A stretch of 64,000 nt of DNA from Candidatus Aenigmatarchaeota archaeon (GTDB taxonomy: Archaea; Aenigmatarchaeota; Aenigmatarchaeia; QMZP01; JAFGSV01): contig JAFGSV010000012.1 in the NCBI GenBank assembly GCA_016934325.1, positions 44,373 through 108,372 of the forward strand, read 5' to 3'. Numbering within the stretch: the first letter of the stretch is position 1; the number at the start of each line of letters is the position of its first letter. The position numbers were made by a program, and so were the translations under genes. Shown piece after piece: positions 1 through 64,000 of this stretch. The notes below the pieces were generated by a model. That model saw only the letters and a program-made list of their open reading frames with translations, did not search any database and was not told the DNA's origin.

Positions 1-47
1 GGAACGACGACCTGGATTACAACGACACAGGCGAGGGGTGGATCAAC

Positions 48-3000
48 ATGAGCTTCAATGCAAGCAGCGGGTTCTGGGAGAACATGACGAACTTAACATA
101 CAAGGGAATCCTTAATTTCCAGGTGAACTGCACGAGCCCCAGCTACGATAACCTGCTGCTGACAGACAGCGTGTCGATAAACAATACGGGCCCCTGCATT
201 TTTGGGAGAATAGGGGGACTCAGCACGAATCCCCTCCCCCCGATCACATGCTACGAGAACTCGATCTGCAGCTACGATTTCAGCCAGAACTGCACCGATG
301 ACGACCAGAACGACCTGGGCTCATTGACGTATGACTATAACGTCCTTGCCAAGTACGATCCTTATTTCGGCATGACGGCGGAGGGTGTCCTGCAGGTGAA
401 CATCACGAACCTGTCGTCATCGCAGCTCATCAACGTCCAGCTGTTCGTGGCTGACGACGAGACCCCCACCTCGACGAGCATGAACATCACGGTGAACCCC
501 ATCAACGACGCCCCGCTGTTCGACACGCTGCCTACCGGGGCGACGGAGGACCTGGAGTTCAACTCATCGAGCCCCGGGGCCATAATCACGGCCACGGACG
601 AGGAGGGCGATTACCCCCTGAACATCAACATAAACATAACCGGCTGCGACAAGGCAAGCTGGGTGTCTGGGCCGTGGAGGGACAACTGCACGCTTTTCTC
701 ATGGAACCAGACCTCGGGCACCACCGCCGAGATCCTGAATTTCACCCCGACGAACTGGGATGTGGGCGATTATACCGTCAATTTCACTGTTATCGACTCG
801 GGTGACACGATCCAGCCCCATAACGCCACCTATTCGACGGAGATAACGTTCACGGTGGCCAACGTCAATGACAGGCCGAACATAACCGCCGTCAACGGCA
901 CCGACATCGTGCTGTTCCAGGGCGACGCCATGTATCTTGTGTTCAACGGCACCGACATAGAGAACGATACCCTGAATTTCACAGCGATAACCCTGTACCA
1001 GAACCTGTCCGCTTTGAATAACACGGAGCTCTTCCCCATCACCAAGAACGATACCATGTATCCCAATGAGTCCGCTTACGGCATAATGGATTTCATAATC
1101 TCGAACGGGCAGGTGGGCAACTACACCATCAACGTCACCGTGATGGACAACGGCACCAGTCCAGACAACCTGACCGACTACATCCTGGTGAACGTCACCA
1201 TATACAACACGAACGACCCTCCCGCACTGGAGAATTTCTCGGACTCGTGGCTCGCCATACAGGAAGAGGAGTCGCTATTCTATTTCAACGCGAGCGATCC
1301 GGACTTCCTGACCGTCTACCTCGACAATCTTACGTTCGGATTCAATTTCACCGCCTGCTCGACGCTCAACGGCAGCGGTAACTGCAACGATTTCGGGGAG
1401 AACTCGACCTTCGCCATCACGAAGCTCGGCAACACCTCGGCGTATTTCCGGATAATAGCCGAGAGGGACGACACCGGTAACTACACGCTGAACCTGACGG
1501 TAACTGACAGCGGCGGACTCGTGAACTGGACCTGCATCAACCTGACGGTGGTGCCCGACTGGGCCCCGTCCATCAACGCGCCATCGTACCTTGAGATGAA
1601 CCAGGCGGAGGACTTCTGGTTCGTCTTCAACGTGACGGACGCCGAGAACGACACTCTGAACATCACGCACAGGACCCTATACCGCAACCTGACTTTTCTT
1701 TCATTCTCGCTGTTCTTCATCAACTTCAGCAATGCCACATACCCCCCTTATTACAACGCAACGATGAACTACACCCCCGTCTCGAACGACCAGGTGGGTA
1801 ACTATACAATCGAGGTCAACGCAACGGATGTCTGGAACAGGACGTCGGGCCATCTGCTCAACGTGACGGTATGGAACGTGAACGACAACCCTCAGGTGAT
1901 AAACTTCACTTCCTGCTACGATCCGGACGTCACGTATCCCCTGGACCTCACAGTCCCAGAGAATGCCCAGAACTGCTTCCTCCTCACGAATCCCGATTTG
2001 GACCTGCTGACGCCATATGGGGATGATTTGACGTATGTCTTCACTTTTAAGTCGTGCAGCGCCAGCGGCACCCTGCCGCCAGGGGGCAACTGCTCGGGGA
2101 GCATACCTTTCTCGGAGTATGGCGAAGTCGGGATGCTCAACTTCACGGCCGATGACGAGTCCTGGCAGGGCAACTACTCATACAACCTCTCCTTCACCGA
2201 CGGCGAGGGCGCGTACGCATCCGCGATCATAAACATATCGATCTACGCCGTGAACGACCCCCCGACGCTGGTATCCCTGGCGATCGAGAATTCGAGCAGC
2301 AACGGCACCAAAACGACCTATTACTTCCCCATAAACGATGCCATACCTTTCACGGAAGGGCAGGATTATAACCTGACGCTGACCGCGGTTGACGAGGAGG
2401 ACAACACCCCGCTTTATTATGACGTCAGCTTCACATGCATTCTTGACACGCCCGGGCCGTGCGGCCTTTTCTCATTCAACGGGACGACAGGTGAGGCAAA
2501 CCTGACCCCGGCGGACCTGCAGACCGGCAACTACACGGCAAACATGACCGCGAAAGACAGCGGCACCGTCACGGCGCCGCACAACGCCACTGGCTGGGAA
2601 CTGGTGAACATGACGGTGTTAGCCACGAACGACATCCCCAACATCGTGCTCTGGTCATGCCAGAACAGCGACTGCAGCAATCTCATGGAAGGGACGAGCA
2701 AGCTGTTCTGGCACAGGGCTAACGACCCGGATGGTCAGCCCCTCACATGCTACTTCTATCTGGACTGGATGCAGCCCACGCAAAGGCTGACCGAGACGAA
2801 GACCAACTGCAACTCCACCTCGAACGTCATGCACTGGTTCGCTCCCGGCTACGATGACGCCCTCAACTACACCAACGCCACCAGGAACTTCACCCTGGTG
2901 GCCGAGGATACCTTGGGCCTGAAGAATAACAAGACCCTCCTCATAAACATCTACAACGTGAACAGGCCGCCAAGGCTCGCGATGAACATATCTACCCCGA

Positions 3001-3986
3001 TAACCTGGCAGTCCAGGACCTCCATGACCGCCATAGACCTTGACAACTATTTTGAGGATGACTACGGGGAGGTCCTCTCTTACTCGTACCAGGGAGCCTC
3101 CAACGTCGATGTGGCGATTAACCCGATAACCAACGAGGTGACCCTGACCCCAAAGGGCGGCTGGTACGGCACCGACTGGATCGTGTTCGTGGCGAACGAC
3201 TCCGCGCTCACCAACACCTCCAACAACGTCACCCTGATGGTAATCTACAAGCCGCCGGAGACCGTGCCCTCCCCAAGCACTTCATACCCGAGCCCCAGGG
3301 TGGCATCCCTGGAGATAATGGTGCCCGAGATCATCACCCTCGAGGCGGGCCGGAGCACCCTGGCGAAGGTGGTCCTGCATAACGACGGCCAGTACGACCT
3401 GCTTGGCATAAACCTCTCGGCCATCACGAACGAGACGAACATAAGCCTTGCGCTGATGCAAACGTTCTTCCCGGAGATAAAGATCGGTTACAACGCAACC
3501 ACATGGCTCAACATATCCACGGGAGAGCTCAACGTGAACGAGACATACCTGGTCCAGCTGCTCGGGGACGTATCATACCCGGACATAACGGAGAGCGCAA
3601 CCGTTACCATAAGGCCCCTGCGCACGAACAAGACGGACGTGATAGTGAAGATAATCCTAGTCAAGGACATGTTCGAGGAGAACCCGGAGTGCATGGAGCT
3701 TTTCGGCCTCATACTCGAAGCGGAGGAGGCCCTGAACAGGGGGGACATAGCCGAGGCAAGGAGGCTGACGCAGCTCGCCATAGACAACTGCCAGGACATG
3801 ATCGACTATGCGGCCCTGAGGAGGAACCAGACCGCCTCCAAGCCTCCGTCGACGGTCGGGCAGATAATAATGAACCCCCTTTTCATAATGGGGTTCGTGC
3901 TGGCGCTGCTCGCGTTCAGCATGCTCGGGTACTGGCTCATGATAAGAAGGCAGCAGCCGATTGGGACGGCACAGGCCGTGGAATAG
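48..3986 (+). CDS. Large secreted cadherin-repeat surface protein (5' truncated), heavily N-glycosylated, with a C-terminal TM anchor
   Basis: No in-frame stop from nt 3 to 48, so the N-terminus lies outside the window. Dozens of N-x-S/T sequons. Repeated (V/A)NDxP motifs (VNDNP, NDAP, NDRP, NDPP) spaced ~100 aa apart, as in cadherin-like domains. C-terminal hydrophobic helix 'LFIMGFVLALLAFSMLGYWLMI' followed by a basic tail. Confidence 0.6.
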   Translation: MSFNASSGFWENMTNLTYKGILNFQVNCTSPSYDNLLLTDSVSINNTGPCIFGRIGGLSTNPLPPITCYENSICSYDFSQNCTDDDQNDLGSLTYDYNVLAKYDPYFGMTAEGVLQVNITNLSSSQLINVQLFVADDETPTSTSMNITVNPINDAPLFDTLPTGATEDLEFNSSSPGAIITATDEEGDYPLNININITGCDKASWVSGPWRDNCTLFSWNQTSGTTAEILNFTPTNWDVGDYTVNFTVIDSGDTIQPHNATYSTEITFTVANVNDRPNITAVNGTDIVLFQGDAMYLVFNGTDIENDTLNFTAITLYQNLSALNNTELFPITKNDTMYPNESAYGIMDFIISNGQVGNYTINVTVMDNGTSPDNLTDYILVNVTIYNTNDPPALENFSDSWLAIQEEESLFYFNASDPDFLTVYLDNLTFGFNFTACSTLNGSGNCNDFGENSTFAITKLGNTSAYFRIIAERDDTGNYTLNLTVTDSGGLVNWTCINLTVVPDWAPSINAPSYLEMNQAEDFWFVFNVTDAENDTLNITHRTLYRNLTFLSFSLFFINFSNATYPPYYNATMNYTPVSNDQVGNYTIEVNATDVWNRTSGHLLNVTVWNVNDNPQVINFTSCYDPDVTYPLDLTVPENAQNCFLLTNPDLDLLTPYGDDLTYVFTFKSCSASGTLPPGGNCSGSIPFSEYGEVGMLNFTADDESWQGNYSYNLSFTDGEGAYASAIINISIYAVNDPPTLVSLAIENSSSNGTKTTYYFPINDAIPFTEGQDYNLTLTAVDEEDNTPLYYDVSFTCILDTPGPCGLFSFNGTTGEANLTPADLQTGNYTANMTAKDSGTVTAPHNATGWELVNMTVLATNDIPNIVLWSCQNSDCSNLMEGTSKLFWHRANDPDGQPLTCYFYLDWMQPTQRLTETKTNCNSTSNVMHWFAPGYDDALNYTNATRNFTLVAEDTLGLKNNKTLLINIYNVNRPPRLAMNISTPITWQSRTSMTAIDLDNYFEDDYGEVLSYSYQGASNVDVAINPITNEVTLTPKGGWYGTDWIVFVANDSALTNTSNNVTLMVIYKPPETVPSPSTSYPSPRVASLEIMVPEIITLEAGRSTLAKVVLHNDGQYDLLGINLSAITNETNISLALMQTFFPEIKIGYNATTWLNISTGELNVNETYLVQLLGDVSYPDITESATVTIRPLRTNKTDVIVKIILVKDMFEENPECMELFGLILEAEEALNRGDIAEARRLTQLAIDNCQDMIDYAALRRNQTASKPPSTVGQIIMNPLFIMGFVLALLAFSMLGYWLMIRRQQPIGTAQAVE

Positions 3987-3992
3987 GGGCGG

Positions 3993-5255
3993 TCACTTGC
4001 GCTTGAGCTTCCTCAGGGCGTAATTTATCGGATTCTTGATGCTCTTCCTGCTACCTCCGCAGAGACCGTCGGGCTTGCACACCCCGAAGTCCTCGTAATA
4101 CCCGAGATTGGCGCAATTCGGCGGAGGCAGCGGCTTCCCCCTGCTCTTGTGCCATCTCGCCTGCCCCCTCACGTAGCTCTCCCTCAGCGGTGGGCTGTTC
4201 TTCTCGTTCCACTTCACCAGGAATTCGATGATGTCGTCCCAGCCCCATTTGAGAGACGAGAGGTAGTTGAGCAGGATGAATAGGCTCCTCTTCTTCCCGT
4301 CGGACAGCCCCTTCAGCATGTTCTGGATGCAGGGGGGCGCGAGCTCGATGGGGACGGCCCTGTCCAGGGTGATCTCGCGGCGGGGCCCCCTCTCCCTGCT
4401 GGACTTCTCCTTGACCCACCAGTCGACCGCTTCTACCACAAGCATCGCCGCCTCATTCTCGTCAGCCTCGGCAAGCCAGCCCCTGCCCGCACGCACATGC
4501 TCGGGGGAGGCGTCCTGCGGCCTGAAAGCATCGAGCTCTCCGGGATCCACGGGCACGGAAACGAGATGGCTCTTCTCGTGCAGCGAATAAGGCATCCTGA
4601 ACAGGTGCCTGGGGGATATCAGTATGGGGTCAACGTTGGCCACCTTGTAGGGGTCGATCCCCTCCGGGGTGATGATGTCGCCGACCTGCTGGCCTGTCTC
4701 CTCGGCGAGATGCTCGATCCCCCATCTCTTCAGCAGGGCCCTCTCCAGCGCCTCCCTCGCGAACCCCCTGAGGTACTGGGCTATCCTCCTGGCGAGCTCG
4801 GGGTACTGCTCGCTGGTCATCCCGTAGTCGACGACGCTCGGCATGGCCTCGAAAGGGATGCCTATGTGGAAGCCCGTCCCCCCGGTGAACTTTACATACA
4901 CGCTGCGCAGGCCGTGCTTCCTGAGCGCATCGATGAACACCTGCACCGCCACCTTCCCGTGCTCCGTGCGCTCGCAGTCTATGTCGAGGATGAGGTCCCA
5001 GCCGACCCTCGTGCTCTCGTAGTTCTCGGTGCCGACGACCATAGGGTTGGCCCACCTCTCGAGCGAGCCGTGGAAGGCCACGGCCCCTCCCCTGACCTGC
5101 ACCATGATGTCCTTCGGGTAGACCAGCGTGTTCGGCCTTGTCGAGAATCCGCCGTCCTTGAAAACGGCGACGACCTCCCTCCTCTCCGCCGCCTGCAAGA
5201 GCGCCTGCTGGACGTCCTGCCTTGAATAGTAATCGAAGATGCCCTTCCGGTTCAT
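3993..5255 (-). CDS. priS: DNA primase small subunit PriS fused to a PriL-type C-terminal Fe-S domain
   Basis: PriS catalytic motifs 'LILDIDCE' and 'KFTGGTGFHIG'. The C-terminal ~130 aa carries 'PPCIQNML...LFILLNYL...EFLVKWNE', matching the PriL-CTD 'PPCM...LFLKG...FW' signature, plus Cys residues C-x13-C-x5-C. Confidence 0.6.
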   Translation of the reverse strand: MNRKGIFDYYSRQDVQQALLQAAERREVVAVFKDGGFSTRPNTLVYPKDIMVQVRGGAVAFHGSLERWANPMVVGTENYESTRVGWDLILDIDCERTEHGKVAVQVFIDALRKHGLRSVYVKFTGGTGFHIGIPFEAMPSVVDYGMTSEQYPELARRIAQYLRGFAREALERALLKRWGIEHLAEETGQQVGDIITPEGIDPYKVANVDPILISPRHLFRMPYSLHEKSHLVSVPVDPGELDAFRPQDASPEHVRAGRGWLAEADENEAAMLVVEAVDWWVKEKSSRERGPRREITLDRAVPIELAPPCIQNMLKGLSDGKKRSLFILLNYLSSLKWGWDDIIEFLVKWNEKNSPPLRESYVRGQARWHKSRGKPLPPPNCANLGYYEDFGVCKPDGLCGGSRKSIKNPINYALRKLKRK

Positions 5256-5381
5256 GTGTATGATATTTCCGGCCGGGATTTATAGCTTTTACTTTTCTCC
5301 CACTTGCCATGGGCGGCAGGAATCTGCCGGCAGGGATCATGTTTTTTTAAAATATCCGAATAATTATTATCCGGTGTTCAA

Positions 5382-5894
5382 ATGATAACCTACGAGACCC
5401 TGCGCAAGATAGAGCGGGACGAGAGGGTTTCCAACAAGCTGGCCCAGCTGCCCGAGCGCTTCCTTTTCGAGGTCCAGGACTACCTGCGCAAGAAGGAGGC
5501 CATGTCCAGGGAGAAGGGCGACAGGTGGGAGCTGCAGACGGCAAAGCAGCGCTTCGAGAACATCATGCAGCTCAGGGAGAGGAAGATAATAAACTTCACA
5601 CTCTCCTTCGTCCGTTCCGGCGCCATGCCGGAGAACATGGTGCCCGAGGAGAGGGAGATGTTCGACTCCATCGCGAAGAGGGTCAAGGAATTCCAGGACA
5701 AGAGGGAGAAGGCCATGACCGGGGAGAAGGCGAGCTTCAAGACAGTCGCTTTCCTGCAGCAGCTGCCCCAGTTCGTGGGCATAGACATGGGATATTACGG
5801 CCCGTACCAGCAGGGCGACATCGCAACGGTCCCCGCGGACAACGCCATGGTGCTCGTCGAGAAGGGGGCCGCAGAGCTCGTCGAGGGAGGGTAG
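5382..5894 (+). CDS. Putative GINS subunit (Gins15/51-like)
   Basis: 170-aa helical N-terminus 'ETLRKIERDERVSNKLAQLPERFLFEVQDYL' resembles the GINS A-domain. It is divergently adjacent to priS, the known Gins15-PriS linkage. Confidence 0.4.
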   Translation: MITYETLRKIERDERVSNKLAQLPERFLFEVQDYLRKKEAMSREKGDRWELQTAKQRFENIMQLRERKIINFTLSFVRSGAMPENMVPEEREMFDSIAKRVKEFQDKREKAMTGEKASFKTVAFLQQLPQFVGIDMGYYGPYQQGDIATVPADNAMVLVEKGAAELVEGG

Positions 5895-6017
5895 GATGAA
5901 GCCGCCTCCCGGCTGCCCGGGCGCAATTCCCCGCACAATAAATTTATTAACCTATCGGCACCATTAATAGAAAATTATCAGAAAAATATCATCTGATCAT
6001 CAGGGAGGCTGGATGCC

Positions 6018-6311
6018 ATGAAGTACCCGAAGAGCATGAGCATGTACTGCCCGAAATGCATGCGGCACACGGAGCACACGGTCAGCCTCAGCAAGAGGCT
6101 CGGCAGGGGCTTGGCCCACCCCACGTCCAAGGCTCAGAGGAGATTCAAGGCCAAGCTGAGGGGCTACGGCTCCTTCCCCAGGCCGAACCCGCACGGGGAC
6201 GGCAAGCCGACGAAGAAGGTGGACCTCAGGTACAAGTGCAAGGAGTGCAAGAAGATGCATACCAGGAGCGGGTTCAGGGCCAAGAAGTTCGAGATAAGGG
6301 GAAAGCAGTAA
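6018..6311 (+). CDS. rpl44e: Ribosomal protein L44e
   Basis: C4 zinc ribbon (CPKC...CKEC), basic 97-aa protein, 'KPTKKVDLRYKCKECKK' typical of L44e. Classical L44e-S27e-aIF2alpha neighbourhood. Confidence 0.8.
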   Translation: MKYPKSMSMYCPKCMRHTEHTVSLSKRLGRGLAHPTSKAQRRFKAKLRGYGSFPRPNPHGDGKPTKKVDLRYKCKECKKMHTRSGFRAKKFEIRGKQ

Positions 6312-6322
6312 GGAAGGTGCCC

Positions 6323-6784
6323 ATGATCGATCAGGTCGCCAGAGGGGTTTCAAAGACGTATAGCATAGAAGGAAAGGATTGCGCCTTCTTGACCAGCGGC
6401 CAGATCGACGGGGGCGGCGGATGGTATTTCACCGATACCTTGGAAAGGGTTCCTGTTTTCTACGCGACCGTCCTGGATTCGTTGCGTGATGATGAGGCCG
6501 GCGAACCCAGGGTGATGCATGAGGGCGAACCGGCGGTTGATTCATACCTGGCGGATTTAACGGATGAAGATGGCGTGGTCCATGAGGATCTCAATCCGAG
6601 GTCCGGGCCGGAGGAGGTGGGGTTCAAGCCTAGAGAGAGCCAGCTCGACTACGACGACCCCGAGGAGCCCATCGGCTACGAAAATGACCTTGACGTGGTC
6701 ATCTTCTATCCGGGCGGATGGCCCGATATCGACGATGAGAAAAGCGCGGACAATACAGACAACCCGCTCAGGATTGCCGCCTGA
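6323..6784 (+). CDS. Hypothetical acidic protein
   Basis: ORF from an internal ATG preceded by 'AGGAAGGTG'. D/E-rich C-terminus. No recognisable family. Confidence 0.3.
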   Translation: MIDQVARGVSKTYSIEGKDCAFLTSGQIDGGGGWYFTDTLERVPVFYATVLDSLRDDEAGEPRVMHEGEPAVDSYLADLTDEDGVVHEDLNPRSGPEEVGFKPRESQLDYDDPEEPIGYENDLDVVIFYPGGWPDIDDEKSADNTDNPLRIAA

Positions 6785-6858
6785 CGGGGGATGCCAGAAC
6801 GGAAGGGGCCCTCATTAACGGCATCCATTTTAATATTTGCGCATGATAATGTGATAAC

Positions 6859-7026
6859 ATGGCATCGGAATTCTACAAGGTGAAGTGCAAGGACTGCAAG
6901 AACGAGCAGGTGATATTCTCCAAGGCCGCCAGCGAGGTCAAGTGCCTCGTGTGCGGCACCGTCCTGGCTAAACCGGGCGGCGGCAGGGCTAGCGTCCAGT
7001 CCAAGATACTCAAGGCCGTCGAATAA
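6859..7026 (+). CDS. rps27e: Ribosomal protein S27e
   Basis: 55-aa protein 'VKCKDCKNEQVIFSKAASEVKCLVCG' with the S27e C4 zinc finger. It falls below the ORF-track length cutoff and was translated manually. Confidence 0.75.
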   Translation: MASEFYKVKCKDCKNEQVIFSKAASEVKCLVCGTVLAKPGGGRASVQSKILKAVE

Positions 7027-7061
7027 GGTTTTTAAATATCTCTCCTTTCTATTCTAATCTT

Positions 7062-7832
7062 ATGAGAAACCCAGGATTCCCGGAAAGGGGCGAGCTGGTC
7101 GTTTGCGAGATCAGCAAGATCAACCCCAACTCAGCTTTCGCCAACCTGCTCGAGTACGACAGGTCCGGTATGATCCACGTTTCAGAGGTCGCGAAGAGGT
7201 GGGTCAGGAACATCAGGGAGTTCGTGAAGCAGAACCAGCTCGTCGTGTGCAAGGTCATAAGGGTCGACGACAGCTACATCTCCCTGTCAATAAAGAGGGT
7301 CAACAAGAACCAGGCGGACAGGAGGCTGCAGGAGTACAAGAGGGAGAAGAACGCCGAGAAGTTCCTCGAGATCGTCGGCAAGCAGCTCGGCTTGGACCTC
7401 GACAAGACCTACGATGCGGTGGGTAACCAGCTGCTTGAGCAGTTCGGCTCCATGCACAGGACCTTCGAGATAGCGCTCAAGAACCCGGAGCTGCTGACCG
7501 AGAAGGGGATCGACAAGAAGTGGGCTGCCGCTTTGATTGACATCGCGAAGAAGAACTTCGTCCAGAAGACCTACGAGGTCAAGGCCGAGCTGACCCTGAC
7601 CTGCCACGCTCCCGGGGGCATTGACATGATAAAGGGGACCCTGCAGACGGTCGCCGGCAAGGGCCTGCAGGTGAGGTACATCTCCGCCCCGAAGTACAAC
7701 GTCGTCGGCAGGGGGGAGAACATCAGGGAGGTCAAGGAGCTGGTCGAAGGGGCATGCGAGGAAGCGGTGAGGTCGATCGAGGGCGCGGGAGGCGAGGGTA
7801 GCTTCACGCTTGCTGGCAAGAACGAACAGTAA
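7062..7832 (+). CDS. eif2a: Translation initiation factor 2 alpha subunit (aIF2alpha)
   Basis: N-terminal S1 domain 'GELVVCEISKINPNSAFANLLEYDRSGMIHVSEV'. Size and gene order match aIF2alpha. Confidence 0.8.
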   Translation: MRNPGFPERGELVVCEISKINPNSAFANLLEYDRSGMIHVSEVAKRWVRNIREFVKQNQLVVCKVIRVDDSYISLSIKRVNKNQADRRLQEYKREKNAEKFLEIVGKQLGLDLDKTYDAVGNQLLEQFGSMHRTFEIALKNPELLTEKGIDKKWAAALIDIAKKNFVQKTYEVKAELTLTCHAPGGIDMIKGTLQTVAGKGLQVRYISAPKYNVVGRGENIREVKELVEGACEEAVRSIEGAGGEGSFTLAGKNEQ

Positions 7833-7877
7833 CGGACCGGTTTGAACGGGCTTTGGTATCATGGGAATGGTGGATTA

Positions 7878-9212
7878 ATGGTTCTGGACAGTTTCGGCGG
7901 ATCGCTGAAGAAGATATTCAGCAGGATAACGGGATATTCTCTTGTGGACAAGGAGAAGGTGGAGTCGGTAATAATCGAGCTGCAGAGGGCCCTCATACAG
8001 GCGGACGTGGACGTGGGCCTCGTGGCGGAGCTTTCGGAGCGCATCAAGAAGAGCGTCCTGCATGAGAAGCTGCCTCCGAGCATGACGCTCAAGGAGGTTC
8101 TGGTGAAGGGGCTGTATGACGAGCTGGTATGGTTACTGGGCGAGAAGCCGGCAGTGGTTCAGCTCAAGGGCCAGAGGATACTGCTGATAGGGCTTTTCGG
8201 TTCCGGCAAGACGACCCACGCGGGCAAGATAGCCAAATGGTTCCAGGCAAGGGGCATGCAGGCGGGCATGGCAGCGTGCGACACGCACAGGCCGGCGGCC
8301 CGGGACCAGCTGGCCCAGATCGGGAAGAAGATAAAGGCGCCAGTCTACGCCGACGGGAAGAAGCCGCTGGATATAGCCAAGAACGCCATGAAGAAGAGCA
8401 AGGAGGCAGTGCTCATCTTCGATTCCGCCGGGAGGGACGCACTCGACAATGAGCTGGCAGAAGAGCTGCGCGAGCTGGGCAAGGCGATCAAGCCGGACGA
8501 GGTGTGGCTGGTCATACCGGCAGAGCTGGGGCAGGACGCTGGCAGGCAGGCCAGCGAGTTCAGCAAGCTCGTAGGCATAACGGGAATAGTCGTCACCAAG
8601 CTGGACGGGACAGCGAAGGGCGGCGCCGCACTGGCAGCGTGCAGGGCGGCGGGAGCGAGCGTCAAGTTCATCGGGAAGGGCGAGCAGCCTGGCGACATCG
8701 AGCTTTACGACCCGAAGAGGTTCATAGGCAGGCTCATAGGATACGGCGACCTTGCGGGCCTGATGGAGAAGGCGAAGGAGATCGGCATAGACGAGGACGC
8801 CGCGAAGAGGATGCTTGAGGGCAAGTTCACGATGCATGAGTTCCAGGAGCAGCTCAAGTCGATGAAGGGCATGGGCCCCCTGAACAAGGTCATGGACATG
8901 ATCCCCGGGGCGTCGTCCGGCCTGATGAAGAAGCTGCCGAAGGGCTTCATGGACATCCAGGAAGGCAAGATGAAGAAGTGGGAGCACATAATCAAGTCCA
9001 TGACCCCCGCCGAGAAGGAAGACCCCGATACCATAAACGTGAGCAGGGTCAAGAGGATCGCGGCCGGCTCGGGCACCAGCCAGCAGGAGGTCAGGGAGCT
9101 GCTGAAGAGCTACAAGCAGATAAAGAAGGTCATGAAGCTCACGAAGGGCGGCAAGGCCTTCAAGAGGGGCCCCTTCGCGAAGCTCGCGAAGCAGCTGGGG
9201 ATGGGCATGTAG
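7878..9212 (+). CDS. srp54: Signal recognition particle protein SRP54
   Basis: NG domain with 'GLFGSGKTT' and 'DTHRPAA', and an M-domain rich in Met. Start placed at the internal ATG 'MVLDSFGG'. Confidence 0.9.
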   Translation: MVLDSFGGSLKKIFSRITGYSLVDKEKVESVIIELQRALIQADVDVGLVAELSERIKKSVLHEKLPPSMTLKEVLVKGLYDELVWLLGEKPAVVQLKGQRILLIGLFGSGKTTHAGKIAKWFQARGMQAGMAACDTHRPAARDQLAQIGKKIKAPVYADGKKPLDIAKNAMKKSKEAVLIFDSAGRDALDNELAEELRELGKAIKPDEVWLVIPAELGQDAGRQASEFSKLVGITGIVVTKLDGTAKGGAALAACRAAGASVKFIGKGEQPGDIELYDPKRFIGRLIGYGDLAGLMEKAKEIGIDEDAAKRMLEGKFTMHEFQEQLKSMKGMGPLNKVMDMIPGASSGLMKKLPKGFMDIQEGKMKKWEHIIKSMTPAEKEDPDTINVSRVKRIAAGSGTSQQEVRELLKSYKQIKKVMKLTKGGKAFKRGPFAKLAKQLGMGM

Positions 9213-9276
9213 ATGCGATGCATCGCCTTCCGTTTCTGCGACGATTCCCCATCGGATATAAATCACCCTTATTCAA

Positions 9277-10446
9277 TTGATTCTCATGAAGAAAGAAGCA
9301 TTGAAGGAGTTCAGGAAGCCAGAGGTCGCGGCGGTAGCCAAGGAAGTCCTCAAGAGGGGGCCCGTATGCGACAACTGCCTCGGCAGGCAGGCGGCACAGG
9401 TATCGACGGGCATGACCAACAGGGATAGGGGAAAGGCCTTGCGGCAGATGCTGGGGGCCGGCAGGGAGCCTGCGAAGTGCGGCGTGTGCATGGGTATATT
9501 CAAGAGGATTGACGGATACGCCGACGCAGCTGCCAAGAGGCTCGCCAAGCTCGAGTATGAGACATTCCTGGTAGGGACGAAGATGAGCTGCGATTTCATC
9601 CGATCCGAGGAGTCGCTGTGGGAGGACGTCGGCATAGACTACTGCGAATCGATAAGGTCCGAGCTCAACAGGGAGCTCGGGAAGCTGATATGGAAGAAGG
9701 TGAAGCATGAAGTCGACGAGAAGAGCCCGGACGTCCTGGTAATCCTGAATCTGGAAAAGGACAGGATCGACCTGCAAGTGAAGTCACTATTCATATCGGG
9801 AGGGTACAAGAAGCTCGTGCGGGGGATACCCCAGACGAAATGGGACAAGTACAGGGAGACGGTCGAGGACATCATCGCCGCGCCGCTGTTGAAGGCCACG
9901 GGGGGAGAAGGCCACTCCATGCACGCCGCCGGCAGGGAGGACATAGATGCCAGGTGCCTCGACTGGCGGCCTTTCGTATTCGAGATCAAGAACCCCGTCA
10001 GGAGGAAGATCGACCTGCGCTTGATGAGGGCCAAGATAAAGAAGTCCGGGAAGGTCGAGGTTTCAGGCCTTAGCTTCTCCGACAAGAAACAGGTTCCAAT
10101 CGTGAAGTCCATGAGGCACGACAAGACGTATTCGGTACTCGTTGAATTCGAGAGGCCCGTCAAGAGCATCGAGGCCGTCGAGGGTGTGAAGGGGTACGTC
10201 AGCCAGCGCACCCCGACGAGGGTGATGCACCGCAGGGCGGACCTGACGAGGAAGAGGAGGGTCATCGACATCAGTTGGAAGAGGATAAACAATAAAAACT
10301 TTGAGCTACAAATAAAAGGAGAAGCGGGATTATACGTGAAGGAGCTGGTGACCGGGGATTCGGGCAGGACGAAGCCCTCCATCGCCGGCCTGCTCGGGAA
10401 TCCTGCCGCAGTCAAGGCGCTTGACGTAATCAAGATTTGGGATTGA
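9277..10446 (+). CDS. pus10: tRNA pseudouridine synthase Pus10
   Basis: N-terminal Zn-ribbon (CDNC...CGVC), THUMP-like middle, catalytic 'HAAGREDIDARCLDWRPFVFE'. Confidence 0.8.
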   Translation: MILMKKEALKEFRKPEVAAVAKEVLKRGPVCDNCLGRQAAQVSTGMTNRDRGKALRQMLGAGREPAKCGVCMGIFKRIDGYADAAAKRLAKLEYETFLVGTKMSCDFIRSEESLWEDVGIDYCESIRSELNRELGKLIWKKVKHEVDEKSPDVLVILNLEKDRIDLQVKSLFISGGYKKLVRGIPQTKWDKYRETVEDIIAAPLLKATGGEGHSMHAAGREDIDARCLDWRPFVFEIKNPVRRKIDLRLMRAKIKKSGKVEVSGLSFSDKKQVPIVKSMRHDKTYSVLVEFERPVKSIEAVEGVKGYVSQRTPTRVMHRRADLTRKRRVIDISWKRINNKNFELQIKGEAGLYVKELVTGDSGRTKPSIAGLLGNPAAVKALDVIKIWD

Positions 10447-10451
10447 TCGGA

Positions 10452-10748
10452 ATGGTGAAGGCATCCAGGGGACTGAGGACCGGGACGAGAAGGAAGCTAA
10501 GGAAGGACAGCAGGGCGAAGTTCACGATCACCCCGCACCTCAGGGTCTTCAAGGAAAGGGAAAGGGTGACCGTTAGGCCGAACCCACGTTCCCACGGGGG
10601 AATGCCTCACGCCAGGCTGCTTGGAGCTTCAGGCGTGGTCATAGGCAAGAGGGGCAGCGCGTACATCGTAGAGGTGAAGGTCGGGAACACCCACAAGACC
10701 ATCACGGCCAGGCCCGAGCACCTGCAGCCCGTCAAAGAGGGGGGATGA
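10452..10748 (+). CDS. rpl21e: Ribosomal protein L21e
   Basis: 'MVKASRGLRTGTRRKLRKDSRAKFTITP' is a canonical L21e N-terminus. Confidence 0.8.
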   Translation: MVKASRGLRTGTRRKLRKDSRAKFTITPHLRVFKERERVTVRPNPRSHGGMPHARLLGASGVVIGKRGSAYIVEVKVGNTHKTITARPEHLQPVKEGG

Positions 10749-11083
10749 GACGGATGGAGATAAAGAGCGAGAAGTTCGTAACGCCGTACGAGGCCAGGAA
10801 GATACTGAAGAAGAGGGGAAAGGACACGGAGCTGAACTACGAGCAGAAGAACGCCATGGAATACCTGAACAAGTTCTGCAAGGTCCCCGAGAAGGAGATA
10901 GATGCGCTGGTGTCGGAGCTCAGCGGGATAGAGAGGCTGAACGACAAGCACATCGTCGGGATCGTCGGCATGATGCCCAAGGACGAGGAGGACCTGAGGC
11001 TGCTTTTCGCCAACGAGAGGATAGTGCTGGCTGACGAGGACAAGAAGAGGATAATCTCCGCGGTGAAGAAGCACGGCAAGTGA
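10745..11083 (+). CDS. rpoF: RNA polymerase subunit Rpo4/F (Rpb4 homologue)
   Basis: 112-aa helical protein immediately downstream of L21e (conserved L21e-RpoF linkage); 'ELNYEQKNAMEYL' HRDC-like. Confidence 0.55.
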   Translation: MRRMEIKSEKFVTPYEARKILKKRGKDTELNYEQKNAMEYLNKFCKVPEKEIDALVSELSGIERLNDKHIVGIVGMMPKDEEDLRLLFANERIVLADEDKKRIISAVKKHGK

Positions 11084-11160
11084 ACTTGCGCCAGCGCTTT
11101 TCACAAATCGGCATGCTCCATTGCATGATCTGTTCTTATATATCCGCTGGAGTAGCGATA

Positions 11161-11173
11161 TCTTTATAAATGG
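11161..11173 (+). promoter_or_regulatory. BRE/TATA box upstream of tfb
   Basis: 'TCTTTATAAATGG' about 60 nt upstream of the TFB ATG. The same CTTTATAAA core recurs at 22151 and 22371. Confidence 0.45.
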
Positions 11174-11232
11174 ATGCATGAAAGAATATATAACATTATT
11201 TCAGGTATAATCACTGTAAAGGAGTAAATAGA

Positions 11233-12222
11233 ATGTCATCCGAGGATGAAATGGGTATTGAAGCTGCCAAAGCAAGGAGGCAAAAAGTCAAGTGCCCGGA
11301 GTGCGGCAGCGAGAACATAAAGTACGATCCTTCTAAGGGCGAATCCGTCTGCATGAAGTGCGGGCTTGTCGTCGATGAGTCCATGATAGACTTCACACAG
11401 GAATGGAGGGCCTTCGACGAGGACCAGAGGAGCAGGAGGGTCAGGACGGGAGCGCCCCTGACGCCCACGAAGCACGACCAGGGCATAACGACGGAGATGG
11501 GCAAGGGAAGGGGCGAGCTCTTCAAGGTGGCGCCGAAGAAGAGGGCGCAGTACTACAGGCTCACGAAATGGCACAAGAGGCTCATCAAGTCCAAGGACAG
11601 GAATCTCTCTTTCGCTTTCTCGGAGCTGCAGAGGCTGGTATCGTACCTGGGCCTCTCCCAGTCCATACACGAGAGGGTCGCGAAGCTGTACGAGAAGGCG
11701 GTCGACGGGGGACTCGTCAGGGGCAGGAGCACGGAATCCATCATAGCGGCCCTGCTGTACACGGTATGCAGGGAGGAAGGCGCCCCGAGGACCCTTGACG
11801 AGATATCCAAGGCGAGCGGAATAAACAGGAGGGACATAGGGAAGACGTACAGGTACGTCGCCAGGAAGCTCGACATGAGGATACTGCCCGCGAAGTCCCA
11901 GGATTACGTTCCCAGGTTCGGCTCTCTGCTGGGGCTTTCCGAGAAGGTCCAGGTGAGGGCAGTCCATGTGCTCGACCAGGCCAGCCAGTTCGACGTCACG
12001 TCGGGCAAGGGGCCCATCGGGGTCGCGGCCGCCGCGTTGTACATCGCAGCAGTTCTCGAGGGCGAGAAGAAGACCCAGAGGGAGGTCGCGGACGCGATAG
12101 GCGTCACCGAGGTCACGATCAGGAACAGGTACAAGGAGATCATAGAGAAGCTCGGCATCAAGGACGAGGTCGAGGAGAAAGTGAAGGAAGACGAGGAACA
12201 GCAGCAGAGCAACAAGAAATGA
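11233..12222 (+). CDS. tfb: Transcription initiation factor TFB
   Basis: N-terminal Zn ribbon 'CPECGSENIKYD...CMKCG', B-reader, two cyclin folds, KE-rich tail. Confidence 0.9.
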   Translation: MSSEDEMGIEAAKARRQKVKCPECGSENIKYDPSKGESVCMKCGLVVDESMIDFTQEWRAFDEDQRSRRVRTGAPLTPTKHDQGITTEMGKGRGELFKVAPKKRAQYYRLTKWHKRLIKSKDRNLSFAFSELQRLVSYLGLSQSIHERVAKLYEKAVDGGLVRGRSTESIIAALLYTVCREEGAPRTLDEISKASGINRRDIGKTYRYVARKLDMRILPAKSQDYVPRFGSLLGLSEKVQVRAVHVLDQASQFDVTSGKGPIGVAAAALYIAAVLEGEKKTQREVADAIGVTEVTIRNRYKEIIEKLGIKDEVEEKVKEDEEQQQSNKK

Positions 12223-12357
12223 TGATTACCGCTCTCCGCCGCACCATGCACCAACCCCTTTTCTGAATTTTCCGTCAAGGAATAAGACCAATCACGGTGG
12301 GAAAGGGCCCGGAAAAACTTTTAATAAACAAACACCGATTCTATATGAGGTGTTCGA

Positions 12358-14199
12358 ATGCTTGACGAGGAGAACAGGAAGAAGCTCGAGGCATTGGGCA
12401 ACAGGCACGTCATGCGCAAGGTTCATGAGGCCATCGGGCTGTGCAAGCCCGCGAAGGTCATGGTCGTAACCGATTCGGACGATGAGGTTGCCAGGATCCG
12501 CCAGCTCTCCATGGACATGGGAGAGGAGAGGCCGCTGGCGGCGAAGGGCCACACGGTCCATTACGACGGATATTTCGACCAGGCCAGGGACAAGGCCAAC
12601 ACGAGGATCCTCATCCCGGCGGGTAAGAGTATAAGCAGGTACATCAAGACCGCCGACCGGAAGTCGGGGCTGAAGGAAGTGCTTGGATTCCTTGACGGCA
12701 GCATGAGCGGCAAGGAGATGTACGTCCGCTTCTTCTGCCTCGGGCCGGTGAATTCGAGATTCTCCATACCCGCCCTGCAGATAACGGATTCCCTCTATGT
12801 CGCCCACAGCGAGGACATACTCTACAGGAAAGGGTACGAGCAGTTCAAGCGGCTCAATGGGTCCGGCAGCTTCTTCTTTTTCCTCCATTCAGCGGGGAAG
12901 CTTGAGAACGGCGTCTGCGCCGAGATCGACAAGAGGCGCATATACATAGACCTCGAGACAGACAGCGTCTATACCGTCAACAACCAGTACGCGGGCAACA
13001 GCCTCGGCCTGAAGAAGCTCGCGATGAGGCTGGGGATACAGAAGGCCGCGCGCGAGGGCTGGATGCTCGAGCACATGTTCATAATGGCCGCCCACAGGCC
13101 GGCCGGCAGGAAGACCTATTTCACGGGGGCCTTCCCGAGCGCGTGCGGGAAGACGTCCACAGCGATGATCAGGGGACAGACCATAGTAGCTGATGACATC
13201 GCATACCTAAGGCCCTGGAGCGACGGGACCCTGCATGCGGTGAACGTCGAGCAGGGGATCTTCGGCATAATCGAGAACGTGAACCCGCACGACGACCCTG
13301 TCATCCACAAGGCCCTGACGACCCCGAGGGAGCTCATACTTTCGAACGTCCTTACCGTTGGCGGAAAGGCGTACTGGCTCGGCATGGGCAAGCCCCTTCC
13401 GGAACATGGCATCAACTACAGCGGGGAGTGGCACAAGGGCAAGAGGGGCCCCGACGGGAGGGAGATCCCGCCAGCGAACAAGAACGCCAGGTACACCATA
13501 AGGCTGCAGGAGCTTGACAACGTGGACGACAGGGCCGAGGACCCGTCCGGCGTTCCGATCGCGGGCTTCATATTCGGCGGCAGGGATTCCAATACGAGCG
13601 TCCCCGTCTCTCAGTCGCTAAGCTGGGCGCACGGGGTCCTGCTGGCGGCCAGCCTCGAATCGGAGACGACCGCGGCCACATTGGGCAAGGTTGGCGAGCT
13701 ATCACACAGCCCCATGGCGAACATGGACTTCCTGTCCATACCGCTGGGGATGTACATAGGCAATTACCTAAAGATAGGGAAGAGCGTCAAGAAGCCGCCG
13801 CTGATATTCTCGGTCAACTACTTCCTTAAGGACGAGGGCGGCGAGTTCATGAACAGCAAGCTGGACAAGAAGGTCTGGCTGCTGTGGATGGAGGGGAGGG
13901 CCCATGGGGATTTCGGTGCGATAGAGACCCCGGTAGGATATATCCCCAGGCTCGCCGACCTGCAGGGGCTGTTCAGGCAGGTCTTCGGCAGGAGATACAC
14001 ACGAGGAGAGTACGAGCGCCAGTTCTCGATCAGGCTCACCAGGTTCGCCGAGAAGTTCGCCAGGATCGAGGAGATATACGCGGAGGAGCCCGGGATACCG
14101 GACGAGTTCAGGGCCGAGCTGGCGAGCCAGAGGGAGAGGCTGCAGGAAGCCCGGGAAAGGTTCGGGAAGGACGAGGTCTCTCCAAGCGAGTTCGAATAG
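12358..14199 (+). CDS. pckG: Phosphoenolpyruvate carboxykinase (GTP)
   Basis: 613 aa, kinase-1a P-loop 'FPSACGKTS', typical GTP-PEPCK length and motifs. Confidence 0.85.
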   Translation: MLDEENRKKLEALGNRHVMRKVHEAIGLCKPAKVMVVTDSDDEVARIRQLSMDMGEERPLAAKGHTVHYDGYFDQARDKANTRILIPAGKSISRYIKTADRKSGLKEVLGFLDGSMSGKEMYVRFFCLGPVNSRFSIPALQITDSLYVAHSEDILYRKGYEQFKRLNGSGSFFFFLHSAGKLENGVCAEIDKRRIYIDLETDSVYTVNNQYAGNSLGLKKLAMRLGIQKAAREGWMLEHMFIMAAHRPAGRKTYFTGAFPSACGKTSTAMIRGQTIVADDIAYLRPWSDGTLHAVNVEQGIFGIIENVNPHDDPVIHKALTTPRELILSNVLTVGGKAYWLGMGKPLPEHGINYSGEWHKGKRGPDGREIPPANKNARYTIRLQELDNVDDRAEDPSGVPIAGFIFGGRDSNTSVPVSQSLSWAHGVLLAASLESETTAATLGKVGELSHSPMANMDFLSIPLGMYIGNYLKIGKSVKKPPLIFSVNYFLKDEGGEFMNSKLDKKVWLLWMEGRAHGDFGAIETPVGYIPRLADLQGLFRQVFGRRYTRGEYERQFSIRLTRFAEKFARIEEIYAEEPGIPDEFRAELASQRERLQEARERFGKDEVSPSEFE

Positions 14200-14601
14200 A
14201 GCCTGGAAGAATGGCGGCTTAATATATAATATGACTACCTTTCAAAAGTTGTTTACCGTTAATCCTTATTTAAAATTTATTCTCATTTTATCATCTTATG
14301 GGGGATTGTTCATGCATGTAAATGTGAATGTATTGAGAGGCCATAGATTCATAGCAGATACTGTAGAAAATACTCCCAGAACTTGTGAATTGTGCACTTA
14401 TAATAATGATGGCGGACAGTATACTGGTGATTGCCCATATTTTTCGATTATTTTTTCTGTTCCAAGAACCAAAGAGAATATGCATCAATTGGAGGGAAAA
14501 GCGCCTGGAAATTACTGCTATAAGTGGGAATTCGGCTTAGCCGGCGAAGATTGATTTTTATTCCCCCTCCAATGACATCCTGAACGCCTTTCTGACGATC
14601 A

Positions 14602-16380
14602 TCACGAATAGTAGTAATCTCCTTTCTCCTTCTGCTCCCTGTCCAGCACCGAGTCCGGCTTGTTCGCTCTCGCCCTGCCGGTGTGGGGGTCCCTGCGGAA
14701 GGTGATGTTCAGCTTCTTGAGGAAGCTGTTCATGCCGTCACGAAGGTTGGTCGGGGCATGCCCGAACCCCTTCTTCCCCCGTTCGCCCTCGAAGACCATC
14801 ACCCTGTCGGCGACAGCGTCGATGATCTGCAGGTCGTGGTCGACGATGAAAGCGGCAACCTCCATGCCCTCCACGACCTCCCTGATCAGCTTGGCCACCC
14901 TGAGCCTCTGCTCCACGTCAAGGAAGGCCGTCGGCTCGTCTAGCAGCAGGATATCGAAGTCCTTTCCCAGGTTTGCTGCTATAAGGACCGCCTGCGCCTC
15001 CCCGCCCGAAAGGTTTCCCATCTTCCTCTCGAACAGCTTCTCGAGCTCGAGAACGCGCACGATCCTCTTGCTCCGCTTGCTGCCGGGGTCGATCTCCCCG
15101 GCAAGGTATTCCCTCACCGTCATCTCGGATTGCTCGTCGCCCAGCTCGATGCGCTGGGGCTTGTAAGCCAGCCTGAGGTCCTTGATACCCACGCCTTGAT
15201 TGGGCTTGACTTTGCCTGTCAGCATGTTGATGAAGGTCGTCTTGCCTGTGGCATTCGGGCCTAGGATCCCAATGATCTCCCCCTTGCAAAGGGTCGATCC
15301 CTCAGTCGCCATGGAGAAGGGGCCGAAGCTCTTCTTGTATGCCGGGAACCTGAGGAAGGCCTGGGTCTTGAGCGACTCGGCCGCCCCCTTGCTGAAGACT
15401 ATGCTCTCATCCCTGAACCTGACGTTCTCCTCCTTCACGTAGCCTTCGAGGTAGGTGTTGATGCCCGTCCTCACCCCCTGGGGCTTCGATATTATCCCGA
15501 AGCAGGCGGGCTTCCCGTAAAGGATATGCACTTGATCCGCCAGGTAGTCCGCCACCGCGAGGTCGTGCTCGACGACCATGACCATGCTATCTTGGGAAAG
15601 CTTCCTTATCTCCCTGGCGACGATGAGCCTCTGCTCCACGTCCAGGAACGAGCTAGGCTCGTCGAAGAAGTACAGCCCGGCGTCCTTGAGCAGGGTCGCG
15701 GCCACGGCAAGCAGCTGCAGCTCGCCCCCCGACATGCTTCGCAGGTCCTTGTCGAGCAAAGGTGCGAGGTTCAGGCCTTCCCTGACGGACGACAGCCTTC
15801 CCCTCTCATCAACCTTGCTGAGCAGCTCGCCCGCCTTGCCCTTCCACATCCTGGGTATGGAATCGATGTTCTGCGGCTTGTATGCGACCTTGACCCCCCT
15901 TTCCTTGAGCTTCGTAAGGTAGTCCTGCAGCTCGCTGCCCTTGAACATCCCGATTATCTGATCCCATGGTATGCTCTTCCCCAGCATCCCCGTGTTCGGC
16001 TTCAGCTCCCCCGACAGGATCTTCAGGGCCGTCGATTTCCCCACGCCGTTCTGGCCGATGAGCCCAACGACCAGCCTTCTCCTGGGCACTGGCAGCCGGA
16101 AGAGGACGAACTGGTTCCTGCCGTACCTGTGCACGGGGGTCTCGTGCAGCTCCCGGGGCAGGTTTATGATGCTTATCGCCAGGGTCGGGCACTTGTTGGA
16201 GCAGATGCCGCAGCCGACGCACAGGTCCTCGTCTATCAGGGGCTTCTTGTCCGCCTCGTTTACGGTTATGCAGTCGTCCCCCGACCTGTTTATGGGGCAC
16301 ATCCTCTTGCACAGGTGGTTGCACACGCTCGGCTTGCACGCCTCCCTGTCTATGACGGCTATCCTCTTGGTCATACCCAT
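14602..16380 (-). CDS. abcE1: ABCE1/RLI ribosome-recycling ATPase
   Basis: N-terminal 2x[4Fe-4S] ferredoxin (CKPSVCNHLCKRMCP..CVGCGICSNKCP) followed by twin ABC domains (GQNGVGKST / GPNATGKTT, LSGGE signatures). Confidence 0.9.
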   Translation of the reverse strand: MGMTKRIAVIDREACKPSVCNHLCKRMCPINRSGDDCITVNEADKKPLIDEDLCVGCGICSNKCPTLAISIINLPRELHETPVHRYGRNQFVLFRLPVPRRRLVVGLIGQNGVGKSTALKILSGELKPNTGMLGKSIPWDQIIGMFKGSELQDYLTKLKERGVKVAYKPQNIDSIPRMWKGKAGELLSKVDERGRLSSVREGLNLAPLLDKDLRSMSGGELQLLAVAATLLKDAGLYFFDEPSSFLDVEQRLIVAREIRKLSQDSMVMVVEHDLAVADYLADQVHILYGKPACFGIISKPQGVRTGINTYLEGYVKEENVRFRDESIVFSKGAAESLKTQAFLRFPAYKKSFGPFSMATEGSTLCKGEIIGILGPNATGKTTFINMLTGKVKPNQGVGIKDLRLAYKPQRIELGDEQSEMTVREYLAGEIDPGSKRSKRIVRVLELEKLFERKMGNLSGGEAQAVLIAANLGKDFDILLLDEPTAFLDVEQRLRVAKLIREVVEGMEVAAFIVDHDLQIIDAVADRVMVFEGERGKKGFGHAPTNLRDGMNSFLKKLNITFRRDPHTGRARANKPDSVLDREQKEKGDYYYS

Positions 16381-16895
16381 CAGGCGCTCCTGAAGACGCT
16401 GAACTCGACATCCTTCCTGAACATCCGCATTATTATGCTCCTCATGTCATCCACTGGCACCCTGGGACCCGGCCCCTTGCCCGTCAGGACCCTCAGCACC
16501 TCGCCCTGCGGCCTGTAGACAACGTTGATGCCGTGCACGGGAACGGGATGGAGCAGGTCTGTTATGAATGCGCGCATATCACCCCCGCTCTCGACTATCC
16601 TGACGGGCTTGCCGAGCTCCTTCTCCAGCTTCTTCACGGTCAGCCCGCTCTTGCCGATTATCCTTGCGGCGTCCCCCCTGGCGCAGACTATCGCAAGCAT
16701 GCTGTCCGATTCGAACGCGCGCTGCATGTCGATGTCCCTGAGCGACTTGATGCTGCCGGAGAGCCGCAGCAGGGCCCTGGCCACCTTGATGTCAGTTTCG
16801 GTGACCCGGCCGCTCTCGAACTTCTCCAGGCAGGTCCTGCACAGGATTCCCGACTTTAGGCAGACGCCGCATATGGGTGCCTTCATGAATATCAA
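16380..16895 (-). CDS. KH-domain RNA-binding protein with N-terminal zinc ribbon
   Basis: 'CGVCLKSGILCRTC' ribbon plus KH motif 'IIGKSGLTVKKLEKELGKPVRIV'. Confidence 0.5.
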   Translation of the reverse strand: MIFMKAPICGVCLKSGILCRTCLEKFESGRVTETDIKVARALLRLSGSIKSLRDIDMQRAFESDSMLAIVCARGDAARIIGKSGLTVKKLEKELGKPVRIVESGGDMRAFITDLLHPVPVHGINVVYRPQGEVLRVLTGKGPGPRVPVDDMRSIIMRMFRKDVEFSVFRSA

Positions 16896-17046
16896 ATCCT
16901 TCCCGAATTTATATTAGCCGGCATTTGCAGGCACAGTTATCAAAGCTTTATACTGTACGGATGCCGGTAACCTTAATGTTAATCTGCCGGTTTTTTAAGC
17001 ACGACGAATCAACAATATTTCAGGGCCTGCAAACAGGGCGGTTGAC

Positions 17047-17880
17047 ATGCCAAGCAAGAGGAAGGAACGGAAGAACCCCATGATGGGTCATGGCCACAGG
17101 GCAGTTGACTGGCCCGTAACCATAAAGAGGTCTGCCCGGTTCTGCTTCGAGCCCAAGAGGTTCCTGCCCTTCTTCATCACCGACGCCCTTGTGATAACCA
17201 TCGCGTTCCTGCTCATAGGCGGCGCTGCCATGCCTTACGGGGGCCTTGCCGCCGGGTCCCTGCCGCTTGAAGCGGACTCGGCGATCGTGATGCTCGCAAT
17301 CCTCATCATCGCATGGTTCCTCGCTTCTCTGTGGATAACGGGCGCCGTCATCCATCAGAGCTCGAAGCCCAATGAGTTCGACAGGAGCTGGCTCGTGTCG
17401 GCGCGCATGTATCCGAACCTGCTAGCAGCGACAGCAATCGTGGCGGTCATCACGATCATCCTGTCATCGGTGCCTCAGGTGGGGCTGCTGCTTTCCATCG
17501 TCGCTTCGCTGGCCTTCCTTCTCGTGAGCCAGTTCGTCATCGTCGGCGGCATGAAATTCCATCAGGCACTGTCAATGAGCTTGAAAACGCTCAGGTACAA
17601 GTTCCTCGCGGTATTCCTCTCGTGGCTCATCGGGGGCCTGCTATCCCTGGCGATAATGCTGGTTTTCGCATCGCCGCTGATAGCGACGGTATTCTATTTC
17701 GTGGCCACGTACGGAATGGAGGACGCGATACTTTACATGATGGTTTCCCTTGATTGGAGCGTCATCTACGCAGAATCCGGCATCCTGCTTCTGGGCTTAT
17801 CCATATCCAGGACGTTCGGCCTGAATTTCCTGACGGACGTGTACCTGCAGCTCAACAGGAAGAGGTTCTTCATATTCTAG
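17047..17880 (+). CDS. Polytopic membrane protein (6 predicted TM), hypothetical
   Basis: Six long hydrophobic helices. No recognisable family. Confidence 0.45.
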   Translation: MPSKRKERKNPMMGHGHRAVDWPVTIKRSARFCFEPKRFLPFFITDALVITIAFLLIGGAAMPYGGLAAGSLPLEADSAIVMLAILIIAWFLASLWITGAVIHQSSKPNEFDRSWLVSARMYPNLLAATAIVAVITIILSSVPQVGLLLSIVASLAFLLVSQFVIVGGMKFHQALSMSLKTLRYKFLAVFLSWLIGGLLSLAIMLVFASPLIATVFYFVATYGMEDAILYMMVSLDWSVIYAESGILLLGLSISRTFGLNFLTDVYLQLNRKRFFIF

Positions 17881-17974
17881 GCTTGCCGGGGTGAAGCGCG
17901 GCTGGGCGCGCGGTATGCGGCATCCCGATGCGATCGCGGTATATAATTTAAATCAACGACTGAAGATTTATACT

Positions 17975-19135
17975 ATGCTCGTAGGGCTCGTCGGCGTCCC
18001 CAACTGCGGGAAATCCACAATGCTGAAGGCACTCACACTGGCGGATGTGCAGATCGCGAACTACCCATTCACGACAATCCAGCCGAACCAGTCGGTCGGC
18101 CATGTCATCAAGGACTGCGCCTGCAAGAAGCTGGGGGTGAGGTGCAACCCCCAGAACTCGAAGTGCGTGGGGGGCAAGAGGTGGATACCCGTCAAGCTGT
18201 TGGATGTTGCCGGTCTAGTACCTGGAGCCCACACTGGGAAGGGCCTAGGAAACCAGTTCCTCGACGACCTCCGCCAGGCGGACGGCCTCATCCACGTCCT
18301 GGACGTCTCGGGGCTGACGGATTCCGAGGGCAAGCCCAGGACCGATGATGACAGATTTGACCCCGAGGAGAACATCAAGGTCCTGGAGCAGGAGATAGAC
18401 GAATGGCTGCACGGGATCGTCCGGAAGAACATGGAGAAGGTCGAGACGCTGGCGAGGATGAAGAAGGTGCCCTTGGCGAGGCTGCTCGCGGAGAAGCTAT
18501 CGGGCCTGGGCATTACGGAGGAGGACATAAAGAGCGCCATGAGGCAGAGCGAGCTTGGCAGCAGAGAATTCGCCACCATCCTGCGGAGGGAATCGAAGCC
18601 CATGATCATAGCGGCGAACAAGATCGACCTGCCGGGGGCCGAGGAGAACTTCGGCAGGGTCAGGAAGGGCCACAGGAACGTCATCCCGGCCTCGGCCGAA
18701 TCCGAGCTGGCGCTGAGAGAGGCCGCCGAGCACGGGCTCATCGAGTACGAGCCGGGCGACCCCGATTTCAGGGAGAACGCCGGGAAGCTTACCGACAAGC
18801 AAATCGAGGCCCTCGGTTTCATCAGGGACAATGTCCTGCGGAAGCACGGCTCCACGGGCATCCAGCAGGCGCTGAACTCCCTCGTTTTCGACATGCTCCA
18901 ATACATCGTGGTCTACCCAGTCGCGAGCATGAGCAAGTATGCCGACAAGAAGGGCAACGTCCTTCCTGACGCCCATCTGGTGAAGAGGGGGACGACGCTG
19001 AAGGAGCTCGCGGGCAGGGTGCATTCGGACATGGCGGACAAGTTCATAGGCGGGCTCGACGTCGACAAGAAGAAGGTGGGGGCCGACCACGTGCTGCGCG
19101 ACGGAGAGGTGGTTGAAATCCTCTTCTCCCGATAG
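17975..19135 (+). CDS. Obg-superfamily GTPase (YchF/Ygr210-like) with C-terminal TGS domain
   Basis: G1 'GVPNCGKST', 'NYPFTTIQPN', a Cys-rich insert, and a C-terminal TGS-like 'LRDGEVVEILF'. Confidence 0.7.
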   Translation: MLVGLVGVPNCGKSTMLKALTLADVQIANYPFTTIQPNQSVGHVIKDCACKKLGVRCNPQNSKCVGGKRWIPVKLLDVAGLVPGAHTGKGLGNQFLDDLRQADGLIHVLDVSGLTDSEGKPRTDDDRFDPEENIKVLEQEIDEWLHGIVRKNMEKVETLARMKKVPLARLLAEKLSGLGITEEDIKSAMRQSELGSREFATILRRESKPMIIAANKIDLPGAEENFGRVRKGHRNVIPASAESELALREAAEHGLIEYEPGDPDFRENAGKLTDKQIEALGFIRDNVLRKHGSTGIQQALNSLVFDMLQYIVVYPVASMSKYADKKGNVLPDAHLVKRGTTLKELAGRVHSDMADKFIGGLDVDKKKVGADHVLRDGEVVEILFSR

Positions 19136-19163
19136 CCGTCTGATTAAGCCTCTTTTTTCTTCA

Positions 19164-20474
19164 TCACAGGCCGTCATCATCGGTCTGGTACTTGCCTTTC
19201 GCCATGTACTGGTTGGATATCTGGTACGTTATTCTGGATTTGTAGGCCCCCCTGAAATCCTGCTCCTCCCTGACATTGATCTCGTACTGTTTCTTCAGGG
19301 CGGGCTCTACCTGGGACTTCGGCACCTTGAACTCGACGTAGACGTCCTCTTCGTAGGGCGAGGGGCTGCTGGTGCTGGTCATTTTCCTCCAGACGAGCTT
19401 GCCGGTCTTCCTGTCGAGCGCGTACATGTTGCAGTCCCAGGAGCCGGAGAAGACGAGATGCTTGTATACGGGGGTCGTGGCCCATATTGGCCCGTTGGTC
19501 TTGAACTTCCACTTGAGGGTACCGTCCAGGTTGACCGCATAGATATGCTCATCTGCAGAGGAGAAGTGGATGACGCCATCGGCTATGATAGGAGTCAGGC
19601 TACCGATCCTCTCAAAGGTCCTGAATCTCCAGAGCTCCCTCCCATCCATATTTAATGCATACAGGTTGTGGTCCCAGCTCGCGAAGTAGATCACGGCTTC
19701 GTGGATGGCCGGCCTCGAGACGACGCTGTCATACGTCCTGAACTTCCACAGCTGCCTGCCCGTCTCCACATCGACGGCGTAAAGGTTGTTGTCATGGGAT
19801 CCGAAGTATATCACGCCATTCTCCACGAGAAAGGGATGCTTGTTCGTTATGTTGCCCATAGTCCTGAACTTCCAAAGCAGCATGCCCGTGTGCCTGTCCA
19901 GCGCGTATAGGTAGTTGTCATAGCTCCCGACGAATACCATGTCCCCGTGTATCCTCGGGCTCGAGCCGACGAAATCCTGCGTGGCGAACTTCCATTTCAA
20001 CTCGCCGGAGAGCCTGTCAATGCAGTACAGGTTCCTGTCCTTCGAGCCCACGTATACCGAATCATCGCTCGCTGAGGGAGTGGCGAAAATCTCGCCCCGG
20101 GTCGGGAATTTCCATAGCAGGGCGCCGTCCAGTGAGTTGAGGGCATGGAGATTGTAGTCAAAGGAGCCTACGTACAGTATCCCCTTGTGTATCATGGGGG
20201 AGCAGCCCGTTATCACCCCATCGGTCCTGTACCTCCAAAACTCGGCTCCCGTTTCGGCATCCACGCAATAGACGATGTAATCGGCAGCCCCGTAATACAG
20301 CCTACCCTTGTGTACCAATGGAGCGGAGCCTATGTTCCCACCGAAGCCGATGGTCCATATCAGGTTGAACCTCTTCTTCCTCTTCACAACGAGGTCGCCG
20401 AGCTCCAGGTCGAAGTCCTTCTGGACCCCAATCTCGTCATCGAATCCGAATTCGTCCATGGGCGGCACAAACAA
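19164..20474 (-). CDS. PQQ-like beta-propeller repeat protein
   Basis: Eight or more repeats of '..LYxxSxDxxLYAxDxxTGxxLWKF'. Confidence 0.65.
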   Translation of the reverse strand: MFVPPMDEFGFDDEIGVQKDFDLELGDLVVKRKKRFNLIWTIGFGGNIGSAPLVHKGRLYYGAADYIVYCVDAETGAEFWRYRTDGVITGCSPMIHKGILYVGSFDYNLHALNSLDGALLWKFPTRGEIFATPSASDDSVYVGSKDRNLYCIDRLSGELKWKFATQDFVGSSPRIHGDMVFVGSYDNYLYALDRHTGMLLWKFRTMGNITNKHPFLVENGVIYFGSHDNNLYAVDVETGRQLWKFRTYDSVVSRPAIHEAVIYFASWDHNLYALNMDGRELWRFRTFERIGSLTPIIADGVIHFSSADEHIYAVNLDGTLKWKFKTNGPIWATTPVYKHLVFSGSWDCNMYALDRKTGKLVWRKMTSTSSPSPYEEDVYVEFKVPKSQVEPALKKQYEINVREEQDFRGAYKSRITYQISNQYMAKGKYQTDDDGL

Positions 20475-20553
20475 GAGATGCTGTGCGGCCTTAATATACC
20501 AGTGTCCTCCTCAATAAGGATAACAATAAATAACCACCTCCCCAATTATCAAC

Positions 20554-21294
20554 ATGCACGAAAAGGTTCTCGAGAGGGTCGGCCTGACCAGGAACGAGGC
20601 CAAGGTCTACATCGCGCTCCTGAAGAGGGGGCTGTCCACGGCCGGCATGCTCATCAAGGAGTCAGGGCTGCACAGGTCGAGGGTCTACGAGAGCCTGGAG
20701 ATGCTTTCACAGAAGGGCCTGGTGGGATCATGCGTTAAGGATTTCAAGAACCACTTCCAGGCGGCCAAGCCGGAGGTCCTCCTGGATTTCCTCGAAGAGA
20801 AGAAGAAGATGATCGATGAGCAAAAGGAGGAGATGAAGAGCATCCTGCCCGGCCTCAAGGAGATTGAATCCATGAAGAAGGAGGAGATAGAGGGGGCCGT
20901 CTTCAAGGGCAGGGAGGGCCTCAAGGCGATACATTCGGACATGCTGAAGGTCGGGGAGGACGTGTGGGTCCTCGGGGCGAAGGGGCTCATCTTCACGGAG
21001 CTCAAGTACTTCATCCAGTCATTCGAGAGGGACAGGGTGAAGAAGGGGATGAAGTGGAAAAGCATATTTGACAGGGATAGCAACTTTAAAAGGATAAATA
21101 AACCTCTATTCGAGAAGAGGAGGATGCCTGACCGGTTCGCGAGCCGCGGGGTGGTGAACATTTACGGCGACAGGGTCGCCATAGTGCTGTGGAAGGAGAA
21201 GTACCCGACGGGCTTCCTGATTAAGAACAAGCTCATATCCGATGCGTTCAGAAACTGGTTCAGCTTCATGTGGGAGAAATCAAAGGGTGAATGA
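20554..21294 (+). CDS. TrmB-family transcriptional regulator
   Basis: N-terminal wHTH 'LTRNEAKVYIALLKRGLSTAGMLIKESGLHRSRVYESLEMLSQKGLV' and a TrmB C-terminal sensor-like domain. Confidence 0.7.
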   Translation: MHEKVLERVGLTRNEAKVYIALLKRGLSTAGMLIKESGLHRSRVYESLEMLSQKGLVGSCVKDFKNHFQAAKPEVLLDFLEEKKKMIDEQKEEMKSILPGLKEIESMKKEEIEGAVFKGREGLKAIHSDMLKVGEDVWVLGAKGLIFTELKYFIQSFERDRVKKGMKWKSIFDRDSNFKRINKPLFEKRRMPDRFASRGVVNIYGDRVAIVLWKEKYPTGFLIKNKLISDAFRNWFSFMWEKSKGE

Positions 21295-22056
21295 ATGCTT
21301 TACATTATCGGCTTGGGGATCGGTGACGAGTCAGACATATCCCAGCGCGGGCTCGATGCCTGCAGGAAGGCGGACGAGGTATGCGCAGAGCTGTACACGG
21401 CCAGGTGGCAGGGCGACCTGCGAAAGCTGGGGAAGGCCATAGGCAAGGGAATCAAGGTCCTTGAGAGGCAGGACCTGGAGGACAGGTCCGAGAAATTCGT
21501 GAAGGGGGCGAAGGGCAAGGACGTAGCGCTGCTGGTCCCCGGGGACCCGCTGTCTGCGACGACCCACATCAACCTGCTCATGGAAGCGAGGCACGAAAAG
21601 ATTCCGTTCACGGTCATCCATTCGAGCTCCATAATGACTGCCATCGCGGAGACCGGGCTCAACATCTACAACTTCGGCAAGACGGCCACCGTGGTCAGGC
21701 CACAGGAAGGTTACGCGCCGACCTCCTTCTATGAAGCGGGTATCATCAACAAGAGGAGCGGCATGCACACGCTCTTCCTGCTGGACGTGGACATGGACAC
21801 CAGGCTCGGCCTCGAGATACTGCTGGAGATCGAGAAGAAGAGGAAGAGGGGGGTGCTCGGCCCCGACACGAATGTGGTAGCCGCCTCGGGGATAGGCACG
21901 AGGAAGAGCATCATCAGGTACGACAAGGTCAGGAACCTGCTGAAGCAGCCCCTCAGGCCGCCGGCGGTGTTGATCATCCCGGGAAGGAGGCACTTCGTCG
22001 AGCGCGAATGGCTCGACTCGCTGAAGGAGCGTATCAGGTTCTCCGAGCATATGTAA
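21295..22056 (+). CDS. dph5: Diphthine synthase (Dph5)
   Basis: Tetrapyrrole-methylase fold, 'MLYIIGLGIGDESDISQRGL', 253 aa. Confidence 0.85.
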   Translation: MLYIIGLGIGDESDISQRGLDACRKADEVCAELYTARWQGDLRKLGKAIGKGIKVLERQDLEDRSEKFVKGAKGKDVALLVPGDPLSATTHINLLMEARHEKIPFTVIHSSSIMTAIAETGLNIYNFGKTATVVRPQEGYAPTSFYEAGIINKRSGMHTLFLLDVDMDTRLGLEILLEIEKKRKRGVLGPDTNVVAASGIGTRKSIIRYDKVRNLLKQPLRPPAVLIIPGRRHFVEREWLDSLKERIRFSEHM

Positions 22057-22147
22057 CCGATATGATACGGGCTAATTCTCAAATTTGTTGAAATGGCCGG
22101 AAAAATGCCTATTTTCCACCCATAACAGACATCATGCGACCAACAGA

Positions 22148-22161
22148 AAGCTTTATAAATG
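22148..22161 (+). promoter_or_regulatory. BRE/TATA promoter element (copy 1)
   Basis: 'AAGCTTTATAAAT' followed by 'ATTAACTACTA'. Drives a possible 54-aa ORF at 22204-22368. Confidence 0.4.
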
Positions 22162-22366
22162 GTCAAATTAACTACTACTTAGAGGTGACCCAAATTCAAA
22201 GCCATGGCAAGTTACAACACTGAAAGAGGATATTTGGGTCAGAATGAGCAGTCTTATATTTATTCAATTCCCGGCGCATTGAATATCGGCGAGGTCGGCG
22301 AGACCGTCGCATACAGGGATTCGGGTTTAGATATCGTCATTAACCGGCAGCGATCGGGCCACCGAT

Positions 22367-22379
22367 AGCTTTATAAAGG
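22367..22379 (+). promoter_or_regulatory. BRE/TATA promoter element (copy 2)
   Basis: 'AGCTTTATAAAGG' followed by 'ATATTAACTACTA', about 30 nt before the GTG start at 22408 (leaderless-type spacing). Confidence 0.4.
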
Positions 22380-22407
22380 AAGAAATAGTAATATTAACTA
22401 CTAAGTA

Positions 22408-23139
22408 GTGAAAAAGGTGAAAAAAGTGACAGGAAAAACATCAACAGGTGAAAGGAGAAGGGCTACTATTACGCTAAATTCTGGCGGTCATGAATTCTTG
22501 AGTTTCGGACCGCAGGACTTCGCAAGGGATAAGACGGGAGTCCTTTTCGGCGATGGAATCGGTCCGGTCAGGGCTCATGCCAGGTCGGACAGCTTGTGGG
22601 GCCAGGTGGCTGAAGCGATTGGGAAGAAGGCCGTGGAGATAGGAAAGGGCGTGCTGAGGGGATATTCCAGGGATGAGAAGGCCGCTTATGCATATGCAAG
22701 GACCGGAATCCCGACCGCCGGAGATGTCCCCGGAGGATACTCCAAGATTGACGCGCTTCTGGGAAGTTACGGCGCAAGTCGTGCGTCCCAGCCGTGGCTG
22801 AAGGAAGTGACCGGAAAAAGCAACTACGTCTTCGGAGCTGCGGTTCCGGAAGGGCCGGACGAGGGAATATATGTTGATGAAGGGCTTGTGAGGAAGGCTG
22901 GCAAGTATATTAGCAGCTTGGCCAGGGGCCTGAAGCAGAAGGCCAGGGAATATGCCAGCGATTTCATAGAGACGCTGCTGACACTTGACCATGAGTATGC
23001 CCACAAGAACAAGGGCATAAGGAACGATCAGGCAGCAGAGCAGTATGCGGAAGAGAGCTTGATCAGGCTGGCAAAGGATGACAGCACGGTCGGGTTCGCC
23101 CTGCAAGAATACAGGAGCCCTCTCCTGCTGGCTGACTGA
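22408..23139 (+). CDS. Hypothetical protein with C-terminal HExxH motif (putative minimal Zn-metallopeptidase)
   Basis: GTG start. Gly-rich protein. 'LTLDHEYAHKNKG' contains HEYAH. No other family signal. Confidence 0.4.
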   Translation: MKKVKKVTGKTSTGERRRATITLNSGGHEFLSFGPQDFARDKTGVLFGDGIGPVRAHARSDSLWGQVAEAIGKKAVEIGKGVLRGYSRDEKAAYAYARTGIPTAGDVPGGYSKIDALLGSYGASRASQPWLKEVTGKSNYVFGAAVPEGPDEGIYVDEGLVRKAGKYISSLARGLKQKAREYASDFIETLLTLDHEYAHKNKGIRNDQAAEQYAEESLIRLAKDDSTVGFALQEYRSPLLLAD

Positions 23140-23341
23140 GAGGTGATGACAAATGGAAGAAGGATTGATGCGAAAAGCGCGGAAGTATGAGAAGGACCTG
23201 GACATGCTCATGTCCCTGGTCAAGGGAAGCGATGAGATGGACCTATCTTCCAGGGAGAAGGGCAGCATGCTCTATGCCCTCGAGGCCGAGGAGATCGACT
23301 TAAAAAATTTGGGGGGCAATGCCTAAAGCAGGTGAAAGAAC

Positions 23342-24244
23342 ATGTCACAAATCAATGACCTTAAGGATACCAGCAGGATGGAGTCGGCATTGAAATTCCC
23401 GATAGCCTGGGCTGCAGAGAAGGTGGTTGACGCCATGCCTGCCTGGCATGCATACGGCATACTTCCCGAGTTCTACACCTCAATGAAGGGCGGTTTGTGG
23501 GAAGCCGCGAACATGACCAAGCACAAGCACGGCCTTAACATGCTCGACCTACCTAAACATTGTGGCGGTTTCCAGAATCTATACTCTGTTCTGAATTTCC
23601 CCAGCGGCATATTGAATACGGAAGAGGTCTACACCTTCAGAAGGAATGACAACGGCCTCGAAACGCCCATTGATTACAGGTCGCCTTCCAGGCAGCCATC
23701 GGCCATGCAACTGCAGCAAGAGGGAGAGCAATCAATCGATAACGAACTGGAATTTGGCAACAGTCTTGTGAAGTCCCTTCTCGATCCAAAGGCTAGGAGA
23801 GGAGATTTCATCAGAGCACAGTGTGTAGCTGAGCTGACGGATGGGGACACGAGCAGGGCGCCGGACCCCACCGGCTATTTGCCCCAATTTTCCGAGCACG
23901 AATTATTCCTTTGCGGCCAGATCGGCAACAGGACCCTTGTAGCTTCCACGCCGCACGGCGCGGTTTACAGATATAGAGCCCCATCCAAATTGCAGAAGTT
24001 CGAGACATATCTCAGGATGGATATGCGATATACAATCCGTAATGCCCCGATAGAGTGGCTTGGCCTCGAGAAACTGAAGGTGTTCAAAGGATTGCCTCTT
24101 CAGAGGGTGCTTCAGAGCCTGGCAGCTGGGACAATAGGTTCCGAGCAGGAAGACTATATTTCATCTATGACACCACAGGGCCTTCCTGTCAGGATGGACG
24201 GATATATAAATCCCATCGCGAGATACCTGCCGCGATACAAGTAG
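23342..24244 (+). CDS. Hypothetical protein
   Basis: 300-aa ORF in coding-like composition. No recognisable motifs. Confidence 0.4.
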   Translation: MSQINDLKDTSRMESALKFPIAWAAEKVVDAMPAWHAYGILPEFYTSMKGGLWEAANMTKHKHGLNMLDLPKHCGGFQNLYSVLNFPSGILNTEEVYTFRRNDNGLETPIDYRSPSRQPSAMQLQQEGEQSIDNELEFGNSLVKSLLDPKARRGDFIRAQCVAELTDGDTSRAPDPTGYLPQFSEHELFLCGQIGNRTLVASTPHGAVYRYRAPSKLQKFETYLRMDMRYTIRNAPIEWLGLEKLKVFKGLPLQRVLQSLAAGTIGSEQEDYISSMTPQGLPVRMDGYINPIARYLPRYK

Positions 24245-24345
24245 ACAGTGTGAAATTTGTCTTCATAAGCATTTCAAATAACCGCTGCGAACGACGGAGA
24301 CGGAACGCTTTCACACATATAAGTTTATTTTCATCAATAATAAAC

Positions 24346-25071
24346 ATGGCAGACATTTTGCAGATTGTCCAGCAGTTCCTGTGCTACGGGAACAGCGACT
24401 GCATCAACATGTTCAACTCCTACGCGAGCAAGCCCATGGAGGGCCTGTTCTATCTCGTCTTCTTCCCCATAGTCTTCATCATAATCTTCATCTACCTGCT
24501 GGCCCACAGGTACTTCCCCGACCACCGCAGCCTGAACATATTGCTCAGCCTCGCATTCTTCGCGTTCATCATACTGCAGGGATGGTACTACTTCTTCATG
24601 ATCCTAGGGCAGCTGTGGTACATCGTCATCATACTCCTGGGATTCCTGTGGATGGCGCTATTCGGCCTCCTTGGCAAAGGGAAATCAGGCGGCGGGGGCC
24701 AGGCGAGGACGGGCGGTAGCGGAGGAATGTTCGACGGCGTCCTCGGGGCGGCCGGGAAGAGGCTGAAGGTCCAGATGTCAAGCGAGCTGAAGGATCATGA
24801 GTCCAGGCTTGAGGCATTGCTGAAATCAATGGCGGGGCTTATCGGCGACATGAAGAGGGCGGGCTCAAAGACAGACATAGACAATGTCTACAGGGCGTAT
24901 GTCGACCTGCTGCCCCAGATAGACTCGCACCTGGATAGCCTCAGGCAGATGACGGCCATCAAGGGCTTCAAGGTCAGCGGAAAATACAACGAACTTCTCA
25001 GTCGTTATAAGAAGCTATCGTCGGAGATGGATGGTCTGCACTCGAAGAGGGGAGGCAAGGCTGCCGCATAG
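24346..25071 (+). CDS. Small membrane protein paralogue 1 (4 TM plus cytoplasmic coiled-coil tail)
   Basis: Start at internal ATG 'MADILQIV'. TM helices followed by a Gly-rich linker 'GKGKSGGGGQARTGGSGG' and a helical C-terminus. Confidence 0.5.
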   Translation: MADILQIVQQFLCYGNSDCINMFNSYASKPMEGLFYLVFFPIVFIIIFIYLLAHRYFPDHRSLNILLSLAFFAFIILQGWYYFFMILGQLWYIVIILLGFLWMALFGLLGKGKSGGGGQARTGGSGGMFDGVLGAAGKRLKVQMSSELKDHESRLEALLKSMAGLIGDMKRAGSKTDIDNVYRAYVDLLPQIDSHLDSLRQMTAIKGFKVSGKYNELLSRYKKLSSEMDGLHSKRGGKAAA

Positions 25072-25082
25072 GGTGATTATCG

Positions 25083-25502
25083 ATGGTCGACTTCCTTGCG
25101 CTGGAGACCCTCCTTCCGTTCCTGCTCGTCCTGGCGATCGTGTATGGCGCCATGGACACGGCTAAGATGTTCAGGAACAGGGCCCTGAAGACCATAATAT
25201 CCGTCGTCATGGCGTTCTTCGCGATAAGCGACGCATCGGTCGTAGCCATGCTTAACTCGATGCTTCCTTATGCCGCGATATTCTTCATACTCATCTTCGT
25301 GGCGGGATACGTCAGGCGGTCGCTCGGAGGCGAGGGGCAGAAGGACAACACGATAGTCATAATCATCATAGTCCTGGCGCTGCTGCTCATTGCCGCATAC
25401 GCCAGGGCGGAAGGCGGCATGTACGAGTACAGCGAGTTCTTCTGGTTCGTGGGCATCATAGCCATCATATCAATCCTTTATGCCGCCTATAAAATGAAGT
25501 GA
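25083..25502 (+). CDS. Small membrane protein paralogue 2
   Basis: N-terminal 'FLALETLLPFLLVLAIVYG' motif shared with its neighbours; 4 TM. Confidence 0.5.
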   Translation: MVDFLALETLLPFLLVLAIVYGAMDTAKMFRNRALKTIISVVMAFFAISDASVVAMLNSMLPYAAIFFILIFVAGYVRRSLGGEGQKDNTIVIIIIVLALLLIAAYARAEGGMYEYSEFFWFVGIIAIISILYAAYKMK

Positions 25503-25849
25503 TGCCGGTGGCCGCTCCAAATCCCGCGATCGGATTCCTCGAGCAGGCCGGGTTCTTCACATTCCTATCATTCCTGCTCATATTCATCGTCCTCTACTAC
25601 GTCTTCATGGAGCTGCTGAACAAGTACGTGGCCAGGCTGCAGAGTACCGATAAGAAGCGGGCGATATCACTGATACTGTCTATACTCATAACGGCGTTTC
25701 TCTTCTTCTTTTTTGCTCACTATGCTTCCACCGGCATGATTTATGTTGCCACGGCTATCTTCGTCATTCTCTTCCTTTTCGTCGTCGTCCTGGCCGCCGC
25801 AAGGGTAATGGGACTGGATTTGCTGCAGATGCTGCAACGCAAAAAATGA
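25499..25849 (+). CDS. Small membrane protein paralogue 3
   Basis: 'GFLEQAGFFTFLSFLLIFIVLYYV' motif; start overlaps the previous gene by 4 nt. Confidence 0.5.
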   Translation: MMPVAAPNPAIGFLEQAGFFTFLSFLLIFIVLYYVFMELLNKYVARLQSTDKKRAISLILSILITAFLFFFFAHYASTGMIYVATAIFVILFLFVVVLAAARVMGLDLLQMLQRKK

Positions 25850-25925
25850 TCGTCAGAAAGCTGCTATTGGCGCCTGTTAGCGGCTTGAGGATAGATTTAT
25901 AAGTCTTATACGACAATAACATTAT

Positions 25926-26468
25926 ATGGCAGATCCATTTTCGCAAATGGTAACGAACTTGGAGAACATGGGATTCTTCCAGTACTTGTTCCCTTTTTTG
26001 CTGGCTTTCGCCATCCTCTATGGGATCCTGAAATGGGTCTTCAGGGACAAGATCGAGCCGAGGGTTGTAGCCTTGATCTCGGTGGTCCTGTCTTTCTTCG
26101 TGATGCTGTATTCGGCCTATAACACGTGGCTCTACAACTTCCTGGCCAACGCATCCGGGGTCTGGCTCGGGATGGCAACGGTGCTCCTGTTCATCGTAGT
26201 ACTCGCGGCACTGGCAGGCATAAACCTGCACGAGTTCCTGGGCGAAGAGAAGAGGTCATGGCTCAAGTACCTGATAATAATCGTGATCGCGTACGTAGTC
26301 ATCGTCTCCTTCCTGGGCACGGGGGCTTACTACTCGTACCTGCCTTTCTGGCTGACGAGCGGCGACCTGTGGACGGTATTGCTGGTCATAATAATACTGG
26401 CGATAGTGTTCTGGTTCGTCGGCGGCGAGGAAAAGACAGGGGCGAAAGAAGGGGAAAAGAAAGAGTGA
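25926..26468 (+). CDS. Small membrane protein paralogue 4
   Basis: 'LENMGFFQYLFPFLLAFAILYG' motif; 5 TM; KE-rich C-terminus. Confidence 0.5.
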   Translation: MADPFSQMVTNLENMGFFQYLFPFLLAFAILYGILKWVFRDKIEPRVVALISVVLSFFVMLYSAYNTWLYNFLANASGVWLGMATVLLFIVVLAALAGINLHEFLGEEKRSWLKYLIIIVIAYVVIVSFLGTGAYYSYLPFWLTSGDLWTVLLVIIILAIVFWFVGGEEKTGAKEGEKKE

Positions 26469-26594
26469 ATCCCGTCAAACCCCGGTTTCCCTTTTTTTTA
26501 TATTCGATATTATTTCGAATAGCGTCGGGATTCTTCAATGCTATCGGATTCAGAATCCGAAAGAATCAGCGCCCTGACATCCGCGATCCCGTCC

Positions 26595-27617
26595 CTATTC
26601 GGGCGGCGCGTACGGGGACTGGGGCTTCGGCCTGGGCGGCATCGCTGAGGGCGGTGCAGGCGCCTTCGGTTCCTCGCGGGGCTGTTCGATCGTTACCGGC
26701 TCCCCCTTCTTTGAAGCCTTGACGGCGTGGCTGAACTTCCTGATCGACTCCACCATGGGGGTGAGCGAACCCTTGACGATCTCCTCCAGGGAGTCTATCC
26801 TGGCGTTGGTGTCCTCTATGACGTGCTTCTGCTCCTCGATGTCCTTCCTTATGGACTCGATCTCCTGCGGAGGCACGCCGGCGCCCGGGACCTGGTCGGC
26901 CGCGCTCTTGACGCCTGACGCCATGTCGTCGATCTTGCCTTCGAGGGCGTTGACCCTGCTCATCATCTCGGACCATTTCTCCTCGGTCACCTCTTCCGTG
27001 AGCTCCTCTACTTCCCTGCGCCTCCTGTCCTTGAGCTCTCTTACCCTGTCCTCGCCCCTCTTGGGCAGCGGCTCCTCGAATTCCAGCGGCTCCTTCTCGA
27101 TGGCTCCGCCGCGGGGTCCATGAGGCAAGGGGGCATCGAGATCGTCCATGAAAGCCCCTGGGCCCATCCTCCTCTCCTTTGGCAGGTCTTCCATATCCTC
27201 GTCCAGGTCATCGTCCGTCCAGGGCGATGGCATGTAATTCTGCTGCGGGTATGACGGAGGCATTCCCGGCTGCTGGATTGGCGGCTGGTCCTGGAAGGAG
27301 TATGTTGGCGGAGGAGCGGGAGCTGGCGGAGCGGACAGGGGCGAACCGGGCTGAGTTCCCGGAAGCGGGGGCGGGGATGGCGGGCCAAAACGGCCAGGCC
27401 GCGGGTATGGAGGCGCCTGGACGCCCGTCCCGGTGCGCAAGGCGTCCTTCATGGCCCTGTCGACCTCGAGTGGGGAGAATCCCTCCTCCCTGAGAGTCTT
27501 TATGATCTCGGGCTCTGACAGGCCCTGGGAAGAAAGGGAAACGACCTTTTCAGTCGGTATCCTCGGCCCAGCGGGTGCTGGACCGCCCGCCTGCTTCTTT
27601 TTGGAAAGGCCAAACAT
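26595..27617 (-). CDS. Pro-rich/coiled-coil protein with N-terminal UBA-like helix bundle
   Basis: 'LSEPEIIKTLREEGFSPLEVDRAMKDAL' (NAC/UBA-like), an ~100-aa PxxP-rich linker, an acidic region and a C-terminal heptad coiled coil. Confidence 0.5.
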   Translation of the reverse strand: MFGLSKKKQAGGPAPAGPRIPTEKVVSLSSQGLSEPEIIKTLREEGFSPLEVDRAMKDALRTGTGVQAPPYPRPGRFGPPSPPPLPGTQPGSPLSAPPAPAPPPTYSFQDQPPIQQPGMPPSYPQQNYMPSPWTDDDLDEDMEDLPKERRMGPGAFMDDLDAPLPHGPRGGAIEKEPLEFEEPLPKRGEDRVRELKDRRRREVEELTEEVTEEKWSEMMSRVNALEGKIDDMASGVKSAADQVPGAGVPPQEIESIRKDIEEQKHVIEDTNARIDSLEEIVKGSLTPMVESIRKFSHAVKASKKGEPVTIEQPREEPKAPAPPSAMPPRPKPQSPYAPPE

Positions 27618-27675
27618 GAATCAGCACCGACCTCTTATATTTTATATATTTAACCTGGTTTACTTAAATATCTCC

Positions 27676-28080
27676 TCATTTGGGGCTCTTCTGCGCCGTT
27701 TTCTGCTCCTCCAGGGGCGCAAACTGCTGCATAAGCAACGGGTCCAGTATCTTGAGCTTCTCCTCGACCCTCTTGAGCTCGCTCTTCCTCGCGAGGAACT
27801 GCAGCTGCTTGACGACCTCCTTCAGCGTGTTCTGGACCAGGGTGACCTTCTCGTCCTGGGCCGTCACCTTTGCGGTCAGGCCGTCGATTGAGCTCTGCAG
27901 GGCCTTTATCTTCTCGATCAGGGACTCGTCCATGGAGCCTATCCTGCTCGAGGCCAGCCTCTCCCTGTCCTCTAGTATTCTCAAGCGCTTCGTGTTGTCG
28001 TTGACCCTCCCGACAATCTCGTTTATGATGGGCGCCGGCCTCTTCTTCTGGGTTTCACCGAAGACTGGCATAAGGAACAC
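27676..28080 (-). CDS. Small coiled-coil protein
   Basis: 134 aa, continuous heptad pattern. Divergent from the ATPase gene across a 68-nt AT-rich spacer. Confidence 0.45.
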   Translation of the reverse strand: MFLMPVFGETQKKRPAPIINEIVGRVNDNTKRLRILEDRERLASSRIGSMDESLIEKIKALQSSIDGLTAKVTAQDEKVTLVQNTLKEVVKQLQFLARKSELKRVEEKLKILDPLLMQQFAPLEEQKTAQKSPK

Positions 28081-28148
28081 GTCCGCATTTTTTTATTTAC
28101 GGGGTTACAATATTAAATAGTGTGCATCGATTTAAATAGAATAATCGT

Positions 28149-30413
28149 TTGCCAATGGTGATTTTGATGGCGGCCGGAGACTACGAGTATGACGAGAATG
28201 AGCAGAGGCTGAAGATCAACTGCCTTGGGTGCATATACGGGGCCAGCATAGAGGACTTCGCGGGGTGCATGACGAGGGTGATCGACAAGATCCTGGAAGT
28301 CAAGAAGGTCAAGACTATAGTCCTGGCGAAGGACAGGGAGTACGAGTACGGCCCCGAGCAGACCGCGATACTCGTGGAGATAGCCCGGGTCATCGAGGAG
28401 GTCGTCAGGGAGAAGCTGATGACCAAGGTTCCTGTCAGGGACAGCCTGCAGAAGAGGATGCTGCCCGAATTCAACAGCAGGCTGCAGAGGATAATACTCA
28501 ACCTGCTCAGGAGCGACCCCATAGGCGCGTACGTCGAGCTCGTGCGGGAGATACGCCGCGTCAGGATAAAGATGAAGGAGACCCGCTACAGGGGCGCCTA
28601 CGACTTCTACAGGGATTTCGAGAGGGACGTCCTCGGGGTGATAAAGGCCAAGCTCGAGAACACCCAGCTGATAAAGCTGGCCAGGCCCCACATGGCAGGC
28701 TACCACATCGGCGACAGGTCGCTCTACAGGGAGATATTCGTCCCGAGCATAAGGCCCAACTTCATGCTCACCAGGTACATGATAACGCCGCCCGAGAACG
28801 GGAAGTCCGTGGAGAGGTACAAGATCGGGGACATAGAGGTCGAGATATTCAAGCTGCCCGACAGCGCTTCGTATTTCTACTACGTGCTGCCCCCGGAGTT
28901 CACGCTTTCTGAGGAGAAGTACGCGGTGCTGGACGCCGCCAGGAGGTACATGGCCACCCACAAGCCAAAGTCGGCGGAGTTCGTCAAGACGGGGCGGATC
29001 AGGGAGGTGTTCTACAACATAGGCAAGGACATGATCCGGGAGGTCGCGGACCAGCAGGGGATAAACCTGACGAACAGCGACCTCGAGCAGCTCTCGGTCA
29101 TTCTGACGAGGTACACGGCCGGTATGGGTGTGCTCGAGATACTCCTCTCGGACGAGAAGATCCAGGACATCTACATCAACTCCCCTGTGGAGTCGCAGCC
29201 CATACTGGTCTTCCACAACGACTACGAGGAGTGCAGGACGAACCTCATACCCACCCAGGGCGACGCGGAATCGTGGGCGACGAGGCTCAGGCTGCAGTCG
29301 GGCAGGCCCCTCGACGAGGCGAACCCCGTTCTCGATACCGACATCGCGGTCCCGGGAGGGAAGGCGAGGTTCTGCGTGATCACCAACACCCTGTCCCCGC
29401 ACGGGCTTGGGTTCTCCATAAGGAGGCACAGGGACAAGCCCTGGACGCTGCCCCTTTTCATAAAGGCTAAGATGCTCGACCCACTCGGGGCGGGCCTGCT
29501 CTCATTCCTTATTGACGGCACGGCGAGCCTGCTGGTCGCGGGCGGCAGGGGGGCGGGAAAGACCTCGCTCCTGGCGTCGCTCATGCTGGAGATGCTTCCC
29601 AAGACGAGGATGGTCGTCATCGAGGACACGCTGGAGCTTCCCGTGGACCAGCTCAGGAGCCTGGAATACAACATTGAGAGCCTGAAGTCGAGGTCCGTCC
29701 TCACCATGATAGAGACGGAGATGGCCAGCGACGAGGCTCTTAGGACCGCGCTGAGGCTGGGGGACTCTGCTCTGATTCTGGGGGAGGTCAGGAGTACAGA
29801 AGCGAAAGCACTCTACGAGGCCATGCGGATCGGGGCGCTCTCGAACGTCGTGGTCGGGACCATCCACGGGGAATCGGCCTACGGGGTCTTCGACAGGGTC
29901 GTGAACGACCTGGGAGTCCCCATGACGTCGTTCAAGGCCACCGACATAATCCCCGTTTGCAAGACGCTAAGGTCGGCGGACGGACTGCACAGGTTCAGGA
30001 GGATGACGGAGATAACCGAGGTCAGGAAGAAATGGGACACCAACCCCGACAAGGAGGGCGGCTTCGTCAACCTGATGGAGTACTCCGCGAAGGAGGACAA
30101 GCTCAAGCCGACCGATACCCTGGTGAACGGGGAGTCGGAGACGATAAACAGGATCGCCAGCTACGTGAGGGAGTGGCACGGGGACTGGCAAACCGTATGG
30201 GAGAACATAAACCTGAGGGCCAAGGTGAAGAGCGCGATTGTCGACATGAGCATAAAGCTGCAGAGGCCTGAGCTGCTAGAGGCGGACTGGATCACCCGGT
30301 CGAACTCACATTTCCATATAATCTCAGAGAATATCATGAAGGAGACGGGCTCGGTCGATTCCAAGACAGTCTACAACGAGTGGCTCGCCTGGATGAAGCG
30401 AAGCCTCAGATGA
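28149..30413 (+). CDS. Type II/IV secretion-family ATPase (FlaI/VirB11/GspE superfamily), unusually long at 754 aa
   Basis: Walker A 'GGRGAGKTSLL', Asp box 'MVVIEDTLEL', Walker B 'DSALILGEVR', His box 'GTIHGES'. There is an ~430-aa N-terminal extension and an ~160-aa C-terminal extension. Confidence 0.85.
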   Translation: MPMVILMAAGDYEYDENEQRLKINCLGCIYGASIEDFAGCMTRVIDKILEVKKVKTIVLAKDREYEYGPEQTAILVEIARVIEEVVREKLMTKVPVRDSLQKRMLPEFNSRLQRIILNLLRSDPIGAYVELVREIRRVRIKMKETRYRGAYDFYRDFERDVLGVIKAKLENTQLIKLARPHMAGYHIGDRSLYREIFVPSIRPNFMLTRYMITPPENGKSVERYKIGDIEVEIFKLPDSASYFYYVLPPEFTLSEEKYAVLDAARRYMATHKPKSAEFVKTGRIREVFYNIGKDMIREVADQQGINLTNSDLEQLSVILTRYTAGMGVLEILLSDEKIQDIYINSPVESQPILVFHNDYEECRTNLIPTQGDAESWATRLRLQSGRPLDEANPVLDTDIAVPGGKARFCVITNTLSPHGLGFSIRRHRDKPWTLPLFIKAKMLDPLGAGLLSFLIDGTASLLVAGGRGAGKTSLLASLMLEMLPKTRMVVIEDTLELPVDQLRSLEYNIESLKSRSVLTMIETEMASDEALRTALRLGDSALILGEVRSTEAKALYEAMRIGALSNVVVGTIHGESAYGVFDRVVNDLGVPMTSFKATDIIPVCKTLRSADGLHRFRRMTEITEVRKKWDTNPDKEGGFVNLMEYSAKEDKLKPTDTLVNGESETINRIASYVREWHGDWQTVWENINLRAKVKSAIVDMSIKLQRPELLEADWITRSNSHFHIISENIMKETGSVDSKTVYNEWLAWMKRSLR

Positions 30414-30501
30414 CCAAGCTTCGCACCCGGCACTCATGCTGGTTCTTCCGCTTTCCGGATCCGGTTCCAACAAATTAAAGCTGCAAGCACAATTATTTAC
30501 C

Positions 30502-32613
30502 ATGGCTTTGTTCGGCAGGAAGAAGAGGGTGCATCGCCCCCAGTCCCCTTATCGCGGCGTGAGCATCCCCGAGCAGTCAAGGCGGATAAGCATAGAATCG
30601 AGGGAATACAGGATATACAAGAAGAGGGTCGAGAGGAAGCTCAGCTGGTACGAGAGGCTCGCAAGGGCATGCGAGAAGCTGCTGAAGGCTAGCTTCGACA
30701 AGAAGACCGAGGACGAGCTGGCGAAGGCGATAGACTTCACGGGCCTCAGGATATCCCCTCAGGCCCCTTTCTCGATCTTCATAATAATGGTATTCCTGTC
30801 CACCATCGCCTCTCTCTTCCTGTTCGCCTTCGCGGTCTTTACGAGCCCTTTCTACATAGTAGCCGCGGCGATAGGGGGGCTTGCCGTGGGGTACTACATG
30901 CTCAGGTATCCCATAAACCTCATGAAGTCCATGAGGATAAAGGCAAGCTCCCAGGTCGTCCTCGCGATACTGTACATGGTGGTCAGCATGAGGATCTCCC
31001 CCAACATGGAGAGGGCCCTGAGGTTCACCTCCTCCAACATAAGCGGGGCCCTTGCCTGGGACATGAGGCGGCTCATGTGGGACATCGAGATGGGGAAATA
31101 CTACTCGGCCAACGAGGCCACCACGGACTACATAGCGAAGTGGAAAGCGGAGAACGAGGAATTCTCGGAGGCGCTGAGGCTGATAAGGGAATCCCAGCGC
31201 CAGGTGCCCGGGACGGCGGAGAAGACGCTGGACGAGGCACTCAGGGTCGTCCTCGAGGGGACGAGGGACAGGATGAAGCGGTACGCGCAGGACCTGCAGA
31301 TGCCCGTAACCATGCTGCACATGATGGGGATCGTGATGCCGATCCTGGGTTCTGTCATGGCCCCCATGGTCGCGGTCTTCATGGCCGACTCCATAACCCC
31401 GTGGCATTTCATCCTGGGCTACAACATCGCCCTGCCGATAATGCTCCTGTGGTTCATAAACAACATTCTTAGCAAGAGGCCCGTCACCTTCTCGCAGGTG
31501 GACATATCGAAGCACCCCGAGCTGCCTCCCGCCGGCAGCTTCATGGTCAGGTCCAAGAGGAGCAGGGCGGCGATCCCCGTGTTCCCGCTGGCCCTGCTGC
31601 TGGGGCTGCTGTTGATACTCCCGAGCATCTACTACTTCTCCGAGCATCCCGAATACATGGTGATCCCGTCCAAGGTCGTCGACGGCAGCGTCGTCTTCGA
31701 GGACGTGGACGACCCCGACAGCCTGTTCTCGCTCACAATGTCCCTGCTCATAATCATCGGGGCGGGGGCTGCCATGGCCTTCTTCTTCATAGTCTCGAAC
31801 ATCCAGAGGTCGAGAATCGAGAATAGCGTGTACAAGATGGAGTCCGAGTTCGAGCTCGCCCTGTTCCAGCTGGGCAACAGGATATCCGGAGGGACACCTC
31901 TTGAGCTTGCGGTAGAGAAGGCCAGGGATGACGTCAAGGACCTCGAGATAGCCAACCTGTTCGAGCTGACGCTCAGAAACATGAAGACCTTCGGGATGAC
32001 GTTCGAGAACGCCCTGACGCACCCGAAGCTGGGCTCGCTCAGGTATTATCCGAGCAGGCTCATCCAGAACGTCATGAGGACGATAACCGACACGGCGAAG
32101 AGGGGGGTCCAGTTCGCTTCGGAGTCCATGCTTACGGTAAGCAGGTACCTGAAGAGCGTCAGGGAGACCCAGGAGTACATGAGGACCCTGATGGCGGAGA
32201 CGACCAGCAGCATGCAGTTCCAGGCCTACGCCATGGCCCCCCTGGTCAGCGGCCTGATAGTCGCCCTCTCGCAGGTCATCATCCAGGTGCTGGTGTTCCT
32301 GGGGAGGAGGCTGGACGACATAGGCTTCCAGGACGTCTTCGGCATAGACGCCACCAAGATACTCGGCTCATCGTCAGCCATAACGGCGCCCATGTTCCAG
32401 CTGATTATCGGCGTGTACCTGATCCAGGTGATAATGATAATCGCCATCTTCGTGACCAAGATAAACAGGGGCGAGGACAAGGTCATGCAGTGGTATTCGG
32501 CGGGGAAGATGATCATAGTGGCCCTGATGATCTACTTCCTGGTCGTCATTGGCAGCAGCATGATGTTCGGGAGCATGATAGAGGGCGCGATGGCGACGAT
32601 CGCTAGTTCATGA
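30502..32613 (+). CDS. FlaJ/TadC/PilC-like polytopic platform protein (two T2SSF-type repeats)
   Basis: Two repeats of TM-TM-cytoplasmic helical domain-TM. 'LGNRISGGTPLELAVEKA' is T2SSF-like. Immediately downstream of the ATPase. Confidence 0.75.
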   Translation: MALFGRKKRVHRPQSPYRGVSIPEQSRRISIESREYRIYKKRVERKLSWYERLARACEKLLKASFDKKTEDELAKAIDFTGLRISPQAPFSIFIIMVFLSTIASLFLFAFAVFTSPFYIVAAAIGGLAVGYYMLRYPINLMKSMRIKASSQVVLAILYMVVSMRISPNMERALRFTSSNISGALAWDMRRLMWDIEMGKYYSANEATTDYIAKWKAENEEFSEALRLIRESQRQVPGTAEKTLDEALRVVLEGTRDRMKRYAQDLQMPVTMLHMMGIVMPILGSVMAPMVAVFMADSITPWHFILGYNIALPIMLLWFINNILSKRPVTFSQVDISKHPELPPAGSFMVRSKRSRAAIPVFPLALLLGLLLILPSIYYFSEHPEYMVIPSKVVDGSVVFEDVDDPDSLFSLTMSLLIIIGAGAAMAFFFIVSNIQRSRIENSVYKMESEFELALFQLGNRISGGTPLELAVEKARDDVKDLEIANLFELTLRNMKTFGMTFENALTHPKLGSLRYYPSRLIQNVMRTITDTAKRGVQFASESMLTVSRYLKSVRETQEYMRTLMAETTSSMQFQAYAMAPLVSGLIVALSQVIIQVLVFLGRRLDDIGFQDVFGIDATKILGSSSAITAPMFQLIIGVYLIQVIMIIAIFVTKINRGEDKVMQWYSAGKMIIVALMIYFLVVIGSSMMFGSMIEGAMATIASS

Positions 32614-32777
32614 ACGCCCGCCGTAAACGCCATGTGATAAAATAGAACCGCGCGAATGAGAAAGTCAATCCATGGCCTTAGAATTGCGCTGATCAATGAC
32701 GCAAGCCAGTTCACCAATCTGAATCTTACCAATCTGAATGATACTATTTATATTTCCGGGATAATATACATTTATCC

Positions 32778-35700
32778 ATGGGAATGAAATCCCAGATATC
32801 CTTTTTGTCAGGAACCCCGATGCAGCTGATCCTGGTCCTTATAGCGGCGATAGGATTCCTGGCATTCGTGACCCTTGGCGCAGGGAACATCACGCAGTTC
32901 TTGCGCGAGACGTGCGAGAAATACCCCGAACTGCCATTCTGTGGGGGGCTTGAAGCGGTCGAGGCTAGGGATTACCAGACCGCCAAGGCATCAACGGAAG
33001 CTCTGGTATGCGCAATAAATTCGGTTGCTCAGGGAAGCGAATGGCTAGGTGGCGGACAGATCGACTGTAATGAGTATTTCGGGAAATCTGGTCCAGTTGC
33101 CGTCCCAGACTCGGATTATGAGAGGATCGAAAAATCGATAAACGCCGGTCTGGGCGTGTTTGACGACGAAGGATGCAGGGACAGGTGCATCGAGGAATTG
33201 TGCCAGGGGATTCCGGGCTGCGAGGTTGAAAGCTCGACATACATTGAAACACTCAAGACGGTTGACGCCGGCCATGAAGGCGATGTCAATTATACCTCAA
33301 GGCGATGCGAATGCGTTGTAGGAATTTCCAATGACCCCAGAGTGAGTTGCGGACAAGAGGAAACAGAAAAATTCGAATACTATGCCGTTAGAGAAGCCGG
33401 GACCATCCTTGAGTGCGAATGCATTTACAGTGGAGGAAGTGAAAACATCATCAAATCAAAGGCCTTCGGCTTGACGAAGGAGCAGGCCGTGTATAACTGC
33501 CATGACTTAGCGAAAAGGGACGTCGAGATCCAGTGCGAAGAGATAAATATAGAGGATAGCCCTGGAGGAAATGCATGGTACCTCAGCATACAGGCCGATT
33601 CCGTAATATTAAAAGGGGAGATGAGGAGGGGTCTGTGCAAGCTGGACGGTGAAAGAGAGAAATTCCATGTATACGGATATGACGACACGAACGTATTTGC
33701 CCAATGCGATTATGACTATGACGCATCCAGATTCTCTATCAATCCCTGGCTGATAAACACCGCCGTCAGCAGGGAGGTTGTCAAATACGAGGATTTTACC
33801 GGCGAACTGATATTTTACAAGAAGGACTTCACGGGAAGGGTCCCCTATTACTATCAGGCAAATCAATTCGAATGCGCTTTGAGCAACTTCGAGTTACCGC
33901 AAGAGATTACTGATTGGGAAGAATGGGTGCCTTGGCACGGAGACCCCAGGTTTTTAATCTACTGGCAGAATTTCCCCGCCGAAGAAGACATGTGGACGAT
34001 GAAAACCAACTGGAAGTTATATGTTGTCTTAGGGATAATAAGCGTCTTGCCGGTCCTGAAATCCGCAAGGATAGTTGCTGGAACGGCTGCACGAGCGGTC
34101 TTGAGTAGAATTTTCAGTTCTCTTGGGAAGGAGGCCGCGGAGAATGTGATAAAAAAAGGCGTAACAACAAGTATGATAAAAAAGGCTTCTACGACGGCAG
34201 TGAAAAACATGATGAAAAAGGGGACTCTATCGAAAACGGTCGGTGGAGAAGTGTTAAGCAGACTTGGAAGGGCGAATATCAATAACGCCATGAAAGAAGC
34301 TGGTGGAGAATTGGCAGAGAGAATAGCAAGGACTTCTGTAGCACAGGCGCCCCAGATTGCTCAGGAATATGCGGTAGATGCCGCAGGAAGGGCACTGACG
34401 CAGGCGGGATTGTATGGCATACCCCAGGAAGCAGCTGAAAAGCTCATGAAAGAATCGGGAGAGGCCGCAAGCAGACAGGCATTGAAATATATGGGCGCAT
34501 ACGGAATGAGGGAACAGTTCGTCAAGCTAATAGGTGATAGGGTCGTGGGAAAAGAATTACCCTGGACAGCCTTGAAGTTTTCAACACTCGTAGGTGCCGC
34601 CAGGATAGCCGAGATAGCCGACAGTATGACACAAGCCAGATTTGAAGTTTTTCCGAACGAAATAGTGTTAAAAGAGGCCCTTGGAAGCCCGGATGAATTC
34701 GATCTCGTTGATGAAATGGATGGTTCACCGGTTCTCATTGTCGTTCCGAACAGGGAATCTAAGTATATATTGCCACAAGTTTTTGACACGGAGAAAACCT
34801 TCCATATGGCATCACCATGCTATCTCGAGTCAGTGACCGTTAGCGGGGTCGATGCCCGATGCTCCGAGTACACATACAACAGAGAAGAAGACGGCTCAAC
34901 TTTTACGAGTTGCGGCGGGGAAATCGAAATAACGGGCAAGGGAGAGCCGTGCGATATAAACCTCTATGGCATGAGCAATTTGGGCCCAATGGAATTCATC
35001 TACTACCTCCATGCCATACCGGACCCAATGTCAGTCATATACAATGATGAGAAAGCACTTGATGAAGGGAAGAATGCGTATGCACCGATTGAATACGAAG
35101 AAGATTGCCCGACGACAATACAATGCGGTAGCAATAACGTTTATTACCATTTTGATGGCACGGAATGGAAATGGAAATCTCCCAGCGCAAATATCGATGA
35201 TTACAGACCAGTGCAACAGGTTTCTGACACGGAATGGCAAAATCTTGAACAAAATTACGACTTCGAGACCGCACACTTCGATATTATGAACGGCTTGGCG
35301 GGCAAGAACTTCGAATCCGGTGTTTCCGTTATTCAATCAACCCTCAACAGCGACAAAGACACAAAAGGAGGCAAAACCAGTGACGACTATCTTATAATAC
35401 ACCAATTTAAGAAATCGCCGAGTGAAACGTCGCCTAGTGATAACTATAATAACCTGGCTGAAATAATGACAGAAGATGTCAGCATGAGCGCCGGTTATTA
35501 TATAATCCCATTCGCGGAAAGCACGCTTCTGTATTACAAACCGGAGCCCGAAACGCTCAAAATAGGTAAAGTCGAGGGAGATAAAATAACCACATACGAA
35601 CTCACGAAGGACAGCGAAAGTTACCTTCATAATGTGTACACGCCAGTGGATTTTGAAGACGTGGTTGACATTCAGAAGAGCAGCAGTACGAGATTGGGAG

Positions 35701-36239
35701 AAAGAACGGCTATTATCACAACTTTCAGGATTGATGTCCCTGACTGGTCAGACTCCTATGGCGGTGACATAACATGGGTCAATATAGAAATCAATAATCC
35801 GGACGAGAAAGCAATAGAGATAGAGCCTTCCAGCGTGAACGGCGGCATCTTCGCAACAATAACGCTTTCCGATGAAGGTGATAACGGCATACTCCATTCA
35901 ATCATAATCGAACAAGACGATAAGGCTAAAACGATGACAGATTTCAATTATGACATGGAGGGTTTTGATTACTACAACCTAAGGAACTGCATAAGCAAGG
36001 GCGTCATCGTTGAAATGGGTAAGAAGAAAGGCGACGCGACCAATTATTGCACGGGTGGCCTTTCTACAGGTAAAGCATGGCTTGAATATGGCGGTGACAT
36101 TGCACTTGTGGCAGGTGTGGTGGTCGGCACATGTTTAGGAGGATGGCCTGGCGCTGCGGTTGCTGCTGTTGGGGGTCTTATCGAAACGGGATCTGAATAC
36201 GCGAGCGAGAAAATGGGCGAATGGCCAAACTCCTGGTGA
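32778..36239 (+). CDS. Giant Cys-rich membrane protein (N-terminal hydrophobic anchor, internal hydrophobic segment, C-terminal Gly-rich TM)
   Basis: 1153 aa. N-terminus 'FLSGTPMQLILVLIAAIGFLAFV'. About 30 Cys in the first 400 aa. A K-rich middle region. C-terminal 'IALVAGVVVGTCLGGWPGAAVAAVGGLI'. Confidence 0.6.
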   Translation: MGMKSQISFLSGTPMQLILVLIAAIGFLAFVTLGAGNITQFLRETCEKYPELPFCGGLEAVEARDYQTAKASTEALVCAINSVAQGSEWLGGGQIDCNEYFGKSGPVAVPDSDYERIEKSINAGLGVFDDEGCRDRCIEELCQGIPGCEVESSTYIETLKTVDAGHEGDVNYTSRRCECVVGISNDPRVSCGQEETEKFEYYAVREAGTILECECIYSGGSENIIKSKAFGLTKEQAVYNCHDLAKRDVEIQCEEINIEDSPGGNAWYLSIQADSVILKGEMRRGLCKLDGEREKFHVYGYDDTNVFAQCDYDYDASRFSINPWLINTAVSREVVKYEDFTGELIFYKKDFTGRVPYYYQANQFECALSNFELPQEITDWEEWVPWHGDPRFLIYWQNFPAEEDMWTMKTNWKLYVVLGIISVLPVLKSARIVAGTAARAVLSRIFSSLGKEAAENVIKKGVTTSMIKKASTTAVKNMMKKGTLSKTVGGEVLSRLGRANINNAMKEAGGELAERIARTSVAQAPQIAQEYAVDAAGRALTQAGLYGIPQEAAEKLMKESGEAASRQALKYMGAYGMREQFVKLIGDRVVGKELPWTALKFSTLVGAARIAEIADSMTQARFEVFPNEIVLKEALGSPDEFDLVDEMDGSPVLIVVPNRESKYILPQVFDTEKTFHMASPCYLESVTVSGVDARCSEYTYNREEDGSTFTSCGGEIEITGKGEPCDINLYGMSNLGPMEFIYYLHAIPDPMSVIYNDEKALDEGKNAYAPIEYEEDCPTTIQCGSNNVYYHFDGTEWKWKSPSANIDDYRPVQQVSDTEWQNLEQNYDFETAHFDIMNGLAGKNFESGVSVIQSTLNSDKDTKGGKTSDDYLIIHQFKKSPSETSPSDNYNNLAEIMTEDVSMSAGYYIIPFAESTLLYYKPEPETLKIGKVEGDKITTYELTKDSESYLHNVYTPVDFEDVVDIQKSSSTRLGERTAIITTFRIDVPDWSDSYGGDITWVNIEINNPDEKAIEIEPSSVNGGIFATITLSDEGDNGILHSIIIEQDDKAKTMTDFNYDMEGFDYYNLRNCISKGVIVEMGKKKGDATNYCTGGLSTGKAWLEYGGDIALVAGVVVGTCLGGWPGAAVAAVGGLIETGSEYASEKMGEWPNSW

Positions 36240-36251
36240 GATGCTGGGTGG

Positions 36252-36437
36252 ATGCAGTTTAAAAAATACAAGAGAAGAATATCCATGGAATTCACGATAA
36301 GGACGATAGTGGTGCTTACCCTTCTTCTCGTAGCCACGTTGGTCTTTGCGGCCGTGATGCTCGGGTGGGGCTCCGAGTCGAGCGAATGGCTCACCGCGGT
36401 AATGAGCCCATTCCAGAACCTCGTCCTGAGGAGATAG
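36252..36437 (+). CDS. Small pilin-like membrane protein
   Basis: 'KRRISMEFTIRTIVVLTLLLVATLVFAAV': basic N-terminus followed by a ~22-aa hydrophobic helix. Confidence 0.3.
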   Translation: MQFKKYKRRISMEFTIRTIVVLTLLLVATLVFAAVMLGWGSESSEWLTAVMSPFQNLVLRR

Positions 36438-36518
36438 CCCGGAAATCCAACCTTCACCACTTACAGGAACCCCTCTTTGGATAGCGAAACAGCGCAACAA
36501 GCATATTTTTAAGGGAGC

Positions 36519-36971
36519 TTGAACATAATTATAGTTATGAAAGGATTGTCTCTTACCTTGACTATAGTCATCGTAGCCATTGTTCTTCTGGTGACAGCGC
36601 TCGTCGTGATGACAATCTTCGGCGGACAGATTGCTCAGTTCATAGGCATTCTGAATCCCTGGTCTGAGGCCATGCTCAAGCAGAGCCTGTGCAACCAGAA
36701 ATGTGCAGCCTATTGCCAGGGGCATGTAGGCATTTCCGAACCGGTTTCATGGAATACGATTGGGGAAATCGATGCACAATCTGAGCCTAAGAATTGTGGA
36801 ACAATAATGCAGGACATCAGCGAAAACTGCGTCTGCAGAGGCATACCCGTCGCGGGAACCGGCAAAAGCGAGGGCCAATCTTGCAGCGGAACAACGGATA
36901 CCAGTTGCGCTTCGCCACTGACTTGCAAGCCGAAAACACAAGGTTCAACGGAATACACGTGCCAGAAATAA
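36519..36971 (+). CDS. Pilin-like protein with class III (prepilin) signal and a Cys-rich ectodomain
   Basis: 'MKG|LSLTLTIVIVAIVLLVTALVV' (K-G followed by a hydrophobic run). 14 Cys in the C-terminal ~95 aa. Confidence 0.55.
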   Translation: MNIIIVMKGLSLTLTIVIVAIVLLVTALVVMTIFGGQIAQFIGILNPWSEAMLKQSLCNQKCAAYCQGHVGISEPVSWNTIGEIDAQSEPKNCGTIMQDISENCVCRGIPVAGTGKSEGQSCSGTTDTSCASPLTCKPKTQGSTEYTCQK

Positions 36972-37048
36972 GCAAGAACATACTATTCCCTGGGCCAAGC
37001 ATTTCAGCAGCATTCGTTTTTTTTAATCAGCCCCGGCAATTATAATTC

Positions 37049-37177
37049 ATGAAGGGCGGATTCCCGGGAATGAATGCATGGCTATGGCTGATGCTTACCA
37101 TCATAGTGTGCGCCATTGCGATCTTCTGGGCAACCAGCAGGATTGGCCTTGTGGATTTCCCGAGCCTGCTGGGATGA
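37049..37177 (+). CDS. Mini membrane peptide, possible pilin-like (42 aa)
   Basis: 'MKG|GFPGMNAWLWLMLTIIVCAIAIF'. Below the ORF-track cutoff and translated manually. Confidence 0.25.
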   Translation: MKGGFPGMNAWLWLMLTIIVCAIAIFWATSRIGLVDFPSLLG

Positions 37178-37279
37178 TGAACCCCATGCGACCGAACCTA
37201 TTCTGCTCTTCTGTTCCATAGTCCGCTGAACCAAATTGAAATTCTTATTAAAATGGCGAAGGACATAGATTAATTAGGC

Positions 37280-37399
37280 ATGAAAAGGGTAAAGGGGCAG
37301 GTTTCGGAGATGGGATTCAGCATCGTGGAGATGCTGATAACGCTTGCGGTTATCGCGATAGTGATCGCGATAGTGTTGTGGCTGATAACCCCCAGTTAA
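37280..37399 (+). CDS. Mini-pilin with bacterial-style prepilin motif (39 aa)
   Basis: 'MKRVKGQVSEMG|FSIVEMLITLAVIAIVIAIV': G followed by F at +1 and E at +5, then a hydrophobic helix, as in type IVa prepilins. Confidence 0.45.
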   Translation: MKRVKGQVSEMGFSIVEMLITLAVIAIVIAIVLWLITPS

Positions 37400-37454
37400 A
37401 GGATTATCGTTCTTCCACACCCAAATTTAAGAGTCAACCAGCTAATTATTATAT

Positions 37455-38090
37455 ATGAGAAAGGGAGGAGGCATACTGCCCAAGCCGCTGCTTGCGGCAG
37501 CGATGCTTGCGCTTTTTGTTTTCGCGTTGGTCATGCTGTACTGGAGGCTGGAGCTCATCCTGACCAACCCGTGCTGGAGCGACGCGATGGAGAGGCTCAG
37601 GCCCATCGCGGAAAGCCCGTCAAGGGGCCTGTCAGCGACCATTATCCTTGACGGCGATTCCGAGACGGGGAACTGCCTGAGCAAGGTCGTGTTCACGCCG
37701 AGCCCTGATGCCTGTGAGGACGCGTGCGAGGATTACAAAGGCGATGAAGACCAGAAGCGGGCATGCCTGCAGAAATGCCAGGTCGAGCCAGGCGAATCGA
37801 AGAGCTTCGTAGTAGCCATTCCTGCCGTGAGGGAAGGTATACTGGGGAGCGGAAAGAAAGTGATTGACGCCGTTGCCAAGCGCAGCTTCTATTGGCTCTT
37901 CGACGGCAAGCCGATGGTATTTTCCCTGGAATGCGAGCTAGTCGATTTCGATGTACCAGCCAGAGAATGCACCCCCGAGGGCGACTCTTGGATATGCACG
38001 CCCGGTAATAAGAAGAGCCAGTACAATATCAGGGTCGTAAAAGACGGCGAAAGGACTTGCAGGATAGTCGAATCCACGGCCGTTTCGTAG
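37455..38090 (+). CDS. N-terminally anchored Cys-rich secreted, pilin-like protein
   Basis: 'MRKGG|GILPKPLLAAAMLALFVFALVML'. 16 Cys, including 'CEDACEDY' and 'CLQKCQ'. Confidence 0.5.
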   Translation: MRKGGGILPKPLLAAAMLALFVFALVMLYWRLELILTNPCWSDAMERLRPIAESPSRGLSATIILDGDSETGNCLSKVVFTPSPDACEDACEDYKGDEDQKRACLQKCQVEPGESKSFVVAIPAVREGILGSGKKVIDAVAKRSFYWLFDGKPMVFSLECELVDFDVPARECTPEGDSWICTPGNKKSQYNIRVVKDGERTCRIVESTAVS

Positions 38091-38106
38091 CCATATTTTA
38101 TAGGCG

Positions 38107-38547
38107 ATGAATGCTATGGAAGGAACCAGGAACATGGTGGCGGTCTCATTCGCGCTAATCGTCGTTGCGCTTTACCTCATATCAGCAATCTACATCGTGA
38201 ATCCGTTTCTAAGCAAGAACTTCATAGTACTGGATGATGCCGTTGCCCTGTACATAGACACCCTTGCCTCGGTGGATGAGGGAAGCGCGGTTATCCATGT
38301 CGAGAAGGGTGCGGTGAACAAGCTGGAGATAACTTACCTCAAGAAGGGCGAAGAGGAGGGAATCGAGCATGACGGCTGGTACGCCGTAGCCACTTACAGG
38401 CTGGTTGCCGACAAGACCGAGATAAGCGCGAGCAGGATAAACTCGTACCCTTCCGATGCCCCGGCGAACAGCAACATCTTCTCACCAACCGAGGTATGCA
38501 TAATCAAGGAGAGGGGCTCTGAATATCCGAGGGTGTCGAAATGCTGA
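38107..38547 (+). CDS. N-terminally anchored pilin-like protein
   Basis: Single N-terminal TM 'MVAVSFALIVVALYLISAIYIV'. The C-terminus overlaps the next gene. Confidence 0.45.
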   Translation: MNAMEGTRNMVAVSFALIVVALYLISAIYIVNPFLSKNFIVLDDAVALYIDTLASVDEGSAVIHVEKGAVNKLEITYLKKGEEEGIEHDGWYAVATYRLVADKTEISASRINSYPSDAPANSNIFSPTEVCIIKERGSEYPRVSKC

Positions 38548-39380
38548 AGGGGCAGCTGGACATCGACATAGAGATGATGGGGGGGACCATGATATTCATA
38601 GCGCTGACCCTGATCATGTTCATGGAGATCCTGCTGCCATTGCTGGTCGTTAACTACAACATGGAGACCTCGATGGAGGATATAAGGGCGGTCGAATTCG
38701 CGAACCTCGCAAAGGCAAGGATGATAGATCAGATAGGGGATGGCGAAGGGGACATAGACTATGCAAGGCTCGAGGCCCTGCAGGGAAGCAGTCTTGGTGA
38801 CATCGGCCTGGCATCGAATTACCTTCTCGTGGAGGATCTGATTAAGGGGACCACTTTCGAGTTCGCCGGGAAGAGGGGGAAAACGGAGCATGACGTCTAC
38901 GCCACGCTTTCCAGCCGCTTCCTGCCATCAATCGAGAGCTCCGATATAGTCATGCAGGGCAACAACGAATATTTCGTTCACATATACAGCCTGAGCGAGG
39001 ACGGGAAGAGCATAGCCGTCGACATCCAGGATGCTGGTTCATGCGTCATGTATAGCCAGGGCGATATCAAAGAGAGCCGGTTCAAGGCCGCCGGATGCGA
39101 TGACTTCACGTCCAAACAAGTGGTTGAAGACGGCGCCGAGGCCCTTATCAGGGGGGAGGTCTCGAATGCCATGGACAGCGGCGAAAGCCAATTCGTCAGG
39201 GTGAAGCCAAAGTCGGACATATCAGCCGGCGATATCGTGGTGACAGGTATGAAGCTCGGCAAGAGCTGGGGGTGCAGAGATTCCGGCGATCCTCAGGTCT
39301 GCATCAGGCAGATCGGGGATTTCGTCTTCCCCGCAAGGATACACGTGGAGCTGGCCGAGGGAAGTGATATCGTGGCCTGA
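38541..39380 (+). CDS. N-terminally anchored pilin-like protein
   Basis: 'EMMGG|TMIFIALTLIMFMEILLPLLVV', then a soluble beta-rich domain. Confidence 0.45.
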   Translation: MLKGQLDIDIEMMGGTMIFIALTLIMFMEILLPLLVVNYNMETSMEDIRAVEFANLAKARMIDQIGDGEGDIDYARLEALQGSSLGDIGLASNYLLVEDLIKGTTFEFAGKRGKTEHDVYATLSSRFLPSIESSDIVMQGNNEYFVHIYSLSEDGKSIAVDIQDAGSCVMYSQGDIKESRFKAAGCDDFTSKQVVEDGAEALIRGEVSNAMDSGESQFVRVKPKSDISAGDIVVTGMKLGKSWGCRDSGDPQVCIRQIGDFVFPARIHVELAEGSDIVA

Positions 39381-39434
39381 TTTCGATCATGGGCGCTTAC
39401 GGGGGCTATAATCAAAATCAGAGAGGCATAAACG

Positions 39435-39941
39435 ATGAACAGGAAGAAGGCGGCAATCGGGATCTTCGGGATGGTGTTGATAGGGGTAGCCATCCTTGCG
39501 GTCATGTACCTGGTACAGTCAAGCTGGATATCGAAAGGATTCAAGATAAGGGCCGACGCGAGAATATTTGTAGATGTCAATGACGAAAGCAGCAAGATAT
39601 TATCATTGCTGAAATCGAAGACCGGGGATTCGGGCCTCACGGAGATGCTCGCACGCGAGCTCGAGTCAGTCCCTGCGGATTCTGCGGCGGATGAAATCAC
39701 CGAGCTTGCGGACCAGCTGAACATAGCTATAGTTCTGTACGGCGAGAACGGGAAGGAAAAGAAGAGATACGGTAAAAGGGTCCCGCACGAAGAGGATATG
39801 ATACAGATGGAAATAGCGTTGCCCGGCGGGAGAAGCGCCTTGATAGGCATAGCCTCTGATTTCAATACAGGGGATTATGGACAATTCTCAGGCGGGGGTG
39901 GGGGAGGAACAGGAGGCGGAGGTGCCGGAGGCGGCTGGTAG
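39435..39941 (+). CDS. N-terminally anchored pilin-like protein with poly-Gly C-terminus
   Basis: 'NRKKAA|IGIFGMVLIGVAILAVMYLV'. C-terminus 'SGGGGGGTGGGGAGGGW'. Confidence 0.5.
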   Translation: MNRKKAAIGIFGMVLIGVAILAVMYLVQSSWISKGFKIRADARIFVDVNDESSKILSLLKSKTGDSGLTEMLARELESVPADSAADEITELADQLNIAIVLYGENGKEKKRYGKRVPHEEDMIQMEIALPGGRSALIGIASDFNTGDYGQFSGGGGGGTGGGGAGGGW

Positions 39942-39967
39942 CCGCCTTATGAGAGGAAGTGTGAATC

Positions 39968-41104
39968 ATGTCATCATCGTTCAACTCGGGGAAAAGCAAG
40001 GGAATGGCGAACATAGTGTACATAATGGGCCTGATAGCGATGTGCAGCATATCACTCGCTCACATCGTCCCTTCCATATCCAGGCAGCCGGAGTCCAACG
40101 TCATTGACATCGCGCTGGAAAACAGGATATTCATGATGCAGGACAGCCTTGAACTGGCAAAGCTTTATCTTGACGATGCGGCGATGTATTCCATCTACCA
40201 GGCAATGCATGACAATGGCGTCAACGGCGGTTTTGAAAGCATGGGTGGCAGCAGCCTGCTGCAATACGAGGGACATAAATACACCGTGTGGTACAACAAC
40301 ATGGACATTGCCCCCGACGAGAGCGACATAACCGACGCTCTCGAGGCCGCAACGAAGGCGAATCTGAAGAAATACACCGAAGATGGCAGCATCAGGGCAT
40401 TCTTCTTCGTACCCATGCCCAGATACAATAGTATAACGGTCACGAATCTGGAAGGCCAAGGGGTAAGGCTGGAGGCTTCCAGCGCTTCCGGCTTATCCCT
40501 GCGAGAGACAGCCGAGAGCGGGGACGTATTGACGGCCGGCCGGAACTCAACGATAGACCTGAGGCTGCCTTCGCCTTACTTCAGCCTTTACGGCATCGCA
40601 AAGGGCTATCACGATGAGCTGGAAGGGAAGCTGCCGGATTGCGAGAAGGCATCGATAGAAATAATGAACGAGGACAAGGGTTGCTGCTCAGCGGATCTGC
40701 ATGTCCTTGACAGCACTGACGGAAGCTGCCTCGTCCGGGTCGAGGTCAAGAGCAAGGAAGGGTTGGTGGTTTGGGACCCCGATGATGAGAAGAGCGTACT
40801 CGCTCCGGTCAGCTTGGTCTTCCTTGAAAGGCTGGGACCGGTCATGGAGAGGTGCATGGAATGCACAGCTTCGGACGGCACATGGTGCATCCAGTCAGAG
40901 AAATGCTCTACGGGAGGGGTAACGAACGACTGTCCCTCCGATTCTGTAATTGCCGGTGCATCCTGCATGGCCCTTGATCAGCTCACCTGCCAGGATTGCA
41001 TCAGCAATGTCTTGCCGGATGGGGGCTGGGCGTGGTGCCCCGATCAGGGCGTGTGCGCCCAGTCTTGTACGGGAGAAACGGTCACGGACATAGACGATTG
41101 CTAG
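39968..41104 (+). CDS. N-terminally anchored protein with a highly Cys-rich C-terminal domain
   Basis: 'KSKG|MANIVYIMGLIAMCSISLAHIV'. About 20 Cys in the last 130 aa ('CMECTASDGTWCIQSEKCSTGG...CQDCIS...CPDQGVCAQSC'). Confidence 0.5.
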   Translation: MSSSFNSGKSKGMANIVYIMGLIAMCSISLAHIVPSISRQPESNVIDIALENRIFMMQDSLELAKLYLDDAAMYSIYQAMHDNGVNGGFESMGGSSLLQYEGHKYTVWYNNMDIAPDESDITDALEAATKANLKKYTEDGSIRAFFFVPMPRYNSITVTNLEGQGVRLEASSASGLSLRETAESGDVLTAGRNSTIDLRLPSPYFSLYGIAKGYHDELEGKLPDCEKASIEIMNEDKGCCSADLHVLDSTDGSCLVRVEVKSKEGLVVWDPDDEKSVLAPVSLVFLERLGPVMERCMECTASDGTWCIQSEKCSTGGVTNDCPSDSVIAGASCMALDQLTCQDCISNVLPDGGWAWCPDQGVCAQSCTGETVTDIDDC

Positions 41105-41282
41105 ACATAGTCACACCCGTCCTGGTGCCGTATGGGGATCTGCATGCTGATTACATTCAACGAAACATTTAAAAATTAACCGGACAAATAGTTATACTAT
41201 TACCTTTGGTACGGTAATGAGACAACAGCGGAAGGACCAACAGAGCAATACTATAAAATCATAAAATTCGGAGGTGTTAGCA

Positions 41283-41843
41283 ATGGCAGAAGGACAAAGG
41301 GTTCTAAACCAGGTGCTTAAGGACTCTGCAAGGAAGCAGGTGAAGGGCAAGGAAAAGGCCGAGGAGAAGAAGGAAGAGCAGAAGGAAGAGCAGAAGGAAG
41401 CCAAGAGCGAGCTTGAGGCCGAAACCCAGGTACAGGAAGAAGTGACGCAAGAGGACTCCGGGGCACTGGAGAGCCAAGAGGAAAAGCAAGACGAAGCGCC
41501 CAGGCAGGAACCGGCAAGGGAAGGATTCAGGAAGCCCGATTTCAGGAGGCAGCCGGACAAGAAGCCTCGCAGGGGAGCCGCGCCGAACGTCGTATTCGTA
41601 GGAAAGAAACCGACGATGAGCTACGTGCTCGCAGTGGTGACCCAGTTCTCTGACGGCATGGAAAACGTGCACATAAAGGCCAGGGGAAGGAGCATCAGCA
41701 GGGCGGTCGACGTCGCCGAGGTCGTCAGGAACAGGTTCGTCCAGGGGGCCAAGATAGACGTTCAGATAGGCACTGACGAGGTCATAGACGATAACAGCAA
41801 CAAGATAAACGTCTCGACCATCGACATACAGCTTAACAAGTAG
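41283..41843 (+). CDS. albA: Alba chromatin protein with a ~95-aa KE-rich N-terminal extension
   Basis: The C-terminal 90 aa 'NVVFVGKKPTMSYVLAVVTQFSDGMENVHIKARGRSISRAVDVAEVVRNRF' is the Alba fold. SD 'GGAGGTG' lies 7 nt upstream of the ATG. Confidence 0.8.
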   Translation: MAEGQRVLNQVLKDSARKQVKGKEKAEEKKEEQKEEQKEAKSELEAETQVQEEVTQEDSGALESQEEKQDEAPRQEPAREGFRKPDFRRQPDKKPRRGAAPNVVFVGKKPTMSYVLAVVTQFSDGMENVHIKARGRSISRAVDVAEVVRNRFVQGAKIDVQIGTDEVIDDNSNKINVSTIDIQLNK

Positions 41844-41880
41844 GGCGTGAAGCGATTCGCCAAAGAAGGGGCAGCTTCTC

Positions 41881-41900
41881 TATTTCTTATTTTATTTTTG
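41881..41900 (+). terminator. Oligo-T terminator candidate after albA
   Basis: 'TATTTCTTATTTTATTTTTG' about 40 nt past the stop codon. Confidence 0.3.
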
Positions 41901-42016
41901 CCTCCCAGACGCGTCTTCGGCCATGTCCCAAAGGTGGGAAACCAATATGAAATTTTAAGTATCGCTGGGGGAATAGGGAATATATATAATCTTGACCGGG
42001 TATAAAGATATTTGGG

Positions 42017-43267
42017 ATGTTTATGGAGAAATTCAAGATCAAGAGGATAAAGGCAAGGGAGATCCTTGACAGCAGGGGCAATCCCACCGTAGAGGTGGAC
42101 CTGTTCACGGGTCATGGGATGTCCAGGGCGGCCGTGCCGAGCGGGGCCAGCACCGGCAGGCACGAGGCCCTTGAGCTCAGGGACGGTGGCAAGAGGTATC
42201 TCGGCAAGGGGGTCCTGAAGGCCGTAGAGAACGTCAACAGCATAATCGCCCCCCAGCTGCTGGGAAAGGACGTCACCAGGCAGGAGGAGATCGACGAGGA
42301 ACTCGTGGAGCTTGACGGCACGGAGAACAGGTCCAAACTGGGCGCCAACGCCATGCTGGGTGTCAGCATGGCCGCCTGCAAGGCCGCAGCATCGGCGAAG
42401 GGCATGCCGCTCTATAGATACATCGCGTTCCTATCGGAGAACAAGGACCCGAACTTGCCCATACCCTCCCTGAACGTAATAAACGGAGGAGCGCACGCGG
42501 GCAACGCCCTCGATGTGCAGGAGTTCATGATACAGCCATTCGCTGACGAGTTCAGGGAATCGATCCGGATGGCGAGCGAGATATACCACACGCTTAAGGG
42601 CATCCTGAAGAAGAAGTACGGCCCCGACGCCATCAACGTCGGGGATGAGGGAGGGTTCGCCCCGCCGCTGAAGAGCACCGCGGAGGCGATCGAGCTGATA
42701 TTGAAGGCGGTGGACGAGGCCGGTTACCACGGCAAGGTGCAGATAGCCCTGGATTCCGCCGCTAGCGGGTTCTTTGATAAGGGCAAGTACAGGCTTGAAG
42801 GCAAGAGGATCGGTACCGAGCAGCTCGTGGACTGGTACGCTGACCTGGTCGGCAAGTATCCCATAATCTCGCTGGAGGATCCCTGCGATGAGGAGGACTG
42901 GCACGGCTTCGTCTCGCTCACGGAGAAGGTGAGCCCAAAGGTGACCGTCATAGGCGACGACCTGCTGGTGACCAACTTGAAGAGGATACACAAGGCGCTG
43001 GAGCTGGGGGCCTGCAACGGCCTTCTGCTCAAGGTGAACCAGATTGGGACGGTGAGCGAGGCGATAGCCGCAGCGAGGCTCGCCATGGAAAACAAATGGA
43101 AGGTGATGGTTTCGCACAGGTCGGGCGAGACGTGCGACTCCTTCATCGCGGACCTAGTGGTTGGCCTGGGCACGGGGACAATCAAGACGGGCGCCCCGTG
43201 CAGGTCGGAGAGGCTGGCGAAGTACAACCAGCTGCTGAGGATCGAGGAAGAGATGCTGGCAAAGTAG
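42017..43267 (+). CDS. eno: Enolase
   Basis: '[18 protein letters not shown]', '[15 protein letters not shown]'; 416 aa. Confidence 0.9.
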
Positions 43268-43279
43268 GCTGCTGATTTT

Positions 43280-44860
43280 ATGAAACCGAAAAACAGGGTC
43301 ATCCTGATCATCAGGGACGGATGGGGATACAGCGAGAAGGTGAAGGGGAACGCAGTCAGGAACGCGAATGTCCCGAACAATGACAATTACGAGAGGCATT
43401 ATCCCTGGACGACCCTTGAATGCTCAGGGAACGCCGTGGGGCTTCCCGAAGGGACGCAGGGCGGTTCGGAGCCCGGCCACCTGACGATGGGAGCAGGAAG
43501 AATAGTCTGGCAGCCGTACGAGAACATAAACAGGAAAATCAAGGACGGCTCCTTCTTCAAGAACAAGGCACTCCTTAAGGCGATGGAGAACTGCAAGAGG
43601 CACGATTCGAGCCTTCACTTGATGGGGCTCTTCTCAGACCAGGGAGTGCATGGGACCGTGGATCACCTGTACCCTCTTCTTGAAATGGCCAAGAAGCACG
43701 GCCTGAATAAAGTCTGGGTTCACGCATTTCTGGACGGAAGGGACGTCCCCGAGAAGAGCGCCGCCGAGTACATAAAGGAGTTTAACGAGAAATCCAATAA
43801 GATCGGCGTCGGTAGCATCGCGACAATAATCGGCAGGTTCTACGCCATGGACAGGGACAACAACTGGGACAGGACCGAGAAGGCTTACTTTCTGCTGACC
43901 AGGGGGCTGGGCATAGAAGAGATGGACCCCCTGAAGGCTATAAAGCACGCGTATGAGAGGGGCGAGAGATCGCTTGAGGAAGGCAGAGCTGGCGACACGA
44001 CCGATTACTACGTGAGGCCCATAGTAATAGTCCATCAGCACGAGAAGCCCATTGCGACCATAGGCAACCACGATTCGGTAATATTCTGGAATTTCAGGTC
44101 CGACAGGGCAAGGCAGATAACTAGCGCCTTGACCAGCAAGAAATTTGACCACTTCGACAGGGGCAACGGCCATGACATCACCTTCGTGTGCATGAGCGAG
44201 TATGACAAGAGGCTGGCCCTCCCCGTAGCTTTCCCGCAGTCGACGGTCAGGGAGAACCTGGGCAAGGTTCTTTCGGAACACGGGCTGAGGCAGCTCAGAA
44301 TAGCGGAAACCGAGAAGTACGCTCACGTTACTTACTTCTTCAACAGCCAGGTGGAAGCGCCCAATCCGGGGGAGGAAAGGATAATGGTGGATTCCCCCAA
44401 GGTCCCGTCTTATGACAGGAAACCCGAGATGAGCGCTTACGGGATAACGAGCAAGGTCTTGCGTGAGATCGGGAAGAAGAAGTACGATCTCATCGTCATC
44501 AATTTCGCGAATGGCGACCTCGTCGGGCATTCGGGGAAGCTTGATGCCGGGATAAAGGCTTGCGAGGCGGTCGACGAATGCGTCGGCAGGATCGTCAATC
44601 TGGGACTGGAAAATGGTTATGTCGACATAGTCACGGCAGACCACGGCAACGTCGAGATAATGTTCTATCCGAACGGTGAAGTGTGCCCGGCGCATGGAAC
44701 GAACCCGGTCCCCTTTTTCATCGTGAGCCCGCAGGGGGTGCTCGGCAATTTCAAATTGAAGAAGGGCGGGGGGTTGAAGGACGTGGCCCCCACGATTCTA
44801 GAGATAATGGGATTGAAGAAGCCAAAGGAAATGGGTGGCGAAAGCCTGATCACCCGCTGA
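43280..44860 (+). CDS. gpmI: 2,3-bisphosphoglycerate-independent phosphoglycerate mutase, bacterial GpmI type
   Basis: 'LIIRDGWGY', 'GGSEPGHLTMGAGR', 'HLMGLFSDQGVHGTVDHL', 'HAFLDGRD'; 526 aa. Confidence 0.85.
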   Translation: MKPKNRVILIIRDGWGYSEKVKGNAVRNANVPNNDNYERHYPWTTLECSGNAVGLPEGTQGGSEPGHLTMGAGRIVWQPYENINRKIKDGSFFKNKALLKAMENCKRHDSSLHLMGLFSDQGVHGTVDHLYPLLEMAKKHGLNKVWVHAFLDGRDVPEKSAAEYIKEFNEKSNKIGVGSIATIIGRFYAMDRDNNWDRTEKAYFLLTRGLGIEEMDPLKAIKHAYERGERSLEEGRAGDTTDYYVRPIVIVHQHEKPIATIGNHDSVIFWNFRSDRARQITSALTSKKFDHFDRGNGHDITFVCMSEYDKRLALPVAFPQSTVRENLGKVLSEHGLRQLRIAETEKYAHVTYFFNSQVEAPNPGEERIMVDSPKVPSYDRKPEMSAYGITSKVLREIGKKKYDLIVINFANGDLVGHSGKLDAGIKACEAVDECVGRIVNLGLENGYVDIVTADHGNVEIMFYPNGEVCPAHGTNPVPFFIVSPQGVLGNFKLKKGGGLKDVAPTILEIMGLKKPKEMGGESLITR

Positions 44861-45254
44861 TTTCTTCGATGTCCTTTATTAGGATTATGTTCGGGGGGTG
44901 ACGTTTCTCCCTGTTGCAGGGCTCGCTGCTCAGCAGCTTGTTCGTCTTCCTAATGAACATGTTCAGGACCCTCGACGTGGCCTTTGCCTCGGGAGACTTG
45001 TGAATTATCTGCTTGACGACACTCGCCTTGCCGGGATAGTTGGGAGTCACGGAAGCGGATAAATCGCCACCCTCCATCACTATTTCAAGATCGGCTCCAA
45101 ACCTGGCGCTGAACCTGACCCCCTCGATCTCGATGCCGTCAATGACCTCTGTCAGGTAATCCGTGTCATCATCCTTGACGCCCCTTTCGGCAAGGTTGCC
45201 GCTCAAGTCTATGGATCCGAAGCAGGCACGGAGCTTTAGCCTTGTGCTTTTCAT
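44850..45254 (-). CDS. Hypothetical protein
   Basis: 134-aa ORF convergent with gpmI, overlapping it by 11 nt. No motif recognised. Confidence 0.3.
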   Translation of the reverse strand: MKSTRLKLRACFGSIDLSGNLAERGVKDDDTDYLTEVIDGIEIEGVRFSARFGADLEIVMEGGDLSASVTPNYPGKASVVKQIIHKSPEAKATSRVLNMFIRKTNKLLSSEPCNREKRHPPNIILIKDIEEISG

Positions 45255-45284
45255 ATATTAAGTATGGCCTGCTGAAACTATTAA

Positions 45285-45617
45285 ATGGACTGGCAGAGGC
45301 TGCTGTTCGATTTCATGATCGGCGGGGGCCTGATTGCCGCCGTCGTTTCCGTCTTCCATTTCGTGAGCCCTCTGATCGGGGGGATCATAGCGGCAGTCCC
45401 CGTCAGGATCGGGATCACGATGTTCCTCGGCGGGATCGCGGAGGGATCAGGATTCGTGCTGGGGATGCTAAGGGGATCCATTCCGGGCAGCTTCGGCGCC
45501 TTCTCCTTCATGTTCGTGCTTTCTAGGGCGACCAGGAGGCTTGGGATCTGGAGGAGCTTCTCCATTGCCACGTTGGTCTGCGTTCTGGTGGTATGCATCG
45601 GTCTGGTGATGCAATGA
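45285..45617 (+). CDS. Small membrane protein (paired family, copy A)
   Basis: 'LIGGIIAAVPVRIGITMFLGG', 3-4 TM. Confidence 0.45.
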   Translation: MDWQRLLFDFMIGGGLIAAVVSVFHFVSPLIGGIIAAVPVRIGITMFLGGIAEGSGFVLGMLRGSIPGSFGAFSFMFVLSRATRRLGIWRSFSIATLVCVLVVCIGLVMQ

Positions 45618-45988
45618 ACAATAAAGGTGCCGGGAAATCGAAAGCTCGGATAGCAAGGGAATTCCCCGAGAATTTCGTCATCGGCGGGTTGCTTGTGATG
45701 CTTGCGATATGGGTCGCCAGGGCCTCGACCCCGGCCATAGGCGGGATAATAGCGGCCGTGCCGATCAGGTATGCGGTCACATGGTCGATCGCGGCGGTAC
45801 GCCGGGGTAAGGAATTCGCGGAGGACATGGCGAGGGGCTCGGTCATCGGGATGCCCGGCAACATCACGTTCTCGTTAGCCTTGTTTGCCATGCTTTTGGT
45901 TTCAATCGATTTCCTGACGGCGTTCATCGTGTCCATACTGGCAGGAATAGCGGTGCTTGCCCTGTGCAAGTTTACCTTTCCAGAATGA
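45593..45988 (+). CDS. Small membrane protein (paired family, copy B)
   Basis: 'AIGGIIAAVPIRYAVTWSIAA' paralogous to copy A. Overlaps copy A by 25 nt. Confidence 0.45.
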   Translation: MHRSGDAMNNKGAGKSKARIAREFPENFVIGGLLVMLAIWVARASTPAIGGIIAAVPIRYAVTWSIAAVRRGKEFAEDMARGSVIGMPGNITFSLALFAMLLVSIDFLTAFIVSILAGIAVLALCKFTFPE

Positions 45989-48900
45989 AGTACTTCGGGT
46001 GCTCTACCTTCTTGGGTATCTTCTCTATCAGCATCTGGAACCTCTCCCCTATCCCAAGGATCTTGAGGTCCTTGGTGAGCCGCATGGCCCTCTCCAGCTT
46101 GTAGCCCTTGTCGGCATACACCTCGAACAGGATGTCGCCTTTCTTGACCCTGTCACCCATCTTCTTGTGCAGCAGTATCCCGGCACCCTTGTCCTTGGGG
46201 GTACCCGAGGCCCTCGCTATCTCGACGAGCGCACTGTTGTTGATCCATCCGACGGTGCCGTTCACCGTGGACTTGACATCCACGTTCTTCGACCCGATAG
46301 GCAGGTCGTCGGGCTTTATGCCCGGATCACCTCCCTGGGCTGCTATGATCTCCTTGAGCTTCTTGTAGGCCTTGCCGCTCCTGAGGAGCCTCATAGCCTC
46401 TTTGTTCCCCCCTCTGCCTAGCTTGAAATCCAAGAGAATCCCCGCCAGGTGCGTCACCTTGTCCACAAGGTCGCCAGGGCCCTTGCCGTTCATAAGCGTG
46501 CACAGGGCCTCCCTCGCCTCCAGGGCGGGACCGATCGCGAAACCGATCGGCTGCTCGCCGAAGGTCGATGCCCCCACGGTATTTATCTTCAGCATCTTCC
46601 CGAGCTCGATGAACCTCTCGGCAAGGCTCTCGGCCTCCTTCGTCGTCTTCACCTTGGCTTCCTCCCCTGTCGGGATGTCTATGACGAGGTATTTCGCGCC
46701 GACCGCCTTCTTCTTTGACATCACGCTCGGCAGCAGCAACGGGTCAATGGACAATGGATACTCTATCTTGATGAAGAGGTCGTCCGCCGGGGCCAGGTCC
46801 ACGGAGCCTCCCCATACGAGGCACCCGTTCGTCTTGTGGACCACCTTCTTGATCTCATCGAGCTCAAGCTCGACCGGCGCCAGGCATTCGAACCTGTCAG
46901 CGGTGCCTGCGGGGGACGTTATCGCCCTGCTCGATGTCTTGGGTATGGTAAGGCCCGCGGCTGCTATTATGGGGACGAGCACCATGGAAGTCTCATCCCC
47001 CGGGACCCCTCCTATACTGTTGTGTAAGAAAATCGGTCCATAACCACCAACGAAATTTTCATAACCTTCAACACAGAAATCGTAAACATATTCATGCCCT
47101 GCACAACTCACTTCTTCGATTGACTTGACAGCAAGAAATCCTAAATTTGAATATGCAATCCTTTTCGTTTCAGCCTCGCCCCCGTTTGGTACAAGGTCTA
47201 GAAGAGACCTAGCTTTATTAAAAGTAATATAACGGTTTCTTCTGAAACCCCTTCTGGTTTCATGGTCCCAAAAATCACAGCTACCGAACCTGTTTAGATT
47301 TGCCTGTTCTATGGGTATGAAATTGAGGAATGCTGCTGTATTCTTACCTCCATTCCCGAGCACGGGATTCGCTTGGGTATAAATGAAATTTACAGGTGCA
47401 GTTTCAGATTTATATCCGGATGGGAATTCCCTGAATCCGGCCTCCCTGTAGGAGGTGCTGTAAGAAATGCCGCACACGGATAAAAGGTACTGCAAACCTA
47501 TGGATAACTCCTTGCTTGCCGTATCTGATATGATTTCATAGTTCCTCCTGAAATAACCATCACCCTTGAAATAGCTCCTAAGGAACTCCAGTTGCAGTTT
47601 TCTTGGCAAGTTGAAAATCAGTTCTGGCACTTCCTTGAACCTCGCTCCGTGTTTGAGTTTGAAAACATTATCAAAGATTTTTGCCAAAAGCTTGTTATAT
47701 ACGTTCAAATGCACGGCTGTTTTATGGGGATGGGTTATAGTTGTTTCCAGACTGAAAACATTTCTCACACAATCTTTTATGTCTTTGATAATTTCCGTCT
47801 CCTTTGTCCCAAGAGAGAAATGGACGCCATTTTCATTGGTGTAGCCCTCAGCAATCCAGTAACCAAGGATTTTGACTAATGATTCCTTAACAGGAACAAA
47901 AATCGGAATCCCGTTTCCGTGTTTCAATTTGAGCTTGGCATTCGCTGGCAGACGGACCTTTTTCTTTCTGTAAACATTGAACGGGATTAAATCGTACATT
48001 CTTTCTCTAAATGGTATTATCCCTCGGTAACTTTCCGATACCCCTTTGATGAAAACATCTTCGGTCAATTCCGGCGGCAGTTTAAGCAACCCTCGAACTA
48101 AGTCTATTTTCTCAATATAGGCTCCCGATTCAGGTACTTCTCTCGGCACTACGACGAAATCACCAACCTTAAGATTCTTGGATGGTATCGATTTTATTTC
48201 ACCGTCTTTAAGCACGAAAAGGGAGTGGCAATGCGTGGTGACAACTTCTCTATTTCCGAGCAAAGTAATTTTATACAATTTTTTTGGTGCCGGATGCCTG
48301 TAAATCCCTGTAATGGGCTTGAAGGATATCTTGAGATTCCCGTCGAAACTCAAGGCCTCATAATCTGCATCTTCTGTTTCTATGTATTCGGCACGATTAC
48401 CAACCTTTTCTATTTTCTTGCAATTCATCTTAAAGAAATTATCAATAAACTCCCCTATTTTCACAAGCCTCCTTCTTCCCCCTTCCTTAATCATCACGGG
48501 AGTATCCCAGGTAACGGAATGCTTGTCATATACCACCTTCCTGCCGAGGTCCAGCTTCTTCCCCGTAATGGCCATCGCCCTGGAGAGGGCGGCTGCCTCC
48601 TTGGTTGTCATGCCGTGATAGTATAATGCCGTCACAAAGGCCGTCATCTCTATCTCCGACAGCTTCCTGTTTACCGTGTCCTTCACGATCTTGTAGATAT
48701 CGGAGTCCTTCAGCGCATTCCCGCTAAGCTTCTCCCTTATGTGTATCAGGGATTCGGGGGGTTCGGACGGGGAAATCTCAATCCTGTCCCCGCTGCCAGC
48801 TTCCATGTGCTCAGCTATCTCGCTATGGAGGCCTATCTGCCCGGGCTTGATGAAGCGGGTTGCGACATTGACGATGGCGGTCCCCTTCTTGCCGCGCAAG

Positions 48901-49013
48901 GAAAGCTCGACCCTGTCAAGGGGCCTGACATCGATATCCTCCGCATCCTCCTTGTTCAGGATTATGATGGGCTTATCCGCTTCCAGTCCAAGTAGCTTTG
49001 CCTTGAGCAGCAT
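45972..49013 (-). CDS. deoA: AMP phosphorylase (thymidine-phosphorylase family) interrupted by a 500-aa intein
   Basis: The N-terminal AMPpase-specific domain and C-terminal 'SIGGVPGDETSMVLVPIIAAAGLTIPKTSSRAITSPAGTADRFE...LVWGG' align to archaeal AMPpase. The extein junction 'YDKH|...|SIGGVPG' restores the 'DKHSIGGVPG' phosphate loop. Confidence 0.85.
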   Translation of the reverse strand: MLLKAKLLGLEADKPIIILNKEDAEDIDVRPLDRVELSLRGKKGTAIVNVATRFIKPGQIGLHSEIAEHMEAGSGDRIEISPSEPPESLIHIREKLSGNALKDSDIYKIVKDTVNRKLSEIEMTAFVTALYYHGMTTKEAAALSRAMAITGKKLDLGRKVVYDKHSVTWDTPVMIKEGGRRRLVKIGEFIDNFFKMNCKKIEKVGNRAEYIETEDADYEALSFDGNLKISFKPITGIYRHPAPKKLYKITLLGNREVVTTHCHSLFVLKDGEIKSIPSKNLKVGDFVVVPREVPESGAYIEKIDLVRGLLKLPPELTEDVFIKGVSESYRGIIPFRERMYDLIPFNVYRKKKVRLPANAKLKLKHGNGIPIFVPVKESLVKILGYWIAEGYTNENGVHFSLGTKETEIIKDIKDCVRNVFSLETTITHPHKTAVHLNVYNKLLAKIFDNVFKLKHGARFKEVPELIFNLPRKLQLEFLRSYFKGDGYFRRNYEIISDTASKELSIGLQYLLSVCGISYSTSYREAGFREFPSGYKSETAPVNFIYTQANPVLGNGGKNTAAFLNFIPIEQANLNRFGSCDFWDHETRRGFRRNRYITFNKARSLLDLVPNGGEAETKRIAYSNLGFLAVKSIEEVSCAGHEYVYDFCVEGYENFVGGYGPIFLHNSIGGVPGDETSMVLVPIIAAAGLTIPKTSSRAITSPAGTADRFECLAPVELELDEIKKVVHKTNGCLVWGGSVDLAPADDLFIKIEYPLSIDPLLLPSVMSKKKAVGAKYLVIDIPTGEEAKVKTTKEAESLAERFIELGKMLKINTVGASTFGEQPIGFAIGPALEAREALCTLMNGKGPGDLVDKVTHLAGILLDFKLGRGGNKEAMRLLRSGKAYKKLKEIIAAQGGDPGIKPDDLPIGSKNVDVKSTVNGTVGWINNSALVEIARASGTPKDKGAGILLHKKMGDRVKKGDILFEVYADKGYKLERAMRLTKDLKILGIGERFQMLIEKIPKKVEHPKYFILER
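47019..48518 (-). mobile_element. Intein with LAGLIDADG homing-endonuclease domain (in AMP phosphorylase)
   Basis: Starts 'SVTWDTPVMIKEGG' (block A with Ser1). LAGLIDADG-like 'KILGYWIAEGYT' and 'LRSYFKGDGYF'. Ends 'VGGYGPIFLHN' with +1 Ser. The segment is visibly AT-richer than the exteins. Confidence 0.75.
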
Positions 49014-49019
49014 AGAAAA

Positions 49020-50288
49020 TCATCGCCATTTCTTGAGTGCCAGCCTCAGCTCATCATTATCTTTGGCATGTTCCTTTAAATCAATTCCCAGCATGGCGGC
49101 ATCCACTGCCTGCCTGATCGCCATGGCACCGGACCGTGTCCCTTTCGGATGGCCGTGGCACCCGCCGCCGAACTGGCAGATGATGTCAGGGCCGAGTATC
49201 TCGACCAGCTTCGGTACGTGGCCGGGATGAAGCCCCCCTGAGCAGACGGCGAACACGGGCTTGATGCCCCTCCAGTCGTCGGACAGGACATGCCCGTGCT
49301 CCTTAATCACCCTGTGCTCGATCTCTTCGCCGATGTCGATTACGTCATGCTTGCTCCCATGCATCTTCCCGACCACCGTGCCTATGTGTATCTGGTCGAC
49401 GCCGATCAGCCTCGAGCACTCGGCCACCACGAGCATGGATATCCCGTGCATGGGGTTCCTGGTGAACGCCGCATGGCCTGCCCGGTGAGCGTGCAGGACG
49501 AGCTTGAGGTCCTCGTTCTCGTCCCTGAGCGTCTGCAGGCCCGACCAGCCTGCCGTCACGATGTCGACCATGATGTACTCCCCGCCGTGGTCCCTGACGA
49601 ACCTGGCCCTCTTCAGCATCTCCCTGCACTCCGCCGTTACGTTGGGCATGTACATCTTCCTGTCCCCCGTCTCACGCTCGGCCTTGTCCCGCAGCTTCAA
49701 TGTCTCAACGACCCTCTCCTCGAACCTGTTGAAGCCCATGCTCGACAGGTTCTCGTCATCCTTGACGATGTCAAGCCCCCCGCTCCATGCGTCGTAGGCC
49801 ACCATCGCGTGCTCGTGCTCGTCGAGGCCGACCTTAGGCTTGACGATCGTCCCTGTCAGCGGCCTCTTGCTGACGCGGAGCATGCGCCTGACCCCCGGGA
49901 TGCCGTGGAGCGGGCCCTTGAACGATTCCATCAGCTTCCGTGGCCAGTGGATAGATTCGAGCCTGAGGTTCCCGACCATCTTCATGCCGAAGATGTTGCC
50001 GGCTATCGAGCTTAGTATCTGGGGCATGTTGCCGGGCTCGAACAAATCTGCCGGATAGGCAATCTTCACCCACCTGCCCTTTATCTCGAACACCTTGGCG
50101 GCGATCCGCATTATGCTCGGCTTCATCGTCGCCACGTCGGTCCAGGTCCCGACGCTCGATTCGCTGGCCACGTGCTCTGCGGCCTGCCTGGCGGTGTAAC
50201 CATTGGCGGGCTCTAACGAGAATTCGCACACCATGTCCCTCTTCGACGGCTTGTAGCCGAGCTGCACGTAACCCATAAGTGTCACCAT
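49020..50288 (-). CDS. rbcL: Type III RuBisCO
   Basis: 'GGLDIVKDDE', 'KPKVGL', 422 aa. Adjacent to AMPpase, as in the archaeal AMP pathway. Confidence 0.9.
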   Translation of the reverse strand: MVTLMGYVQLGYKPSKRDMVCEFSLEPANGYTARQAAEHVASESSVGTWTDVATMKPSIMRIAAKVFEIKGRWVKIAYPADLFEPGNMPQILSSIAGNIFGMKMVGNLRLESIHWPRKLMESFKGPLHGIPGVRRMLRVSKRPLTGTIVKPKVGLDEHEHAMVAYDAWSGGLDIVKDDENLSSMGFNRFEERVVETLKLRDKAERETGDRKMYMPNVTAECREMLKRARFVRDHGGEYIMVDIVTAGWSGLQTLRDENEDLKLVLHAHRAGHAAFTRNPMHGISMLVVAECSRLIGVDQIHIGTVVGKMHGSKHDVIDIGEEIEHRVIKEHGHVLSDDWRGIKPVFAVCSGGLHPGHVPKLVEILGPDIICQFGGGCHGHPKGTRSGAMAIRQAVDAAMLGIDLKEHAKDNDELRLALKKWR

Positions 50289-50337
50289 TTTATTATGTTT
50301 TGATTATCTCTTATTATGCAGCAGATGAAATAAATAA

Positions 50338-50808
50338 CTAATCAGAGCTTGTCGCATATCTGTTTCCGGTTATGTGATAGAGCCTTTTCCCGGAACCTTT
50401 GGTTTTCGAATGCACGACCTTCCCTATGAAAACGGTATGGTCTCCCGTCTCAACGCTGTCGACAACCTCGCACTCCAGGAAGCCGATTGCCTGCTTTATC
50501 CTGGGGCAGTCGATCTTACCGCACTCCTCCTTGCCGAACCCGCTATGCTCGAATTTGTCGGCGTTCCTGCCTGAAACGGAACCGCAATGCTCCATTCCCT
50601 TCTTCTGTTCAGCCGGCATGAAATTCACGCAGAAATTGCCGGAATCCCTGATCATGTCATGGGAGAACCTGGTCTTGCCGATCGAGATAGCGTACAGGCG
50701 CGGATCGAACGACGTGGGCATGTGCCACGCGAGGGTTATGATGTTGTCCTTCCCCCTGTGCCTGCACGTGACGAGGATCACCTGCCTGGGTCCGTCAATC
50801 TCGGGCAT
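50338..50808 (-). CDS. Flavin reductase-like FMN-binding protein
   Basis: Split-barrel pattern 'VILVTCRHRGKDNIITLAW...SIG...GNFCVNF...DKF'. Confidence 0.55.
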   Translation of the reverse strand: MPEIDGPRQVILVTCRHRGKDNIITLAWHMPTSFDPRLYAISIGKTRFSHDMIRDSGNFCVNFMPAEQKKGMEHCGSVSGRNADKFEHSGFGKEECGKIDCPRIKQAIGFLECEVVDSVETGDHTVFIGKVVHSKTKGSGKRLYHITGNRYATSSD

Positions 50809-50842
50809 CCATTCACCTCAACTTGAAAAAGAAAAACCAGGC

Positions 50843-51670
50843 CTATCCGAGCCAGGGATAAGCCTTCCTGACCTCCTGGATGAAGACCTCCGGAGGGAAA
50901 ACACCGAGCTCCGATATGATGGCGGTAATCAGATCGGGATCGACCCTCTCGAAGGCCAGGTTCATAATCTTGACCCCGGCGGGGGCGCCCGGCCAGACCT
51001 CCTTGGGGTCCCTTATCTCAATCGGCTCCTTGTTGCCGAATACGGTGGTTGCGTCGTACTTCCAGCTGTCCGTGCAGCAGTAGCAGCCGGTGTCGTATTT
51101 GTTCGCGATCTCGGCCATCATCTCCGTGCCTATCTTGTTCACGACCTTGCACTCGCTCGTAATGGCATCCGCCCCGAACAGGAACAGATCGCTATCCTTC
51201 AACGCTATCCTGGCCCCCGAATCAACGAACATAGTCACGGGTATTCCCAGCCTCTTCAGCTCCTTCGCAGTCTTCCTTCCCTGCAGCAGGGGCCTGGTCT
51301 CGGTGCAGTAGACCTCGTACCTCTTACCGTCGAGCTTCGCCCTCCTCAGGACATCCATGACGTTCGATGAGTGGCAGTGCGTGAAAACGGTCATGCCGTC
51401 ATCGATCTTCTTCGCGCCGTACTCTCCTATCTTCTTGTCAGAGTCGGTGAAGTGCTTCAGGGCAACGGGGCCGAGCTTCTTCGGGTCGGGCTTCACGAAA
51501 CCGATCGCGTTCCTCATGCAAGGCTCGGTCGGCCTCAGGGAAATCAGCTTCTTTATCGAGCGGGCGTCGTTTCTCAACATCAGGGCCCTGACGGCGGCTT
51601 TAGCGACGTTCTCCGCCCCTTGGATCTCTACCTTCTTGATCTTCCTGCATATCTCGTCAAACTTGTCCAT
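50843..51670 (-). CDS. Ribose-1,5-bisphosphate isomerase (eIF2B-like e2b2 family)
   Basis: eIF2B alpha/beta/delta fold ('VFTHCHSSNVMDVL', 'GADAITSECKVVNKIGT'). In the same strand block as rbcL and AMPpase. Confidence 0.7.
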   Translation of the reverse strand: MDKFDEICRKIKKVEIQGAENVAKAAVRALMLRNDARSIKKLISLRPTEPCMRNAIGFVKPDPKKLGPVALKHFTDSDKKIGEYGAKKIDDGMTVFTHCHSSNVMDVLRRAKLDGKRYEVYCTETRPLLQGRKTAKELKRLGIPVTMFVDSGARIALKDSDLFLFGADAITSECKVVNKIGTEMMAEIANKYDTGCYCCTDSWKYDATTVFGNKEPIEIRDPKEVWPGAPAGVKIMNLAFERVDPDLITAIISELGVFPPEVFIQEVRKAYPWLG

Positions 51671-51749
51671 ACTATTCTATTCTGTCCGCTATTATTAATT
51701 TCTGGCCGCAATTACCTTTTAATATCAGGCATCGAATAAAATAGTAGCC

Positions 51750-51869
51750 GCGGAGATGGCCGAATGGCTCAGGCGATCGGCTGCAGGCGGTGTGGCAAGG
51801 CTTCTGCTCGTTCCGAAGCCGATGACCGATAGACACCGGTTCATGGGGGTTCAATTCCCCCTCTCCGCT
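51750..51869 (+). tRNA. Intron-containing tRNA (120 nt); isotype unresolved (Cys-GCA if spliced at canonical 37/38, or a class II Ser-like tRNA)
   Basis: Acceptor GCGGAGA pairs with TCTCCGC. D-arm GCC/GGC with a GG loop. T-arm GGGGG-TTCAATT-CCCCC. A 7-bp helix ATCGGCT/AGCCGAT encloses a ~31-34-nt insert. A U-tract follows the 3' end. Confidence 0.6.
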
Positions 51870-52111
51870 TTTATTAAAACTTTACGACCTGTCTTTGAGG
51901 GCGTTCTTTATCCCCTCAAGTTCGGATCTCATCCCTTCTAGTTCTTTCGTTATGCGTTTAAGCAACAGAATCGCATCTTTCATATAAACCCCCGGACTTC
52001 CGGACTTTAGTTAATATATTACCATGTTTATTTATATACTGAACAAAATGGTATATATATAACTAATTTTATCAGGAAAATGATTAGTTTTAAAGTTGCG
52101 AATTCTAATTT

Positions 52112-52402
52112 ATGGTAACTAGAAAGGGCGTTTTGAACCTCATATCCAAGAAATACTCGTATAATATGCTCAAGACCCTCGAAAAGAGCCCTAAGAGGTT
52201 CGGTGAGTTGTCGGAAGTTTGCGAGGGGGAGAAGATGAGGTCGCAGAGGCTCAGGGAATTCGAGGAATTCGATCTCCTGAACATCAAAGTCAAAAGGATA
52301 GGCAGAAGGGCCATTTCTTTGTATGCTTTGTCCGAGAAGGGAAAGGAGACGCTGCGCCTTGCCGAGGATATCAATAGACTGCATGAAAAGAAGAATTCAT
52401 GA
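52112..52402 (+). CDS. HxlR-like winged-helix transcriptional regulator
   Basis: 96 aa, 'MLKTLEKSPKRFGELSEVC' wHTH pattern. Confidence 0.5.
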   Translation: MVTRKGVLNLISKKYSYNMLKTLEKSPKRFGELSEVCEGEKMRSQRLREFEEFDLLNIKVKRIGRRAISLYALSEKGKETLRLAEDINRLHEKKNS

Positions 52403-53098
52403 TTAAAGCATCCCAGATTCTTTTAGGCTCACATAGCCATCCTTGCCAATAATTATGTGATCGAGAACCTCTACTCCCAGCATTTTACCCGCTTTGGTCA
52501 ATCTTGCCGTGGCTTTGATATCGTCTTTACTAGGAGCCGGGTCTCCCGACGGGTGGTTGTGAACGAGTATCACGGCTTCTGCGGCTTCTATGAGTGCCGG
52601 CCCAAAGACCTCCCTTGGATGGAAGCTGTTGGTGTTAAGGCCGCCAATCGATATTATCCCTTCCTTAATTATTCTCATTTTAGAATCGAGATAGACCCCC
52701 CTGAACGATTCCTGCTTCGAATTCCTCATATCGTTCATTAACCTGGCTACATCGGCCGGGTATTCAACAACCCCGCTCATCCTTTCCTTTTCGGAAGTTG
52801 CCCTTCTACCAAGCTCCAAAGCGGCTATTATCCTGCAAGCCTTCGCTTTGCTGATTCCAAAAAATCCTCCAAGCTCGTTAACGCTCGCCTGGGAGAGTTG
52901 CCCAAGTGAATACTCTGCCAGTATCTTGTTGGAGAGATGGAGAACGCTTTCATTCTTGCTTCCAAAACCCAGAACAGCGGATAGCAGCTCAGAATTGCTC
53001 AGAATCCCCACGCCGTGCATCATCATCCTTTCCCTTGGCCTTTCTCGGGTCGGGATGTCTTTCATCCCTATCATATAAATAGGATTATTCAATTTCAT
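52403..53098 (-). CDS. radC: RadC-like JAB/MPN domain protein
   Basis: HhH N-terminus and JAMM motif 'VILVHNHPSGDPAPSKDD'. Confidence 0.75.
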   Translation of the reverse strand: MKLNNPIYMIGMKDIPTRERPRERMMMHGVGILSNSELLSAVLGFGSKNESVLHLSNKILAEYSLGQLSQASVNELGGFFGISKAKACRIIAALELGRRATSEKERMSGVVEYPADVARLMNDMRNSKQESFRGVYLDSKMRIIKEGIISIGGLNTNSFHPREVFGPALIEAAEAVILVHNHPSGDPAPSKDDIKATARLTKAGKMLGVEVLDHIIIGKDGYVSLKESGML

Positions 53099-53115
53099 GA
53101 TGAACTTGGAAATAC

Positions 53116-54060
53116 TCAGTCACGCACGCCCTCGGGCAGGACCCTGAACACGGTCTCGCCCTCCGGCAGGGAAGGGGAGTCTATGAGCCTTCCTATCCTC
53201 TTCTCGCCCTTGGATTTCCTGAGGTAGACCCTGAACGTCGCCTGGTGGCCGAGTATGTGGCCCCCTATGGGCGCCGTGGGGTCCCCGAAGAGGATGTCGG
53301 GCCTGGACATGACCTGGTTCGTGACATATATAGCCAGGTTGTAGATGTCCGCCAGCTTCTGCAGTTGGTGCAGGTGCCTGTTAAGCTTCTGCTGCCTGTC
53401 GGCGAGGGTCCCCCTGCCCGTGTAGTCGGACCTGAACGCGCTGGTCACCGAGTCAACCACGATGAGCTTGACGTTCCCCTGCTTCAGTATGTCCTCGCAT
53501 TTCTCGGCGAGCAGGACCTGATGGTCGCTGTTGTAGGCCTTCGCCACGAATATGTTCTCGAGGACCTTCTTGGGGTCGAGGCCTGCGCCCTTGGCCATCT
53601 GCTGAACCCTTTCGGGCCTGAAGGTCCCCTCCGTGTCTATGAATACAGCCTGTGCGCCAAGCCCCCCCTTGTCCCTGGGCATCTGCACGTTGACGGAGAG
53701 CTGCAGACCTATCTGCGATTTCCCCGATCCGAACGCCCCGTGCATCTCGGTTATGGCCTGCGTCTCTATGCCTCCGCCGAGCATCGCGTCGAGGGTCTTG
53801 GAGCCGGTCGTTATCTTCCCTATCTGCTCCCTTTTCTTCAACGCGACCGTGGCCGGCTCGAAGCCCATCTTGAGCATCTTCCTGGCCTCGGATATGATCT
53901 TCGCTGCCGTGTCGTCCCCGATTCCCGCGGCGACCGACAGGACCCCCGACGAGGAAGCGGCTATGCTCATCATGTCAGTGAAGCCCGCTTCCTTGAGCTT
54001 CTCCGCCGTCTTCTCCCCGATCCCGGGTATCTTCTCGATGCTTTCCTCGGCCATACGCAA
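53116..54060 (-). CDS. radA: DNA recombinase RadA
   Basis: N-terminal HhH 'IEKIPGIGEKTAEKLKEAGF', Walker A 'GAFGSGKSQ', 314 aa. Confidence 0.9.
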   Translation of the reverse strand: MRMAEESIEKIPGIGEKTAEKLKEAGFTDMMSIAASSSGVLSVAAGIGDDTAAKIISEARKMLKMGFEPATVALKKREQIGKITTGSKTLDAMLGGGIETQAITEMHGAFGSGKSQIGLQLSVNVQMPRDKGGLGAQAVFIDTEGTFRPERVQQMAKGAGLDPKKVLENIFVAKAYNSDHQVLLAEKCEDILKQGNVKLIVVDSVTSAFRSDYTGRGTLADRQQKLNRHLHQLQKLADIYNLAIYVTNQVMSRPDILFGDPTAPIGGHILGHQATFRVYLRKSKGEKRIGRLIDSPSLPEGETVFRVLPEGVRD

Positions 54061-54141
54061 CCAGCTAAAACATAATTCTTCGCAAGTTATTTAAATTGGA
54101 AACTTTTCACTCACTTTTCACCCTGGATCGCGGGATCCGGT

Positions 54142-55179
54142 TCACTTTCCCAGGCTCTTGAGGAGCCTCTTGGATTCCTCTTTGACGTCGGTTTCCGCAA
54201 CGCTGTTGGCAAGGATCTCGGTCTCGTTGCTGAAATCGTTGGTCTTCACCCTGCCCTCGATCGTGAAGTCCTTGCCGAGCCCGCCGAACTTGGCCCAGAA
54301 CGATTCGGGCCCCTCCTTGTCGAACTCGCGCTTCACATCGTCGGCGCTCTTCCCCAGCATCTTCTCCGCCTGGTCCCTGAACAGGACGAACCTGATGTTC
54401 CCCGTGCCGTCGTCGATGACCCCGCTGAGCAGAAGATTGTACGTGGGCTCCACGGCGCCGTGGTCCTTGCACACGAACCCGCCTTCCTTCTCCTCGGCCC
54501 TGCTGCCGCACTGCGGGCAGACCTCGAAATACGGCTTCCTCTTGTAGACCTGGACCAGGCAGCCTTTCACCTGCACGTTCATCCCCGGCTTCAGCCTGCC
54601 GATCTCCATCAGCTGGGCAGGGCCCGCTGGCGCCTTCGGGTCGCTCGGGGGGGCTGACTGGACGGCTCCCATGTCGGGGGCATCAGCCCCCTCGATCTTC
54701 TTTATCTCTCCTCTCTTGCCGAGCCTCAGCTCGACGCCGTCGCTCCTCTTGTCCGGCTTCGCCCAGGCGCCCGAGACCTCAAGAATGTCGTCCTGGTCTA
54801 TCCCCAGCGAAGATATGAGCTTCACCTCGTCGTTCCAAAGAGGTAGCCTGATGGTCCCGGTGTCGTCCCCGAGTATTAGGCTCGCGACGACGCCCTTCTT
54901 CCCGTTCCTGTCGAACTCCCTGGGCTCGAAAGAGCTGACTACCTTTGCTGTTATGTTGACGGACCTCATGTCGGGCAGTATGTTCTTTATCTTGAGCCCC
55001 CTGCGGGTGTCCCTGATCAGCTCCACCCCCAGCTCCCTGCCGACGATGTAGGCGGCGCCTTCCTCGGACACCAGGCCGGACAGCTCCACCTGCTTTTCCT
55101 CAATGAGCCTCTTCACCTCTTCCTTGCCCTTGCCTGATTTCCCGGATATCTCCCTTACGAGCTCTTCAGCAGAAAGCAT
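54142..55179 (-). CDS. rpa: Replication protein A (ssDNA-binding, OB folds plus zinc ribbon)
   Basis: OB-fold repeats and 'CPQCGSR...CKDHG' zinc ribbon typical of archaeal RPA. Confidence 0.75.
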   Translation of the reverse strand: MLSAEELVREISGKSGKGKEEVKRLIEEKQVELSGLVSEEGAAYIVGRELGVELIRDTRRGLKIKNILPDMRSVNITAKVVSSFEPREFDRNGKKGVVASLILGDDTGTIRLPLWNDEVKLISSLGIDQDDILEVSGAWAKPDKRSDGVELRLGKRGEIKKIEGADAPDMGAVQSAPPSDPKAPAGPAQLMEIGRLKPGMNVQVKGCLVQVYKRKPYFEVCPQCGSRAEEKEGGFVCKDHGAVEPTYNLLLSGVIDDGTGNIRFVLFRDQAEKMLGKSADDVKREFDKEGPESFWAKFGGLGKDFTIEGRVKTNDFSNETEILANSVAETDVKEESKRLLKSLGK

Positions 55180-55284
55180 GTTTATTCTTGGCCAGTTTAT
55201 TTTAAATGGTTATGTGCCCGTCCCACTTACTTTTCTGAATTTCGAAATTTAATAAGCCAAGAGACCAATAATCAATAGACTAGC

Positions 55285-56160
55285 ATGCCCTCCCTGTACG
55301 AGAGAATGGCGAAGGCGTCTTTTGGCTGGCTGGCTGACAAAACGGTCACGAACTTCGAGCCGCTAAAGCCATACCTCAAGGGCGCCAGGATCAAGATGCT
55401 GATCAAGGCATGGGTCGGTGTCATATACCTGAGCTCCTTGATCGCTTTCTTCGCTTCGCTCGCGGCCGTCGTTATCCTTGGGATGCTTTATGACATCTAC
55501 TACCTGATATACCTGATCATGCTGGTCTTCATCCCCATACTGGGCGCATCCTTCACGTTCCTGACGCTCTACGTGTATCCGATGCAGAAGGCCAAGAGCA
55601 GGGCGAAATCCATCGAGAACAACCTGCCCTTCGCCGTGACCCACATGTCTGCGATAGCCTCATCCGGCATCCCGCCAGAGTTCATGTTCAGCCTGATAGG
55701 GGGCTTCAGGGAGTACGGGGAGATATCGGAGGAGGCGAACATGATAGTCAGGAACATAAGGACCTTCGGCTCCTCGAGCATCGCCGCCATGAAGAACGTC
55801 GCCAACCAGACCCCGAGCAAGGATCTGAAGGAGATATTGATGGGCATAAGCTCGACGATCGAGACTGGAGGGAACCTCACGGCCTACCTCAGGGAGATGT
55901 CGGAGAAGGCGCTGTTCGACTACAGGATAAAGAGGGAGAAGTACATCAAGACGCTTTCGACATACGCCGACATCTACACGGCGCTGCTCGTGGCGGCCCC
56001 CCTGTTCCTGCTGTCCACCATGGCAATAATGAGCATAATCGGAGGGGACATAATGGGACTGACGACGGGGCAGATAGTCACCCTTATGACCTGGCTGCTC
56101 CTGCCGGTGATGAACACGGCGTTCCTCGCCTTCATCCACATAACGTATCCGGGTGTTTAG
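55285..56160 (+). CDS. TadB-like platform protein (single T2SSF domain)
   Basis: TM-TM-helical cytoplasmic domain-TM. The first of two adjacent half-size FlaJ-like genes. Confidence 0.6.
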   Translation: MPSLYERMAKASFGWLADKTVTNFEPLKPYLKGARIKMLIKAWVGVIYLSSLIAFFASLAAVVILGMLYDIYYLIYLIMLVFIPILGASFTFLTLYVYPMQKAKSRAKSIENNLPFAVTHMSAIASSGIPPEFMFSLIGGFREYGEISEEANMIVRNIRTFGSSSIAAMKNVANQTPSKDLKEILMGISSTIETGGNLTAYLREMSEKALFDYRIKREKYIKTLSTYADIYTALLVAAPLFLLSTMAIMSIIGGDIMGLTTGQIVTLMTWLLLPVMNTAFLAFIHITYPGV

Positions 56161-57024
56161 ATGGAGATAAAGAGGTATTACGGGGAGATACTGTCGATAA
56201 TCGCAGGCGTGCTTATCATCATGGGGAACATCTTCGTTTTCCCGACGCTCATACCGCCCGAAATATTCACGGTCGTCGAGCCCCTGATAAACATGCTGGG
56301 GGCCCTGATCGCCATAGTCCCGCCGGTTCTCATTTTCTACACGAGGTACAAGGAGAGCAAGGAGGTAGAGGCGCAGTTCACGATATTCATCACGGACTTC
56401 ACGGAGGCCATAGATTCGGGAATGACCTTGCCCATGGCGCTCAGGTTCTGCGGCAAGAAGAGCTATGGGGTCCTGACGCCCAGCATCAGGTCGATAACGG
56501 CGCAGGTCGACTGGGGCATCCCCTTCAGGGAAGCGCTGAAGATGTTCAGCCACAAGGTGGGCTCCATTACCGTGAGGAGGGCGATCACCACGATAATAGA
56601 GACCTACAAGGTGGGAGGGAAGATATCGGACACCCTGAAGGCCGTGGGCGAGAGCCTGATAGAGATAAACAAGATCAAGGCCGAGAGGTCCGTGTCCGTG
56701 CAGTCCCAGATACTGACGTCCTATCTGATATTCTTCGTCTTCATCTTCATCCTCGTCATCCTGCAGAGCTTCCTCATACCCGCCCTCACTCCCCAGACCG
56801 ACGTCGCAGGCATAACGTCGATGTCGGGAGGGGCCGTGCCCGAGATGTTCCCTCCCGAGATATTCGTGAACTTCATAGTTGTCCAGGGATTCTTCGCCGG
56901 GCTGGCCACCGGGAAGATGGCCGAGGGGTCCGTCGTGGCGGGGGTGAAGCACTCCCTCGTGCTCATAGTCATCGGTTACAGCATATTCAGCATAGCTGGC
57001 CATTTCCAGATAAGCTTCTTCTAG
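56161..57024 (+). CDS. TadC-like platform protein (single T2SSF domain)
   Basis: Same architecture. Its start abuts the stop of the previous gene. Confidence 0.6.
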   Translation: MEIKRYYGEILSIIAGVLIIMGNIFVFPTLIPPEIFTVVEPLINMLGALIAIVPPVLIFYTRYKESKEVEAQFTIFITDFTEAIDSGMTLPMALRFCGKKSYGVLTPSIRSITAQVDWGIPFREALKMFSHKVGSITVRRAITTIIETYKVGGKISDTLKAVGESLIEINKIKAERSVSVQSQILTSYLIFFVFIFILVILQSFLIPALTPQTDVAGITSMSGGAVPEMFPPEIFVNFIVVQGFFAGLATGKMAEGSVVAGVKHSLVLIVIGYSIFSIAGHFQISFF

Positions 57025-57099
57025 GAAAGGCCGTTTCCGGGAAGAAGAGAACCATATTTAAGCTGCTGCGGGGAAATAATAATCATAGGCTGATGCGTC

Positions 57100-57528
57100 A
57101 TGGCGAGGAAAGCGATCTCACCCATCATTGCCATCGTTATCATAATAGCCATAGTGGTGACGCTGGGCGGCCTGCTGTCATCCTGGCTGAGCGGCTTCGT
57201 TTCGGAAAGCACCCAGACCGACATGTGCGCCATAAACACCATGTACACCGTCAGCGAGGCGACTCACAACGAGACTAGCGGATTGATAAAGGTCAAGGTA
57301 AAGAACAACGGCAGGTACGGGCTTTACAACTTCTCCATCGAGGCCGACAACGGGACGACCATAGCCCTGATCCCCTCCACGTCCCCGGCCCCCACGTACA
57401 TACTCGGGACGGGCAAGACCCAGTACGTGCTGGCGAACAGCTCGGGCTACAACATCACCAAAATCGAGAGCATCAAGGTGCTCGTCGGCTCATGCCAGGC
57501 GTACTCGCCCTCGCCTGTCGGTATTTAG
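57100..57528 (+). CDS. Archaeal type IV pilin (DUF361/Flp-like, class III signal)
   Basis: 'MARKA|ISPIIAIVIIIAIVVTLGG', N-glycosylation sequons, beta-rich C-terminus. Confidence 0.65.
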   Translation: MARKAISPIIAIVIIIAIVVTLGGLLSSWLSGFVSESTQTDMCAINTMYTVSEATHNETSGLIKVKVKNNGRYGLYNFSIEADNGTTIALIPSTSPAPTYILGTGKTQYVLANSSGYNITKIESIKVLVGSCQAYSPSPVGI

Positions 57529-57575
57529 CAAATATTTAAAAGCAACCGACGCCAATAAATAAAAAGGAGAATGAA

Positions 57576-58010
57576 ATGACACGGAAATCAAAGGGCATAT
57601 CGCCTTTGGTCGCGGTCATCATGCTGATAGCGTTCACGATGATCGTCGCTGGAATTCTTGCCGGGTGGGCCACAAGGTTCGCCACCGAGCAGAGGAGCAT
57701 CCTCGAGAAGTGCGTAAGGGCCAACATAGTGATCAAGAGGGCTACCTACGCGGCCGGGAACCTGAGCGTTATGCTCTACAACGCGGGGACTGTCCCCCTC
57801 ACCAACTTCCAGGTGCAGGTCACCTACAACAGCAAGGGACCCCCCATGCCGAGCACTTGGACGATCTACGACTCGATCGATGCCAACTCCTTCGAGACCT
57901 TCTCACACAACGTGACGAACACGAGCATAGATTTCGTCGAGATGAGGTCGGTGGAGTGCCAGGGCGCCTACGACCTGATCAGAAGCTATGACGTAGTCGG
58001 GCTTCCCTGA
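57576..58010 (+). CDS. Archaeal type IV pilin (DUF361/Flp-like, class III signal)
   Basis: 'MTRKSKG|ISPLVAVIMLIAFTMIVAG'. SD 'AGGAGA' upstream. Confidence 0.65.
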   Translation: MTRKSKGISPLVAVIMLIAFTMIVAGILAGWATRFATEQRSILEKCVRANIVIKRATYAAGNLSVMLYNAGTVPLTNFQVQVTYNSKGPPMPSTWTIYDSIDANSFETFSHNVTNTSIDFVEMRSVECQGAYDLIRSYDVVGLP

Positions 58011-58042
58011 GCGGCGGATCAGGCCCTTCTTGGAAGCATCGC

Positions 58043-61000
58043 TCATTCGACGGCCTTGAGGCCCGTCACGAACCCCAGCAGCTTCTTGACCTTGCTCTTC
58101 GCCACGTATGGGGAAATGTCCTTGCTCACCCATTCCAGCAAGGCCTCCTTGTCCTTGTAGTAGAGCGATATGAATTCCGCCACGTTGTCGTACTTCAGGA
58201 CGTCGTGCCTGAGCATCCATTCCAGCACCTTCTTCCTGTTCTCGAACTCCTCCTTTATGAGCTCGTAGTTCATCCCCTTCTCGAAGGATATCTTCCTCAG
58301 CAGGTCGGATTCGGTCAGTGCGCTGTCGAAGCCGTCCCTGGACGGGACCCAGACGAAGCTCTTCAGAGTCTTGGCCTTTCCCGAATCTATGTCGACCGAC
58401 TGGACCTCGACTATCTCCTTGATCCTCCTGGCCGATTCGCCCCTCTCCTTGGCCCTTATCATCACGAGAAGCAGGTCCAGCGACTCGACGAGGCTGGGGG
58501 AGAGCTCGATCGGCGGCGTCTCGAGCCTCTTTATGACATCCTCCACGGAGCCCGCGTGCATTGTGCCTATGCTGGCGTGGCCGCTGGCCATGCCCTGGAA
58601 CATGACGTACGCCTCCTTGCCCCTCACCTCGCCCACGATGACGTAGTCCGGGTTCTGCCTGAAGGACTCCTTCAGCAGCTCGAACAGGGTGACCTCCCCG
58701 TACCGCTTCCCGCTCGCCTCGGGCACCCCGAAGCCGATCCTCGAGACGGCAGGGATCCAGTTCTCGTGGGGCAGGTTCAGCTCCCTCGTATTGTGCAGTA
58801 TTACATTTGAGCACAAGAAATTCTCAAACCCGGGAACGGATATATCGTAAACCATCCTCTTTCTTTTTGGCAGTTTCTTGACCTTTGCCACTTTATCCCA
58901 TAATATGTCCGAGTGGGAAATATCATTGAAAATAGAGCCTTTCTCGGAGATTTCCCGAAGATAATCCCGTCCAATCCTCTGCATCCCTTGCAGATAGGGC
59001 CAACAGATTTTATGGTGATCGTTTACCTTTCTCAGTTGGCATTCTGTCAAAGGAATGACGTCAGAACAGGTGTGTTTCGGTTTTTTCAAGCATATCTTAT
59101 CAAGCTTGACGCTTTTCCTGCCTTGCAGGAAACCCACGTCATTCTTGAATTTCTTTACATTGTCATAAGATGATACGGATAGAGAAACGCAATGATCCTT
59201 TCTATTGAAATCCCCCATCCTCGAGATTATCCCCAGCCTCAGAAACACCGTTTGTATGTCTTTGAGCAGTTCCAAACTCTGGGAGGAGCAGGACACCTCA
59301 TAGTTCTTAACGGTGCCGTCAGCGCTGAAATAGCCTTTGAGGACCTGTTTGAGTTGCTTGTTGCTGAGGTTGAAGATCGTGTCGGGGATTCCTTTCGTCC
59401 TGGAATACCCGTCAAGCTTGAGTACGTATTTCATGAACTTATAGAATATCGTGCTGTTGACAGACATGGAAACGCCATCGTTCATGCATGTTATGTTGAG
59501 ATCCAGTTTTCTTGCTAACCGCTCAACGATTCCCCTGCACTCACGGTCGCTGTTGGATATTATCACCCTGTTTGAGTTGTGGTTATCATAACTCCCATCA
59601 CCGAGCCACAAGCCGACGAAATTCAAAAATGCATCATCGAGATGAAAGATCACAGGCAGAGACTTCATGCCTCTGCTCTTAATCCTGAGCTGTCGCAGCT
59701 CGGACTTGGTAAAGGCGATGTCATCTTTCCGCAATCTGGATATTCTCATGATACCCCTTTTCTTGCACCATTGATACGTCGATTTCGACATCTTAAGATC
59801 TCTATAGCCCCTGTTCGCAAGCAACCTTCTCACCGGTTTCCCGGCAAGGAAATCATCCCTGTAGACATCCATGAAGTCCAGGAGGTTGATGATAGCTTTC
59901 CTTTCACCGTCAACGGGCAGAATTCTTGGCACGGCAATGAATTTACCTTCGATATCTGCCGGTTTGGCCTCTTCCATACCATTCTCGCCCCAGGAAAACA
60001 GCGAGTGATCGGAGGTCACCCTCACGGTTCTACCGGTGGATGTGAGGATTTCATAGACATCCTTATCGACCGAATGCTTGAAAATCTTTGAGGGTTCGGC
60101 GAACTTGATCTTGTAGTTGCCGTCCAATGTCAGAATCGGTTTTTTCGTGTCCTTATCAATATAATCCTTTATGCTCATCCTCTTTATGCCATTATCCTTC
60201 ACCAGGATTTCCGCCTCCCCCGTTACGCTGTCCTCGATGCTGACAATCCTGGCCTCGGGCTGTATGAACAGCGTGATGGCGTTCAGCATGCTGGTCTTGC
60301 CCGTGCTGACACCTCCGCATATGAGCAGTGATATGCCCGACTGGACGACAAGCCACAGGTAGGCCATGACATCCGTCGATGCCGTCCCCATCTTGATGAG
60401 CTCAATGGGGGAGAAGGGGAACTTCCTGAACTTCCTGATGGAGAACGTCGGGCCCTTGGTCGTGACGTCCTTGGCGAGCGACGCCTGCACCCTGCTTCCG
60501 TCTGGCAGGCTGCCGTCCAGCAGGGGCCTCGCGTACGATATGTACCTGCCGCAGCGCTCGGACAGCTTGACGACGAAGTTGTTCAGGTTGCCCATGTCCT
60601 TGTAAACCACGTTGCTGGCAAGGGAGCCGAATTTCGTGTGCACGACGTATATGGGGCTGTTTGCGCCGTCGCACCCCACGTCCTCTATGAACGGGTCGTG
60701 CATCATGGGCTCTATCTCGTTGAGCCCTATGAAGTCCCTGTAGATGTAATAGAGTATCTTCACGTACTGCTTCGACGAGAGGCGCACCCCCTCCTCTTCG
60801 AGGACAGCCAGCACCTTCTTCTCGAGGTACTCCATCGCCGTCCCCTGCTCCTCGAGGCTCGTCAGCTCAACGTCTATAAGCTCCAGGATGTCGCTCTTCA
60901 CCTTTTCCAGGATCTCCTGGTCGCTCTTGGTCAGCCTGGGCTCCAGGACGTTGTACCGCAGCACCTTCCTCTCCGGGTCCCACTTTATGTTCGCGAACAC

Positions 61001-61147
61001 GAGCGGCTCGAGAAGCGGGTATCTTATGTCGAGGTCCCTGACGTTCTTGGCGCTTGGCAGCGTGATGAGGAAAGATGGCTCCTTGATCTCTATCTTGGGG
61101 TACTGGCTGGATTTCTTCTTCTTGAACAAGGTTCTCAACGATTTCAT
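58043..61147 (-). CDS. FlaI/PilB/TadA-like secretion ATPase interrupted by a 480-aa intein
   Basis: Walker A 'GGVSTGKTSML'. The Asp box is split 'RIVSIED|...|TRELNLPHENWIP'. His box 'GTMHAGS'. Extein total ~554 aa, typical of FlaI. Confidence 0.85.
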   Translation of the reverse strand: MKSLRTLFKKKKSSQYPKIEIKEPSFLITLPSAKNVRDLDIRYPLLEPLVFANIKWDPERKVLRYNVLEPRLTKSDQEILEKVKSDILELIDVELTSLEEQGTAMEYLEKKVLAVLEEEGVRLSSKQYVKILYYIYRDFIGLNEIEPMMHDPFIEDVGCDGANSPIYVVHTKFGSLASNVVYKDMGNLNNFVVKLSERCGRYISYARPLLDGSLPDGSRVQASLAKDVTTKGPTFSIRKFRKFPFSPIELIKMGTASTDVMAYLWLVVQSGISLLICGGVSTGKTSMLNAITLFIQPEARIVSIEDSVTGEAEILVKDNGIKRMSIKDYIDKDTKKPILTLDGNYKIKFAEPSKIFKHSVDKDVYEILTSTGRTVRVTSDHSLFSWGENGMEEAKPADIEGKFIAVPRILPVDGERKAIINLLDFMDVYRDDFLAGKPVRRLLANRGYRDLKMSKSTYQWCKKRGIMRISRLRKDDIAFTKSELRQLRIKSRGMKSLPVIFHLDDAFLNFVGLWLGDGSYDNHNSNRVIISNSDRECRGIVERLARKLDLNITCMNDGVSMSVNSTIFYKFMKYVLKLDGYSRTKGIPDTIFNLSNKQLKQVLKGYFSADGTVKNYEVSCSSQSLELLKDIQTVFLRLGIISRMGDFNRKDHCVSLSVSSYDNVKKFKNDVGFLQGRKSVKLDKICLKKPKHTCSDVIPLTECQLRKVNDHHKICWPYLQGMQRIGRDYLREISEKGSIFNDISHSDILWDKVAKVKKLPKRKRMVYDISVPGFENFLCSNVILHNTRELNLPHENWIPAVSRIGFGVPEASGKRYGEVTLFELLKESFRQNPDYVIVGEVRGKEAYVMFQGMASGHASIGTMHAGSVEDVIKRLETPPIELSPSLVESLDLLLVMIRAKERGESARRIKEIVEVQSVDIDSGKAKTLKSFVWVPSRDGFDSALTESDLLRKISFEKGMNYELIKEEFENRKKVLEWMLRHDVLKYDNVAEFISLYYKDKEALLEWVSKDISPYVAKSKVKKLLGFVTGLKAVE
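58790..60229 (-). mobile_element. Intein with LAGLIDADG homing-endonuclease domain (in pilus ATPase)
   Basis: Starts 'SVTGEAEILVKDNG' (Ser1). 'FVGLWLGDGSYD' and 'LKGYFSADGTV' LAGLIDADG blocks. Ends 'NVILHN' with +1 Thr. AT-rich relative to the exteins. Confidence 0.75.
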
Positions 61148-61151
61148 GAGT

Positions 61152-61427
61152 TTACCTTTTCTTCCTTCTTACGATGTGCCTGTGCCTCGCGCAGGCTGGG
61201 CACGCGTACATCTTGCTGCTCATCAGCGAGATCGGCCGCCTGTTCCCCGGCCTGAGCTCTTCCTTCAGGAGGGGATCTGTGATCCTGAATCCCCTCACCA
61301 CCGAGAAGGTCTTGTACTTGGGGACCTTCCTGCCGCAGAACGCGCAGGTGACAAGGGTTTCCTTGCCCCTGCCCGGGCCGTGCTTCCATCCTCTGGTGTA
61401 TCCTTTATTAGGTCTCATATGATCCAC
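61152..61427 (-). CDS. rps26e: Ribosomal protein S26e
   Basis: 'VTCAFCGRKVPKYK...YACPACARHRHIVRRKK' matches the S26e two-Cys-pair pattern. Lies 4 nt upstream of the ATPase start. Confidence 0.6.
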   Translation of the reverse strand: MDHMRPNKGYTRGWKHGPGRGKETLVTCAFCGRKVPKYKTFSVVRGFRITDPLLKEELRPGNRRPISLMSSKMYACPACARHRHIVRRKKR

Positions 61428-61492
61428 CTTTAATTATTGTTGAATCCCAACTATTAAAATGGTGCACATAGAAAAGCGCCCGCCTCGGCAGC

Positions 61493-62953
61493 CTAGCCTT
61501 TGATGACTCCCAAGGGCTCGAACCTGGCGACCCGCAGGGATATGCCAGCGCCATGCACCGAATCCACGACCGCCTCGACGTCCTTGTACGCCAGGGGGGC
61601 CTCCTCGGCCAGGCTCTGTGGGTGCGGGCTCTTGGACTCGATGCCCTTCCGCGCCAGCTCGTCCTTTATCTTCCCGCCCCAGAACCTCTTTATGGCCGCG
61701 TGCCTGCTCATGGCCCGGCCTGCGCCGTGCGCGCTGGACCCGAAGGTCTTCTCGAGCGCCGTCTCGGTGCCTTTCAGCAGATAAGAGCTGGTGCCCATGG
61801 TGCCGGCGATTATGACGGGCTTCCCGGGATATGACCTGGTGGCCCCCTTCCTGTGAACGTACAGGGACCTCCTCTTGCCGTCTATCTTGAACTCCTCCAG
61901 CTTGACGATGTTGTGCGCTATGGCGTACACGGTCCTCATTTCCATGTCCTCCCAGGTCCTGCCGAACACGCGCTCGAACACCTCCCTGATCCACTTGGTC
62001 ATGACGGCCCTGTTCGTGAATGAGTAGTTCACGGCCGCCTTCATCGCCGCGAAGAAGTCCTGGCCTTCCTTGGAATCCACCGGGGCGCACGCCAGCTGCT
62101 TGTCGGGCAGCCATATCTTGTACTTCTGGACGGCCTGCTCCTGGATCTTCAGGTAGTCCGTCGCGATCTGGTGGCCCAGCCCCCTCGAGCCGCAGTGCAG
62201 CATGATGGTCACCTGGTCCGGGCCGGTAAGCCCCCATTTCTCCGCGGTCTGCCTGTCGAAGATGTCGGTGACCCTCTGTATCTCCAGGAAGTGGTTGCCC
62301 GCCCCAAGCGTACCGCACTGGGGGGCTCCCCTCTTCTTGGCGAGGTCGGACACCTTGTCCGGGTCTGCGCCGGCCATCCTGCCGCCCTCCTCGGTCGCCT
62401 GCTGGTCCTCCTTGGTCACATAGCCGTTGTCGACGGCCCAGTCAAGGCCCTTGACGAGGATCTCGTCCAGCTGTCCCGGGCTGAGCCTCAGCTTGCCCCC
62501 GGAGCCCACCCCGCAAGGGACCGCGCTGAAGAGGCCGTCAACGAGCTCCTTCTGCCTCTTCCTGACATCGTCGGCGGTGAGGTTCGTCCTTATGAGGTTT
62601 ATGCCGCAGTTTATGTCGAAGCCGCAAAGGCCGGCGGATATTATGCCCTCCTTGTCATCGAACGCGGATACCGCGCCCATGGGAAGCCCATATCCCCAGT
62701 GCATGTCCGGCAACCCCACGACGGGGCTGACAACCCCCGGAAGGGTGGCGACGTTCGTGAGCTGCTGGATGGCGTCCTCCTCTATCGCATCCAGGATCTT
62801 CTGGTTCGCGATTATCCTGGCGTCTACCCTCATCTCCTGCCTGGCCGATTTCGGCAGGAGCCATTCGAACCCGTTCACCTTTTTCAGCTTTTCCTTCATG
62901 CACAACACCGCCGTGTGTCGAGGATGATGATATTGATATTGTTCATTATTCAT
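61493..62953 (-). CDS. rtcB: RNA-splicing ligase RtcB
   Basis: 486 aa, 'MLHCGSRGLGHQIATDY', 'SSAHGAGR'. Intein-free. Confidence 0.9.
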   Translation of the reverse strand: MNNEQYQYHHPRHTAVLCMKEKLKKVNGFEWLLPKSARQEMRVDARIIANQKILDAIEEDAIQQLTNVATLPGVVSPVVGLPDMHWGYGLPMGAVSAFDDKEGIISAGLCGFDINCGINLIRTNLTADDVRKRQKELVDGLFSAVPCGVGSGGKLRLSPGQLDEILVKGLDWAVDNGYVTKEDQQATEEGGRMAGADPDKVSDLAKKRGAPQCGTLGAGNHFLEIQRVTDIFDRQTAEKWGLTGPDQVTIMLHCGSRGLGHQIATDYLKIQEQAVQKYKIWLPDKQLACAPVDSKEGQDFFAAMKAAVNYSFTNRAVMTKWIREVFERVFGRTWEDMEMRTVYAIAHNIVKLEEFKIDGKRRSLYVHRKGATRSYPGKPVIIAGTMGTSSYLLKGTETALEKTFGSSAHGAGRAMSRHAAIKRFWGGKIKDELARKGIESKSPHPQSLAEEAPLAYKDVEAVVDSVHGAGISLRVARFEPLGVIKG

Positions 62954-63015
62954 CGATCATATATAAATAATGTAATGGTAAATCGAGCGAGAGAATATTG
63001 ACGGCGTCAACAATG

Positions 63016-63429
63016 TCAGATGTCGAGGCTGACCCTTGCAAGGTATCCCTTATCCGTCTTTTCCAGCCTGAACCCGTAATAGGTTACGGCCTTGACGACG
63101 GTCTCCCCCAGCTCGGGCCTGATGCCTTCCCCGTGGACCTTCGCTTTCAGATGAAAATCATCTATCTCAAGTATTTCGAACCTCGAGAAGAACAAGCCGT
63201 CGGTATCGACCAGTCCGATCAAGTGCTGAAGCCAGTTGATGAGCAGCTCTTCCCTGCCCTTGCCCCCGACTTCAACGGACCGGGTTTCCTTTCCCTTGAC
63301 CTTGTCGAGCTTGCATATGACGCTGAACATGGCAATGGCTGCGTTGGTGAAGACCTCCCTCAGGTCCTTGCCGTAGGCCTCGAACATCACGTCCGAGGTT
63401 AGATCGTCGACAAACTTGTACCCGTCCAT
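63016..63429 (-). CDS. Archease (RtcB activator)
   Basis: 137 aa, 'DVMFEAYGKDLREVFTNAAIAMFSV'. Directly upstream of rtcB on the same strand. Confidence 0.7.
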   Translation of the reverse strand: MDGYKFVDDLTSDVMFEAYGKDLREVFTNAAIAMFSVICKLDKVKGKETRSVEVGGKGREELLINWLQHLIGLVDTDGLFFSRFEILEIDDFHLKAKVHGEGIRPELGETVVKAVTYYGFRLEKTDKGYLARVSLDI

Positions 63430-63495
63430 ATCGTACCGCCAATTATCACTGGGGAAGGAACATATAAAAGAGCGGCGAGCAAGGCGCTAGCATGC

Positions 63496-63993
63496 CTATT
63501 TGAATATGACGCCCTTGTCGGTCAGGTCGTACTCGACCCAACCGCCCTTGCAGGATGTCCCCCTCATCCTGAGGACTCGCAGGAACTTGCCCCCCTCCTC
63601 CATCTTCGTCTCGATCAGGCCGTCCGTGAGGAAGTTCAGCGTGTTGACCGTCTGTGGGTCATGGACCCCCTCCTCCAGCACGAGCAGCTCCGTGGCCCCC
63701 CTCTTCCTCGCCTTGGCTATCAGGATCGGTATGAACTTGATCACCATGTCGGTCGAGACGTACAGCAGCAGGGATGAAAGGGAGTCGAAAACGCCCCTCT
63801 TGTTCTGGCTGTTCGCCAGCTTGTCGAGCAGGTCCGACAGCGAAAGGTTGAGGGAGTCGATGTTTAGCCCGCCCTGCAGGACGTGCTTCCATACCTTCTC
63901 CTCGGCGCCCCCCGTCCTCCATGAATATATGTCGAGGAACAATAGCTTCCTGGATCTGATGAACGGGCCGATGTCCCATGAGAAGCTGCTCAT
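63496..63993 (-). CDS. RecA-superfamily KaiC/RadA-like ATPase, C-terminal part (gene continues beyond window end)
   Basis: 'FLRVLRMRGTSCKGGWVEYDLTDKGVIFK' KaiC-like C-terminus. The N-terminus lies past nt 64000. Confidence 0.35.
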   Translation of the reverse strand: MSSFSWDIGPFIRSRKLLFLDIYSWRTGGAEEKVWKHVLQGGLNIDSLNLSLSDLLDKLANSQNKRGVFDSLSSLLLYVSTDMVIKFIPILIAKARKRGATELLVLEEGVHDPQTVNTLNFLTDGLIETKMEEGGKFLRVLRMRGTSCKGGWVEYDLTDKGVIFK

Positions 63994-64000
63994 CTTCTCC

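What the first reader, a model, noticed from the sequence alone, without database searches (positions are those of the whole stretch)
47019..48518. Intein splitting the phosphate-binding 'DKHS-IGGVPG' loop of AMP phosphorylase
The host gene matches archaeal AMP phosphorylase end to end, except for a 500-aa insertion exactly between His and Ser of the conserved KHSxGG motif: ...VVYDKH|SVTWDTPVMIKEGG...GPIFLHN|SIGGVPGDETS.... The insert carries block A with Ser1, LAGLIDADG motifs (KILGYWIAEGYT, LRSYFKGDGYF) and terminal HN with +1 Ser, and it is strongly AT-rich. It is a mobile element sitting in the active site of a central-metabolism enzyme.
Basis: partly seen in the sequence, partly recalled or inferred. 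Interest (0 to 1): 0.65.

Follow-up and report, generated by a model that had tools for sequence, protein, structure and literature searches.

The report
Homing intein splitting AMP phosphorylase active site
A 500-residue self-splicing, probably mobile protein element (an intein with a homing endonuclease) interrupts the active-site loop of the AMP phosphorylase gene of a DPANN (Aenigmarchaeota) archaeon; it is an ordinary intein by mechanism, but I found no published description of an intein in this host enzyme or at this site.

Summary
ORF 45972..49013 (-) encodes a 1013-aa precursor, and residues 166-665 (window 48518..47019) form a canonical class-1 intein. It has Ser1, block B TxxH, two LAGLIDADG motifs with their acidic residues, block F Asp, His-Asn, and Ser+1. 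Removing it in silico leaves a 513-aa protein that passes the AMP phosphorylase equivalog model end to end and aligns without a gap across the junction to the T. kodakarensis enzyme. The split falls between the residues equivalent to E. coli thymidine phosphorylase His85 and Ser86. The intein model (pLDDT 89) matches PI-PkoII over its full length. The 120 closest extein relatives (57-90% identity, same gene order where checked) all lack the intein, and its GC3 is 43% against 79% for the exteins, so it is most likely a recent horizontal arrival. At least 18 other DPANN assemblies carry a homologous intein at the same site, with all catalytic residues conserved. A related intein occupies a second site 36 residues downstream in two other AMP phosphorylases. 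I found no literature describing an intein in this enzyme. Verdict: real, a new member (new host and site) of a well-known kind, of modest interest.

The parts
45972..49013 (-). AMP phosphorylase precursor gene (1013 aa plus stop), containing the intein
   Evidence: Single open frame. 100% identical to an NCBI record from a Candidatus Aenigmarchaeota MAG, annotated 'hypothetical protein'. It is the only AMPpase copy in the window.
48519..49013 (-). N-extein, aa 1-165, ending ...VVYDKH (Lys164, His165)
   Evidence: Aligns to 4GA5 and to EcTP K84/H85. GC3 is high, like the rest of the host gene.
47019..48518 (-). Intein, 500 aa, Ser1 to Asn500
   Evidence: Pfam PF14890 and PF14528, NCBIfam intein N- and C-terminal models. 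AF2 model pLDDT 88.9. Foldseek top hit PI-PkoII 2CW7, E 4.5e-36, TM 0.74.
48480..48518 (-). Splicing block A (SVTWDTPVMIKEG), Ser1 nucleophile
   Evidence: Position 1 is Ser or Cys in all 19 same-site alleles.
48213..48257 (-). Splicing block B (GNREVVTTHCHSLFV), with Thr95 and His98
   Evidence: T95 and H98 are invariant in 19 alleles.
47838..47873 (-). LAGLIDADG motif 1 (KILGYWIAEGYT), catalytic Glu224
   Evidence: E224-G225 are invariant in 19 alleles. Aligns to the PI-PkoII endonuclease domain.
47550..47582 (-). LAGLIDADG motif 2 (LRSYFKGDGYF), catalytic Asp320
   Evidence: D320 is invariant in 19 alleles. Pfam LAGLIDADG_3 best stretch covers intein aa 309-358.
47019..47090 (-). Splicing blocks F and G (YVYDFCVEGYENFVGGYGPIFLHN), with Asp480, His499, Asn500
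   Evidence: D480, H499 and N500 are invariant in 19 alleles. TIGR01443 intein_Cterm covers intein aa 477-500.
45972..47018 (-). C-extein, aa 666-1013 plus stop, starting with Ser+1 (SIGGVPGD...)
   Evidence: Ser666 corresponds to EcTP Ser86. Aligns without a gap to 4GA5.
49020..50288 (-). Operon context: type III RuBisCO, immediately upstream
   Evidence: TIGR03326, 592 bits, cutoff 497. Same neighbour in intein-free and in several intein-bearing relatives.
50843..51670 (-). Operon context: ribose-1,5-bisphosphate isomerase-like (e2B2 family) gene
   Evidence: TIGR00511, 191.9 bits, which is below the 314 cutoff. Syntenic in relatives.

Best explanation
The 1.5-kb insert is a genuine class-1 intein carrying a two-motif LAGLIDADG homing endonuclease, and it sits in the single AMP phosphorylase gene of a pentose-bisphosphate (AMPpase-RuBisCO-R15P isomerase) operon of an Aenigmarchaeota MAG. 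The inferred mechanism follows standard class-1 splicing chemistry. The gene is translated as a 1013-aa precursor. That precursor cannot be active, because 500 residues separate the catalytic His165 from Ser166 of the K-H-S-x-G-G active-site loop. Ser1 makes an N-O acyl shift, the ester is passed to Ser+1 (Ser666), Asn500 cyclises to release the intein, and an O-N shift restores the native ...DKH-SIGG... peptide. This yields a 513-aa AMP phosphorylase and a free 500-aa endonuclease. At the DNA level, the endonuclease is expected to cut intein-free alleles across the junction sequence (about GACAAGCAT|TCGATCGGGGGCGTCCCG in the nearest empty alleles), so that repair copies the intein in (homing). 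The copy in this window most likely arrived recently by horizontal transfer from a lower-GC DPANN donor. What is shown: the anatomy, the family memberships, the exact site, the sporadic distribution, the composition contrast, and the conservation of catalytic residues. What is inferred: splicing competence, endonuclease activity, target sequence, and the direction and timing of transfer.
For: Intein identity: Pfam and NCBIfam models above cutoff; sequence match to PI-PkoII 2CW7 at E 2.4e-30; AF2 model with pLDDT 88.9 and pTM 0.89, with a full-length Foldseek match to PI-PkoII, the Tli and Pho VMA inteins and PI-PfuI. Host identity and exact excision: TIGR03327 at 604 bits against a 535 cutoff; gapless alignment across the junction to T. 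kodakarensis AMPpase 4GA5 and to 90%-identical intein-free proteins. Active-site location: K164/H165/S166 correspond to EcTP K84/H85/S86; human H116F and H116K are inactive (PMC2719695). Functional constraint: Ser/Cys1, T95, H98, E224, D320, D480, H499 and N500 are invariant in 19 same-site alleles that are only 38-58% identical to the window's intein. Within the family, dN/dS is 0.11-0.15 over the LAGLIDADG domain. Mobility: all 120 best extein relatives (57-90% identity) lack the intein. The three checked have the same gene order. Intein GC3 is 43% against 79% for the exteins. Inteins of this family are 29-41% GC whatever the host GC. For P0006 vs P0007 the intein dS is 0.64 against 1.26 for the extein, and intein identity is 84% against 68%, so the intein was transferred after the hosts diverged. 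Only about 6 full-length intein-bearing clusters appear among the AMPpase clusters at 50% identity.
Against: No experiment supports this: splicing and DNA cleavage are inferred only. The nearest sampled intein is only 58% identical, so no donor is identified. No clear co-conversion tract is visible in the flanking extein codons. The low GC content of the inteins could partly reflect an intrinsic compositional bias rather than recent arrival, because it is seen in every higher-GC host. The sequence comes from a metagenome-assembled genome, and I could not check read support across the junctions.
Confidence: 0.88

Rival explanations
1. The intein still splices but its endonuclease is dead. On this view it is an old, vertically inherited and fixed passenger in this lineage rather than a recent, active homing element.
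For: No co-conversion tract in the flanks. Nearest intein relative is only 58% identical, and intein and extein divergence from P0002-P0004 are similar. Many inteins persist after their endonuclease decays (general knowledge).
Against: Both catalytic acidic residues and the surrounding LAGLIDADG motifs are intact and invariant across 19 alleles. Relatives with 90% extein identity and the same synteny lack the intein, which requires either a recent gain or several precise losses. GC3 has not moved towards the host value (43% against 79%). Within the family, dN/dS over the endonuclease domain is about 0.15.
Confidence: 0.2
2. The intein is degenerate and does not splice, so the gene is in effect a pseudogene or makes an inactive fusion protein.
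For: NCBI annotates the protein only as 'hypothetical protein'. There are no expression data.
Against: The frame is intact over 1013 codons. All splicing residues are present. It is the only AMPpase copy in a conserved operon with RuBisCO. Extein GC3 and sequence are conserved like those of functional relatives.
Confidence: 0.04
3. Assembly or binning artefact: a low-GC fragment from another organism was joined into the contig.
For: Abrupt GC drop of about 16 points exactly over the insert. The source is a MAG.
Against: The boundaries fall to the codon on canonical intein junctions, and the frame continues into a colinear C-extein. At least 18 independent assemblies from different samples show the same architecture. 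No adapter sequence is present.
Confidence: 0.02
4. The intein has been co-opted as a post-translational switch (conditional protein splicing) that gates AMP phosphorylase activity, for example in response to phosphate, substrate or stress.
For: The insertion lies in a substrate- and phosphate-contacting loop. A related intein sits in the next conserved loop of the same enzyme in other genomes. Conditional splicing has been proposed for other inteins (PMC4760082).
Against: Nothing in the sequence points to a sensor. The Ser1/Ser+1 pair cannot form a redox disulfide trap. The sporadic distribution, with close relatives managing without the intein, fits a selfish element better than a regulator.
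Confidence: 0.05

Closest known systems
PI-PkoII (Thermococcus kodakarensis DNA polymerase intein 2, PDB 2CW7)
   Same: Full-size intein with a Hint splicing domain, an inserted two-motif LAGLIDADG endonuclease and extra linker domains. It is the best sequence hit (E 2.4e-30) and the best fold hit (TM 0.74 over the whole model).
   Different: Only 23% identical. The host is a family B DNA polymerase, not a metabolic enzyme. PI-PkoII is 537 aa against 500 aa here, and it aligns with a longer segment between the splicing and endonuclease parts.
TFIIB inteins of Methanocaldococcus/Methanotorris (P0014, P0015; mini-intein structures 5O9I, 5O9J)
   Same: Closest non-AMPpase relatives by sequence: 27-29% identity over the full intein and 35-38% identity over the splicing domain. 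They start with Ser1 (SVDYNEP...).
   Different: Different host (a transcription factor), and +1 residue Thr rather than Ser.
Inteins in P-loops of ATPases (MCM-a, DnaB-b, RFC, VMA), as surveyed by Novikova et al. 2016 (PMC4760082)
   Same: Same logic of insertion: a highly conserved, ligand-binding active-site loop, so that the host is inactive until splicing and the DNA target is conserved between species.
   Different: Here the loop is the K-H-S-x-G-G loop of a type-3 glycosyltransferase-fold nucleoside/nucleotide phosphorylase, not a Walker A motif. The survey's main text does not mention any phosphorylase. The host does fall in COG category F (nucleotide metabolism), the second most intein-rich category in that survey.
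AMP/NMP phosphorylase TK0352 of T. kodakarensis (PDB 4GA4-4GA6)
   Same: The spliced extein aligns over residues 3-505 to chain residues 3-508, including the AMPpase-specific N-terminal domain (E 3.8e-139), and sits in an operon with type III RuBisCO.
   Different: TK0352 has no intein. In T. kodakarensis the pathway genes carry well-separated locus tags (TK0352, TK2290), whereas here they are adjacent.

Membership tests
Class-1 intein | N-terminal nucleophile (Cys/Ser) at intein position 1 | tested here: met
   Ser1. Ser or Cys in all 19 same-site alleles.
Class-1 intein | Block B Thr-x-x-His | tested here: met
   T95-H-C-H98, invariant across 19 alleles.
Class-1 intein | C-terminal His-Asn followed by a Cys/Ser/Thr +1 residue, and block F Asp | tested here: met
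   D480, H499-N500 | Ser+1. TIGR01443 above cutoff.
Class-1 intein | Hint fold | tested here: met
   PF14890 at 66.9 bits against a 35.8 cutoff. The splicing domain superposes on mini-inteins at rmsd 1.4-2.1 A in Foldseek.
Class-1 intein | In-frame insertion whose removal restores a host protein colinear with intein-free homologues | tested here: met
   Gapless alignment across the junction to 4GA5 and to 90%-identical intein-free proteins.
Class-1 intein | Demonstrated protein splicing | not testable with these tools
   Requires expression and mass spectrometry or SDS-PAGE.
LAGLIDADG homing endonuclease (single-chain, two-motif) | Two LAGLIDADG motifs, each ending in a catalytic acidic residue | tested here: met
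   LGYWIAEG (E224) and YFKGDG (D320), invariant in 19 alleles. PF14528 at 47.2 bits against a 22.5 cutoff.
LAGLIDADG homing endonuclease (single-chain, two-motif) | Alpha-beta-beta-alpha-beta-beta-alpha pseudo-dimeric fold | tested here: met
   The model matches the endonuclease domains of PI-PkoII, PI-PfuI, I-DmoI and I-Tsp061I.
LAGLIDADG homing endonuclease (single-chain, two-motif) | Site-specific cleavage of the intein-free allele | not testable with these tools
   Empty-site sequences were recovered from L089-L091, but cleavage needs a biochemical assay.
AMP phosphorylase (TIGR03327 equivalog; TK0352 type) | Score above the curated equivalog cutoff over the full length | tested here: met
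   604.1 bits against 535, model positions 2-499 of 500, on the spliced sequence.
AMP phosphorylase (TIGR03327 equivalog; TK0352 type) | AMPpase-specific N-terminal domain (about 85 aa) in front of the thymidine phosphorylase-like core | tested here: met
   Aligns from residue 3 of full-length 4GA5. The N-terminally truncated chain 4GA4 aligns only from query residue 86.
AMP phosphorylase (TIGR03327 equivalog; TK0352 type) | Genomic association with type III RuBisCO and R15P isomerase | tested here: met
   RuBisCO III is adjacent (592 bits, above cutoff). An e2B2-family gene lies two genes upstream but scores below the R15Pi equivalog cutoff (191.9 against 314.1).
AMP phosphorylase (TIGR03327 equivalog; TK0352 type) | Phosphorolysis of AMP/CMP/UMP to ribose-1,5-bisphosphate | not testable with these tools
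   Enzyme assay needed.
Class-3 intein, or bacterial intein-like (BIL) / Hedgehog Hint domain (considered, not adopted) | Class 3: no position-1 nucleophile and an internal block-F Cys (WCT motif). BIL/Hog: no canonical C-terminal Asn plus +1 nucleophile | tested here: not met
   Ser1 is present, canonical HN|S is present, and a LAGLIDADG domain is inserted. The element is therefore a standard class-1 intein.

The most novel reading that the evidence does not exclude
AMP phosphorylase of DPANN archaea may host an actively circulating intein family that has colonised two different conserved active-site loops of the same enzyme: site a (K-H|S-x-G-G) and site b (S-R-A-I-T-S-A|S-G-T-A-D). It also shows Ser-to-Cys switches of both splicing nucleophiles, which in some lineages would leave a Cys in place of the conserved Ser in the mature enzyme. 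That would make it a natural system for studying ectopic intein site-jumping and intein-driven change of active-site residues. A further possibility is that splicing in a substrate-binding loop is ligand-conditional and gates pentose-bisphosphate flux.
Probability: 0.12. Interest if true: 0.6.

Novelty: new member of a known kind. Interest (0 to 1): 0.33.

Why it matters
The finding adds a host protein and insertion site (a nucleotide phosphorylase of the archaeal pentose-bisphosphate/RuBisCO pathway) that I could not find described in the searchable literature. It fits the rule that inteins target ligand-binding loops that are conserved at the DNA level. It is also one more example outside the replication, recombination and repair proteins that make up about two-thirds of archaeal intein hosts. 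In practical terms, annotation pipelines miss it: NCBI calls this protein 'hypothetical', which would make the AMP pathway look incomplete in this MAG's metabolic reconstruction. The sporadic, compositionally foreign intein is also a marker of recent gene flow among DPANN lineages. The Ser1/Ser+1 variants use no cysteine as a splicing nucleophile, a feature sometimes sought for protein-engineering tools. None of this changes current understanding of how inteins work.

Tried and rejected
1. A plus-strand ORF at 48739 starts with 'MCIRDS', which is how the Nextera adapter translates, so I suspected adapter contamination or a chimeric join inside the N-extein. The DNA is not the adapter, with 0 matches at up to 3 mismatches. 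Rejected.

2. Co-conversion tract. AT-ending extein codons next to the junction (GTA TAT ... CAT | AGT ATA GGA) suggested donor sequence carried in with the intein. Comparison with three empty alleles shows local identity of 77-82% against a gene mean of about 85%, and two of the empty alleles share some of those codons. Inconclusive, so not used as evidence.

3. My own recollection that the T. kodakarensis gene is TK0353 was wrong.

4. The supplementary tables of Novikova et al. 2016, which could list rare intein hosts, are not held in the library. I therefore cannot exclude that an AMP or thymidine phosphorylase intein is listed there or in InBase.

5. Literature searches for intein plus AMP phosphorylase, thymidine phosphorylase or deoA returned nothing relevant.

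6. The first tree run timed out and I redid it with a faster distance method. Support for a single origin of site-a inteins is only 54%, so I make no strong claim about the number of invasions.

7. The GTDB scan did not return the window's own genome. It is presumably not a species representative, so no organism-level context beyond the NCBI record name was obtained.
Full report
**1. Observation**

ORF listing shows one uninterrupted reading frame on the minus strand, 45972..49013, of 1013 aa. The segment between them is exactly 500 aa, encoded by window 48518..47019, which is the interval given in the finding. The segment has 41.1% GC against 57.5% for the rest of the gene. Third-codon-position GC is 43% against 79%, and the drop is visible in the sliding profile.

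**2. What the insert is**

Profile searches:
- Pfam finds Intein_splicing (E 2.3e-18, 66.9 bits against a 35.8 cutoff) spanning intein residues 12-500.
- Pfam also finds LAGLIDADG_3 (E 2.7e-12) inside that span.
- NCBIfam finds the intein N-terminal (3.3e-13) and C-terminal (5.1e-06) splicing regions, both above cutoff.
- NCBIfam also gives partial matches to many intein-containing archaeal proteins, including RNA polymerase A'', PolII, Tes, VMA, IF-2, RNR and RFC.

All canonical class-1 elements are present:
- Ser1
- block B T95-x-x-H98
- LAGLIDADG motifs LGYWIAEG (E224) and YFKGDG (D320)
- block F D480
- H499-N500
- Ser+1

The closest solved relative by sequence is PI-PkoII (2CW7, E 2.4e-30), followed by the TFIIB and KlbA mini-inteins. 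An AlphaFold2 model built on eight same-site inteins is confident (pLDDT 88.9, pTM 0.89). Foldseek matches it over its full length to PI-PkoII (E 4.5e-36, TM 0.74), the Tli and Pho VMA inteins and PI-PfuI. Its endonuclease part also matches I-DmoI and I-Tsp061I. The insert is therefore a standard full-size intein with an embedded single-chain LAGLIDADG homing endonuclease.

**3. What the host is, and where it is split**

After in-silico splicing, the 513-aa product scores 604 bits on the NCBIfam equivalog TIGR03327 'AMP phosphorylase' (cutoff 535), covering model positions 2-499 of 500. It also aligns without a gap across the junction to T. kodakarensis AMP phosphorylase (4GA5, E 3.8e-139), including the AMPpase-specific N-terminal domain.

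The gene lies 6 nt downstream of a type III RuBisCO gene (592 bits, above cutoff). Two genes downstream of an e2B2-family ribose-1,5-bisphosphate isomerase-like gene is where it sits in the cluster. This is the AMP / pentose-bisphosphate pathway gene cluster described for T. kodakarensis, where AMPpase is TK0352 and RuBisCO is TK2290 (PMC9700705).

I fetched E. coli deoA and aligned it with the spliced extein. Window K164, H165 and S166 correspond to E. coli thymidine phosphorylase K84, H85 and S86. In human thymidine phosphorylase the equivalent residues are Lys115, His116 and Ser117. The paper lists His116 and Ser117 among the active-site residues. His116 contacts the base, and H116F, H116K and K115E all abolish activity (PMC2719695). 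That Lys84 and Ser86 ligate phosphate in E. coli TP is my recollection of the crystallographic literature, and I did not verify it here.

The intein therefore separates two adjacent active-site residues, and the unspliced precursor cannot be a functional enzyme. This last step is an inference.

**4. Relatives elsewhere**

The precursor is 100% identical to an NCBI protein from a 'Candidatus Aenigmarchaeota archaeon' MAG, annotated as 'hypothetical protein'. The same search returned eleven further AMP phosphorylase records carrying Intein_splicing and LAGLIDADG domains: ten of 924-1021 aa and one 593-aa fragment. Some are labelled by JGI 'thymidine phosphorylase/intein/homing endonuclease'. In all of them the insert lies at the same DKH|(S/C)...HN|(S/C) position.

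A scan of one genome per GTDB species found seven more, with the exteins ending and resuming at the same residues:
- one labelled Nanoarchaeota
- one Pacearchaeota
- two Micrarchaeota (labelled Micrarchaeales and Micrarchaeia)
- two unclassified archaea
- one bin labelled Methanosarcinales

Together with the window's own allele, this gives nineteen alleles, and they fall into two types:
- Nine are Ser1/Ser+1 and 494-507 aa long, including the window's copy.
- Ten are Cys1 and 429-447 aa long. Seven of these also have Cys+1.

T95, H98, E224, D320, D480, H499 and N500 are invariant in all nineteen, although identity to the window's intein is only 38-58%.

In a library of 1.84 billion cluster representatives at 50% identity, about six full-length site-a intein-bearing AMPpase clusters appear among the 150 best hits. 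Most of the remaining hits are intein-free phosphorylases of about 490-520 aa.

**5. Evidence on mobility and timing**

- Searching with the spliced extein, all 120 best hits (57-90% identity, 511-588 aa) lack any intein domain.
- Three of these were fetched: P0030 and P0031 (90% identical) and P0034 (82%). They show the same gene order as the window, namely R15Pi-like, flavin reductase-like, RuBisCO, AMPpase, DUF3147. Their DNA shows the empty site, GAC AAG CAT|TCG ATC GGG GGC GTC CCG.
- The nearest intein-bearing proteins have exteins only 48-60% identical to the window's. The intein is therefore sporadic within this lineage.
- The intein's GC3 (43%) has not moved towards the host value (79%).
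- Across the family, inteins have 29-41% GC whether the host gene has 32% or 57%. This suggests a pool circulating mainly in low-GC DPANN genomes.
- For P0006 and P0007 the inteins are more similar (84%) than the exteins (68%). Intein dS is 0.64 against 1.26 for the extein, so the intein moved after the hosts diverged.
- dN/dS over the LAGLIDADG domain is 0.11-0.15 in three pairwise comparisons, which indicates selection for a working endonuclease in the family.

Against a very recent event in the window:
- The closest sampled intein is only 58% identical.
- I could not demonstrate a co-conversion tract.

**6. Mechanism**

Standard class-1 splicing is expected:
1. Ser1 makes an N-O acyl shift.
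2. The ester is transferred to Ser+1.
3. Asn500 cyclises and releases the intein.
4. An O-N shift restores the ...DKH-SIGG... peptide.

The free intein is expected to act as a homing endonuclease on intein-free alleles. Its target would straddle the highly conserved DKHSIGGVPG codons.

Shown here: the anatomy, family membership, site, distribution and constraint. Inferred: splicing, cleavage, the target sequence, and recent horizontal acquisition.

My confidence in each sub-claim:
- genuine intein in AMPpase, about 0.97
- splicing-competent, about 0.9
- horizontally acquired after divergence from the 90% relatives, about 0.75
- endonuclease currently active in this copy, about 0.6

**7. Comparison with what is known, and novelty**

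The element meets every sequence and fold criterion for a class-1 intein and for a two-motif LAGLIDADG endonuclease. Its closest characterised relative is PI-PkoII.

Insertion into a ligand-binding loop mirrors the P-loop inteins of MCM, DnaB, RFC and VMA discussed by Novikova et al. That survey reports that category F (nucleotide metabolism) is the second most common host class in archaea, at 8.3% (PMC4760082).

What I could not find in the searchable literature is any description of an intein in AMP, NMP or thymidine phosphorylase:
- Searches combining 'intein' with 'AMP phosphorylase', 'thymidine phosphorylase' or 'deoA' returned nothing relevant.
- The word 'phosphorylase' does not occur in the main text of the Novikova survey.
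- That paper's supplementary tables are not held in the library.

Automated JGI annotation has recognised the domain combination. I rate this a new member (new host and insertion site) of a well-known kind.

**8. Side findings**

- The profile search uncovered two AMP phosphorylases, P0155 and P0156, that have an intact DKH(S/C)xGG loop. They carry a Ser1 intein 34-37% identical to the Ser1-type site-a inteins, inserted 36 residues downstream (...RAITSA|SV(I/T)YDTP...LHN|SGTAD...). The +1 Ser is two residues before the EcTP Thr123 equivalent.
- A neighbour-joining tree groups the site-a inteins together (54% bootstrap) and places the site-b inteins as a separate related lineage.
- The window contains a second LAGLIDADG intein at 60229..58790 (-), in a FlaI/VirB11-type ATPase. 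That is a host class already known to carry inteins in archaea.

**9. Verdict**

The finding is real, correctly delimited and correctly interpreted. It is an ordinary intein mechanistically. It is notable for its host, its sporadic and compositionally foreign character, and the existence of a small DPANN-wide family at two sites of the same enzyme. Interest is modest.

Noticed in passing
window 58790..60229 (-), within the frame 58046..61168 (-): A second LAGLIDADG intein of 480 aa (Ser1, Thr+1...RIVSIED|SVTGEAEILV...NVILHN|TRELNL...) sits in a FlaI/VirB11-type (Pfam T2SSE) secretion ATPase. It is also AT-richer than its host (GC3 60% against 88%) and only about 24% identical to the AMPpase intein. 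Inteins in archaeal VirB11-type ATPases are already reported (PMC4760082).
   Followed up: partly
P0155 (intein aa 205-718) and P0156 (intein aa 209-709): These two AMP phosphorylases carry a related Ser1 intein (34-37% identical to the Ser1-type site-a inteins) at a second insertion site...RAITSA|S...HN|SGTAD..., 36 residues downstream of site a. The +1 Ser is two residues before the EcTP Thr123 equivalent.
   Followed up: partly
L008-L010, L012, L014, L015; P0011, P0012, P0151-P0154: Many Cys1-type alleles also have Cys at +1, so the mature enzyme would read K-H-C-x-G-G instead of the conserved K-H-S-x-G-G. This would be an active-site substitution tied to the intein's nucleophile. I did not check whether intein-free relatives of those lineages have Ser or Cys at that position.
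   Followed up: no
P0153: One site-a allele ends ...IGISN|CTGG, with Ser in place of the usual penultimate His of block G.
   Followed up: no
window 51750..51869 (+): Rfam finds a tRNA (45 bits) that spans 120 nt, far longer than the 71-position model, which suggests an intron. ARAGORN reported no tRNA anywhere in the 64-kb window.
   Followed up: no
window 50843..51670 (-): The e2B2-family gene of the operon scores only 191.9 bits on the ribose-1,5-bisphosphate isomerase equivalog (cutoff 314.1) and is short at 275 aa. Its assignment as R15P isomerase is therefore by context rather than by model.
   Followed up: no
window 50338..50808 (-); L089, L090, L091: A flavin reductase-like gene (Pfam Flavin_Reduct in the relatives) is conserved between the R15Pi-like gene and RuBisCO in this lineage's operon. 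Its role there is unexplained.
   Followed up: no
window 48739..49230 (+): A spurious plus-strand ORF starts with MCIRDS, the usual translation of the Nextera adapter. The DNA is not the adapter, so this is a coincidence.
   Followed up: yes
P0226 (2097 aa) and P0277 (2140 aa): These T2SSE-type ATPases appear to carry three inteins each, judging from several N- and C-terminal intein junctions in the hmmsearch envelopes.
   Followed up: no

Follow-up and report, generated by a model that had tools for sequence, protein, structure and literature searches.

The ATPase that is the assembly motor of a compact type IV pilus locus (two T2SSF and two pilin genes) in the genome of a DPANN archaeon (Aenigmarchaeota) is interrupted within its Asp box by a 480-aa insert. 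Judged from its motifs and predicted structure, the insert can be assigned with high confidence, as regards both identity and mechanism, to the canonical class 1 inteins with a LAGLIDADG endonuclease, seated between Asp306 and Thr787 (IVSIED/TRELNL). The feature is real but ordinary: the Asp-box intein is common in related archaea, and the host family is already known to carry inteins. What is new is evolutionary, namely the foreign composition of the element, the shallow alternation of intein-plus and intein-minus alleles, and purifying selection. Because of composition and distribution, we favour (with a probability of roughly 0.65) an actively homing element that entered a high-GC lineage horizontally and fairly recently, after the split from intein-free sisters; the donor was probably a lower-GC relative. 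Throughout, the window denotes the whole stretch of 64,000 nucleotides that was analysed.

The intein, its host ATPase and the pilus locus

The insert begins with SVTGEAEILV at residue 307 and finishes with NVILHN at residue 786 of a precursor whose ORF has no frame break over 3.1 kb (Table 1). The first-pass annotation had placed a 480-aa intein at 58790-60229, which is exactly where it maps, and had listed Ser1, a block-A-like motif, two LAGLIDADG blocks, a terminal HN and Thr+1, all of which are present. The splicing blocks are likewise recovered by profile analysis of the insert alone, which matches Pfam Intein_splicing (E=7.4e-22, 78 bits against a cut-off of 35.8, residues 9-480 of the insert), Pfam LAGLIDADG_3 (E=1.4e-15, two stretches) and NCBIfam intein_Nterm TIGR01445 (36.6 bits against a cut-off of 24.5). 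Ser1, the T-x-x-H of block B, the Asp of block F, the terminal His-Asn and Thr+1 are those of a class 1 intein, the insertion is in frame within a conserved host motif, and the intein-free homologues are colinear; each LAGLIDADG motif has its catalytic acidic residue (D211 and D304). Thr is a rarer +1 nucleophile than Cys or Ser. Among 120 same-site inteins, conservation reaches at least 98% at T72, D74, H75, S76, L77 and F78 of block B, at G206, L207, W208, G210, D211 and G212 of LAGLIDADG motif 1, at G-Y-F-S-A and G305 of motif 2, and at V460, D462, E469 and F471 of block F, whereas the catalytic D304 of motif 2 is kept less strictly (at least 85% but below 98%). A class 2 (KlbA-type) intein was rejected, the insert having Ser1 and Thr+1 and not Ala1 and Cys+1. 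A mini-intein, a BIL/Hedgehog-type domain and a class 3 intein were also rejected in view of Ser1, TxxH, HN and the full endonuclease. Three opposite-strand ORFs within the intein (58913-59173, 59192-59518 and 59579-60091, + strand), without Pfam match, were taken as spurious.

Removal of the intein leaves a 554-aa archaeal GspE/FlaI/VirB11-type ATPase with an unbroken Asp box, IVSIEDTRELNL; the junction in the protein would read ...IVSIEDTRELNLPHENWIPAVSR... when spliced and ...IVSIEDSVTGEAEILVK... when unspliced. Once joined, the exteins (554 aa) can be aligned across VSIEDTRE with no gap, both to A. fulgidus GspE (2OAP, E=5e-106) and to S. acidocaldarius FlaI (4II7, E=2e-78), as expected from the earlier proposal that a FlaI/PilB-type ATPase is interrupted at its Asp box and that the motif is restored on removal. 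Walker A, Asp box, Walker B and His box then align in order to both structures, as in the T2SSE/VirB11/GspE/FlaI superfamily; the Pfam T2SSE domain (5e-27) is split in two by the insert, and G278, G283, K284 and T285 of Walker A are invariant in a 96-sequence alignment (A1). In the AF2 model of the precursor (mean pLDDT 83), the exteins match AfGspE/FlaI, and the insert, with pLDDT mostly 83-97 and a dip to 64-72 near its N-terminus, has a predicted HINT fold that agrees with the Pfam Intein_splicing match and with solved inteins. GspE (2OAP) and FlaI (4II7/4IHQ) are homologous to the spliced extein over its full length and match its predicted fold, but their structures contain no intein, and the window ATPase lies in a pilin/T2SSF locus and not in an archaellum operon. 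Indeed, its identity as the archaellum motor FlaI/ArlI was rejected, given a score of 381.6 bits against the NCBIfam NF058587 equivalog cut-off of 550 and the pilin and T2SSF neighbours; no FlaH, FlaG, FlaF or archaellin was detected among the scanned neighbours.

Both pilin genes are convergent with the ATPase gene, and the N-termini of their products (MARKAISPIIA... and MTRKSKGISPLVA...) resemble class III signal peptides. A low-GC3 intein inside a high-GC3 host gene is seen a second time in the window, in another gene. The precursor is 100% identical to P0001, a Candidatus Aenigmarchaeota MAG protein deposited at NCBI under the name 'Flp pilus assembly complex ATPase component TadA'.

Table 1. 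Features of the pilus locus and of the intein-bearing ATPase gene, in window coordinates
Feature	Position	Strand	Remarks
T2SSF gene (TadB/TadC/FlaJ-like membrane platform)	55285-56160	+	Pfam T2SSF 5.3e-14
T2SSF gene (TadB/TadC/FlaJ-like membrane platform)	56161-57024	+	Adjoins the first; Pfam T2SSF 2.5e-16
Archaeal type IV pilin gene	57100-57528	+	Pfam Pilin_N 1e-3, 20.3 bits, below the 25.2 cut-off
Archaeal type IV pilin gene	57576-58010	+	Pfam Pilin_N 1.3e-5, 26.4 bits, above the cut-off
Whole precursor ORF	58043-61147	-	1034 aa + stop; N-extein, intein and C-extein share one frame
C-extein, aa 787-1034	58046-58789	-	Contains Walker B and His box
His box GMASGHASIGTMHAG	58550-58594	-	Within C-extein
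Walker B PDYVIVGEVRG	58619-58651	-	Within C-extein
Asp box, C-terminal half TRELNLPHE	58763-58789	-	Thr787 is the +1 nucleophile
Intein, aa 307-786 (480 aa, 1,440 bases)	58790-60229	-	HINT splicing domain interrupted by LAGLIDADG homing endonuclease
Intein block G NVILHN, His479-Asn480	58790-58807	-	C-splice junction; HN and Thr+1 in 120/120 homologues
Intein block F MVYDISVPGFENFLCS	58808-58855	-	D462
LAGLIDADG motif 2 LKGYFSADG	59315-59341	-	Catalytic Asp is intein D304
LAGLIDADG motif 1 FVGLWLGDG	59594-59620	-	Catalytic Asp is intein D211
Intein block B GRTVRVTSDHSLF	59996-60034	-	T72-x-x-H75 (TSDH)
Intein block A SVTGEAEILVKDN	60191-60229	-	Ser1 nucleophile; S1 in 120/120 same-site homologues
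Asp box, N-terminal half RIVSIED, aa 300-306	60230-60250	-	Ends at N-splice junction; aligns with AfGspE KVVSIED
N-extein, aa 1-306	60230-61147	-	N-terminal domain, Walker A, first Asp-box half
Walker A / P-loop GGVSTGKTS, aa 278-286	60290-60316	-	

Judging by its sequence, the intein would splice itself out and its endonuclease would cleave DNA. By analogy with the established class 1 mechanism, the 117-kDa precursor would be translated whole, and Ser1 would undergo an N-O acyl shift to an ester that Thr+1 would attack, giving a branched intermediate; cyclisation of Asn480, assisted by His479, would free the intein, and an O-N shift would join IED to TRE to yield an active 554-aa ATPase. The endonuclease of the freed intein would then cut the uninterrupted site ...ATCGAGGAC/ACGAGGGAGCTGAAC... 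of intein-free alleles (the slash marks the insertion point), and recombinational repair of the cut allele would copy the intein in, that is, homing.

Occurrence of the insertion and comparison with known inteins

The first-pass annotation had considered an intein in a motor ATPase of the pilus/archaellum family unusual. Its structural reading held in every detail, but its claim of rarity finds no support: each of the top 120 database matches to the precursor, which come exclusively from DPANN archaea (Aenigm-, Woese-, Pace-, Micr- and Nanoarchaeota), has a same-site intein of 480-533 aa (480-487 aa in most), several homologues are labelled 'ATPase VirB11/archaellum biosynthesis ATPase/intein/homing endonuclease' by JGI, and two surveys already report inteins from the host family (PMC4760082, PMC4390880). 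Among the precursor homologues, some have two inteins, and one 2097-aa representative has three intein stretches. Median identity among the homologues is 50% for the intein and 46% for the N-extein, and the nearest relatives of the intein among 1.84 billion representatives lie nearly all in T2SSE ATPases, which speaks for site specificity. Table 3 of Novikova et al. (2016, PMC4760082) counts 21 inteins in archaeal VirB11 (COG0630) and 5 in CpaF, and Makarova et al. (2015, PMC4390880) describe an intein of arCOG01819 pilus-assembly ATPases as common to Thermococci and class I methanogens; these are elements of the same kind in the same host superfamily (T2SSE hexameric ATPases). However, both surveys predate most DPANN genomes, and in their accessible text, which gives no insertion sites, the likeness is established at the level of the host family. 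In the literature found on inteins in DPANN archaea or in pilus ATPases, which consists of general statements (PMC4760082, PMC4390880), the DPANN Asp-box allele is not named.

Foldseek matched the insert of the AF2 model to PI-PkoII (Tko Pol-2, 2CW7; 4.6e-22), the TliVMA intein (7QSS; 6.7e-20), PI-PfuI (1DQ3; 2.1e-16) and PI-SceI (1VDE). Together with PhoVMA (7QST), these inteins share the predicted architecture of the window intein, HINT plus a two-motif LAGLIDADG endonuclease. Matches to solved inteins range from 4.6e-22 to about 1e-9, with target-normalised TM-scores of 0.61-0.74 for the archaeal ones. Nonetheless, sequence identity to the window intein is 11-18%, and the solved inteins reside in DNA polymerase, V-ATPase and ribonucleotide reductase; their target DNA site therefore differs from that of the window intein.

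The KlbA inteins (Mja, Pab, Pfu, Pho, Mka), known as mini-inteins without an endonuclease, are hosted by a KilB/TrbB/VirB11-like ATPase, and thus both they and the window intein interrupt an archaeal secretion-type ATPase; presumably, they are the same as the arCOG01819 inteins. They belong to class 2, in which the N-terminal residue is Ala1 and Cys+1 attacks the N-junction directly (PMC2807308), whereas the window intein belongs to class 1, with Ser1/Thr+1 and a full endonuclease. No chain named as a KlbA intein was returned by a PDB sequence search (E<=0.01).

Intein-free alleles, composition and the history of the element

The spliced product has the same length, 554 aa, as the intein-free proteins P0121 (92% identical) and P0122 (90% identical). 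Compared with intein-free loci drawn from samples and MAGs other than that of the window, the spliced gene (1665 nt) is 86.2% identical in nucleotides and 90% in amino acids to L001, and 88.5% and 92% identical to L002, in both cases colinear with zero indels. L001 is also syntenic, sharing with the window the gene order archease-RtcB-S26e-ATPase-pilin-pilin-T2SSF-T2SSF-RPA-RadA. The empty site reads ...AGGATAGTCAGCATCGAGGAC/ACGAGGGAGCTGAACCTGCCCCAC... in L002, with the variant GAC/ACACGTGAG in L012. Among 120 intein-free homologues, obtained by extein-only database searches that list no intein-bearing proteins (not even the window precursor), the site is IEDTRE in 118 and IEDVRE in two, and the longer ones (650-716 aa) carry terminal extensions only, with no mini-intein at the Asp-box site. 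In a neighbour-joining tree of exteins, the intein-plus proteins P0001, P0002, P0003/4 and P0005 each cluster with intein-minus proteins (92%, 96%, 86% and 82% extein identity to the respective partner). The alternation is shallow: between intein-plus L003 and intein-minus L012, extein DNA is 97.2% and the upstream flank 98.6% identical, and three synonymous differences are bunched within 5 nt directly after the insertion point. The Woese/Pace/Nanoarchaeota clade, too, has many intein-free orthologues, which shows that the intein has not become fixed in it.

The insert is AT-rich, as had been observed at the outset, with a GC content of 0.453 against 0.582 in the exteins. Its GC3 is 0.60, whereas the exteins reach 0.87 and 0.90 and the genes nearby 0.77-0.86; GC3 is 0.86-0.90 in the host lineage, including the intein-free sisters L001 and L002. 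Composition controls came from a contig scan with the window intein as query, which returned 7 loci; in six other genomes, the same-site intein and its own exteins differ in GC3 by at most about 0.14. Against L003, the intein has a dN/dS of about 0.12, and the intein, including its endonuclease, is under purifying selection and not decaying. In the same comparison, dS is 1.22 for the intein and 1.98 and 3.17 for the exteins, values that, being above 1, are saturated and are also distorted by the between-genome shift in GC3. The best intein match among the sampled sequences is 75% identical in amino acids and 77% in nucleotides; these sequences contain no close donor. When IMG/VR was scanned for a viral vector, the precursor alignment retrieved only distant intein-free ATPases (25-46% identity), and no plasmid vector was found either.

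These data can also be read as those of an old resident, which the window lineage and P0002-P0005 would have received vertically from their last shared ancestor, and which the sisters P0121/P0122, P0124, P0129 and P0130 would have lost, either because it was deleted precisely or because intein-free alleles converted the site. We regard this as considerably less probable than recent arrival, although intein identity (75% for P0002, 66-67% for P0003-5) ranks in the same way as extein identity (81% and about 74%) and the intein is far from its nearest sampled relative, as the saturated dS above indicates. At least four independent precise losses would be needed in the extein tree, dS is smaller in the intein than in the exteins, and an insert inherited vertically should have followed its gene in composition, which is what the same-site inteins of L005, L006, L007, L009 and L010 have done; here, an intein of low GC3 sits in a host lineage whose GC3, sisters included, is uniformly higher. 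As regards gain versus loss, the parallel rankings among P0002-P0005 also fit an older intein with repeated precise loss. The abrupt fall in GC at either edge of the insert (about 0.62 outside, about 0.44 inside) could further suggest a low-GC fragment of another organism mis-joined into a high-GC contig. This is scarcely credible, as the edges coincide exactly with codon boundaries and with the S1 and HN/T junctions and the frame is kept, more than 100 independent assemblies have the same architecture at the same site, and another gene of the window shows the same contrast between intein and host.

Two other readings concern what the element does. A domesticated switch, in which the pilus ATPase becomes active only upon conditional splicing, so that pilus assembly or host attachment is controlled, appears improbable. 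It would accord with the position of the intein between Walker A and Walker B/His box, because of which the precursor is expected to be inactive, with an intein as well conserved as the ATPase itself, with its extreme frequency in DPANN pilus ATPases (some with two or three) and with documented conditional splicing of other ATPase inteins, those of RadA and DnaB. However, both DPANN clades are rich in intein-free orthologues at all depths, and the ATPase therefore does not need the intein in order to work; conservation extends to the endonuclease active site, which points to selection for mobility; and the nucleophiles are Ser and Thr, not the redox-sensitive Cys. Even less likely is a permanent insertion, in which a degenerate intein or an ordinary inserted domain always stays in place, leaving a pseudogene or a 1034-aa fusion protein. 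The NCBI product name, which makes no mention of an intein, might be taken in this sense, but no class 1 splicing residue is missing, and each is shared by 120/120 or at least 98% of homologues, the low dN/dS and the intact frame speak against decay, and a 480-aa domain within the Asp box would part the catalytic motifs.

Significance for DPANN pili and gene exchange

The element is a textbook intein that alters no concept. For annotation, its recognition matters in that the database entry calls the gene simply a 'TadA' ATPase, and the mature motor is predicted to be 554 aa and not 1034 aa long. Inteins cluster in the DPANN type IV pilus ATPase, a hotspot that has four insertion sites and in which one gene can hold as many as three inteins; it also offers a large set of Ser1/Thr+1 inteins with ready intein-free target sites that could be used for homing studies and as new splicing tools. 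DPANN archaea rely on pili for host attachment. It is conceivable, although we would give it only slender odds, that the Asp-box intein and those at the three further sites are more than parasites and gate pilus assembly post-translationally by conditional splicing, or that the alternation of intein-plus and intein-minus alleles directly reflects frequent exchange and recombination of DNA between DPANN cells. Because the allele is polymorphic even between extein coding sequences that are 97% identical, the Asp-box intein may serve as a natural marker by which to trace recombination and gene flow among archaea that are uncultivated and depend on hosts.

Anatomy of the insert and its host ATPase

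The precursor encoded by the pilus ATPase gene reads as a single unbroken open reading frame, in which residue 307 ('SVTGEAEILV') and residue 786 ('NVILHN') bound an insert that, mapped back to the DNA, coincides exactly with the coordinates proposed in the first-pass annotation (Table). The insert is also AT-rich, as had been claimed: its GC content is 0.453 compared with 0.582 in the flanking coding sequence, and a drop in the GC profile marks both of its edges. Open reading frames on the opposite strand within the insert gave no family match and were rejected as genes.

Searched alone, the insert matches Pfam Intein_splicing (E=7.4e-22, 78.3 bits against a cut-off of 35.8) over its residues 9-480, as two HINT domain halves split by an insertion. 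LAGLIDADG_3 is matched in two stretches (E=1.4e-15), and NCBIfam intein_Nterm lies above its cut-off, so that the domain-profile check proposed earlier was positive. Partial NCBIfam matches to intein-containing RNA polymerase A'', DnaB, RFC, IF-2 and other proteins fall on the inteins of those families. Conservation was scored on an alignment of 120 same-site inteins from database homologues. At least 98% conservation was found for S1, G4, block B (TSDH; T72, D74, H75), both LAGLIDADG motifs (G206-L-W-x-G-D211-G and G-Y-F-S-A-x-G305), D462 of block F, and H479 and N480 of block G, with D304 at 85% or more; the +1 residue is Thr in all 120. The Ser1, paired LAGLIDADG blocks, terminal HN and +1 Thr of the first-pass annotation are therefore all present and conserved. 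The whole precursor was modelled with AlphaFold2 on a 96-sequence alignment, giving a mean pLDDT of 83 (mostly 83-97 in the insert, falling to 64-72 close to the N-terminus of the insert). In Foldseek comparisons of this predicted model with the PDB, the exteins match AfGspE and FlaI, and the insert resembles PI-PkoII (E=4.6e-22), the TliVMA intein (6.7e-20), PI-PfuI (2.1e-16) and PI-SceI. Profiles, motifs and predicted fold thus agree with the original reading of an intein with a homing endonuclease: by every sequence and fold criterion, the element is a predicted class-1 intein with an intact two-motif LAGLIDADG endonuclease.

Removal of the insert restores the Asp box, as anticipated for a FlaI/PilB-type ATPase. 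Against both A. fulgidus GspE (2OAP) and S. acidocaldarius FlaI (4II7), the 554-aa product of joining the exteins gives a gap-free alignment (E=5e-106 and E=2e-78, respectively), the Asp-box stretch reading 'RIVSIEDTRELNL' versus 'KVVSIEDTREIKL'. Because the intein splits the Asp box and parts Walker A from Walker B and the His box, the unspliced precursor should, from established knowledge of this ATPase family, be inactive. The surroundings form a compact type IV pilus locus. Assignment as archaellum FlaI was rejected (381.6 bits against the NF058587 cut-off of 550; pilin and T2SSF genes as neighbours). The precursor is 100% identical to an NCBI protein from a metagenome-assembled genome ('Candidatus Aenigmarchaeota'), whose product name gives a TadA ATPase only.

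Features of the ATPase locus and of the remainder of the window (motif positions are precursor residues)
Feature	Position	Remarks
Precursor ORF	58043..61147 (-)	1034 aa
Intein	58790..60229 (-)	480 aa
Walker A, GGVSTGKTS	278-286	upstream of intein
Asp box, IVSIED / TRELNL	301-306 / 787-792	split by intein
Walker B, PDYVIVGEVRG	833-843	downstream of intein
His box, GMASGHASIGTMHAG	852-866	downstream of intein
Two T2SSF platform genes	55285-57024	neighbours of ATPase
Two archaeal type IV pilin genes	57100-58010	convergent with ATPase
S26e, RtcB, archease		other side of ATPase from pilin/T2SSF genes
RtcB	61493..62953 (-)	486 aa, intein-free
RPA, RadA		past T2SSF genes
Gene with second intein	45972..49013 (-)	1013 aa, AMP/thymidine-phosphorylase-like
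Second intein	about 47019..48518	500 aa, LAGLIDADG domain
Rfam tRNA match	51750..51869 (+)	120 nt, 45 bits
ORF in low-GC stretch	32778..36239 (+)	1153 aa, hydrophobic N-terminus

Elsewhere in the window, a second intein, 24% identical to that of the ATPase, lies in a gene with Glycos_trans_3N, Glycos_transf_3 and PYNP_C domains, where it interrupts the conserved DKHS(T/I)GGV motif (junctions, marked by arrows, DKH↓SVTWD...FLHN↓SIGGVPGD). It too is compositionally foreign, with a GC at third codon positions (GC3) of 0.43 against 0.75 and 0.81 in its exteins. The length of the tRNA match, for which ARAGORN makes no call, suggests an archaeal tRNA with an intron. The long ORF (GC 0.43-0.49, GC3 0.52) has no Pfam match and a composition unlike that of its neighbours. 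RtcB is a frequent intein host. In the syntenic relative L001 (2256..4390) it is called as 395 aa and preceded by two small ORFs (208 and 69 aa); thus, the 5' region differs between the genomes.

Distribution of the intein and its intein-free alleles

With the precursor as query, 1308 proteins were found at E<=1e-10. The best 120 all combine T2SSE, Intein_splicing and LAGLIDADG_3, and in each of them the insert falls at position 306/307 of the spliced extein, with junctions IED↓S(V/I)xG and xxHN↓T(R/K)E and intein lengths of 480-533 aa (mostly 480-487). Their named sources (Aenigm-, Micr-, Woese-, Pace- and Nanoarchaeota) are all DPANN, and several bear the JGI label 'VirB11/archaellum biosynthesis ATPase/intein/homing endonuclease'. 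The window intein is thus one copy of a widespread, site-specific DPANN pilus-ATPase allele in a host family known for inteins, and the earlier view that an intein in such an ATPase is unusual does not hold. A second intein occurs in 16 of these 120 (within P0007-P0112) at one of three further sites, at about extein positions 218, 236 and 375; the junctions are PDG↓S...HN↓SR, GPTF↓C...↓TIRKF and, in the His box, GMA↓S...HN↓SGH. The GPTF intein may end in Asp, not Asn. One 2097-aa representative (P0241) has three intein stretches. When the intein alone was run in an exhaustive HMMER search against representatives of 50%-identity clusters, 75 matched at E<=1e-30 and 831 at the looser threshold of E<=1e-10; T2SSE ATPases made up six of the seven best matches scanned. 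These sequences are evidence that the DPANN pilus ATPase is a multi-site intein hotspot. A 27%-identical relative of the window intein (E=1e-28) was seen in Candidatus Paceibacterota bacterium, of the CPR (L011, 4001-5659).

The KlbA host is a VirB11-like ATPase. The literature agrees that inteins are not unusual in this host family. Novikova et al. (2016; PMC4760082) count 21 inteins in archaeal VirB11 (COG0630) and five in CpaF, and Makarova et al. (2015; PMC4390880) describe an intein common to arCOG01819 pilus-assembly ATPases of Thermococci and class I methanogens. KlbA inteins, under study since 2000 (PMC2807308), are class 2 (Ala1/Cys+1), whereas the window intein is class 1 (Ser1/Thr+1). 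No description of the DPANN Asp-box allele specifically was found in the literature searched.

Intein-free alleles are abundant. A search with the spliced extein found at least 120 such proteins (57-92% identity), mostly from Aenigmarchaeota; 118 of the 120 listed have an uninterrupted IEDTRE. The other two have IEDVRE and could not support splicing if invaded, because the +1 nucleophile is absent. The two closest, at 92% and 90% identity, match the length of the spliced ATPase exactly (554 aa), and the locus of the second (L001, GCA_964424395.1) has the gene order of the window. In the proposed comparison with intein-less orthologues, the spliced gene (1665 nt) is colinear, without an indel, with L001 (86.2%) and with L002 (88.5%), a second intein-free locus that differs from the window at one of 21 nt upstream of the insertion point and at none of 30 nt downstream.

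The distribution is sporadic. In a neighbour-joining tree of exteins, every intein-plus protein groups with intein-minus proteins. By pairwise extein identity, the closest intein-minus protein is P0121 for the window (92%), P0124 for P0002 (96%), P0130 for P0003 (86%) and P0129 for P0005 (82%). In the Woese/Pace/Nanoarchaeota clade, intein-free orthologues are equally abundant (74-82% identity to spliced P0034), and the intein is thus not fixed there. The extein DNA of the intein-plus L003 is 97.2% identical to that of the intein-minus L012, and the upstream flanks of the two match at 98.6%. Of the 46 differences between them, three, each of them synonymous, fall within 5 nt right after the insertion point, in the Thr-Arg codons (ACGAGG versus ACACGT); such clustering could reflect a tract of co-conversion or a target that resists cleavage.

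Composition, selection and history of the intein

The intein has a GC3 of 0.60, whereas its exteins reach 0.87 and 0.90 and six neighbouring genes lie at 0.77-0.86. In six other genomes, same-site inteins lie within about 0.14 of their own exteins (L007, 0.59 versus 0.62; L006, 0.23 versus 0.22-0.26; L009, 0.25 versus 0.23-0.26; L005, 0.33 versus 0.38-0.40; L010, 0.30 versus 0.37-0.39; L003, 0.48 versus 0.59-0.62). The composition of the window intein therefore marks it as foreign. Compared with that of L003, it is under purifying selection (dN 0.147, dS 1.22, dN/dS about 0.12). Its synonymous divergence is below that of the host gene (extein dS 1.98 and 3.17), although dS is saturated and skewed by the GC shift. 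Median identity to the window among the 120 homologues is 50% for the intein versus 46% for the N-extein.

The best reading is that a donor of lower GC3 passed the intein to this high-GC Aenigmarchaeota lineage once the lineage had diverged from those of L001 and L002; the sequences are evidence for a comparatively recent invader that is predicted to be still functional. The main rival, an older intein that was repeatedly lost, is considered unlikely because it requires several precise losses and leaves the GC3 gap unexplained. Domestication as a regulatory intein is disfavoured, as intein-free orthologues are abundant and the endonuclease active site is conserved. The conserved motifs and the low dN/dS contradict a dead or permanent insertion. 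An assembly chimera is contradicted by junctions that fall exactly between codons and by the recurrence of this architecture in more than 100 independent assemblies.

On the established class-1 pathway, splicing would begin with an N-O acyl shift at Ser1, followed by transesterification to Thr+1 and cyclisation of Asn480 assisted by His479; an O-N shift would then restore IED-TRE and yield an active 554-aa ATPase. The freed LAGLIDADG enzyme could cut intein-free alleles within their unbroken Asp-box coding sequence, and the intein would be copied in as the cut allele is repaired.
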